A DNA stretch of 63,045 nucleotides, counting the filler, from Collodictyon triciliatum (lineage: Eukaryota): the NCBI GenBank assembly GCA_043381765.1. It is 15 parts of 15 records of this genome, joined end to end, with 100 filler letters (N's around TTAATTAATTAA, not from the genome) between each part and the next. Parts side by side here need not be neighbours in the genome. Positions count along the whole stretch, not along the records: positions 7,851 to 12,090 come from JBHJMP010006337.1; 14 more parts are not named here. One strand, written 5' to 3'. Each line of letters begins with the position of its first letter. Positions within the stretch are counted from its first letter, which is position 1. Under the pieces are notes generated by a model that was not told where the DNA came from, made no database searches, and saw nothing but the letters and a program-made list of their open reading frames with translations. Shown one piece after another: positions 1 to 63,045 of the stretch. The position numbers and the translations under genes were made by a program.

Positions 1-82
<82 letters not shown>

Positions 83-100
83 GTTGTTGTTGTTGTTGTT
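1..100. repeat. (TAT)n microsatellite grading into (TGT)n at the contig edge
   Basis: Directly visible trinucleotide runs. Confidence 0.95.
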
Positions 101-152
101 TAGTGTTTCATTTACACACTTTTACTTTTTTTCACACAAATACAATGCCCAG

Positions 153-607
153 GTTTGTTCGAAGGTTTGAGTGGCATATGACCGCATTCATGAAGTTGGT
201 ATATCATTCAGCCCTTTGTTTGCGATTTCTGGATTGTGGATTAGAAGACAAAGTTTGTTGAATTTAAAAATACAGAGTGCGAGACAAATTAACTTTTATT
301 CTTCTGAATAATTAGTTTATGATATACAACATCAACACCAATGAATTATGATATAATAGAGTCTCTTCTATGAAAATTATAATTTGCAGAGCAACAATAT
401 GTGGTTGATATGAAGTAATGGCTAGTGCTGACTAAAATCTGATACATATTCATATAGCCTGCATATTTGCACGACCTTCACAAAGGAACAGTCTTACATA
501 AAATAGTGAGGTACACGGACACAGTCACTGATGTTGCATTCCACCCACTTCACCCTCAACTGGCGACTTCGTGCTTGGATGGGAAAGTAAGAATATTTAA
601 TGAATAG
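153..607 (+). pseudogene. Last two exons of a WDR27-like WD40 protein, degenerate
   Basis: The last exon reads AYLHDLHKGTVLHKIVRYTDTVTDVAFHPLHPQLATSCLDGKVRIFNE* (stop 605-607), resembling the WDR27 C-terminus (...GHTDTVTGVAFNP..PQLATATLDGK). The previous exon reads RRFE(W)HM, then RIHEVGISFSP in a shifted frame, then CLRFLDCGLEDK, so it needs two frameshifts. The WD GH dipeptide has become RY. Confidence 0.65.
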
Positions 608-1175
608 GAAAGTGGGAGCTCTTCATGATTATTGTCTACTTTTATCCAGTATCATAAATGCAAGTAGAAAAAATAAAGGTGGGATGTAATGGGGTAATTC
701 TGGTGTATTTGAATATTTTCCCCCCTGATTCTATGGTTTATCTCTTCCCGTATCAATACAAAAGCTATACCACAATGTTATCATGTTTGCTAGAATTGAT
801 TGATAATACTTGTTTTGCTTTACTCCTTCCTATTTTTTTTTTGATTTTTTTGATTTGTTTTTTGCGTTAAAAGAAAATATATTTAGTTTATGTGACAATA
901 ACACAAGCAAACTATGTATGTAATCAAACAAAATATGGGGAGAAAATCGTCATGGTAGATGCCTACAGATAGAAAAAAGACAAGCAAACGAACAAAACCA
1001 TATTTTCTAGCAGGCAAACTGTCATATCCAATCAGGCATAACGGTTTGTGGTAGCGGTGAAGGGGCTTTCATTTTTGTGTATATCAGACCCGCTAAGGGA
1101 TTTCATTTTAGATTGTGAGAGACCATCACACTGATGAAGCATGGCGCGAAAGAAGTATTTTATCATGGGCATTGT

Positions 1176-2814
1176 CTATATGGTCCAAAAGAATTGGGCG
1201 CCAGCGTAGAATGCAGGGATACGGTGGGATGTTGCTTGGTCAAACTTGTTTTCCAGGACGAGGCGGTAGCGGACACCACCAGCACGAACGCGCTCGAGGG
1301 CAGTATTGATGTTTTGGATGGGCGAAACTTCAATCCAAGGACGGACGTTGTACTTAAAAGCAAATTGCAATATTTCTTTGATTTCGAAAGTGGAGTCGAT
1401 GACGCTGCCATATAGGCCGACTTGGCTCATGATAAGATTGAAGGGCGCGATTTTGATGGTTCTTCAGGAGACAAACCACGACCATTTTTCTGTGAGTGTG
1501 GAGAAGTGGCAGATACCCGCCTTAGTTAATGTCGTTGCTGTTGGCTGTCACAAGGATAACATCCAACTAATTAATTCTGACTGTAAAACAAAGTTCACTT
1601 TCTTTATTTTAGCAATAGATAAGCCTATATTAACGAATTTTTTTGTTTGACTCGCATACTGTCTTTGCAGCAGCAGAGATTTATGCAGGGTTGCTACTGT
1701 TGATGAAGTGATGCGCTCCAAGCTTGATGGCTTCCTCTTTCTTTTTCTCTGAGTGAGAAATGGCGATTACGTCGCCTCCTAGGGCCTGTATTTTTTTTTT
1801 TTGTTTTAAATATATGAACTCATGAATCCACTTTAAAGCGATATTTGCCGTGAAGGTATTTTATTTTGTAACATAAATATCATAGTGAAAACAAACGTTG
1901 GCAAACTGAATTCCCAAATGCCCATGTCCTCCGATACCAATGATTCCCACCTTGATTCCGTTGCTTGCACGGTCGCTGCTTATAAAAAAACGTATATGTA
2001 TAGCGCTTCGTTTCTTGTATCAAGAAATTATATAACTTAGGTATCTGTGAGTCTAAATGATGTCCCTACCGCTCAGAGCAGCAAAAACTGTGATATCAGT
2101 GCATAAAAGAGGAGCAGCAACATCAGAAGGGATACTCTCTGGGAAGAGGAAGGCGAAGTCGGACAAGAGACGGATACGGTCAGCATATCCACCCCTTGAG
2201 AGCTCACCGTCAGCGTAGGGTATATTGTAGGTGAAGACTTTCTTTGGGGAGCATTGGTTATCCTTGTTGCTGCACTCATAACAATCGGGCTTCAGACAGG
2301 CAAAATGCTGACGCTCACACCCACTCGGTCTCCTGCGTTGAATGAAGGTCGATATTGATGAGAGGTGAGCGCAAGACTACGTAACATGCAAAGCCTTACA
2401 TGGATGGCATCTTTTTTTATGAGACTTACCATCAGGTTCGTCATGTGATGACCTAAGGCAACAACCTCGCCGATAACCTCATGTCCAACCACCACAGGAT
2501 AGACTGACCTCTTCCAGCCGTTATCGATGGTATTGGTATCTGTAAAGTTGTGGATAATACCGATAAGTGGAGCAACAACACCAGAGTCTACGGCGCGGCG
2601 TTGCTTCTCATCACAAGATGAGCTTTACAACCTGCTGCAGCCTCTGTGTGTTTGTGACAAATGTCACTCACCCGACCGCAGATTCTCAGTGGGTGATTTT
2701 GATCTCAAAGTTGCGCGGGCCAAGGATGCGGGGATGATACGTCCATGGCTCAAGAGCTGCTCCGGCACTCAATGCGGCATAGGAGTGGAATGAAACGCTG
2801 GTGTCAACGGCCAT
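1176..2814 (-). pseudogene. Zn-dependent (cinnamyl/NADP-type) alcohol dehydrogenase, unprocessed pseudogene
   Basis: Exons include MAVDTSVSFHSYAA..., YPVVVGHEVIGEV (GHE motif), GDRVGV, CLKPDCYEC, GGYADRIR, APLLC, KVGIIGIGGHGHLGIQFA and VRYRLVL. Lesions: in-frame TAA at 1681-1683, another TAA near 1522-1524, frameshifts near 2310 and 1465, and CAG->CTD at the conserved Zn-ligand motif. GT-AG introns are retained. Confidence 0.88.
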
Positions 2815-2996
2815 GTGGCTGCAATTTATATGGCATAGAAGCGGGGTAAGTTGAAAGAAAATAAAACATTCTTGATGGGTATTATCATTGGCGTGCTGGG
2901 TTGAGAAATCATCCCCAAGATGCTCTGACAAGGTTGGGGCAGGGTGATGAAAAATAAATATTGGTTATTTAGATTGTGGTTTTTAAGATTCTCGTC

Positions 2997-3037
<41 letters not shown>

Positions 3038-3551
3038 AGTTGGTCTGCTGTTGATAGGTTAATTCATTGACAAAACAGAGATATGTCACGCGTGGTGCTC
3101 GGCAAAGCAATCCACTTATCGTTCAGATTTCATAAGGAAATATCTTGCCTCTTCAATTATCTGTCCTCTGTCAAACTGAACGCCTATTTGTGTGTTCCTC
3201 AAGCTAGACGTGCGTTATTTTTATGTCCTGTTAAATCCCAGCCGGCAATGGCGAAGCACGTTCGAAACGCATTAGGCGAAGTCCCTTTGGCGAGTTGGCA
3301 GGCAGGATGATATATGGGCCCTATTGGGTCAAAGGTATCCTAGAAGCCTCTGGAAGCTTTCGCCTTCAGTGCAACCTATACTGGAAAATACCACCTGTAT
3401 TTTATACTCCTCCATAATCTAATCATCCCTTTATGTCACACTGGGAATGTCTTTTCAACTTTGGTTCTTATTTTTTTAGATTTTAAATTGAGTTGCCACA
3501 TGAAAGTAACCAAAGACACTTCATCACTTTGTGCCTCATTTACTTGAGTAT

Positions 3552-3956
3552 CAAGGCAGTCATTGATACTTACCGAATGGACACTCCAAAGCGAAGGTAT
3601 CACAAGAACCATCGCCCACCAAAGATAGTCCGTTTATCCCGCCCCAGCCTGTCGCACCGAGAACCAAGGAGCTAGAGCAAATGCCACGAGTTGAATCCAA
3701 GCTTGCAACTCCACACACCAAAGACAGTACGAGCAAGCAGAAGCGTATGTTTCTAAAACCACAAACACTTAGCCATACACCGGTTAGGCGAAATCCACTG
3801 CCAAATACGCATGGTTCTGAAACCAGGGGACGGTCAAGCGCCACTTCCGTGAATACCAGACAAACAACGACATATCGCTTTCTGTCAGAGTCGCCCAGCA
3901 AGAAACGCAAGGAAAGTGACCTGTCGTCCCCTCAAAAGACTCATCCTGTGGAATGA
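3552..3956 (+). mobile_element. 3' fragment of the dispersed ORF1-like family (subfamily B): disordered tail and ORF end
   Basis: Clearly homologous DNA to 18049-18318 (shared blocks such as ctccaaagcgaagg, cgcaccgagaaccaaggagc, gcgtatgtttctaaaaccacaaac). It continues to ...RQTTTYRFLSESPSKKRKESDLSSPQKTHPVE*. Confidence 0.75.
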
Positions 3957-4244
3957 GATAGGATGTACGGCTTGTTCGAGATAGATGTTTGAAAGGTCTT
4001 ATCGGATTCTATTCTTGAATTAACAGCCATGCGCTTACTTTCATCGACCCGACAACTTTATCCGCTCTTTTACAAGTGTCGGACACAACCAGAAATCGCG
4101 TTGGAGTTGAATCACCTGGGAAGAATAGTCTGCGTGTGAGATCACTTTCTCTTTTTCTTTTTTCTTTTTTCTTTTTTCTTTTTTCTTTTTTCTTTTTTCT
4201 TTTTTCTTTTTTCTTTTTTCTTTTTTCTTTTTTCTTTTTTCTTT

Positions 4245-4344
4245 NNNNNNNNNNNNNNNNNNNNNNNNNNNNNNNNNNNNNNNNNNNNTTAATTAATTAA
4301 NNNNNNNNNNNNNNNNNNNNNNNNNNNNNNNNNNNNNNNNNNNN
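4245..4344. other. Artificial contig linker N44-TTAATTAATTAA-N44 (six-frame stop spacer). Identical linkers at 7751-7850, 12091-12190, 16429-16528, 20766-20865, 25102-25201, 29433-29532, 33769-33868, 38102-38201, 42438-42537, 46773-46872, 51107-51206, 55441-55540, 59774-59873
   Basis: Identical 100-nt structure recurring about every 4.3 kb. Genes are truncated at these points. Confidence 0.98.
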
Positions 4345-4387
4345 TTCCCAAAGAGAGGTTCCAAAAATTGTTGTTCTAATTTTTTTT

Positions 4388-4420
<33 letters not shown>

Positions 4421-4523
4421 CTGTATCCAATACGATATTCCTGCTCATTCTTTCAATACCTTTCATGCCGCTACCGCGCCCTCAACACTTTTCCCCAAGC
4501 AACCGAATCTGCCTCGTCTTCTG

Positions 4524-7382
4524 ATGGGTCACCCGGAGAAAAAGAAGCCCGCCCAAGAGGAGCAAAAAGGCAAGAAGAAGCCAGACTCAAAACAAACGCA
4601 GCAAAGCTCCGCCTCGAGTGCAGGCGGATCTAAAGAAAAAAAGCCTCCAGCCAACGCAAAGGATGGCGCAAAAGCCTCTGTGAGTGAATCGCATATGTAT
4701 ACTGCCAACATCGCTAAACTTTGCGAGTGCCAAATATCAACGTCCTTTTCCGGTAGAAACGCGAGGGACAAGGGAATCAGTCGCAGGCTATTCTAGCCAC
4801 CCCTGTTTTGCAGGCAGTCGTCATCGCGGACTCCTTCAACCATCGGTTCTGCCCAATCACCTTTGACCAGCCAAGGGTATTCACGTTACAATAGTTTATT
4901 CTTATTCATTTCTCTTCCAAACTCCTAGCGATATATCCCTTCATCAAGCCTATCCATCATTCATACTTCATTTGTTCATTTGTTCATTTGTTCATTTGTT
5001 CATATGTTCATTACTTTATTAATTCGTTACTATATTAATTCAATACTTTATTAGTTCATTACTTTATTAGTTCATTACTTTATTACTTTATTACTTTATT
5101 AGTTCATTAGTTCATTAGTTCATTAGTTCATTAGTTCATCATTGCTGATTTATGTCTTTCTTGTTTGGTGTAGTGTCTCTTGCCTTTGGCCAATGTACCA
5201 ATTATTGAGTACACGCTAGAATTTCTAGATGCAAATGGAGTTGAAGAGATTTTTGTGTTTTGCTGTGCTCATGCTGGCAAAATTGAGGCCTATTTGATGT
5301 AACACAGCCTCAGGCCTTTTCAAACTCTACACAAAATCTTGTTTCATTTACTTCATGAATAACCTACTCAAACTCTGCGGGTTATTCTCTCATGATAAAT
5401 TCTTTATAGCCAATCGGGGTGGACGAAGAGAAAGAATCCTCGCGTGCAAATAATCAAAGGTGGCGACTGCTCAAGTGTTGGCGACGCCCTCCGTTTCATG
5501 GACCAGTTGGACGTTATCAAGGACACCTTTGTTCTTGTAAATGGCGATGTGATATCGAACGCAAACATAAAATCTGCTCTCGAGCAGCATAGGTTTGAGA
5601 ATCTTTCCTCTTTCACTATTCATGATTATTTTATGATCCATACACATAGACTAGGTCCTAGAAAGTCCTGCGCCTACAGACTATATGTGCATGATTTATA
5701 AAGCAATTTATCATCACTATCATCACTATCACCACTATCACCACTATCATCACTATCAACACTATCAACACTATCAACACTATCAACACTATCAACACTA
5801 TCAACACTATCATCACTATCATCACTAATATCACTGGCGTCATATAATAGAACGAAGCGAGAGGCTGATAGATCAGTTATTATGACTATGATATTAAAGA
5901 CGTCAGCACTTAACCATCGATCTAGGTCAATAACTTTTTCTTATTTACCTTTTATTATTGTTTTATCAACGAATGACTTTTTTCTTAGTTGTATTCATTT
6001 AACATATCTCTCATGAACATAAATACAATGTAGCAAATCACAGCCTCATCAAAATTTTCCATTCGAACGCAAATGCATAATTGCTGATTTTTTTCTTTTT
6101 TTACGGTCTTACTTTAGAACTATTGGGGAATCCCCTCGTTTCGGAATCGATCCTTGCACCACTCAACTTCTATACTACGAAAATAACTCAAGCCCGACTA
6201 TCAAGCTGGATTACAAGCACATCTTTGAAAAAGATCGACAGAGAATCGACCTCAGAGCAGATCTGTACGACTGCCGTATCGACATTTGCTCCAAAGAAGT
6301 AATTGGGCCTTTTCTTCGATAAACTTTATTTCCCTCTATATCAACATGGAAATAATCAGCATATAATCGATTAGGTTTTGCTTCATATGCAAGAAAATTT
6401 TGACTTCTCTGATTTACGCACAGACTTTGTTAGAGGTATCGAAATGTGACCGTGTTATCTATTTATTTGTTTATAAATACAATAAGAAACAAAATATTGT
6501 CAAATTAACAGATATATGATACTTTTTTGAATACTTAAATACTGTAGGAGTTTTGGGTGATGAGGTCGTTGGCTACAAGATTTATACATATGTCACATCG
6601 TCTGAGTATGCTGGAGAAGTCTCTTGTTTGAAAACTTACGATACAGTGAGGTATATAGTACAAAGTCATGTTCTCTTTCTTATTCATCCACATGTCCTTT
6701 TTTTTTTTTTAATTTTTTTTTTTTGTCTTCTAATTTCTAGTAAGGACATAATTCAGAGATGGTCATATCCTCTTGTCCCAGACAACAACTTTACAAACAA
6801 AACAGAGTACACACTCTCGCCCAACCGAATTTACAAGGAGCCCAAAGTTGGTTTGGCTCAGTGCGGTTTACTTATATACATTTAATGTCCAGTAGAATCA
6901 CAGCCTGTGTTATCTACCTGTACCATAATTTCTCCATATAATTTTGTCTTTATGAAAAAAAATGAGATATTCTGGGGGTTTGTTTGTATTATATTATCCA
7001 AAGGCCTTTTTTGAAAACTATCTTGAAGGTCAACTCGAATTGGTGGAGATACAATTATTGGTGGAAGAGCAACAATCGGAGAGAATTCCATAGTTTCTTC
7101 ATCCGTCATAGGAAGGAATTGTGTTATTGGTGGGGTTCATTTTCCCTCCCTTATTCGATTCAAAAGTTGTTGGAGGAGTTTATACTGTCTAAAGTTATGA
7201 GATACGAACATGCTATATTTCTATTCGTAAAATGCATATAACGAAGGATTTTATTATCACGTGTTGTGAGATTACAATACACTATCTTAGGTGCAAATTG
7301 TGTTATCGAAGGATCCTATATTTGGGATGATGCGGTCATCGGCGACAATTGCCGAATCGTTTCATCAATCATTGCAAACAAG
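4524..7382 (+). CDS. EIF2B5: Translation initiation factor eIF2B epsilon subunit, 5' part (about 11 exons, truncated by contig end)
   Basis: Spliced exons give [88 protein letters not shown] and left-handed beta-helix hexapeptide repeats ([19 protein letters not shown]). GT-AG introns. Confidence 0.95.
5712..5835. repeat. Intronic 9-bp repeat (CACTATCAA/CACTATCAT variants)
   Basis: Visible tandem array inside an eIF2B-epsilon intron. Confidence 0.85.
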
Positions 7383-7653
7383 GTCCTTTTGTGTTCTATT
7401 GGTGCACATTTTCTAGTTTCTCCGTCTATTTTCTGAAAAGTAACAGCCATCCCACAATTGGTATCTCCTGGTCCAGGTATCAATTGGAAATAACTGCAAT
7501 CTACCACTTGGATGTATCATTTCGTTCGATGTAAGACCTCTTCTTTTTTTACACGAAGTTCAGTCATACATATGACACCATATTTCAAGAATCATGACAT
7601 CTTGTACTATATTTACAATAACAAAAAAAAAACAATAACAAAAAAAACAATAA

Positions 7654-7750
<97 letters not shown>

Positions 7751-7850
7751 NNNNNNNNNNNNNNNNNNNNNNNNNNNNNNNNNNNNNNNNNNNNTTAATT
7801 AATTAANNNNNNNNNNNNNNNNNNNNNNNNNNNNNNNNNNNNNNNNNNNN

Positions 7851-8151
7851 CTTCGATCTCGTCTGGTTTAATTCAACCATCGATCTCTTCGATCTCGTCT
7901 GGTTTAATTCAACCATCGATCTCTTCGATCTCGTCTGGTTTAATTCAACCATCGATCTCTTCGATCTCGTCTGGTTTAATTCAACCATCGATCTCTTCGA
8001 TCTCGTCTGGTTTAATTCAACCATCGATCTCTTCGATCTCGTCTGGTTTAATTCAACCATCGATCTCTTCGATCTCGTCTGGTTTAATTCAACCATCGAT
8101 CTCTTCGATCTCGTCTGGTTTAATTCAACCATCGATCTCTTCGATCTCGTC
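7851..8151 (+). repeat. Perfect 36-bp tandem array CTTCGATCTCGTCTGGTTTAATTCAACCATCGATCT, 8 full copies plus 13 bp, truncated by contig start
   Basis: Units start at 7851, 7887 ... 8103, with a partial unit at 8139. No spacers. Ends 11 bp upstream of the ATG at 8163. Confidence 0.97.
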
Positions 8152-8162
8152 GGGAACAACTC

Positions 8163-9386
8163 ATGGAGCCCAACTCGAGTGTGGAGGTCGAAAGCGAAAG
8201 CTTGAGACAAACACACTCGAACGCACGAGAATCGAGGACACAACTCGACCAAGGCCCCTCGGCCACACCGATCCGCCGATCAAAGAGAGCCCAGGAGCAG
8301 AACCTGTACGGAGCCGGCTGCTACGTCCGCCTTCGAGGTAAGCACAAACTGCCCCAGAACCACGAAGCCCGCAACCAAGCGAAGAAAGAACTCGCCCAAG
8401 TCCTTAAACAACTCAAGTGCTACGAGGAGAACGTGATCATGCAACTCTACGATCAACCCCAAGGATACACAGTAGCCTTCCCGCACCAAGAAAACGCCGC
8501 AGTTTTTGCCAAAGCAGGACAGTTTAAACTGCTTGGCCGCTTTTTCCGCCCATACCAAGAGAGGCCACCTCTTCACTCCGCTATCATCGGCGATATCCCC
8601 CCAGGCTTCACCAAGGCAGACATTGAAGAGGCCTGCAAAGTAACATTCTCGCCTGCCATAGTTTACTACGAAGCTGTGGACGGTATCTGGACTAATGACG
8701 CGCTGGTCAAGTTCCCGGCATCAGAACTACCCAAAGTGCCAAAAAAGAAAATAAACCTGCAAGGATTCTCTGTCCCCTTCATACTCCTCCCCGAACGGAA
8801 GGAGAAGCCCAAACACGATACCAAACATAACAAGCACCAGGGTAAATACCACGGTAAACCCAACCGCAAACCCTCGCAACCCACGCAGTCCAGGGGTGAA
8901 AGACGGGCCCAACCCTCCCGGACACCATCACCCGAAGCCATGGAAGACGAGGACGATGAACCACCTCAGCCCATTACCGCCACCCAACCAAGAAGCTCCT
9001 CTCGCAAGGAACTCCCAAAGAAAGCAAATGAGACTTTGGAAACGCGCATCATCCTGAAATCAACCGAACAAATGGAGCAAGGCTCAGCGTCTTCGACTGG
9101 AAGAACCCCTGAGAGGAAGACGACTACACCAAATACACCAGCAGCAAACCCGAGCTCCAAACACCAATCTAAACCACCGAGAGTAGAAAGACCTTCATCT
9201 GCGCCTCAATCCAACTCGTCAAAACAAACGAACATAGCCAGCTTCATGCTCCATAGGAGCCCTGATGTGACCCCAGCAAAGCACGTGCAAAAATCGAATA
9301 GCCCTAAAGAAGCAAACTCCAGCAACGACTCGCTCTATCTCTCACCTGCGTCCCAAGAGACAGTGGCTGAATCAAAAACACCCTAG
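8163..9386 (+). mobile_element. Intact intronless 407-aa LINE-ORF1-like protein (two putative RRM-like domains plus P/S/T/Q/K-rich tail), subfamily A
   Basis: Long uninterrupted ORF in an otherwise intron-dense genome. The AIIGDIPPGFTKADIEE...GIWTNDALVKF...VP.KINLQG pattern recalls L1/Tx1 ORF1 RRMs. Homologous segments occur at 17129-18318, 25202-25700, 29533-30035, 54800-55325 and 3552-3956. Confidence 0.65.
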
Positions 9387-9876
9387 GGTAGCGCCAGCTT
9401 CATGCCCTGAATGAATTCTCTCCATCAACTGCTTATTCGGACTGACAAGAATATGGTAAACATAGAAGGCATCAAGGCTGTCTTAAAGGTTCAAAACGTC
9501 ATGAGTTTTTCGTTTTGTTTTTGTTTTGTTTTGTTTTTGCAAATAGATTGTGGTGCACAACAATCAAGGCCATTTATATATTAAAAGACAAAAATTTACA
9601 TCGCTTGGATTTGAAGAATTCTTGTAGATGGAAACAACAACAACAACAACAACAACAACTAAAAAAAAAAACATCTAAACGAACTGGATGTCTCAATAAA
9701 GTTCCTCAGAATCCCCGTAAGACTTCAGACTGGTATGAGATATTTTTATCCGCAAAGAACCAACAAAAGAGATTCAGCTCACACTACCTTTATCACTACT
9801 TGCAAGTTTGGAAATGAATCTGAATGAAAATGTGTGATAAACTCGCCGAAGCAAGTTTGTGATTGTCTCAAAATTA

Positions 9877-9954
<78 letters not shown>

Positions 9955-10150
9955 CAAACGACGCCTTGTTAAGGTTAATCATCATCGATTATTTCCACAT
10001 CACATGTACACTTATGGTGTTAATACTTTTCAGTAAATTATATATCCTCAAAACTTGAAGCGATTTTTTTTTGTGCATCAGGTTTTTACAGTACAGACAT
10101 GCTTATAAATGGTTGTTTTATTCGCTTCATAAAAAAAATAATTCATATTC

Positions 10151-24258: not shown

Positions 24259-25201
24259 GGTCCCTAGTAAGAAACGTGGGTTATATGACTTGCTTTGCCT
24301 GGCTGGGTTTTCCAACAATCGCCCGGAGACTGCTTTGTGGGGTGCGAGAGCCGCGCTTCGGACAAAGAGCTGGTTTTCTGTTCCTCAAATGCACACACAT
24401 GGGGAGGTTTGATCCGCTCAGCGGCGGTGTTTTTCTACGGGCGGCACAGACTCTGGCGAGACTGCGGCATGGGACTCTGCTTTCTGTTCTGATTCATGGC
24501 ATTCGTGTCCGCTTCGACACATCAAAACGTGTGCGCTTTGTTGAATCTGCACAGGATCTCATTTGTGAAATGGATCAAATGGAAACAAATGGAATCAAAT
24601 AAAACAAAACCCCAAAAAATAAAATAAAGAATAATTCAAGTATTCTTCCATTCAATGAAAGTGTACCATTCCAGAAAAAAAAAAAAAGAAAAAGGAAGCT
24701 CTGTTAGTCACACGTAGCAAAAGCTCGCAAAATGGTAGTCAAGTCGGCTAATAATTAGCGCCAATGGCTTAAGGTTCTCTAGAAAATTAGGCAAATTTGG
24801 ATTTTTGGGTATAATATATTGTGTCCTCAATGGGGACATGTTTTTGCTTCATTTGGTTTATAATTTTCCAGATTTGATTAACATAGTCCGAGAAAGGCGT
24901 CGGTTACCAACAACCCGAAACTGTCTTTGGCATCTGCTGCCGGGGGACTGAGGCCGAGAATCATTTCCCGCACGCACGTACTGATCCCGTCTCGATCGAG
25001 TGCAAAAAAACCAAAAAACCAAAAAACCAAAAAACCAAAAAACCAAAAAACCAAAAAACCAAAAAACCAAAAAACCAAAAAACCAAAAAACCAAAAAACC
25101 ANNNNNNNNNNNNNNNNNNNNNNNNNNNNNNNNNNNNNNNNNNNNTTAATTAATTAANNNNNNNNNNNNNNNNNNNNNNNNNNNNNNNNNNNNNNNNNNN
25201 N

Positions 25202-25700
25202 GGCGACGGGCTTTGTTTGTGTCCGCTGTGGGGCGGCGTTGGGTGCGGCTTTGCCTGTGAGTGTGCCTGCCGAGTTGGAGGGCACGTTTGGGTCTTTGTC
25301 CGCAGCGGAAGAGGGAGCCTCTTGTGGAGTCTTTGGGGTTGGCGGGGGGTTTGCCAGGGTTGGTGTGTGCGCTGACTCTGGAATCAGCACGAGCTGTGGT
25401 GTGGCTTCGCCTTTGTTGTGGGGCAAAGCGCTCGGCCGTCTTCCCTGCGCGGGTACGCAAGGCCCAGGCCGCTCGACAGGTCGGATGCCAGCAGCACAAC
25501 GCCCTCTGTGGCGCACTCGCGGGTGCGGTGGACTTAGCATAGCTGCTCCAACAGACGCAGGCGTGTGGTGTGTATCAGTGTCTCAGTGTACCCGCCCACA
25601 AGGCGCACCACGCAGCCGGCCAGGTAGAGTCCCTTCTGCTGCAGCCCCGCTGCTCGCTCCACCGGTCGCGTCCGGTAGTGCTCGTAGACCATTCTCGTCG
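25202..25700 (-). mobile_element. Degenerate divergent ORF1-like family copy (subfamily C)
   Basis: RAAGLQQKGLYLAGCVVRLVG...C*...ECATEGVVLLASDLSSGLGLAYPRREDG aligns with RSKRAQEQNLYGAGCYVRLRG...KCYEENVIMQLYDQPQGYTVAFPHQENA of the 8163 ORF. It has an internal stop and is followed by a P/T/A/S-rich tail. Confidence 0.6.
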
Positions 25701-25937
25701 CCAAGTTGAGGCTTGGTTGCTATTCGTGTAGTTTTTGTGCAAAACCAAAGCGGCACCGAACACAACCTACCTTTAAATAAAGCGCATGAAGAGATATACA
25801 TATTCTCGTTTGGACCAGAAAAACAGAACTTCGAAGCCATTATTTGGATGCTTTGTGTGTAAATGACTCGAAAAAACAACCAGGAAAAGAATAAAACCAT
25901 CTTTCTTGTTCAAATAAAAGTGCCATACACGCCGAGT

Positions 25938-26935
25938 ATGGATACATGCCCGACCAACACAGCGCCATCGCCATCAGAACCCTCTAAAAATCAAAGTCGG
26001 TCTGCAGTTGTTACCAATATATTTTTATATGTTACAATCAGAACCGGAAGCTTAATTGAACTGTCGATATTTATTCATCTCCAAGTGCCCAACTGTTTTG
26101 TCATATGCTCCGCAACTATATCTATCCAAGACATCTCTTTGATTCCATCGCGCTAATTCGATTTTTTCCAAGCACTGGATTAGATGATAGTTCCCATCCT
26201 CATTCGCATGTTGTTTGCATGGCCATGGTTCATCATGCAAAGTTCCTCTCTGCCATGAAAGTGAGAAAAGTACATCGTCCAAAATTCAATCTGCCGCACA
26301 TCATTCATCGTCGATGTGTAAGAGAATACAATTTTTCTGTTTTCTTATACCTTTCATGCAAGATAAATATTTTATTTTTCTCGTTCTTCTTGTCTCGGAG
26401 CGCAATTCCCGATGCACAAGTGCCTGTTTCTCGCCACCTTTCGCAGCTTATGACGTCGACTGAATACGGAGATATGACGATGTTTCCAGTTGCTAGGATT
26501 ATGTTGTGCTTCTTTGTAAAACGGTTGCTCATCACCGCGGCCGAATATTGCAGCGTCTATCAATCGGCCAATAAACTCAAAGCATCACTAATATAGATTA
26601 GCCAAGCATTTTAAAAAAGTAATCATCTCCTCTTGTGAGTAAATATCGAAGTTCAAGGATAATGGAATCAAAATTATTCGAAAAAGTATTTATTCGTTTG
26701 ATATCGGGGGTTTTAAAGCTCTAGTTTACATTCTAAAAACTTGATGTTTATCTTGTGTTTGGCATCGAGCCTCTTCATTGATGACTCTGCACTGTACTCG
26801 GTAAATGACTGTTCTGATGTAATTAAAAAACGACAGATGCGTCAATCATTGCGACTTGGAAAAAGAGATATATTTTGCACAGAATACTGATGATAGTATT
26901 TGGTGTCGAATAAGTTTTGATTGGAAAAAATGACA
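25938..26935 (+). pseudogene. Unidentified, probably degenerate gene, possibly p31comet/MAD2L1BP-like HORMA protein
   Basis: Segments AQLFCHMLRNYIYPRH, RHLSQLMTSTEYGDMTMFPVARIML and DDSIWCR loosely recall p31comet blocks. Exon structure is unresolved. Confidence 0.3.
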
Positions 26936-27004
26936 GTAAAAGCGAAGAAATGAAAGTGTCACTCATTTGCAACAAAAGCAAAAAGGGAAGGCAAACCCAT
27001 TTCT

Positions 27005-29285
27005 TTGTCTTTCCAACGGCAAGTTTTGGTGGCCCGCGACAAGGCTATCGAGCAGAAAGCACGCTTTGCAGACTTTTTTTTGGCTGCTGATGAATTTACA
27101 TCGTGAACGCACACTTCGCATAGGAGTTCGCCCTGATTATCAAAAGTCATCGCTTCGACCGATTGGATGATATCTATTGAGAAAGTCTAGACACATGCGC
27201 AGCGCATCCGCATGAACTAAATCAATCAGTACAAATTTAACATTATATTGGTTTTTTGGATATAAAAAAAGGCCACTGATTTGTAAGGAAGTAAAGAGAA
27301 TACCTAAATATCTACTTTTCATATTTATTTTTAATTCTATTAGGGCAGTGAAGTCATTTAAATGGAAAAGCCCATACAATTTCACTCGGCCAAATACACT
27401 GCAGATATCTGAGATAATCTCAACCAAACCCGTCATGAGTATTCGATGCATACCTAAAAGGAAAGAAGTTACGGTTTGAGTCTGTACTATTTATGATTGT
27501 CGAGGATTTACAAAGGGAGGAAAGTTCACATCCCAATCTCTTTCTCGTAGCAAAACTTGAGAGGTTTGTGTCATAGGTGTGAGCCTGAAGTAATCAAAAA
27601 ATTGAATGGATTTGTAATAAAGTGTACAGATTAATATATGTGAGTTTTCTTGTGATTGTTTGTGTGAAATATAGGCAGGTTTACCTATTATTATGCAATA
27701 GTACTATATCGTGCCAAAATCAGGACTTGGTTTCCTGAGGTAATACTGGAGCAGTGTTGAATTGGAGCGATATCTCCACTAAAAACCAATGAGCAGAGAA
27801 ATACGAAAACAGATGAAATCCTCTATAACAAAAACTCAAATAACATGATTGCTGAATTGAATATATGAATGATGTATTTCATAATTTTTGGGAGGACATT
27901 GAATAAAACGACGGGCATAATACACCACACCAGTCTACCATTTTGTCTGCACGGTATGCAGTAATGATTTTGTCAGCGCGTAGAAGTCCTGCACCACGGT
28001 CGAGTGCCTGTCTGCAAAAGTCTCCGCAAGTAAAGACCTACAATTTGAAATGAGAGAGGGTGAGATATTATGGGGATTAGATTTCTGTGTTTTTTTTTAG
28101 AAGATAAAAGGGAGTATGTCGGAGTTGGATGAGAGGAGAATAATTTTTTTTTTTATGGATAAGCAGATGAATTACAATTATTCCTTTGTCTGATTGTCTT
28201 CCGATTCGGTTCATCGTCCATCCATAAAGCTCATTCTATGAGACGTTTTTCAAGGGGTTTTCATATTGTTGCTCGTTGTGCTTCACGGTCTGCGTTATAT
28301 TTTTAAAAATAAAAATAAATAAATCATAGTCAAAGGCATCCGATGCAAACATCTGTAGCATTTTTTTTTGTCAGAAATGTTATATAGGTTGAGTACACAA
28401 AGGTGTTTGGGTGTTTTAACAAGAAAAAATGGGAGAACCTCCGGGCAATCATCACGGTATATACTCAACTATGGAAAGATTTAGATAATGACGGTTGTTT
28501 AAAAGAAAATATACAAGCTTTATCAAAATAGAAAACAAACCAATATTAAATAAAATATAATTACTGCAATTCATCCGTCAACATACAGAATAACAAAGTC
28601 AAGCTCTAGTCTTGTGTTTTATCCAGTGGAGTCATTACACAGGTCAACACGTTGGAGTCTGCAAGTGGATAATGCAAGAATGGTTAGCAAAACAGTTATC
28701 AATAAAATCCAGAATTAAATATATATGAATTATAATAATGATTAAGAAAATTGGATGGTAATATCATATAATTCCAACGATTACATATAATCTGATTTAA
28801 TGATACCGCAGAGAGAACAAATCGATTAAATAAATTTGCTACAAGAGAGAAATATATGATATTTTTCGTGATTATACTTCCTTTCCCACTCGAAGCTACA
28901 ATCGCTGCTTTGTCGCCTCTGTCGAATAAGCAACATTTGAAAAGTTGGATGAGACTTGGTGACTTCTATTGAGTCGTATAATGTAGGAATGATGCCAAAA
29001 ACAATAAACTGAACAAGATTAGTGACGCTTTTCTCAATGCCAAGACCTGTTGATGACAGTCGTTTGGTGTATCTGTCTCAACCAAATGGAAGAAGCATTC
29101 TCTGCAGAGAGCCTGATTGTTTTTGGTCTCTTGATGGCCACTTTTTTCTGGTATAGGCGTGTTAGCAAGATATTGGAATGAAGAACAAAAAGATAGAGAG
29201 AAATAAAAGAGAAAAAGTGAATGTATAGATGAAGAGACACGAAGATATTTTCACTTACAGCAATAGCCTGCGGACATAACTATTG
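27005..29285 (-). pseudogene. CTU1: Cytoplasmic tRNA 2-thiolation protein 1 (CTU1/NCS6), unprocessed pseudogene
   Basis: Colinear blocks: KRPKT/NQALCRECFF, GDKAAIVASSGKGNSNVL (PP-loop SGGKDS degraded), YRDD, TVKHNEQQYENPLKNVS*NELYGWTM, FCRQALDRGAGLLRADKII, GDIA, KPLKFCYEKEI, RCKFISSQKKVCKACFLLDSL. Multiple stops and frameshifts; introns retained. Confidence 0.9.
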
Positions 29286-29532
29286 TTTTCTATTCTGTGC
29301 CTGAGAGAAGTCTATTCTTTTTTTTTCGCACACAAATCAAGGATGGCGCTGCAAGCATAATCCCTTTTGCTTTCAGTTTATCTAGCGTTTTTTAGGAAAG
29401 GAAATTCTATTGAGCATTTACCTTTTGTTTTANNNNNNNNNNNNNNNNNNNNNNNNNNNNNNNNNNNNNNNNNNNNTTAATTAATTAANNNNNNNNNNNN
29501 NNNNNNNNNNNNNNNNNNNNNNNNNNNNNNNN

Positions 29533-30035
29533 TCGTTGTTCGCGGCTGGCGGACGCTCTTTGAGGATGCGCTTTGGACACTTTTTGCCCATGACCGTAAA
29601 CTTTGCAGGGAGCTGGTTCTTGTGGCAAAGAGGCTTCACCACGGCCGTGTATGTGAAGAAGCCTTTGTCCTTTTTGATCTCCACGTGGGTCGGTCTGAAC
29701 GGCTTCAGCTCCTCAGAAATAAGTTTCGGCCACACGTTCAGCGGTAGTTAGTAGAGCATCACCGAGGTCTCTGTTGGTTTTCTTCTGCTGAAGCTGATTG
29801 TAATATCGCTCAAACTTACCTGCTTCAGCTCTAGAAGCTTTCGGGCGTTTTCTGCAGTGCGGAAGGCGATCAGGAAAAGGCCTTCGCTGTCCGGTAAGCG
29901 CCATTGGATGGACTCTTCGCAAAGTTTGTTCGCTTTCAAGAAGGAGGCGAGCGCATCTGTTAGCCTGCGGGCCTTGTTCTTGTTATAAACGACTTGCTTG
30001 ACACCGTGCAAAAATACTGTCCACTCAAACAGACG
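29533..30035 (-). mobile_element. ORF1-like family copy (subfamily B), with premature stop, truncated by contig end
   Basis: Aligns base by base with 17232-17735 (high identity by eye). CAA->TAA at about 29748-29750. Confidence 0.85.
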
Positions 30036-30452
30036 GCATCATCGAGCATATCGTGCTGGACTGGAGTGTAACGTTTTAACAATATACAAGTGACTATATC
30101 ATGACTTGTGTTAATAAACAGCCAAAACGGTTGCATAATGCCTTAATTGCTCGATTTTACATTTACTCTTACGAAAATTGGTACAGATCTTTTTCCTAAA
30201 GTTTTTCTTTTTTATTCATATTTTTTGTTGGAACATTTTCATAAATATAACTCAGGTTTGTTTTCACGGTCAACGTTTATTACTCGAAAAAATGATCAGA
30301 GTTATTCTTGGTGGCGGTATTTATATGTAAGTACTAGTTGGTTTACGGAACCACACCAGTCTGTTATTTTTTCAGTAACATTAAATTTCTGGCAAGAGAT
30401 TTACTGATGTAACGGAAATAATAATAGATCCTTCAAAATTAAACACATTTTT

Positions 30453-31853
30453 TCATTTAACGAGCTCCATCATTTTTTTCACGCTTTCAAGCACTTTGGG
30501 TATATCAAAGTATTCCTTATCTCCGGATAGTCCAATGTAAGGAAATTCTAACAATCTTGCCATAGATATATAGCAATTAACAACGCCCCCAACCCAATCA
30601 CTCGATCGTTTTACATCGTGAATTTCTACTACTCCTGCTTTTGTGGAAAAAATCATATTAAGAAGGCCAGCACCATGATGACCGATAATTATTTTCGCAT
30701 TCCTGAATAAATCTATCGTAGTTTCCATTGGAGATGTGTCGTATTTTATGATTCTCCACACAGTTCCAAATTCCTTTCGTAGATTTTCGATCATATCATG
30801 CGTGTTATTAACAGACCTACGACCTCTTCTATCCAATACGATCATTGTGTATGAATTTTGATAAATGGGTATTTGTTCATAGTCAATATAAGGTTTCCTA
30901 TATGGTAAAGAGTATCTCGTAAAATTAAATGGTATTATTCCAAAGTGGTATCTTAATAATTTCATTTGTGGTAAGAGTGGCCTCATGCACGATGGCAAAG
31001 TTGGAAGTATAATTTCCTTGAATTTTAAATGACAATCGGTGCTCCTATTGATAGGAATAACCCTCCGTAAGTCTATTCCGATGCTTTGAAAAGCATACTT
31101 GATGAAACCATTCTTCAAGTCAACCGCAATTTTTATAGAATCGTCATATTTTATGTCATCAGGGAGAGTGAACCAGTGAGAAAAGGTTTCGACCCAAAAG
31201 TGATAATACATGGTATCTCCCCATTTTCCGATTGGTAGTACTAATACCCTCTGAGAGTATGTGTCTGTTTCTCCTTCATACTTACACTCTGCCGAAAGAG
31301 AACTCATATTGACCAAAAAATAGCCAGCATTTGTTGATATTTCTTTGCAAGAGCCTGAGTAGAGACTATTTTCGTCAGAGACAAAGACCTCTTGAGCGTG
31401 TAAAATTAGAACAGGGCTTTGTATTAGCTTGATGACATGCTCTCCTTCATTACTGTTCCTTAAAATTTTTGGATTTCTGACGTGTGGTGACATCATTTCA
31501 TTTACTTCCCCAGCAAAATTTGCCTTCCACCAAAAATTATTAAGAGTTGACTCTAGGAGAACTTCTCTGGTCTTAAACCAAAACAATTCGTCGTACTCAT
31601 AGAGTTTTTTCAACACAGATCTGTCAAATTTATTGTTATTGGCAAAGCTGTAGTCCACAAAGTCCTAAACATATAGATATTTAAATTAGGCATATAAAAA
31701 CTCCAATTTTTTTATAATAGGTATTATGCTTGCCTTAATAACATAATTCACAGCATTTTCGTCGAATTTTATAGTGTGGATTTTCTTGATGTTGCTAGTA
31801 TTCACTGATGTGAACAACATTAGTATCATGATCGTGTGAAAAATGGCGTCCAT
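30453..31853 (-). CDS. Glycosyltransferase family 61 (DUF563-type) protein with N-terminal signal/anchor exon
   Basis: The long exon has YYHFWVE, DRRGRRSVNN and IIGHHGAGLLNMIF (GT61 HGAGLxN). A short hydrophobic exon MDAIFHTIMILMLFTSV (ATG 31853) splices in phase 0 to the acceptor at about 31665. Confidence 0.85.
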
Positions 31854-32522
31854 TTGACTTCAAGACCTAATAAATTATTAGATATGGCCTTTTAAATTCT
31901 TCGTTCTTGTTTTCATATTTCGTCGAACTGGAATCTCTTCTCAAATATGCGCTCAAGAACACACTCCGACATGTATGGGGCTTCCTGGGATAATTATAGA
32001 TGATTTGTTTCCTACTTAATTGTAAGTCGCTAGAGTAAACTTCAATCTTAATAAGACTGTGATGAAAATTTGAGGATATAAAAACCAGAATTTTAAATTA
32101 TTTTCGATACTAATATGCGAAATAATAAAGTTAATCGCATTTTTTAAGGTTATTGAAGTTCTTAGTACATAAAGATGCATGGATCTGATGATTTAAAGCC
32201 GTGTTGAGTTTCTGTAAAGAGGGGATCTTTTTATCTCGCTTCGCTTGACTCATGACAAGGATCAGCTTTTTTTACAGTCCGGCATGGATGCATGCACCTT
32301 GGTTGAAAGCAATGACGCTAATTGGATAGGGTGCAGATTGTCTATGTGCGAAAGCTGAATTCCTTATTCATTTCTATGCATCCAATAGGATTTAGAATAA
32401 AAGCAATCCTAGGGAACTATAAATTCATGGCATAAACAATTTGATTAGTTGTGAGATAATAACGCCACTGAGTTTCCTTTAGTCCATCATTATGCATGAT
32501 GATGAATTCTTTCTTTGGTTCG

Positions 32523-32792
32523 CTAGCCATCGTTTTCAGGGACGCTATTTGGTGGCCGGGTGGCGGAGAAGTAGTCTGTAATCAGCAATTGCATCCTGCG
32601 GGTTGGCCTGTAGCCTGGGTTTTGTGCTTGCTTGAGGGATACAAGGCGAGGTTTAATCTCATTCTCAGCCTCATTCCACATGTCTCTTCTCACGGGGTCG
32701 GAGTAGTAGAGAACGTGCAGGTGGCGAAGGAAGATGTTGAGGAAAGAGCTTTGTATGATGTCTTCCAAGGGTCGGGTATTTATCAAAGGCAT
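32523..32792 (-). other. Orphan GC-richer ORF fragment ending in a PIP-degron-like motif (QLLITDYFSATR)
   Basis: An island of higher GC than its AT-rich flanks. The motif is encoded at 32556-32591. No clear upstream continuation. Confidence 0.35.
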
Positions 32793-33353
32793 CTATCCTT
32801 AGCCTGGATGCCCAACCGGATTAGATGTATCTTCACATTGTCACATTTTACATCCGTCTAATATGTTAAATGTCTAAAATGCAATACCTAAGGTTACTAC
32901 TACTACTAATTTGAATTTTTCGTGTACATTATACGAGTGACTATACTATGGTAAGTCGAGTTTAATATTGGTTGCATTTTCGTTCCTGGAGATGATCTAT
33001 AAAAGCACTAATTTTTTTGATTTTTCAAGAGGATATTTTTCAAAGTCTCAAAATACTCAATTTATCATGTTCTATGTTAACGTGTTTTATTTTTGGAAAT
33101 CATTAAACTACTTCATTATGAAGTCATTTAAAGTGAAGCAGATTTAGATAGTGTGCTCTTGCTACGTATGAAGCTCCCTCTGCAACTTTAAACCGTTACA
33201 TTTTATGTTATAAAAGTTAACATAGGTCAATATTGGAGTATTTCTTGGGTCACAACATACCATAACTACTTGCCTAACAAACAATTTTCATTTGAATATT
33301 CTTAGGTATAATTTTTTGAGTTGTTTATTAACGACAGGTTAAGTTGCTGACGC

Positions 33354-33728
33354 TTATGCCAACAATCTTTTTTCCAACCACCAATCAAGTATTCCGAGGT
33401 AAAAAAGAGAAAGTGATGGCGGTTGTACTTTCAGAGGAGTATGGAGGTGGATATAGAGAAAGTAGAGAAACGAGGAAGATGAGAAGGAAGAAAAAAGGAG
33501 GTAAAGACCCTGGGGCTTGATAAGAGGCCCAGGGGTTCCTTTCAGGATAGGACTTGTGGTGAAGCCCTTGGGAGAGGAAATGTAACGGGCTTGATTGTGT
33601 TTAGAGGAGAGTGGAAGAGGAATGGAAAAACTACTTTGGTGGCGCAAGGTCTTGAAAGAGTGGTGGACAGGAGAAGTTCTCAGAGTTAGAAAGGCACTAG
33701 GTCGTGTGCAAAGACAGCTTCTCTGCAT
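33354..33728 (-). CDS. Putative 5' exon(s) of a mitochondrion-targeted protein, unidentified
   Basis: S/R/K-rich, acid-free N-terminus MQRSCLCTRPSAFLTLRTS..., followed by a pyrimidine-rich intron-like segment. Downstream exons were not found. Confidence 0.35.
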   Translation of the reverse strand: MQRSCLCTRPSAFLTLRTSPVHHSFKTLRHQSSFSIPLPLSSKHNQARYISSPKGFTTSPILKGTPGPLIKPQGLYLLFSSFSSSSFLYFLYIHLHTPLKVQPPSLSLFYLGILDWWLEKRLLA

Positions 33729-34046
33729 AATTTACGTAGTTACTTCCAGACCGCAGAGCGGTCTATAANNNNNNNNNNNNNNNNNNNNNNNNNNNNNNNN
33801 NNNNNNNNNNNNTTAATTAATTAANNNNNNNNNNNNNNNNNNNNNNNNNNNNNNNNNNNNNNNNNNNNTTTCCTTTTCTTTCCTTTTCTTTCCTTTTCTT
33901 TCCTTTTCTTTCCTTTTCTTTCCTTTTCTTTCCTTTTCTTTCCTTTTCTTTCCTTTTCTTTCCTTTTATTTCTTTTGAATGCTTCATTCCACGGTCTATT
34001 TCGCGGCCCCTCATTCGCTCATCAGACTGGCTTCCTTCACTTGAAG

Positions 34047-35042
34047 CTACTTCAATAGCTTCCCTCAGGAGAAAGACGAGTCCATTTCCCTCCAAGATTT
34101 CGCATTGTCAATCATTGGTTCGTTTCTTTTCTTTCCTCTATCTTCATTTTTTATTTTGTACTGTTAGGGATGTTATTCGAAATTGAAATACATTTTTATT
34201 CCATCTATTGTCCCTATTAACACCGGTCAAAAATACTCGACATAATTTTCAGCCTTTTCGAACCCCCACCGCTCCTCTGAGTTTATCCAACGCGCCGCTA
34301 AGCTTGAGGAACGAACGGAGCGAGTGAGCTTCCGAGACTTTGTCCGTTTCCATGAGTTTGTCGAGCACAGCGCGGATATCCGCCTCGGAATTCGTCTCCT
34401 CGCCTCGTCCAAAGGATGCAAAGAAAGTATGCACAATTTTGGTGTCGAAATTATGTATTTTATCCCTTTTTTTTTTTTTTTCATTTATTAATTTGAAAGA
34501 AATAGAGAAAAGAAAAAGTTGAGGGCTGTTGAATACGGGAATGGTTTTCTGTACCTCTTTTCTGATTTTTTTTCTTCCTTTTCGTCCATGCTCACTGCAT
34601 TTCTACTCGCGAGCAGATGAACTGCGCCGCCTTGCCCGCTCTGTCTGTGACAAGGACTTGTCCAAGAGCCAAATCGATGTCCTTTTCCTCATCTACGACC
34701 GTGACGGTACGCGAGCAAATTCCCTCCTCCGTGGGCGATGGGCCTAAGCATTGCCGATCAGTGCTTGCCTGCTATACTTGCAATCAAAACAGTTGTCTCT
34801 GATTTTCCACACACATATACGCACACATTAGGTGATGGCTACATCGCCGAAGAGGAGTTGCTCTCTCTCGTGGACTACCGCACATCCTTCGGATTCGGAG
34901 TGGTATAATCACATCACACCACATCACATCACATCATGTCACTTCTCGTCACTTCTCGTCACTTCATTACAACCTCCAGCAACGCGGCACTGGCTTCGTC
35001 GACTTCTTCGAGTGCTTGAGAGGCTGCGGAACGCGCCTGTGA
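34047..35042 (+). CDS. Mitochondrial calcium uptake (MICU-family) EF-hand protein, 3' exons
   Basis: ISLQDFALSII, VSFRDFVRFHEF, ELRRLARSVCDKDLSKSQIDVLFLIYDRD/GDGYIAEEELLSLV (EF-hand DRDGDGYIAEEE), GFVDFFECL. TGA at 35040-35042. Confidence 0.85.
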
Positions 35043-35304
35043 GTACACGAGACGCCGAGCAAACCTGGGTGGGATATTGACACTCGCCCGACACCATCAC
35101 AGCGGGTTTCTGTGACCGTCTGAAGGGCGACAGTGAATAAAGTGAAAAAGAAAAGAAAGGCATTCACTTGCGTAAGAATAAAACATGGGGACGACACCAT
35201 CAACTCGTTTGTTGTTATGTTGTTTTATTCCCTACAAGTTGATAGAAAAAAAGAGGAGAGTGGAGGGAACGCCTTCGCTCTCGTTGGGCTGTGCAAACAG
35301 CTGT

Positions 35305-37126
35305 TTAGGCGGCGGATGACTCGGCGGGGGCGCCTTCTTCAGGGCCGTCGACCTCCTCGATCTCCTCCTCCTCATCGCCCTCGTCGGCGGCAGCAGCGGC
35401 CTTCCCGGCAGAGAGTTTGACTCCGGTCTTCTTTTTGCCTTTCTTTGCGGACTTCTTGACAGGCTTCTTGCCGGTGGGCTTCTTGAGCGAGGAGTTGAGG
35501 ATGGCCTTGAGCTCAGGGTCCGTGATTGAGTACTGGGACTTGACCTCGGGCTGCGGAAGGCCTGTGATGCGCACGGTTCCGGACGATGTCAGAAGCACAG
35601 TGAACTTGAACTGGGCCACCAGCTCACCTACGGAAAGGATTGGTTGTTTTTTGTATTTGCTTTCATTAGGGTGAGATAGTGGAGGCACTGCGTGGTGGAT
35701 TCACATGTCAGTGGAGTTGAGTGTACCTGTCTTCTCGTACATCACCGGATATGGGACAACAAGGTTGTGCGACACAAGCTCGGTAACACCAAGGCGGGCG
35801 CGGGCCTCGCTGTCGAAAGCACTGGATGGTTCCAGAGACAATACCGAAGCAAACATATTGTTGTTGTTATTATTACTCTTAAAACAATATCCCAATTATG
35901 CAATGAGGGAGGGTAGAAAATAGAACATAAATAAGAGAAGGGGCCGAGATATGGATGCTTACCGAAGGGAAAAAGGCATGGTCGGGAAGCGGCTGTTGAT
36001 CTCATTGAAGAGCTGGCGCGCAGACTTGAGCTTCAGAAGGTAAGTTTGGTCGATAACGCGCTTGTAGACAGTGGTACGAGACTCCAGTTCGCGGCCCTGG
36101 GGTATAATAGAAATGCAAAATGAGGCATTAATCAATGGCGTCTCTTGGAAGTATTTCAATTCTGTATACTGGGAAGTCTTGACGAATGCCAAATGACGAT
36201 GTGGGAAGAGCCCAGAGCCGAACTCACCTTGCCTTCACCAGTACTGACGGCAACATCCAGAGCGTAGACCTCGAAGTCCTCGAACGTGCAGGTCTCCACG
36301 CGGGTATCTGGCGTGACCTTGTTCATAATGACCTTCTCGCCGTCAATGATGAAGCGCTTGAGCTGGTACGAGGCCGAGCCTTCAAGAGGCGTGCACTGGA
36401 AGGACGCAGCGGCCTTCTGGACGGCCTGTGGGACGGCGGTGTTGGACTGACCGGAACGCAGCAGGTGCAGCGCGACATCGGCAGCCTGGTAAGCGGCGGC
36501 AATGACGTCAGCAGCACGCCCAGTGACGGGGACGCCAGGGGCGGAAGGAACGACTATCGTGTGCGCAACAACGGCGATGAATCCGTCGATATGGCAGCCG
36601 AGGTCACTGGAATTCCGACGTGTAAAACAGAGTCAGAATAGGGGTCACAAGGCTTCAGACGATCGGGAAGTATCTTGGAGAAGGAAAGACTTACATCTTG
36701 ACGAGATCGCCCGCATTGATGGTGGTGGTATCGATGCTGAGGGGCGAGAAGTGGGCGATGCAGTTGTTGACCGACAGGCAGGTGGGGAAGGCGATGCCCT
36801 TGGGCAGCTTGGCCTTGGAGAAGAGCGGCAACAGAGCCCCTTCGATCTGGTTGTCGCCTGAGCGGCACACATCCACGATCTTCACGCCAGGGACGATCTC
36901 GGTGATCAGCTTGGCCAACACGCCTGGCGATAGAAGGTGGAGGATGTGGAAGCGCGTGAGATTAATCAGACGCAATTGGGGTTGGGGTTTGATCAGCGAG
37001 ACCGATGCGGAAAAGAACAGACGTACGGTTGCAAATGTCGGCGGCAGACTTGTACTTTGTCACCACGTCTGGATTGCGAAGATCCAGGTCTTCTTCGTTG
37101 GCATCCTCGTCAGGAAGGCGGGACAT
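35305..37126 (-). CDS. PA2G4: Proliferation-associated protein 2G4 / EBP1 (M24 pita-bread fold), 6 exons, complete
   Basis: DVVTKYKSAADICN, KGIAFPTCLSVNNCIAHFSPL, DLGCHIDGFIAVVAHT, EVYALDVAVSTGEGK, RTTVYKR, VAQFKFTVLL, and a K-rich then acidic tail. Confidence 0.96.
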
Positions 37127-38377
37127 GTTGCTCGCGAATCTGAGGTCAGAGTTTTTGAGTATGAGTTGCTTCTGTGTGGTCTGTTATGGTGTGCTGGGGC
37201 GATTCGTTCGAGCACAGCCATGAAGAGGCGAGTGATGTCGCTGTGGCTGGTTTTAGTTTGGCCCAGGATGTGTCTTGTCGTCAGAAATGGTGAAGTTGCC
37301 CGCGGCGTTTCGATCGAGGTGGTGTTGATTCCTTTCACGAGTTTTTCACGTATTCCAGCGAGGTCAACCCCCTTAACACCTGGTTACTTTAGAGAAAACG
37401 GTATCGGTGTCGCGCTCGTAGGAAGAAATTATTGATCTGAAATCTGGGACAGTATAATTTCACCCGTAAAATTCCCCGACAAGAGTAATGATGCCAAAAT
37501 TGCTCAGAGACCACAGACATAATGCGGAATTTATAACTATTTAAAAACACATAGCTTCATACTTGGTGCTATAAGTATATATAATCCAAAAGTATATCAA
37601 GCTATATAAATTAATATTCTTGATATAAAAAAAGAACTACTTGCGACTAGTACATCAGATACAGAGACGAACTGACATTTCGCGCAAACCTGCCGCAGAG
37701 CGCCACCCTATTCCTCCAATACAGTGGGAAATGAATCCATTGGTAGGCCGCAACCTTGCTAGTAAGAACAATATAAAAATATAGATAATTGTATAATATT
37801 ATCAATATTTAGAAAATTGGTCGTCAAACAGAAAATATATGCTGATATTGATATAAATTCCATTTATATTATAACTCCACATTCGGTCCAAAAGTCGGAG
37901 TTTGTTCAATCTCTGTGTGTTGAGGTGCTACTTATTCGCTGGCTTCCAAACAGGAAAGCTAAAGCAGCGGAAGGATTAAGGCTCGAGACCTGAGAATCAT
38001 AAGGAAAAGAAGAAAAGAAGAAAAGAAGAAAAGAAGAAAAGAAGAAAAGAAGAAAAGAAGAAAAGAAGAAAAGAAGAAAAGAAGAAAAGAAGAAAAGAAG
38101 ANNNNNNNNNNNNNNNNNNNNNNNNNNNNNNNNNNNNNNNNNNNNTTAATTAATTAANNNNNNNNNNNNNNNNNNNNNNNNNNNNNNNNNNNNNNNNNNN
38201 NTTGGTTTCTTTGGTTTCTTTGGTTTCTTTGGTTTCTTTGGTTTCTTTGGTTTCTTTGGTTTCTTTGGTTTCTTTGGTTTCTTTGGTTTCTTTGGTTTCT
38301 TTGGTTTGAATTTTGGGCAAAAATGCAAATAATAGTAAACTTTTATATTCTTTCCTCTGTCATTAATGTGACATACC

Positions 38378-39393
38378 ATATTTCGACACAGTGGAGTTCA
38401 TGAAAAGAGAGGGCACTCTAACTAGAACTCTGGCCCTTCGTAATTCATGTTGCGATTTCCATTAAAATGTTTGCATAGTCGCGTGTAAACAAGTCAGGCA
38501 ATTTGCTTTATGTGTAAATATCCAATAAAGAATAATTACTTCCTTATCCAACGATTCCGAAGTATCGAATCCATCATAGAATTGAATGTACTTTGGTTGA
38601 AGGCAACGACTACGAGCCCCTGAATGACATGAAGTTAGAAAAGCGAAATAGGATATAGTTAGTATTCCGATAAATACATGCTTCCATTCGAAGCCTTTCT
38701 TATGTATATAAAGGTATTGTTGTGTGAAAAAAATAAATTGAGTGTGCTTTTTAACAGCTGAATAATGGGAAAAAACTTTTTTTCGGATTGAAATTTGTAT
38801 GAGAAAAATCTGAATAGCGATACTGATTAGATTACAGAAAAATTAAATAAAAGCATCAGGAGTAGGTTTAGACCTTCATATTAATTGGCCAAAGTGCCTT
38901 CCGTTTATAAATAAAAAAATGGTTTATAGAAAGACATAAACGTGTATGCCGCTTGTTCAGCGGTGATATTTCGAACCTGTGAGTCTTTTCCAACTTGTTG
39001 GACAAAATGGATATGCGTTCGATCCCTTCGCACAGGGTCCTTCATTTGGGCCCAGGCCTCACGAATCCGCTTTTCTAAAGAGTCTGGGGCAAAGGGATCG
39101 TAGCTGCGGATAGAGACAGAGGAGGATGCGGGCGTCTCGGTATGTCCTCGAGTTTGCATCTGGGTTTGAGCTTGCAGATCCACAGACCCGGCAGCAGCTG
39201 ACGAGGAGATCGTTCCAGTGTGGCCAGTGTGGGCCAGACCAGGGGGCTTGTTCAGGACGCAGAAAGAGTCTCGGATGTAGTTGTATATCGGCTGAAGCAC
39301 AGGTGCAGTTTCTGGGATCTTTGGCAGTGGTCGCTGAGCTTTTCGCCACTTTTTTGTGTAAAGCAGAACTCGGGTGGCTGGGCTCTGGCTCAT
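38378..39393 (-). CDS. RluA-family pseudouridine synthase-like protein (RPUSD-type), 5' part; catalytic HRLD replaced by QQVG
   Basis: Motif I FCVLNKPPGL. Motif II HFVQQVGKDSQ/GLVVVA spans intron 38620-38976. The start codon is uncertain and the gene runs off the contig. Confidence 0.7.
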
Positions 39394-40651
39394 CCTCTCT
39401 TGTATTTTATTATCAATTCGTTGATTCAATATCAACAAACAGGGTGAAGCATATCTATGATATTAGAGGGCTTGCTTCATAGAGCCTGCCGGGTTACTTG
39501 GAGGACGACAATTCGAAATGTCTTGGCGCAACAACAGGTTGAAAGGAAAACGAAAAAGGTTGCGGTATTGTGGCCACAGAAAGACACAGGTGAAAACAAA
39601 TCTTGGTTTCCCGCACATAAATATCGCTTGAATCGAATAATACGGAAACTTGGATAAATAGATAACGTAGAGCTCTGGGAGAGAAAGAAAAATAAGTTGT
39701 GTGTGCTAGGAATAAGAATGGTCCACAAACTATGTGTGGAAGAATAAGAGGCGTACTGATACGATGAGATCGCTAGCTGTCAATACATATCTATCTTTCC
39801 TGCCTTTATCCCCTCTTTTTCTCTTTTTCTCTTTTTCTCTTTTTCTCTTTTTCTCTTTTTCTCTTTTTCTCTTTTTCTCTTTTTCTCTTTTTCTCTTTTT
39901 CTCTTTTTCTCTTTTTGGCTATTGGTTTTTGATCCCTCTTGCTGCGTCGAAAAGCCTGAAGAAAAAGATGGCAAAGAGACTCGACGCCGCTCTGTCCTAA
40001 CCCTAATATGGAATTTATAATAATTAAATATATTTATATGGAATTTGAGACAAAAATTTCATCAAGATGTCAAAACTATGGCCATTTAGAATTATATGCA
40101 AGTCAAAAGCATCTGCTTGCTGAATTATGTTGAATTGGGTTAGTCGACAAATTGTTATTCATACAATAGACAATTTCAACAATTTGGATAAAGATGACCA
40201 CAATTATTTTTAATTGAAAAAGCACAAATATAATCATTTAGTGTCTCCTTGTTTGCTTGGTGGTGGGAGTGGGGACAGAAAGGCCAGCCCAAAATTCAGC
40301 AAATTTGTATAAATTTAGATATGCAGTAATGTAAGTTTGCGGTGGGCTTCCTCTTTGTTTTTCAGATTCATGTGCCCGGGGATTCCTTCCGGCCGAACCC
40401 ACTAAATCCTCTCCGAACTTGCACACAACAGCCGCCCGCCCGCCGCCCCTGCCGCCGCCCGCCTTCACCGTGAGTAGACAAGGGTTGCACATGACCGCGT
40501 TGCATATGAGCGCGCTGCAAGGGGAATCCCTGCAGTGCGCAGCAGAGGAAAGGGGCAGAGAGAGGCGCGAGAGACGGGGAGTGCTGCGACTGCGCAGGGC
40601 GAACCACTGCAACTAACCCCGAGGCCGTCCCTTCACCCCGCAGACCGCACC

Positions 40652-41179
40652 ATGTCGTCGTCTCTCATCTGGGAACTCGTCCGCAACCACAACAGCTACC
40701 TGGTGAAGCGCAAGGGCCTGCGCCTCAGCTCCGAGCCGTTCAACCTGCTGCAGACACACACGCCAAAGTACTCTGGACTGGCCAACTTCAAGGGCGTGGA
40801 CGTGCAGCCCGCCAAGCGCGTAGCCGCGATCAGGATCCGCAAGGCCAAATACGACGCGCCGCTGGCCTCGTCCCGCAAGACCCGCACCGTCCTGCGCAAG
40901 GGCTTCAAGCGGTACGCCTGCCCGCCCCTCTGACGCCCCGCGTGCGCGACTAACGCCCCCTCTTCTCTCCTTCTCCTTCTCCTTCTCCTTCTCCTTCTCC
41001 TTCTCCCTCCGCGTTGCAATAGCTCCGCACATGTCGTTGTTGGCCTCACCAAGGTTGTCCGCCCCTCCCTGAAGCGCGCCGCCCTCGCCCGCCTCAGCAA
41101 GGTCCACAAGATCAAGACCACGTCCGAGAAGACCATCAAGAAGCGCATTGCCCGCCAGACCCGCAACTACCGCAAGTAA
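40652..41179 (+). CDS. RPL28: 60S ribosomal protein eL28, 2 coding exons plus a probable 5'UTR intron (about 40469-40643)
   Basis: MSSSLIWELVRNHNSYLVKR...SSEPFNL...KYSGLAN...RPSLKRAALARLS. TAA at 41177-41179. Confidence 0.96.
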
Positions 41180-41303
41180 GCGCAGCCGTTGCACCGTAAT
41201 AAATGAGCACAGCACAGCACAAAGCGGACGAGTGGGGCGCGGGTCTCTTTTCCCTTTTTTTTTTATACAGGGCGCAGACTCGGACAGGGAGGAGGCGGCC
41301 CGC

Positions 41304-42283
41304 TCAGTGTGTCCAGCGGCGGTCGGCGTTTGCGTGGAACGACCTGCGGGCGTCCTGGCTGGGGCGGTAGCGGCCGGGGCCGGGGACGCCGTTGTCTGCG
41401 TGCTGGTCGCTGGCCAGGCGCGGGGCGGCCGAGACAAAGACGCTGTGGCTGCCGCCTTTGCCGGGTGCGTCCCACTGCAGGGGCGTGAGAATCAGCAGAG
41501 GGGCGTGAGAATCAGCAGAGGGGAGTGAGAATCAGCAGAGGGGAGTGAGAATCAGCAGAGGGGCGTGAGAATCAGCAGAGGGGCGTGAGAATCAGCAGAG
41601 GGGCATGAGAATCAGCAGAGGGGCGTGAGAATCAGCAGAGGGGCGTGAGAATCAGCAGAGGGGAGTGAGAATCAGCAGAGGGGAGTGAGAATCAGCAGAG
41701 GGGAGTGAGAATCAGCAGAGGGGCGTGAGAATCAGCAGAGGGGCGTGAGAATCAGCAGAGGGGACGCGTACGGTGTCGCGGTGCTGGTACTGCCCCGGCC
41801 CCGGAGCCTCGTGCTTGTGCATTCTGCCCTCAGAGCGGCTCAGCATGGCGCCCTTCTTGAGCCTTTGCGGGTGAGGTGTGAGGTGTGAGTGTGGGTGTGA
41901 GAAGCGGATGGGGGTGTCTGCCGCCTGTGCGGGCTGGGCAGAGACCTACTTCGAATACGGGTTCGTCACGGCAATGGCGGGGGCCTAATGGCAGGGCGTC
42001 AGAATACACAGCAGCCGTGCACACATGCGGTCATGGCAGATGGCAGATGGCGATGGGATCGGCACATACGTTCTCCGAGTGGGCGTCGCTCTCGTACGTC
42101 CCTGGGCCCGGCACCTCCTTGTTTCTCGGCTCCCTGCGCCACGCGCAAATCAATGGCAGATAAAATCGTGACACGGCATGCAAACATATTCGGGGGTCTC
42201 GAACGGGGCAAATGTGAAACAAAGCTGACAGTGATGCGCTGCGGTTCGTCCGGGACTGGAAGACTGAGCTGTGCGGGTTCGTC
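41304..42283 (-). CDS. Sperm-tail PG-rich (SHIPPO/STPG) repeat protein, 3' exons
   Basis: Three PGPGxY motifs in separate exons (VPGPGTY, APGPGQY, VPGPGRY), FxS..R motifs, and terminal SFHANADRRWTH*. Confidence 0.8.
41481..41760. repeat. 20-bp minisatellite GGG(C/A)GTGAGAATCAGCAGAG x14, filling the last intron of the STPG-like gene
   Basis: 14 consecutive units between the donor GTACGC (about 41771) and the acceptor CTGCAG (41475-41480) on the minus strand. Confidence 0.97.
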
Positions 42284-43056
42284 CTACAGGCGACCCAAGA
42301 TGCGCAGTCACAACCAGTGTGTGGTAGGTGAAGAAAACAGGCAAACAAACAAACAAACAAACAAACAAACAAACAAACAAACAAACAAACAAACAAACAA
42401 ACAAACAAACAAACAAACAAACAAACAAACAAACAAANNNNNNNNNNNNNNNNNNNNNNNNNNNNNNNNNNNNNNNNNNNNTTAATTAATTAANNNNNNN
42501 NNNNNNNNNNNNNNNNNNNNNNNNNNNNNNNNNNNNNTTTCCAAAAAAAAAAAAAAGACAAACACGCATGGCTAAAATATACTCCCTCCTAAGACCCTGC
42601 ACATTCACTGCTCTTAAAACACAATCGCTTCGCGTGTAGGTGGCGAAGGTCATCAGAGAACGAAAGGCATCATCCATGGGGAACTAAGTGCGTTACAGGG
42701 CTCCTGGTTCAAGATTAAAAACCTTTGGCAAAAAAGGAATAAAAAGCTGCGAGATGGAAACAATCGACACATAGGTCGAGGGAAACAAGACAACTTCATC
42801 TGTTTCCATCACCACATAGTCAGCATCGCCCTACACCAACTCTGCCTCATCCAATATTAACCCTGTTCGCACCCACACGATTGCCATTGCGAAGATACTT
42901 TCATTATTATTGCTATTATTATCCCTTGATTTTTTGAATTGTTTTTTTTTCTCCTTCTTTTCTATCAGCTTATCAATGTGCTATTTAATGGGTGCGCACC
43001 GCTCCGTCCAGAGCCATTTTACGGTGTTGCCTTGGGCAAACTGGGCTGCTTTCTCC

Positions 43057-44842
43057 TTAGAAGGGCTCGGAAAGAACCTTCTCCAAACGATTGATGCGGG
43101 CACGGACGCTCAAGTCCACAAAGATGTCGTCGGTGCTGACCGTGAATCCGCCGATGAGCTCGGAGTCGATCTGGTGGGGTTCGGCGATGAGCGTTGTGAT
43201 TGTGGCTGTGATTTGATGCATATCTACTGTATTATGAGGGCGGGTATGTGTAGCGCTATCCCAGTCAGGCATGTTCTTCAATGTGAGAGGTGCGGTGCAG
43301 CAAAAGGGTGAACAGGCATCGCCTCCATTATCAGCGTTCTTTTTCTCGATTTGATACCTTGGTGTTGATGGAGATCTTTTGCTTTCCGGCGAACAAGCCC
43401 TTCAGCAGAGAGGCCTCCAGTTCCTTGAGTTGCTCGGGGGCAAGGTCCTGCGTAGGTAGGCGATGCAAGGCATGAGTGAGTTAGACGGGGTCACATGCCC
43501 GATGAACAAAGCCATAGCAGGAGCACCATCTGCGCACGCATGTTATTCCTGGCCGTTTCACAAATGGAGATGATAGCTATTTGTGCATGGAAAAACGATG
43601 TGTATGCAGGCGGAGTTTACCCAGGCAGACGTGACAGTGACGACAGTTTCGGCACGGGAGCCAGCGATGATCTTCTTAAAGTTGGAGATGATCTCCTGAG
43701 CATCGTTGAGGCGGCCATTGTCGCATACAACACCTGGCAACAGGACGGCAAGATTAAACCAATGTATACAATATGTTACTAGACAGTCGCATGCTGCTGA
43801 TAGAAGAGAGAATGAGAGTGAGTGTGTGTGTGAGGAGAAAAAGCAACTGTAACATATATATATCGATTAATTGATACTATGGCAATTCTGCCGATTAGGC
43901 TATCGCGTTGGTCACAAACACCATACCAAAGAAGTTGCGGGTCAACGGGTTGACTTTGACTTTATCGAGGATGGCAAGAAGGGGGTCGCGCTTCTTCTCG
44001 CTGTCATAGTAGGGGTTGATAAGGAAGTTGGCGAATGTCTTGTTCTCTTGCTGGAGTGCGATGACAGCGTCCAGATCCTTGTCCACCTATGCAGGAGAGG
44101 ATGAAGAAGAAGAAGAAGAAGAAGAAGAAGAAGGAGAAAAGAAAAAAAAGGAAGGGAGAAGGAGAGAAACGAAAATATCAAAGGCAATCAAACAGAATAA
44201 GAAGTGAAATAAAAGTCAAGCCAAAAAAAAAGAGGCGGAATAGTCAATTACAGTGGCGACGAGATTCTTCTTGCGAGCAGCGTTGTAGAAAGCCAGGGCG
44301 TAGCGACCAGACGCACCGGGAAGGGACACAGTCGGGGCTCCAAACTATGACAAGAAAGGCGAGGTATGATTTAAACACGACTCTTCAACAAAACACTCGC
44401 TGTTCTCTTGGCCAAGTAGAGAGACGGGTGCTCCTTCCAAGAGGGCTTGCAACAAGTGAGCAAAAAAACTGTTGGCTAGGCTAGTCGCCTTTGTCTTGAG
44501 GAGTGTAAGATCGGTTGCGGAAAGGGCAAGGCAGGGCGGTAGAAGTCAGATTATTACACTTTCAACAGCAGCCTTTGTGGTCTTGGCCTTGGCTTCGGTG
44601 GCCAAAGCGCGCTGTGGAACAGTAAGGGTCGGGTGAGTTATGAGCGATTCATTCGTTAGCTACTGCCGCGGCAGCAGGAAAAACTATCAGAATGGTATGT
44701 ATATAGAAAAGAAATAAACACACCAACGCTGAGAAGAGGCTGATTTCCCACGGTAAACAAAAATGTGAACATAGAAATATAATATAATAATAAGAACCAT
44801 AGCAACAGAGGTACGGACGGGGGCGGCAACAGAAGACAGCAT
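43057..44842 (-). CDS. ATP5PO: Mitochondrial ATP synthase OSCP (subunit O)
   Basis: Transit peptide in small exons, then GASGRYALAFYNAA, FANFLINP, LTRNFFG/VVCDNGRL, VTVTSA, IDSELIGGFTV...FVDLSVRARI. TAA at 43057. Confidence 0.95.
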
Positions 44843-45857
44843 TCTTTCTATTGGGCGTTTGCTTCTACATCAAGGAGGTACAAAAAGAGGTGATAACCAC
44901 GTCAAACTTATGAGTTGTATAGAAAGGCTGGGACGACATAGTTTCTTTTGTTTTAGTTGTCTTTTGCTTTGGACTTTTCGTTTGTTTTTTGTTTTTTGAT
45001 GGAATATATTTTTTGTTTCATTTTGTTTTATGGTTTGTTTTTTGGATTTCGTTTACTAAATGTTTCAAGAACTAGCATTACAGTAGAATAATTTTTTTCC
45101 ACCAATTCTGCTTCACTTCAACTCTACAGGTATCGGGCAGTCTGTGGAAAGTAGCTCCACCACGTCCAATCCACTCCCTGTTTTTTCTCCATTTTCCTAT
45201 TTTTTGTCCTATTTTCTCGGGATTTTGGGTGGGATTTTCTGGTCTATTATTTTTTGTTATTTTTTTGTTGGATCTTCTTTGGCCAGAGGCACTGAGAAGA
45301 TTCATGGAAATAGCACATATTCAACTTTCGAATTTTACCCAAATTTGACTGTTTTTAAAGAAGCTCAATTAAGCAGAATATACAGTGATTTAAGTAAAAT
45401 TAATCACAGATGGTATATGATTCGTACGGCACTATTGTGGTCAACAACAGTTAAATGATGACATAAATGAAAACCAAATATGCTGATATGACATCGTCCA
45501 CTTCTGGAAAAGGGCTGAAGCCTGTCTCACTGGGCTGGTTCATCGACTCTCCAACCAACAGCTCCTTAAATCACGTCTGGCGCACACCCTCTTCGGCCCA
45601 CCTGGGGAGCCGAATCCAGAGTATTACCGTGCATAACTTGAGGTTGGCTCGCCCCTTTTTCTCTTTAGACATTACTTGTGTTGGACTTGCACCAAGAGCG
45701 ACTTTATTTGCCAAGACCGCATGCTTTTATCACCTCCCTAATGTGCTGAAGAAGGCCGCTTGTTTGTGATGTGGTCGTAGCCATGAGTCGATGGCATCGG
45801 CAGAGCGCGCAGAATGGTTCGAGAGGCGCTGCGACTTCAACGGGAGATAGCAGTTGA

Positions 45858-46073
45858 CTAATCCTTCTTGTATCCTGGGTCGGGGCCTATGTCTCGCGAG
45901 CCCGAGTTGAGATACTGTCCACGTATCTGCGCTTGGCGTGGAAGTGGGCTGTCCGAGTCTGATAGGCGATTGTCAGGGTTGTAGACGAGGTAGAAGGGAT
46001 ACAGGAAGCCTGTTGTACCAAAGGCCGCAAGAAGGCCGAAAACAACGCGGTTGCGGGTTTGCAGAGACAACAT
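45858..46073 (-). CDS. 71-aa single-pass membrane protein of unknown function
   Basis: A hydrophobic segment followed by PLPRQAQIRGQYLNSGSRDIGPD, which I recall as a motif conserved in small plant/algal proteins (RGxYxNxGSRDxGPD). Confidence 0.75.
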   Translation of the reverse strand: MLSLQTRNRVVFGLLAAFGTTGFLYPFYLVYNPDNRLSDSDSPLPRQAQIRGQYLNSGSRDIGPDPGYKKD

Positions 46074-46872
46074 CTACTCGTGCGGGGGATTTGCGTCCTT
46101 TGCTTCAGAAAGAGGCAGTGCGTGGAGAGCCCTATGGCAATGTGCGTAAGTTCTGGTGGGTGGGGTTGCAAGAATCCTCGAGGCTCGAGAGAAGGAAGAG
46201 ATGGATTTCATTGGCAGAGAAGCTCGCTCGACTGATCATTCGAGAAGCGACTGCTGTTTCTGAACGCGGATTGGGGGCTGTGATCAAACTAAAAAGCATG
46301 TGTGGTATGGATATTGGCGAGTGGGAATGTCGTCACAGGGTTTGTGTGGCGATCTTATGTTCTGAGGCTGAAGGAAGGGACGTCCTGGGTCAGTCTGTGC
46401 GTTGCTCGACGAGCTTTATGCTTGAACTCGTGGCAAACGTGCCGCGACCTTAGCGAACCCTAGCTTGTAGTTTGCTCTCCCTGTTGAGGTGCTTTTTTTC
46501 TTAAAAAAAAAATTACCCTCACCTCTGTATTTTCCTCAATCAATTCTTTATTATCTTTTCTATCTTTTTTCTTTTTTCTCGTTTTTTTCACCTTTTTTCT
46601 CTTTTTTTCTCTTTTTTTCTCTTTTTTTCACCTTTTTTCTCTTTTTTTCTCTTTTTTTCTCTTTTTTCTCTTTTTTTCTCTTTTTTTCTCTTTTTTTCTC
46701 TTTTTTCTCTTTTTTTCTCTTTTTTTCTCTTTTTTTCTCTTTTTTTCTCTTTTTTTCTCTTTTTTTCTCTTTNNNNNNNNNNNNNNNNNNNNNNNNNNNN
46801 NNNNNNNNNNNNNNNNTTAATTAATTAANNNNNNNNNNNNNNNNNNNNNNNNNNNNNNNNNNNNNNNNNNNN

Positions 46873-49800
46873 TCCACAAGCGAAGCAGCGGCACTCTATT
46901 TTGTCATGCTTGTTCTATTTGGAAATTGTATCCTGATATATTATAGCTGTTCCCATATTTATATCTACCTATCATGGTAAGAGTGATTAGTTGAATCAAG
47001 TTCCTTGATGGATTTCAGACATCATATTGTATCTATTTCTTGCCATCCTAATAACGACATTCTCAACATTAAGTGATCAAGCAAGATCCTCTCGGATATC
47101 AAAGTCTACGCAAGTTTCTATCTCTTTTGCAAATTGAAAATTCTGTGAATTACTAAAATTCATCGTCTGTTTGCTAATAAAAGAAAATATCAATAGATTC
47201 ACAATCAGTAGAATATTCTCCTGGGTTCACCCCGCCCCGACATTAGTTACCCCTGCTAATATTAATAATAATCATGATGAGTCCACACAACCAAATTACT
47301 ACGAAACAGATGAAATCAAAAAATCGGTCTCTATCTCCACAACAGCAGAGGATATTGGAAAATATGTGTGATATTTTCCCTAAAATAACCTTAAAAGAGC
47401 CATTTAATGTTTTTATATTTCCTCTTCTCATTTTGATGATACCTTTGCTAATATGTAATCGGTTCCTTTTCTCATGGCCACAAAATTTGTAGAGCGAGCC
47501 AATTACATAAAATCTTTATCCCCGCACACCTTTATAACAAATCCTTTTAATTTTGAATTATGCAGGGGCATGATAGCTCATTGAGCATTAATCTAAATTT
47601 GATCAAAGATGACGGGGTGATTCTGCTTAATATTTACTCGATTTTATTTTGTTTCCTCCGTTTTAATAACACATAATATTTTTTTCTCCTTTATTCACTT
47701 ACACATGATATATTAATCAGTTTTATTTAACAAAAGGCAAGTGAAAGCTCAAGCCGAAGACCCAAAGGTTCTCATACGAATACAGTCAGATTTGCATCAT
47801 CGCCTGGGAGTCCTTCAGGGGATGTCAGTCGCCGACGCAAGACTCTTGCAGAAACTTTTGCACGTCGTAAAGAGGTCCAAGGAAAATCCCTCAGGATATT
47901 TGGTGACCAGAACAGAATTAGACTGGTATTGTTGAGAATAAATGAAGTTTTTTTTTTTTTACTCTTATTCTGTTATAGAATTACCCTTTGTTCGATTCAA
48001 GGGTAGGGGTTTTGTATTTTTCTACTATCCGACGTAGTTGCGCCTCGGTTGAATGTTCTGTTATGATATTCAAAAATTATAAAAATCAGTGGAGTGAAAA
48101 CCCCGTGACTTTGATACGAATAAATTACTAATTTTTTTTTATCTTTAGGCTCTTCATAAACTGTTATGCAGCCAGTATTTTGAGAAAATCATTATCGTCT
48201 TGATTGTCATAAGCAGCGTGACACTAGCGTTTTACTCGCCGAAATTGGAAGAAGGTGATAAACCATGATATGTGCCACTAAATATTATTTTTCTTGATTA
48301 AATAAATATCATAGTCTTTTAAAATATCAAAAATATCTCAAATCCCAATGATTTTCAGACTCATCTAGAATCATCCTTTTAAACCGTTTGGACATATTTT
48401 TTACATCCGTCTTTGCGTTGGAAATGTTCGTGAAGATATTTACGGTGAGGGGGTTTACTCATTAAAACGTGCACAATTCAATGATTTCGAGGCATTCTTC
48501 CCAATTATAACATTATATGATATAGTATGGGTTACTATTTGGAGACCACGCATATTTTCAAGACCCATGGAATGTGTTGGACGCAATTGTTGTTATAGTA
48601 AGGAGCATAATTTCGGATCCATAAAATTGTTAGAATTATTGCGTTCATTTGTTCACCAGAAATTGACTAGTGATACCGTACAAATACACTTATCTTTATT
48701 GCATGTATTAGACATCTGCCACCGGTCTTTTCATATCGTCCAAACATGTGAAATCAATCAGAGTTCTCCGATTGCTTCGAATTCTGCGTCCTCTCCGACT
48801 TTTGAGTCGAAATCAAGGAATTCGAGTAATCATTAGAAACATACGCAAATGAATTAGCATAGTTCCATGTATTATTGAGCATTTTTTTTTAAAAAAAAAA
48901 AAGAAATTAAATCGCTGCTTATGAAAATTATTACACCCAAGCTAAACAACCATCACAATTCGGACAGATTGTCGTCAACGCCATTATTTTATCAATACCA
49001 TCGTTTTTGAATATCATGATATTATCATTTTTATTATGGCTCATGTTTGCGATTCTTGGAGTACAATTATTTGGGGGCGAATTTAATTATTGCACTGACT
49101 CCAGTGAGTTTTTTTTCCCTCTGCCTTACTTTCAAGGAAGATATCCCTCCTTCTCTGTATAAATCACGCATTGTTCTTATACAATACGTTTTAGACGTTT
49201 TTTCGATAGAACAGTGTGTCGGCTTGTTCGTCGATAAGACAGGAATGGTAATTACATCTACTATATTCCTCCTTACAGAAACACTTTTTTTTTAAAATTG
49301 ACTAGTACATGTTCCTTTTTTTTCTTCCTTTTTTTCTATTTTCCTCTACATCTTAAGTTAATTCTTTACATCAGATGGAGGAAAGAGTTTGGAAGAATCA
49401 GTATTTGCATTTTGATACGGTCCCTGATGCAATGAAGACCCTTTTTGTCATGTCGACTTTTGACAACTGGGTCACTATAATGTACTTCGCGGTGGATTCT
49501 GCTGGGGTTTTTTTTTAATGACCATTAGATGTTATCGTTTCAAATACTATTAATCGGAACTTTTAACTCACTGAAAAACATCATAATATATATATTTCTT
49601 GGATATTTTCGTTTACCTCATGATGATTTAATCTACAATAGGTGGGGAAACAGCCCATACGTGACAATAATCCTGCCATGGTCCTATATTTTGTAGCATT
49701 TATCATATTCGGTGGATTTTTTGTGACAAACCTATTTGTTTCTGTGGTCGTCGATAACTTCCATCAGGTAGATAATATAAATATTTGTAACAATGATTAT

Positions 49801-50955
49801 CTAAGGAATAATCACCATTTTTTGATGATGCAGATTCAGAAAGAATATGATGGACATGGATTATTAGCAGAAAATCAAAAGCAATGGTTCGATGCGCAGG
49901 TGTATACTATTTTTAAGAGAAAATAGTGAAAATCTACAAACTTGCATGATTTTACATTCTCGGCTGTGAATTTCTCCGGCCGCTATTGTCTCAGGCTTTT
50001 ATTTTTGTGGACTCTTAGAGACTTGTTTTGAAAACAATACCTGCCCAACAATATCGTCGACCTGACCACCCCTTTCGAAAGAAGTGTTACAAGTTGACGA
50101 GGCATTTTATTTTTATTTTAATGACGATACCATTTAGATTCACTTTTATAGTCACTAAATCGTGCCTTTCAAAGAAAAGGGGAAAATTCTTTTGGATGAA
50201 TGATTATGAGAGCTGGGGGCTCCATAATTCATCACCGATTTTAATTTACCCAGATACTGTAAATACACTTGCATTACAAATTTTATTATCAATAGACACA
50301 AGTACTATGATATTATATTCGCGGTGGTTATTCTGATGAACGTGAGCATCATGGGATTATTACATGATAGACAAACACCTGAGTGGGATTTGGCTTTAAG
50401 TGAGTCAAGCTTTATGATAAATTTTTGGAGTGATTTTTTTCCTAAGAGTATTAATCTATTCATTATTTTTATCCGGAGAATTTTCAATAGTAATAATTTC
50501 TTAATTGGTAAATTATATAGCGATATGTGATTGGATATTCACGTCCATGTTTGGACTTGAGGTCATTCTCAAGTTATTGGCTTTTGGAAGAAGTTATTTT
50601 CACGATAATTGGAACATATTTGATATGACAACTGTTATTTTACCAATATTGGGTAAATATGATTTTCCGTTTCCAATCTTTTAATCTTATTATTTGAAGT
50701 ACGATAAGACGGTATTTGATTTTTTTTTAAAATGTAAGAGACATCTTGAATTATTTTTTTTATTGAGTATGAAATAATTAAGTTTGAATGAATCCAAGTT
50801 CTCATCGACGTATTCACAGGATATTTAATTCAAGAGTATATCCCGAAAGGGCTTAACGTGTCAATCATTCGGGTATTTCGAGTGTTCAGAGCTATGCGCA
50901 TATTTCGTTTGATTAAGTCAACAAAAAGCATTTACAAACTCTTCAAAACCATGAT
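46873..50955 (+). CDS. Four-domain voltage-gated Ca2+/Na+ channel alpha subunit, internal fragment (end of domain II to domain IV S4-S5)
   Basis: S4 [29 protein letters not shown], pore [26 protein letters not shown]6 [15 protein letters not shown], linker LLAENQKQW, and domain IV S4 [17 protein letters not shown]. Confidence 0.95.
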
Positions 50956-51004
50956 GTAAGCCGTCATTTTTTTAATTCTTTTCGTTTTTTTATTTTTGGC
51001 TGAG

Positions 51005-51106
<102 letters not shown>

Positions 51107-51247
51107 NNNNNNNNNNNNNNNNNNNNNNNNNNNNNNNNNNNNNNNNNNNNTTAATTAATTAANNNNNNNNNNNNNNNNNNNNNNNNNNNNNNNNNNNNNN
51201 NNNNNNATGTAATAAAACTTTTTAAAATTTAATAAATGAAAGTAACC

Positions 51248-54200
51248 AACTATTCCACAGTTGTTGAGACTGGTGCATCCGACAAAATGGAAAAAGTCAT
51301 TAAGCCTAGGATTTTTCACTACTTCAAGGTCACTCGCTGTAGCAACCATGAGCGACGACTTTCCAATCCCAGACTCGGCAGCAAGAACTGTGATTTTGAA
51401 CTTCTTCATATTGAGCTGATTCATATCCTGTCAAAATGATTGGTAGAAAATAAAAGTATATTTTTTGCCATTTTGATTACTCATTCTTCATTTCAACTTA
51501 CTCACCCCATGATTGTCATTAGAATCTCCTTTCTTCCGCCAAACCCGGCCAGTCGATGCATCTTGAACTGGTGCTGCGCTTGGTCTTCAGGGTCTTCATC
51601 TAATGTATAGTTATCTGAACAAGTATAAATGTAGTATGTATCAGCAATCAATAAAAAAAAATCTTAATCCATTAAAAATAAAAAATAAATTCTGATTCCC
51701 AACGTCACGGTCGATGGCGTAGGTGTGATGGTGAATCACAAAGTTTGAATACTCCTTCGCACCTTGGTAGAAAATATGCCCGACCTTGGCCTTGAATTTC
51801 CTTTGAGCTCCTCCTGCTTTTACGCTAAAAATATGATAAATGTCTAATGCCTTCATTTTGTCATTATAATATGATTCCTGGAAAATAAAAAATCAGAAAT
51901 TCTATCAGTTATTAAAATCCTCTTCGCTTTCACCTTGGGATAGCTTTCTTTTTTTTATCGCCCGGGGCTTTTTGGACGGAAAAGTGCTCATCACAGAGAT
52001 ATAAAAAGGCACAACCGCATGCTGGTTCGTCAATCAGACAGGCGTGTTGAATCGGAACATGCTTTTTGATTAGGATAATGATTCAATTTATTTTAATCAT
52101 TCGTGATAAGAAAACAAAAATGATTGTTTTGATTTCACCTCGCATGCAGCCACAATCAACCCGTATTTCGTTTATAAGAGGGAATTGGCCATTTATTTCT
52201 CTGCACCATTAAACTCAAACATACTTTATGGTAGCATCAGGCTTGGTTTCCAGCATTTCATCAAGGCTGACTTGTTCAGCTCGAGTTTGCTTTGGTCAGG
52301 AGTTCAGCCGTAATGCGCACAGAGAGAATGCACAAAATATGGGCAATTTCCGATAGAGTCCAAACAACGAATCAAAATTTGCAATATGTATGAAAAAAAA
52401 TTGAGGTTTTCATTTTACAGAACACAAAAAATTATTAAAAAATCGAATACGCTATAGTGCTATAATAAATTGATTAACCATCTGTCACTACTATTCTCAG
52501 AACTCAGCCCATACACAAATCGATAAAGAAGAAATAAACTCACTTCAATCTCGCAAGTCTCTTCAGCCTGAAATTAAGATAATTTTGCAAAATAAATGGC
52601 GACATGAAATTGTGAATTGTCAAAAATCATTAAGTAAAAATGTAAGGTGACTTACTTAGGGCTTCGTTCTTGAAAAACTCTTCCCTTTCTTGTTGCATAT
52701 CTCAGAAAGTGGAGTAAAGGAGAAATGGATGATGCGCTCGTCAAAGACAATGAACTGTAATGGTGTGGAGGTCTCGTATCTTTGTGGCCGGATTCCACTT
52801 CTTGTAGTGCGTCTCTTTCATGTCTTCACGAACAAGCTGCATCTGAATTGAATTTGCGTTTTCATTTTACAAAAACTTGATAAATATGATCAATTTTTAT
52901 TTTTAATTCATTTATTACGTTGCCAAGACGAATACAAGTGCAGATGAGCACGACAAAGCCCTTTTCTTTCAGAATAAGAGCTGTACCAATGATTATTATT
53001 TAATTTATGTTGTCAATAATTGTCCAATTTTTATACGAACGATATAGAAGATAAAGATATAAAGGAGAAATTCGTATTCCAACCATGCAACGGACACGGG
53101 GCCTTTGCTCTTTCGTAGGCTTCTTGGCCTTATTCTACCTCTTGTGGCATTTTTCTACAATCTTAAATAATCAATTATTATTTTTAAGATGTCACCAAAT
53201 CACCATAGAAATTAAAAATCAAGTAAAAAAACATTACCCCAATTCTTAAAAAATGACCGACCGCTATGTCTAATAAGATGCTGAGGATTGGATTGAAAAT
53301 ATCTGTGGAAATATTCAAGTATCAACCACTCATATAAATAAATGGATGATTCATGAAAAAATCTCAAAAAAAACTAATTTAAAAGAAATATAGCTAAAAT
53401 AAAGCACAGTAGCATAATCCAACAAAGCAGCAACCACTTCATCATGCACATGCAGTTTCAGAATCAAATTAATAAGTTTTTGATTCTCTTCAACACGAAT
53501 ATCCTCTTAAATAGATTTGCCACTGATAAAAAAGTTTTACATACCAACATTTGAAAAATAAATTAAAAAAACTGTAACATTGTAAATATATCATATTCAA
53601 AAAATCGGGAATAACACATTCCCAGGAACTTTCAATTGACCCTCTCGATCAGCGTGGCCAAAAAGAGCCCGTCTATCTAGTCGTTGCGGATGTTCTTCGC
53701 CTTGAGTTAGATTTTTCTCAGGTGATGTTTAACTCATTCGATGAAAACCTGCAATCACAAATTGGCATTAGTAATCCAATAATTTCCATATAATAAAATC
53801 GTAATTTATTGATAATGTACATGAGGACAGGATTAGCTTAATTACGAGACAGGCTGACCTTGGTCTCAGTGCTTGTTCCAGTTGCAGACGTGTGATAAAT
53901 TTACCTATTCCTTTGTGTGTTCATAAAAAGTTTTCATCGGATATAATGTGAGATCAATTATCAAACAAATTTGATGCGAATAAGCATTTCTCTTCTTTTC
54001 TTACATGATTATTGTCTTATTCGTGTTAATTAATATTTATAACGCTTTTTTGGATACTTCGAATGGGATTTAAAGATTATTATTTTACTATTATTTGCTT
54101 GAAACTTAATTTTATCATCTCTGAGTATTTTTCCTGTTTATAATCAAATAAACCATTCGATGCTTCAAATATATCAGTCGATATGTGTGACATATTTCAA

Positions 54201-54712
54201 TTTTCTATCTTAACTGCTTCGTTGGTATTTAATAAATCTTTTTGATTTTGATTTGTTAATAGTATTTCCACGGGTTACTTATATATCACACAACCACAAG
54301 GTATGCTATTATTACTAGATGATTCATACATAAATGAGGAATGTGATGTCTGCGATTCCCTACGAGCTGAATATGTATTTATGGTCGATGTATAACATAA
54401 TGCTTAAAATCAATTTTAAACTGTGCGAGGTTTTCAAAAATCATATGGAATGGTCTGTGTATTCTCACAGAATTCCATATTTATTATCGAAAATAATTTG
54501 TCATAGCGAGTTTCATGAGATAACCTTCCTTAAATTACAATCTAGACTTTGTGACCTGAGGATTCTACGTGGGATTTGGATATTTCAATACCTGACCATC
54601 ACCGCACAAGTTTTCCAGGGTTTACCTGCTCACTCTTCATTCAATGTCTGCATGCTTTCCACGTGTATCTTATGACAAACAAATCATGAAACAAAGCTTC
54701 GTTAAGAATATC
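51248..54712 (-). pseudogene. Degenerate multi-exon gene: tandem calponin-homology domains, DUF4062 and NACHT/P-loop
   Basis: CH-like pieces GDGQVLKY, PFHMIFENLAQF and VFIE*VKHHLRKI*LKAKNIRND*IDGLFLATLIE. DUF4062-like STF*DMQQERE and IQHACL..AFLYLCDE. P-loop VLAAESGIGKSSLM and FFHFVG. Many stops and frameshifts. Confidence 0.7.
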
Positions 54713-54799
54713 CTGTAAAAAAAATCTCTTTGAATAAATAATTAGCATGTATTTTGAATGAAAAATAGAAACAATCTTGACTTTCTATAATTTCACCTT

Positions 54800-55325
54800 A
54801 CATTGTTTGTCCACATTGTCTTAGGGTGAGTAACGATTCCAATAACCTGCACATTCCTTGAAGAACCCTTTATTGGGTGGTGGTGGCAAGTTAGGGTGCT
54901 GATTTTCCTCCTCAATTGCTTCACACGGTTGTGTTTAGAAGGGGTTGATGTTTCGTTTTTTTCTGCTTGACCACTCAGTTTGTGAAATCTCGCAGTGGTG
55001 TTAATCATGAGTATCTCATTTCTTTCTCTGTAATTCCAGCAGGGTATGAAAGGAAGAGGAAATCCTTGCATGTTTCTTTTATTATCTGGTAGTTTAGGTA
55101 CTTTTGATGCCGGAAACTAGAAAAATGCATTATTCATCAAAACAGTTTTAAGCTTTGAAGTATAATGAGAGATATGACTTTCATTTTCATGTACCTTCAA
55201 TATCGGCCATGGTGGAACCAGGAGGAATGCCGCAGATAATAGCAGAAAAAAGGGCTGATTACTCTTCGAATGGTTGAATTAAAAAGAAAGACTAAGCATT
55301 ATTACACTTTCCCATCTCGACATGC
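54800..55325 (-). mobile_element. Old AT-drifted copy of the ORF1-like family (subfamily A)
   Basis: QPFEE*SALFSAIICGIPPGSTMADIEG and NNAFF*FPASKVPKLPDNKRNMQGFPLPFI align with RPYQERPPLHSAIIGDIPPGFTKADIEE and NDALVKFPASELPKVPKKKINLQGFSVPFI of the 8163 ORF. Confidence 0.85.
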
Positions 55326-55540
55326 TTTTATTTTTTACATTTTTATGTTTTTTTATGTTTTTTTATGTTTTTTTATGTTTTTTTATGTTTTTTTATGTTT
55401 TTTTATGTTTTTTTATGTTTTTTTATGTTTTTTTATGTTTNNNNNNNNNNNNNNNNNNNNNNNNNNNNNNNNNNNNNNNNNNNNTTAATTAATTAANNNN
55501 NNNNNNNNNNNNNNNNNNNNNNNNNNNNNNNNNNNNNNNN

Positions 55541-55640
<100 letters not shown>

Positions 55641-55674
55641 CATGTATATCATCACCAAGAATTCTCAAATTTAG

Positions 55675-56705
55675 TCAGCTCTGGGTTATGCATGGAGTTC
55701 AATTCATCTAGACAAACTCTCTGTCGGCGATTCCGAGAAAATAGCTCTTCATTTGCTTGCTCCTTTTTCTTCATCTATTTCAAAAAGTGTCATCGAGAAG
55801 CTCAACACACTAGAGCTTTCTGGTGAGTCTTATGAGTTCGATAGTAGTCATAGCTCTGCAGCAAATATAAATTTGAATTAGAATTTTGAATCATATGCAG
55901 ATAGAAAATACCGTACATTAAATCATCGCAAGTCGCCCATATTATAATTCGAATAATTTCAGAATTTGGAGATATTGCCAACTCCATAAGTCATCTTAGC
56001 TCCTTGCATGATTCTTGTTTGAATTTATTAGATGACCCGATTTTCAGAAGAATCCTGCTCACAGAGGTTATGAGCAAATCAAGGCCTGATTCCCTACTCC
56101 AGTATTTTGATGAGTTGATATACCACCGGGACCTGGAACATTTGATAATGTATCTGATAAAAAAATGGGAATCTGAATACCGTGAGTGTTCTCACCCATC
56201 CTAATTCATCGGCTCTGGTCTTTAATATTATAAGCAAAAAGAGCTCACATCGATACCAACATTTGGTGTATACCGTAATATTCTTTTTTATTTCTCCTCT
56301 GCAAATTAAACAGCCCAAATTCCTGTTCTTGATATAATGAAGTTGCTATGTGTTTCCCGTATCGGTGTATCCGAAGCACATGTGAGGTATTATCTGGAAG
56401 AATCGAAACCGACAGAGCGACCTCAACGCTCAAAAGTAATCAGAGGTAATGCCAAGTACAGTTCCCGCCAAAATGAATAGGCCAAACCCTCATTTACCCT
56501 GCATTTATAACCAGAGCTACTCATTTACTTGTAGATAAAGACGAGCCGGTTGAAATACAAGCATCTCCCCAACTTAGATGGTGCATATTTACCTTTATTA
56601 TATCATTAGACAACCTTGAACCAGTTCTCATGCGTCTTAATAACACACAGGGAGGCATTTTTTGTATCTTTGTGTCAGCTATTATTATTGCCTGTCGACG
56701 GGAGG
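55675..56705 (+). CDS. Unidentified multi-exon coding fragment; may or may not join the gene after the N-gap
   Basis: Phase-compatible exons at about 55675-55822 and 55963-56181 with GTGAGT donors, plus further short exon candidates at 56535-56580 and 56651-56705. Confidence 0.45.
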
Positions 56706-56829
56706 TACTTCCTATTCTCTCATCTTTTCTTTAAATTCTTTTCCCTTCATCCATTTCAGCTCTGAAGTATATGTTTTCAGAGTTGCTTACTATTAAAAGC
56801 CGAATTTGACAGAAATGCAAAAAATAAAA

Positions 56830-57737
56830 NNNNNNNNNNNNNNNNNNNNNNNNNNNNNNNNNNNNNNNNNNNNNNNNNNNNNNNNNNNNNNNNNNNNNNN
56901 NNNNNNNNNNNNNNNNNNNNNNNNNNNNNNNNNNNNNNNNNNNNNNNNNNNNNNNNNNNNNNNNNNNNNNNNNNNNNNNNNNNNNNNNNNNNNNNNNNNN
57001 NNNNNNNNNNNNNNNNNNNNNNNNNNNNNNNNNNNNNNNNNNNNNNNNNNNNNNNNNNNNNNNNNNNNNNNNNNNNNNNNNNNNNNNNNNNNNNNNNNNN
57101 NNNNNNNNNNNNNNNNNNNNNNNNNNNNNNNNNNNNNNNNNNNNNNNNNNNNNNNNNNNNNNNNNNNNNNNNNNNNNNNNNNNNNNNNNNNNNNNNNNNN
57201 NNNNNNNNNNNNNNNNNNNNNNNNNNNNNNNNNNNNNNNNNNNNNNNNNNNNNNNNNNNNNNNNNNNNNNNNNNNNNNNNNNNNNNNNNNNNNNNNNNNN
57301 NNNNNNNNNNNNNNNNNNNNNNNNNNNNNNNNNNNNNNNNNNNNNNNNNNNNNNNNNNNNNNNNNNNNNNNNNNNNNNNNNNNNNNNNNNNNNNNNNNNN
57401 NNNNNNNNNNNNNNNNNNNNNNNNNNNNNNNNNNNNNNNNNNNNNNNNNNNNNNNNNNNNNNNNNNNNNNNNNNNNNNNNNNNNNNNNNNNNNNNNNNNN
57501 NNNNNNNNNNNNNNNNNNNNNNNNNNNNNNNNNNNNNNNNNNNNNNNNNNNNNNNNNNNNNNNNNNNNNNNNNNNNNNNNNNNNNNNNNNNNNNNNNNNN
57601 NNNNNNNNNNNNNNNNNNNNNNNNNNNNNNNNNNNNNNNNNNNNNNNNNNNNNNNNNNNNNNNNNNNNNNNNNNNNNNNNNNNNNNNNNNNNNNNNNNNN
57701 NNNNNNNNNNNNNNNNNNNNNNNNNNNNNNNNNNNNN
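56830..57737. other. Intra-scaffold sequencing gap (N run)
   Basis: About 900 Ns without a linker. Confidence 0.98.
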
Positions 57738-57794
57738 TTGCAATTGATATCTTAAAATAAACCTACCTCAATCATTCGCATGGTATAATTCTAG

Positions 57795-59117
57795 AAAATT
57801 CAACCTGGTGGTATTTTGCTTCTACTTGGAATGCAAAGGACCAGGAAAAGTCTTGAGTTATTACCGCCTGAGTTTGTATACCTTTTATATAAATCAAGAA
57901 AATATCATCCTAGCTAGCAATTTATAGTGTAATTACTTCCAATACCAAGTGTTGATATTCATTTTTCAATGGTTTGTATTGATTTATTTTTGCAGTCGTA
58001 TGATGTTGACTGAGACCTTTCAAGCTCGTCATTGTCCGAAAGAAATCCTTTCTGTTGGTGCCCGAGCATTATCGAAACATAACCATCGCTCAAGCGAGGG
58101 ATTTTGGGGAGTGGCTAAGGTATTTCACATTAAAAATTCATGCTTTGGTATATGATCATCATATTTTTCACTTATGACCATTTTTTCCCTTTATTCGATT
58201 CAAAGTTCACTTATAGCCATATTATTTCTAAACGCATTTTTTTATTTATTTATTCTTCCTTTCGGTTCATGACTTGAAAACATACTCGAAATGAATTTGG
58301 TTCTAAATGAATTCAAGCTATACTATTCATAGTTTTCTTAAGATTTTCCTTTGATATATATAAAAGGGAAGCCAAGCATCACAAAACGCACATGCCCACA
58401 AAATACTCTGCAACATTCTTGACAACGCAGTTTGGATGAACATACACCTTCTACCAGTACCATAATATACATTTGCACGAATGATAATAAAAATTGATGA
58501 AGGGGGGAGGGGGTTGGAAATCATATGATTTTCATATTGGTTCATTGGTTTTATAATAACAGGGCGATGTTGGAGTGTATGAGATAAGAATAAAGGAGGG
58601 ATACGGCGCCAGGTTCCTTATATTTCTATGCTAAAAGCTTAACAAAAAAAAAGTTAAGGAAGGAGAAAAAGAAAACGCTTGATCATTCTCAAATGATCTT
58701 TTGGCTCTTAAAATAGACTACGATAACAAAGATACAAACAAATTGATTCAAATCTTACATATACAAAATCTGAAATATATCATGCTAAAGAATATTCAAT
58801 GAGATTTTTTTTTCAATCATTGGTATAAATTATACATTAAAGAAAGGGAGGGTGGACATACCTGTTCCTAACCATGAAGACTTTATAGATGGTCAGCTGA
58901 TGGGTCAGTTTTTCGAGGATTTCTTGAGCCCCAAATCGACCAGGGTTGGGCGGTTGGTACGTAACGATTACAAAAGTTTGCCTGATATTGTTATTAAAAA
59001 CGCCTATCTGATTCTTCCTATAGAAATCTATTTATTTATCTATCTATTCATCTAGTATTGTTATTATTATTAGTAACAACCTCTCACTCACAAAATGGAT
59101 TAGGGTGGAGACACTAA
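57795..59117 (+). CDS. Conserved uncharacterised protein, 3' exons; domain like the C-terminus of plant ASCH-domain proteins, putative RNase fold
   Basis: Six phase-compatible exons give GGILLLLGMQRT..LLPPD/R..LSVGARALSKHNHRSSEGFWG../GSQASQNAHA..ILDNAVWMNIHLLP/GDVGVYEIRIKEGYGAR/WSADGSVFRGFLEPQIDQGWAV/GWRH* (TAA 59115-59117). Confidence 0.85.
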
Positions 59118-60082
59118 GCTATTCGATAAAACTGGGGGTCGCATCTTCCACTTTTAAATCAATAAAAGTCAAAATCCCAAACAACGTCTTGAGGCAGACA
59201 TCAATCTTTCATTTTTTTTTATTTTTTTTTTTTAAAAAAAAAAGAAAACAGAAGCAAAGACAAGGAACTACTGTCCAAGACTGTATAGATACTCATACCT
59301 TTGCTTCTGATACGCTGGCACACACACACATACACAGAGATACATGGAGATGCGACCAGAGCACCATTTCTCGCACGTCTGAAAACCCCACAAAAATCAA
59401 AATTTGTGGACGAAACAGATATGATTTCCAAGCACCACCGAAAAAGATAATCCAAAGCCAACGAACAAACGACACACTCCGGAACGACAAATTTCATACC
59501 TGATAATGTGAATCCCGCCACTTCAGATCCGCTGCGATCATTTGCTGCCTCGCCCTGCGCGGTAGGCACGAGTCGCCCCTTTTCCTAGGCCAAGCTTTCT
59601 TTTTTTTTTCTTTCTTGTTTTTGTCCTTTTTATTATTAGATACCTCATAAGCCTCTGCTTGACAACAGGCTGACGCCATGCAGATGGCTCTTCCAAAAAA
59701 ACAAAAAAACAAAAAAACAAAAAAACAAAAAAACAAAAAAACAAAAAAACAAAAAAACAAAAAAACAAAAAAANNNNNNNNNNNNNNNNNNNNNNNNNNN
59801 NNNNNNNNNNNNNNNNNTTAATTAATTAANNNNNNNNNNNNNNNNNNNNNNNNNNNNNNNNNNNNNNNNNNNNTTTTTTTTTTTTTTGTTTTTATTTGGT
59901 GCGGGTTTTTTTTTTTTTTTTTTTTCGCATTATGGTTGCAGTTCGTTAAGCGGTGCGGGGAAAAAGAAATAATAATCTGAGACAGGAATCGGATCAAAAA
60001 AAGGGAGGAGGATCGACATAACGCTGGGAGCTTCGACTTGTTCTATTACCGCGGCCGCCAGATTCGGGGCGAGCCTCTTCTC

Positions 60083-61677
60083 TTAGAGATCCTTGTTCTT
60101 TTCGTCCAGGCTGAACTTGCCCGGGCCGAGGTAGACGACAAGCAGCAGGCCTCCAACAACCGAGAAGGTCTGAGAAGTCGAAAGGCGACCAGATTTCAGA
60201 GAAAGGACAAGGCAGCAGCAGCAGCAGCAGCAGCAAGAACAAAGCCACAGGAGCATAGCTCAGTTACACTATGGGCTAGAACAAAATAAGGTAGGTGGAG
60301 TTTCACTCCCGTTCGGGGCTGAGCGTACCTGGAAGAAGTAGTACTTTTGAAAGTCGCGTTGGGGGTGATACTGATCAAGGGTCCAAAAGCTGTGCACCAA
60401 CAGATTGGCAAAGGCCAAGAAGATCACCAGCATAAAGGCAGAAAACGTTGTCTTGAAGCCCACTACAACCTGGGGAAAATGCATGGGCATTCGCATGTGC
60501 TTCGGGTCAGGAACCGGGTTTGCAGGTTGGGCAAAGAGGCGAAGGAGGCATGCCAGATAGATAACCTCCACGGGTCGGAGTCATTCACTCGTTCTGTTCG
60601 AAAAAAGAAAAAGAAAAAGAAAAAGAAAAAGAAAAAGAAAAAGAAAAAGAAAAAGAAGAAAAAGAAAAAAGAAAATGAAAGACTACCATCAAGCAAAGCC
60701 CAGCACCAAGCAGCCCGGCCACGACACGCAGAGGAGTGATTGGACCGTAGATCACGGAGGCGGTCAGGAAAATAAGAAGCAGGCGGCCAGCCAGTTGCAT
60801 GTAGTTTTCATACTTGCGGTCGGACAGATCAAACAGGGCGGTGAGGTTGCGCGACTGCCTCCGTTTATAAGTGGACGAAAACGTAGAAATAGACAAGAAA
60901 TAGACAAATGAAAAAAAAAAAAGAAAAAAGAAGAGGCAAATAGACACCATAGTTAAACCCTGATGCAGAGGCGAGTCTGTTCATAAACATGAGGAAGACC
61001 AAGAGAACAAACACATACGCGCTCCTTCTCCACTTTGAAGAACGTGTACAGCAGCATGAGGCCGCCAAGGAGCGAGAGGTTGCGAATGAAGAAGACAAAG
61101 TCGAGAACCTTCAGGTAAACGATGAATTGCAACACGATGAAGACACCGAGACTAGAATGAGGGACATTGGTGAGTGGGAGAAGATGCTGTGTGGCTCGTG
61201 GGGAGGACTAAAGCAAGAACCTGGATAAAGCGGGCTCCACAAACTTCTTTGCCACAATCAAGGCACTCGCGCCGATTTGAACCATGATGGAAGCAAGTAT
61301 GATGGCACAGGAAAGGTCCTGGCCGTACTGAAGCTGGGTCAGGTAGCTAATCTGGGTGTCCCACTGGAAAATAAGACGGAACCCGTCCTGGTTGGAGGTT
61401 GAGTAAGTGGGTTGAAGTCCGTCAGTGTTTCGAGGAAAGGGAAACGAACAAGCACTCAGGAGATAAACAACTGTGGCAAGTGAGAAGCGACCCAGAAATT
61501 GTTCTTATTTTTCTTTTAAAGGTATAATAAACAAAGAAAAGAGAGGAAGTGGGAGAGTACGAAACTCACCTCGATGAACGTAGCCAGGAGCAACAAACGA
61601 GCAAAGGTTGCCATTTTGCTGCGGTAAGGGCGGAGACGGTTTTCTAGAGAGCCGCCGAGTTCTTCAATGCCTTTCAT
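60083..61677 (-). CDS. SURF4: SURF4/Erv29 ER cargo receptor, complete
   Basis: ARLLLLATFIE/DGFRLIFQW, FFIRNLSLLGGLMLL, YMQLAGRLLLIF, VVGFKT, RDFQKYYFFQ/TFSVVGGLLLVVYLGPGKFSLDEKNKDL*. Confidence 0.96.
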
Positions 61678-62378
61678 TTCTGCTGTTAAGAGGGGTTTAG
61701 CGTTGGTTTATTTTCCCATAAAGCGGAAATACTCTCTCCGGATCGGCCCTTCTTCGTTTGCCATTGCAGAGGCGCCTGCTTTAACACGCTTCTTGGACTG
61801 AAAGAGAGACACTCCTGCCCAGCCGCTCACGAAAGGCCAGGCTGCCTGCACTGGGCCGCGGCTGATTCATCTGGCGTAGGCGACTCTTCTTCTGCTCGAC
61901 GAAACGGGGCATTTGCTTCATGGCTTGATTACACGAATTTCCAGCGAAGGTTTGCTCGCTTCTTTCATTCGCTGCAGAACCGATGGGCTTACTCAAAGTA
62001 TTCCATTGATTAGTAGGCGAGAGCGAGTGGGTTGTCACCAGAAGTTAAAGTGCAATCACCTCTACTAATCTGGAAATGTTTATGTAATATGGGTTTATTC
62101 CGCATGTGGAGTGTAAACATTTGGGCCGATTTCCTAAAATACACTGTTGTTTGGTCGAATGCAACGGACACGGCAATAATCGCAGACACACAAAGGTTTG
62201 CACCAGCATAAGGCGCGCTTGACACTTCCGCGCCAGAGCGACAGCCAAATCAAAAGACAGACACATCCTTGCGTCGATATGAAATCGGCAGAGGCAGCAC
62301 TCCGGCGAGCCATCCTTTCTTTCTCTTTTTTTATCTTGTTGTCTGAATGCCCAACGGGACCATGTCCCAATGTTTCGT

Positions 62379-62773
62379 TCAATCTTGCAGTACGATGGTT
62401 TGTGAAAGGAGGAAGTCACTGAGTGTCTTTCCGTGCCTGTCCAGCCGGCGAGACTTACAAACACCCCCGTCAAGAACATCGTCGATGACGATGTTTAATG
62501 CATGGACACCGGGACATCGGAATACCTGGACAGACGGGGAGCTCTTTGCTATCAAGGCGGAGAAGCGTTCTGCAACCCAGTCTGCCGTGATGACACGGGC
62601 AAGTCGGTCGATATCTGGTGCGTGATGTGGGATTACACTGATGTTGCTTCGGTCACCCTTGTCACCAGCTCGCGAATGGCACACATCATACAGTCGCAAG
62701 GAAATTCCCGTCGGTGCGGGTCTTGTGGTGCTCTTTACTGCGGGCCAGTCCTCGTTGAATTCATCAGCCAACC
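62379..62773 (-). CDS. Final exon of an AtuA/DUF1446-family protein (acyclic terpene utilisation-like C-terminal domain)
   Basis: LYDVCHSRAGDKGDRSNISVI...PGVHALNIVIDDVLDGGVCKSRRLDRHGKTLSDFLL. Confidence 0.85.
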
Positions 62774-62977
62774 CTTCATGCATGTAAAAAGATAACATAC
62801 AAGAGTTAAAAAAACAACAACAAAAAAAATACACAAGTGAAATGTTAAAACAATCAATCATAAAATTGACATGTAAGTTAGGAGGAATGTAACGTAAAAG
62901 CACTAGCCTCAAAGTAAGAAAATAGGTAAGAAAAAAGAAGAAAAGAAAATGAAAATGAAAAAGAAAAAAGAAAAAGA

Positions 62978-63008
<31 letters not shown>

Positions 63009-63009
63009 G

Positions 63010-63045
<36 letters not shown>

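Follow-up and report, generated by a model that had tools for sequence, protein, structure and literature searches.

A dispersed family of genes for a predicted two-RRM protein in Collodictyon triciliatum, possibly a selfish repeat moved in trans

One protein family is represented by pieces on 6 of the 15 contigs joined in a 63,045-nt stretch of Collodictyon triciliatum DNA (the window), and we tentatively interpret it as a lineage-restricted selfish interspersed repeat, probably moved in trans. The repeat unit would be a single intronless gene of about 1.2-1.4 kb, whose predicted product begins with a short disordered segment, continues with two RRM-type domains and ends in a long charged tail rich in Ser and Pro, and would carry neither an enzyme nor a zinc knuckle. 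Copies belong to three old subfamilies and range from open frames to truncated, AT-decayed relics, and the short-read contigs break inside them. Together the six pieces sum to ~4.4 kb (a sum of parts) of the about 60.7 kb of non-N sequence in the window, and a genome copy number taken from these 15 contigs is an extrapolation. The contigs contribute ~4.2 kb each and were delimited by cutting at 28 runs of 44 N, paired around a 12-base artificial spacer with stop codons in all frames; the window also contains one 908-N gap.

The original prediction described an intact 407-codon frame (copy A) with five homologous places, giving six contigs and three subfamilies, and this is borne out: the frame is open for 407 codons from its ATG, and the relationships are recovered by tblastn, blastp and DNA identity (Table 1). 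The copies had also been said to lie beside unrelated genes at mixed stages of decay, and they do; no similarity was seen within the window between the flanks of different copies, whose neighbors include USB1, a GT61 gene, an ADH-like gene and a zinc-ribbon gene. The GT61 gene (403 aa) is an example of a single-exon host gene in the window, which also holds fragments of eL28 and PA2G4 that match PDB chains of many eukaryotes. A family HMM run against 2443 six-frame pieces gave no match at E ≤ 0.1 on the other nine contigs; rows used in building the HMM match by construction.

Table 1. Features of the window, with positions counted along its whole length
Feature	Position	Strand	Basis
Perfect 36-bp tandem array, 8.4 copies	7851..8151	+	Period 36, 100% matches
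Copy A, open 407-codon frame, A subfamily	8163-9386	+	Open from ATG; relation by tblastn/blastp
Predicted RRM-like domain 1, aa 54-130	8322..8552	+	AlphaFold2, block pLDDT 63-88; Foldseek
Predicted RRM-like domain 2, aa 137-208	8571..8786	+	AlphaFold2, block pLDDT 59-91; Foldseek
Long tail, aa 209-407	8787..9383	+	Sequence; modelled part aa 213-230 pLDDT <50
Conserved 108-nt element, A copy	9377..9484	+	Local score 69 vs 300 shuffles
Copy B, B-subfamily pseudogene	17150-about 18361	+	blastp vs 407-aa protein, E 1e-4
Conserved element, B copy, internal to B-type coding frame	17954..18060	+	Same local alignment as A copy
Copy C, third subfamily	25202..25735, firm similarity 25387-25719	-	tblastn; 85% identity to public fragment P0004
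Copy D, A-like, heavily decayed, AT-enriched	54880..55300, firm 55045-55288	-	tblastn E 5e-11, two frames
Copy E, B subfamily	29533..30034	-	92% DNA identity to B over 503 nt
Copy F, only last 129 codons of B type	3552..3956	+	87% DNA identity to B over 252 nt

The state of the individual copies is varied. Copy A is preceded by a 36-bp tandem array that runs from the contig start to 12 nt upstream of its ATG, and the 36-bp unit occurs as 8 exact units in the array and nowhere else in the window (0 expected by chance). Copy B is a genuine homolog that proved more broken than originally described, with a TGA at 17984-17986 where P0005 (an intact B-type protein of 399 aa) has R, with frameshifts, and without about the last 40 codons; 0.6 kb of its upstream and 2.4 kb of its downstream flank are visible. 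Copy E has one in-frame stop and is cut by the contig start; it matches P0005 aa 1-159 at 90% identity in one frame, its DNA similarity to B starts ~25 nt ahead of the first shared codon, and it loses only the upstream leader. Between copies B and E we counted 14 synonymous changes against 25 non-synonymous ones, which is close to neutral and uninformative about selection because both are pseudogenes. Copy F is 5'-truncated and has an open frame with its own stop, a form that fits the 5'-truncated copies of non-LTR retroelements. Its protein is 78% identical to P0005 over the 127 C-terminal residues of the latter, the final one included; it is the only copy that retains an intact ORF end, followed by 190 nt of unique 3' flank, then a microsatellite and the contig end.

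The two remaining copies are shorter relics. Copy C matches the 407-aa protein by tblastn at E 1.1e-8 (31% identity over 77 aa, 25441-25716) and consists of the start region plus RRM1, interrupted by a stop and a frameshift, and then a low-complexity stretch to the contig start. Copy D spans from about aa 115 to the Pro run, its limits beyond the tblastn matches having been set by eye, and a 10-bp microsatellite lies upstream of it at the contig end. An intron was considered for the AT-rich gap in copy D and rejected, the stretch being still alignable by eye to the coding sequence of A. Copies C, D and E all run into contig ends, and the first bases of contigs 7 and 8 fall within copies C and E; at most of the remaining contig ends there is a simple repeat ~100 bp long.

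Protein identity between the subfamilies is 24-41%, collinear over both predicted domains; P0005 matches the 407-aa protein at E 4e-9 with 27% identity over 217 aa. The acidic and Pro-rich features of the tail are common to the subfamilies. In the 407-aa protein the tail opens with a basic stretch, which is followed in turn by an acidic patch, a Pro run and a Ser/Thr/Lys-rich part, and a Q-x-x-I-x-x-F-M motif begins at aa 355; across subfamilies a C-terminal Q-x-x-[IM]-x-x-F-[ML] motif is kept in order with the acidic patch and the Pro run. Long open frames exist in two subfamilies, namely the 407-aa frame and P0005, which represents 11 member sequences. The three collinear subfamilies, as judged from their sequences, argue for selection on the protein itself.

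The two compact domains that had been predicted from the sequence are also found in the AlphaFold2 model of the 407-aa protein, where each has a beta-alpha-beta-beta-alpha-beta order, with block pLDDT over aa 50-210 mostly 76-91 and dips to 59-63. No long helix precedes the first domain in the model, and the second is followed by disorder. A search of the PDB with Foldseek returned tandem-RRM proteins in 48 of the 48 matches listed (best E 1.9e-5; 96 matches at E ≤ 0.001). The top cellular matches, Hrp1, hnRNP A1 (UP1), IMP3 RRM12, HuR and NONO, cover both domains at E 1.9e-5 to 2e-4 with probability 1.00, 10-15% identity and query TM-scores of 0.23-0.31. The predicted fold is therefore RRM-like, with two RRMs, a statement at the level of fold that comes from a model built on a 10-row alignment. 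A B-type model had a mean pLDDT of 47.5 with its second domain <50 and was not used for fold searches. That the structural neighbors of the model are cellular RNA-binding proteins weighs against our preferred reading, and the kinship with L1 ORF1 that the original prediction had anticipated did not appear: L1 ORF1p is absent among the 48 Foldseek matches listed.

The pattern C-x2-C-x3-5-H-x3-5-C occurs in 0 of 11 family sequences, and there are only three Cys in the 407-aa protein, so the prediction that there is no CCHC knuckle stands. At E up to 1 or 10, none of five family sequences (the 407-aa protein, B, P0003, P0004 and P0005) matched Pfam ORF1, Gag or Transposase_22, and a family profile against PDB sequences found no ORF1p and only two matches, at E 1.5 and 2.6. 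Among language-model neighbors, a cluster with RRM_1 in 18% of its members scored just 0.88-0.89, and clusters with PRE_C2HC (77% of members), DUF4780 (93%) and zf-CCHC (12%) scored 0.86-0.87; we treat these as leads only.

The cellular RNA-binding proteins among the Foldseek matches speak in favor of an alternative that we consider unlikely, namely that the pieces belong to a host multigene family of RNA-binding proteins, duplicated or retro-copied, with many pseudogene fragments and not itself mobile. Such a family would also fit the lack of visible ends, tails or target duplications, the ordered tail features, which would suit a role in cellular interactions, and the presence in the window of other single-exon host genes such as that for GT61. 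Cellular tandem-RRM proteins are products of conserved single-copy genes, and although they are the best structural matches for both domains, identity to them is low and Pfam RRM_1 gave no match at E up to 10, whereas the family here consists of decaying dispersed repeats. Host families do not usually come anywhere near a density of six pieces in ~60 kb spread over unrelated contigs; truncation or decay affects most of the pieces, and contigs break inside copies. Furthermore, an exhaustive search of 1.84 billion protein representatives of all lengths gave four matches, all of them fragments of 73-169 aa. In a word-indexed protein set the family alignment retrieved six relatives; for the 407-aa protein on its own, no candidate out of 2459 reached a score. 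Because there are almost no relatives among 1.84 billion representatives, the family is, as far as protein sequence comparison goes, almost absent from public protein sets and not a conserved cellular gene.

A second alternative, which we regard as quite improbable, is that the pieces are ORF1 of an ordinary autonomous LINE-like element, the ORF2 of which was missed on 4-kb contigs. The original prediction had reported no reverse transcriptase or endonuclease beside any copy, and we likewise found none: families of reverse transcriptase, endonuclease, integrase and transposase matched 0 of 394 window frames of at least 55 aa, and 0 of 93 frames of 40-84 aa in the flanks of the copies. It had rested this partly on the sequence after copies A and B. 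None is seen there, including in the B flanks, yet that argument carries less weight than it seems to: copy B is 3'-broken relative to P0005 and F, and A, whose family similarity stops inside the element described below, may be, so that their flanks say little about a missing ORF2, the sequence after B, and perhaps after A, not being the element's own downstream. Only F has an intact ORF end, and its unique 3' flank is short; these points, with the PRE_C2HC, DUF4780 and zf-CCHC leads, are what an ordinary LINE has in its favor. The better argument against it is the count of six ORF1-like pieces to no reverse transcriptase pieces in ~60 kb. LINE copying that truncates at the 5' end should, we infer, leave more ORF2 than ORF1 pieces. 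In addition, there was no relative among 8000 scored candidates of 714-2035 aa in the word-indexed set, which is weak evidence, and the exhaustive search returned short fragments only.

Beside the copies we saw none of the insertion hallmarks that the original prediction had proposed as a check, which counts against our preferred reading. No A-rich or poly(A) tail is visible after the copies, A and F being followed by T-rich microsatellites, and neither a target-site duplication nor a terminus common to the copies could be delimited; a shared 3' end, from which to look for duplications, is seen in no pair of copies. Truncation at the 3' end, as in B and perhaps A, is likewise not expected from target-primed copying.

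Between the A and B subfamilies a single stretch of 108 nt can be aligned as DNA, with a local score of 69 (300 shuffles: mean 18.5, sd 2.3, maximum 29), compared with 24 for the remaining ORF DNA. Both the TAG at 9384 and a TGA at 9408 lie within the A copy, and a TGA falls at the same codon of the element in two subfamilies. Read in the frame of copy A, 9426-9485 is 65% identical to P0005 aa 250-269, and ~100 of the 120 bp past the 407-codon frame are family sequence. The intact copy had been described as followed by about 120 bp and, further on, by USB1; the gene is there on the minus strand (11133-11384 scores 28.7 bits with Pfam HVSL, for which the cut-off is 26.8, and a second, weaker piece lies at 10790-11056), but most of the 120 bp belongs to the family. 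The family similarity of A ends inside the shared element, the 5' break of F lies within the element's last dozen bases, and the two breakpoints coincide within ~12 nt. Short-word blastn on other contigs with the element, or with the 3' region of A, matched B and F only. A structured RNA is unsupported (consensus of two sequences, -5.7 kcal/mol, 16 pairs, 2 compensatory). Its conservation as DNA, where the A-type frame ends, speculatively marks the element as a candidate cis signal for copying.

Coincident breakpoints, truncation at either end (5' in F, 3' in B and perhaps A) as in captured fragments, and the lack of A-rich tails would also suit amplification of the gene or its fragments by a DNA-level element (a Helitron or Pack-type transposon) or derivation from an integrated virus, but we hold this to be highly unlikely: neither terminal inverted repeats nor long direct ones flank B, where only short, low-identity pairs were found; no transposase, helicase or viral family was found in the window; matches in a viral structure library were limited to generic giant-virus RRM proteins (best E 1.4e-4); and the three old subfamilies share a collinear two-domain frame, with long open copies in two.

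The selfish repeat that we prefer can be compared with several known systems. HAL1 of mammals is recognizably derived from L1 and has the L1 ORF1, in which a coiled coil is combined with one RRM and a CTD, together with L1-type tails and target duplications, whereas the family here has two predicted RRMs, gives no Transposase_22 match and shows neither a coiled coil nor an A-tail, nor is a parent element known. According to PMC5753468, ORF1p is all that HAL1 encodes, and HAL1 has originated on several occasions. The likeness is to a non-autonomous repeat that makes only an ORF1-type RNA-binding protein and takes its enzyme from elsewhere, which here would be by analogy. The HAL1-like reading of the original prediction finds only partial support: the predicted fold is RRM-like and no reverse transcriptase is seen in the window, but no hallmark is visible, no sequence link to LINE ORF1 emerged, and the 3' flanks of B and perhaps A say little about ORF2. 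The HeT-A Gag belongs to the jockey/TAHRE lineage and HeT-A forms head-to-tail telomeric arrays, whereas the copies here are interspersed beside ordinary genes and have no CCHC. As described in bioRxiv 10.1101/445429, HeT-A of Drosophila, a non-LTR element with ORF1 only, can be more numerous than its relatives that carry RT.

Among LINE proteins, PMC4120745 describes Type I ORF1p as having one RRM or two, with CCHC knuckles immediately behind (clades I, Jockey, R1, Tad1, plant L1 and L2, with RRM plus CCHC in the jockey lineage), and Type II, of L1, as having an N-terminal coiled coil, a single RRM and a C-terminal domain. The predicted tandem RRM layout matches Type I, and differs from it in the missing CCHC, in the lack of a sequence match and in the absence of a visible ORF2; it differs from Type II in having no coiled coil in the model and two RRM-like domains followed by disorder rather than a CTD. 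The EKA effectors of Blumeria graminis are a very large, genome-wide family of LINE ORF1-derived genes and fragments, according to PMC4641428. EKA copies can be traced to full LINEs in the same genome, in contrast to the family here, for which no parent element is known.

If the family is a selfish repeat, it would most likely spread via its own mRNA, which the protein would coat or chaperone in the manner of a LINE ORF1p or Gag; the RNA would then be copied with a reverse transcriptase supplied by some autonomous element at another place in the genome, by the same logic as for HAL1 and HeT-A. A bolder version, to which we give somewhat less than even a tentative preference and which we think rather unlikely, is that this is a new kind of Gag-only retroelement, in which a knuckle-less two-RRM protein, related in sequence to no curated family, is encoded by the commonest interspersed repeat of the host, far outnumbering the source of its reverse transcriptase, and the 108-nt element, with its TGA at one codon position in two subfamilies, is a recognition or recoding signal for copying.

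To our knowledge, the ORF1-only elements described so far have branched off recently from well-known LINEs, L1 in the case of HAL1 and TAHRE in that of HeT-A. The present family would differ from these in keeping nothing but an RNA-binding protein, in the divergence of its subfamilies, which reaches about 25% identity, and in making up several percent of the DNA sampled. Along with the simple repeats that are ubiquitous here, the family helps explain the shattered assembly, and it would need masking ahead of gene annotation because fragments of it are already in public sets as 'hypothetical proteins'. If the preferred reading is true, it would add a new protein architecture to the ORF1 catalogue and would mean that a gene for nothing more than an RNA chaperone can survive over long periods by exploiting, as a parasite, the enzyme of another element.

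The five other sites that the original prediction had tied to the 407-codon open frame of copy A are true relatives of it, as established by tblastn, blastn and blastp searches within the window and by bridging through public protein fragments and one intact relative. As proposed, they form three subfamilies, with between-subfamily protein identities of 24-41%: an A type (copy A, decayed copy D and public proteins P0001 and P0002, with P0003 a cousin at 41% identity), a B type (copies B, E and F and P0005 to P0008) and a C type (copy C and P0004). A family HMM run against 2443 six-frame pieces gave no match in any of the nine remaining contigs at E <= 0.1. In a self-blastn of the window, the flanks of one copy showed no similarity to those of another, and the copies are therefore not products of segmental duplication. 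The starts of contigs 7 and 8 fall within copies C and E, consistent with a repeat that misleads the assembler. By summing annotated parts, ~4.4 kb of ~60.7 kb (~7%) is family sequence in these contigs, possibly no fair sample of the genome.

Coordinates of family copies and other features in the window
Feature	Position	Strand	Details
Copy A	8163-9386	+	open for 407 codons
Copy B	17150-18361	+	pseudogene
Copy C	25202-25735	-	
Copy D	54880-55300	-	surrounding DNA ~30% GC
Copy E	29533-30034	-	
Copy F	3552-3956	+	
Q-x-x-[IM]-x-x-F-[ML] motif, copy A	9225-9248		aa 355-362 of 407-aa protein
Same motif, P0005			aa 369-376
Motif variant, copy F	~3858-3881		
108-nt element, copy A	9377-9484		
108-nt element, copy B	17954-18060		
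Perfect 36-bp tandem array	7851-8151		8.4 copies, 100% matches; contig start to 12 nt before ATG of 407-codon frame
20-bp tandem array	41479-41763		14 copies, 97% matches; in 52-58% GC contig, downstream of eL28 exon
232-aa open frame	12564-13259	-	mostly 12-nt repeat (array 12975-13160) encoding His/Gln/Arg/Lys repeats; no Pfam match
142-aa frame, GC-rich, unannotated	16610-17035	-	head-to-head with copy B, ~115 nt from its ATG; no Pfam match
Perfect microsatellites, ~100 bp, at most contig ends (examples)	4146-4244, 16332-16428, 16529-16603, 25005-25101, 38004-38101, 42342-42437		

The 63,045-base window is not a single locus, being made up of 15 pieces of ~4.2 kb cut by paired 44-N runs, each pair flanking a 12-base spacer that has a stop in every frame. 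Most pieces start or end in a simple or tandem repeat of ~100 bp, the mark of a short-read assembly whose contigs break off at repeats, and the assembly is fragmented because simple repeats are extremely abundant in the genome. Homopolymers of 74-138 nt also occur inside contigs, such as the A-run of 138 at 22859-22996 in the MFS gene region. Pfam placed ordinary eukaryotic genes on the contigs, several in short split exons: USB1/HVSL, GT61, an MFS transporter, ataxin-2 Sm/LsmAD, eL28, OSCP, an ion channel, SURF4, an AtuA-like domain, an eIF2B-epsilon-like hexapeptide domain and an ADH-like gene. GC content per 2-kb window ranges from ~20% (56-59 kb, around a 908-N gap) to 58% (40-42 kb), reflecting either a strongly heterogeneous genome or contigs of mixed origin. 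The 142-aa frame beside copy B may be an exon of a host gene or may belong to the element.

Copy A had been described as an intact ORF. It is indeed open throughout, but family similarity running past its TAG means that it may be a shortened form; compared with the longest version of the family, both long copies in the window stop early. That similarity lies in a 108-nt element straddling the stop codon, which aligns with copy B at a local score of 69 (300 shuffles: 18.5 +/- 2.3, maximum 29), whereas elsewhere the two ORFs cannot be aligned at the DNA level (best score 24). In copy A the element holds the TAG that closes the 407-codon frame, differs from B by a 1-nt indel and carries a TGA at the exact codon of B's TGA, after which it continues in the 407-codon frame, giving a 20-residue peptide 65% identical to residues 250-269 of P0005. 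It stops within ~12 nt of where copy F similarity starts. At the shared TGA, intact P0005, compared as protein, has Arg; two parallel CGA-to-TGA changes could account for this, as could an intended stop. RNA folding of the element was not convincing. The 36-bp array, whose unit occurs nowhere else in the window, could be a promoter-like 5' array of the element or a mere minisatellite.

The remaining copies are in various states. Against P0005, an intact 399-aa B-type protein representing 11 member sequences, copy B carries, besides the TGA, a compensating frameshift pair and one more frameshift, and has no counterpart of its last ~40 codons. Copy E matches residues 1-159 at 90% identity, keeping to one reading frame with a lone stop up to the contig end, and copy F corresponds precisely to the final 127-129 codons, its frame open and its final residue that of P0005. 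Many differences of copy D from A are G/C to A/T, as would fit an old copy drifting toward local base composition.

No member gave a Pfam match, even with E limits as loose as 1 to 10, nor did the family profile find anything credible among PDB sequences. Residues 1-230 were modelled with AlphaFold2 from a 10-row family alignment; the model predicts 46 disordered residues, then two beta-alpha-beta-beta-alpha-beta domains (aa 54-130 and 137-208), then disorder, with pLDDT per 10-residue block over aa 50-210 mostly 76-91, dipping to 59-63. Foldseek against PDB returned 96 matches at E <= 0.001; the best 48 are all tandem-RRM proteins with both domains aligned (among them Hrp1, hnRNP A1 UP1, IMP3 RRM12, NONO, HuR, nucleolin and TDP-43), with low TM-scores (0.23-0.31) and 10-15% identity, and L1 ORF1p is absent from these 48. 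The two compact alpha/beta domains of the original prediction are thus RRM-like by structure prediction, the B-type model being too poor to serve as a replicate, and the absence of a CCHC knuckle held in all 11 family sequences. A and B shared their language-model neighbours, unnamed clusters from arthropods and chordates (0.91-0.93), followed by clusters with RRM_1, PRE_C2HC and DUF4780, and zf-CCHC for B only (0.86-0.89), which by the method's calibration are leads, not evidence. One rival explanation is a family of host genes for RNA-binding proteins, many of its members being pseudogenes.

Tail sequences differ between types but keep their order of features: a basic stretch comes first, then an acidic patch, a run of prolines and a part rich in Ser/Thr/Lys, with Q-x-x-[IM]-x-x-F-[ML] close to the end. 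This motif, which presumably resembles a PCNA-interacting (PIP) box, occurs once per tail in long A-type and B-type proteins (2.5% and 3.1% of shuffles yield it); the copy F variant fails the pattern.

A second rival is the ORF1 of an ordinary LINE, the rest of which is unseen. We scanned all stop-to-stop frames of at least 55 aa, excluding those containing X or with three residue types making up half or more; none of the 394 remaining (146 of at least 85 aa, 248 of 55-84 aa) matched reverse transcriptase, endonuclease, integrase or transposase families at E <= 0.001, nor did any of 93 same-strand frames of 40-84 aa in the copies' flanks at E <= 0.01. A word-indexed search, weak evidence by its own statement, found no fused-protein relative among 8000 scored candidates of 714-2035 aa, and the relatives from an exhaustive protein-set search were only fragments of 73-169 aa. 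The claim that no APE/RT frame follows the copies therefore stands as an observation, but is not decisive after A and B, because B is broken at its 3' end and A may be. The stronger point is that ~60 kb holds six first-ORF pieces and zero reverse transcriptase pieces, the opposite of the outcome of 5'-truncating LINEs.

The proposal of a HAL1-like, ORF1-only mobile family fared unevenly: a dispersed repeat with no reverse transcriptase in the window is seen, but no retroelement hallmark is visible and the defining features of known ORF1 types are absent. There is no A-rich tail, copy A being followed by (TTTTG)n and copy F by (TTTCTTT)n, and such repeats are everywhere in the assembly. Truncation affects 5' as well as 3' ends, and no two copies have a common 3' end, so target duplications cannot be sought. 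Copy B has no terminal repeats around it; cargo of a DNA-level element is the last rival. In PMC4120745, a CCHC defines Type I ORF1 and a coiled coil plus CTD define Type II; the family has none of these. Searches of open-access text on ORF1 and ORF1-only elements, made across organisms, yielded no description of a knuckle-less two-RRM ORF1-only family. Taken together, the reading that suits the family best is that of a dispersed repeat of a selfish kind, and by analogy with two known cases, HAL1 (PMC5753468) and HeT-A (bioRxiv 10.1101/445429), it probably spreads through RNA with the enzyme supplied in trans.
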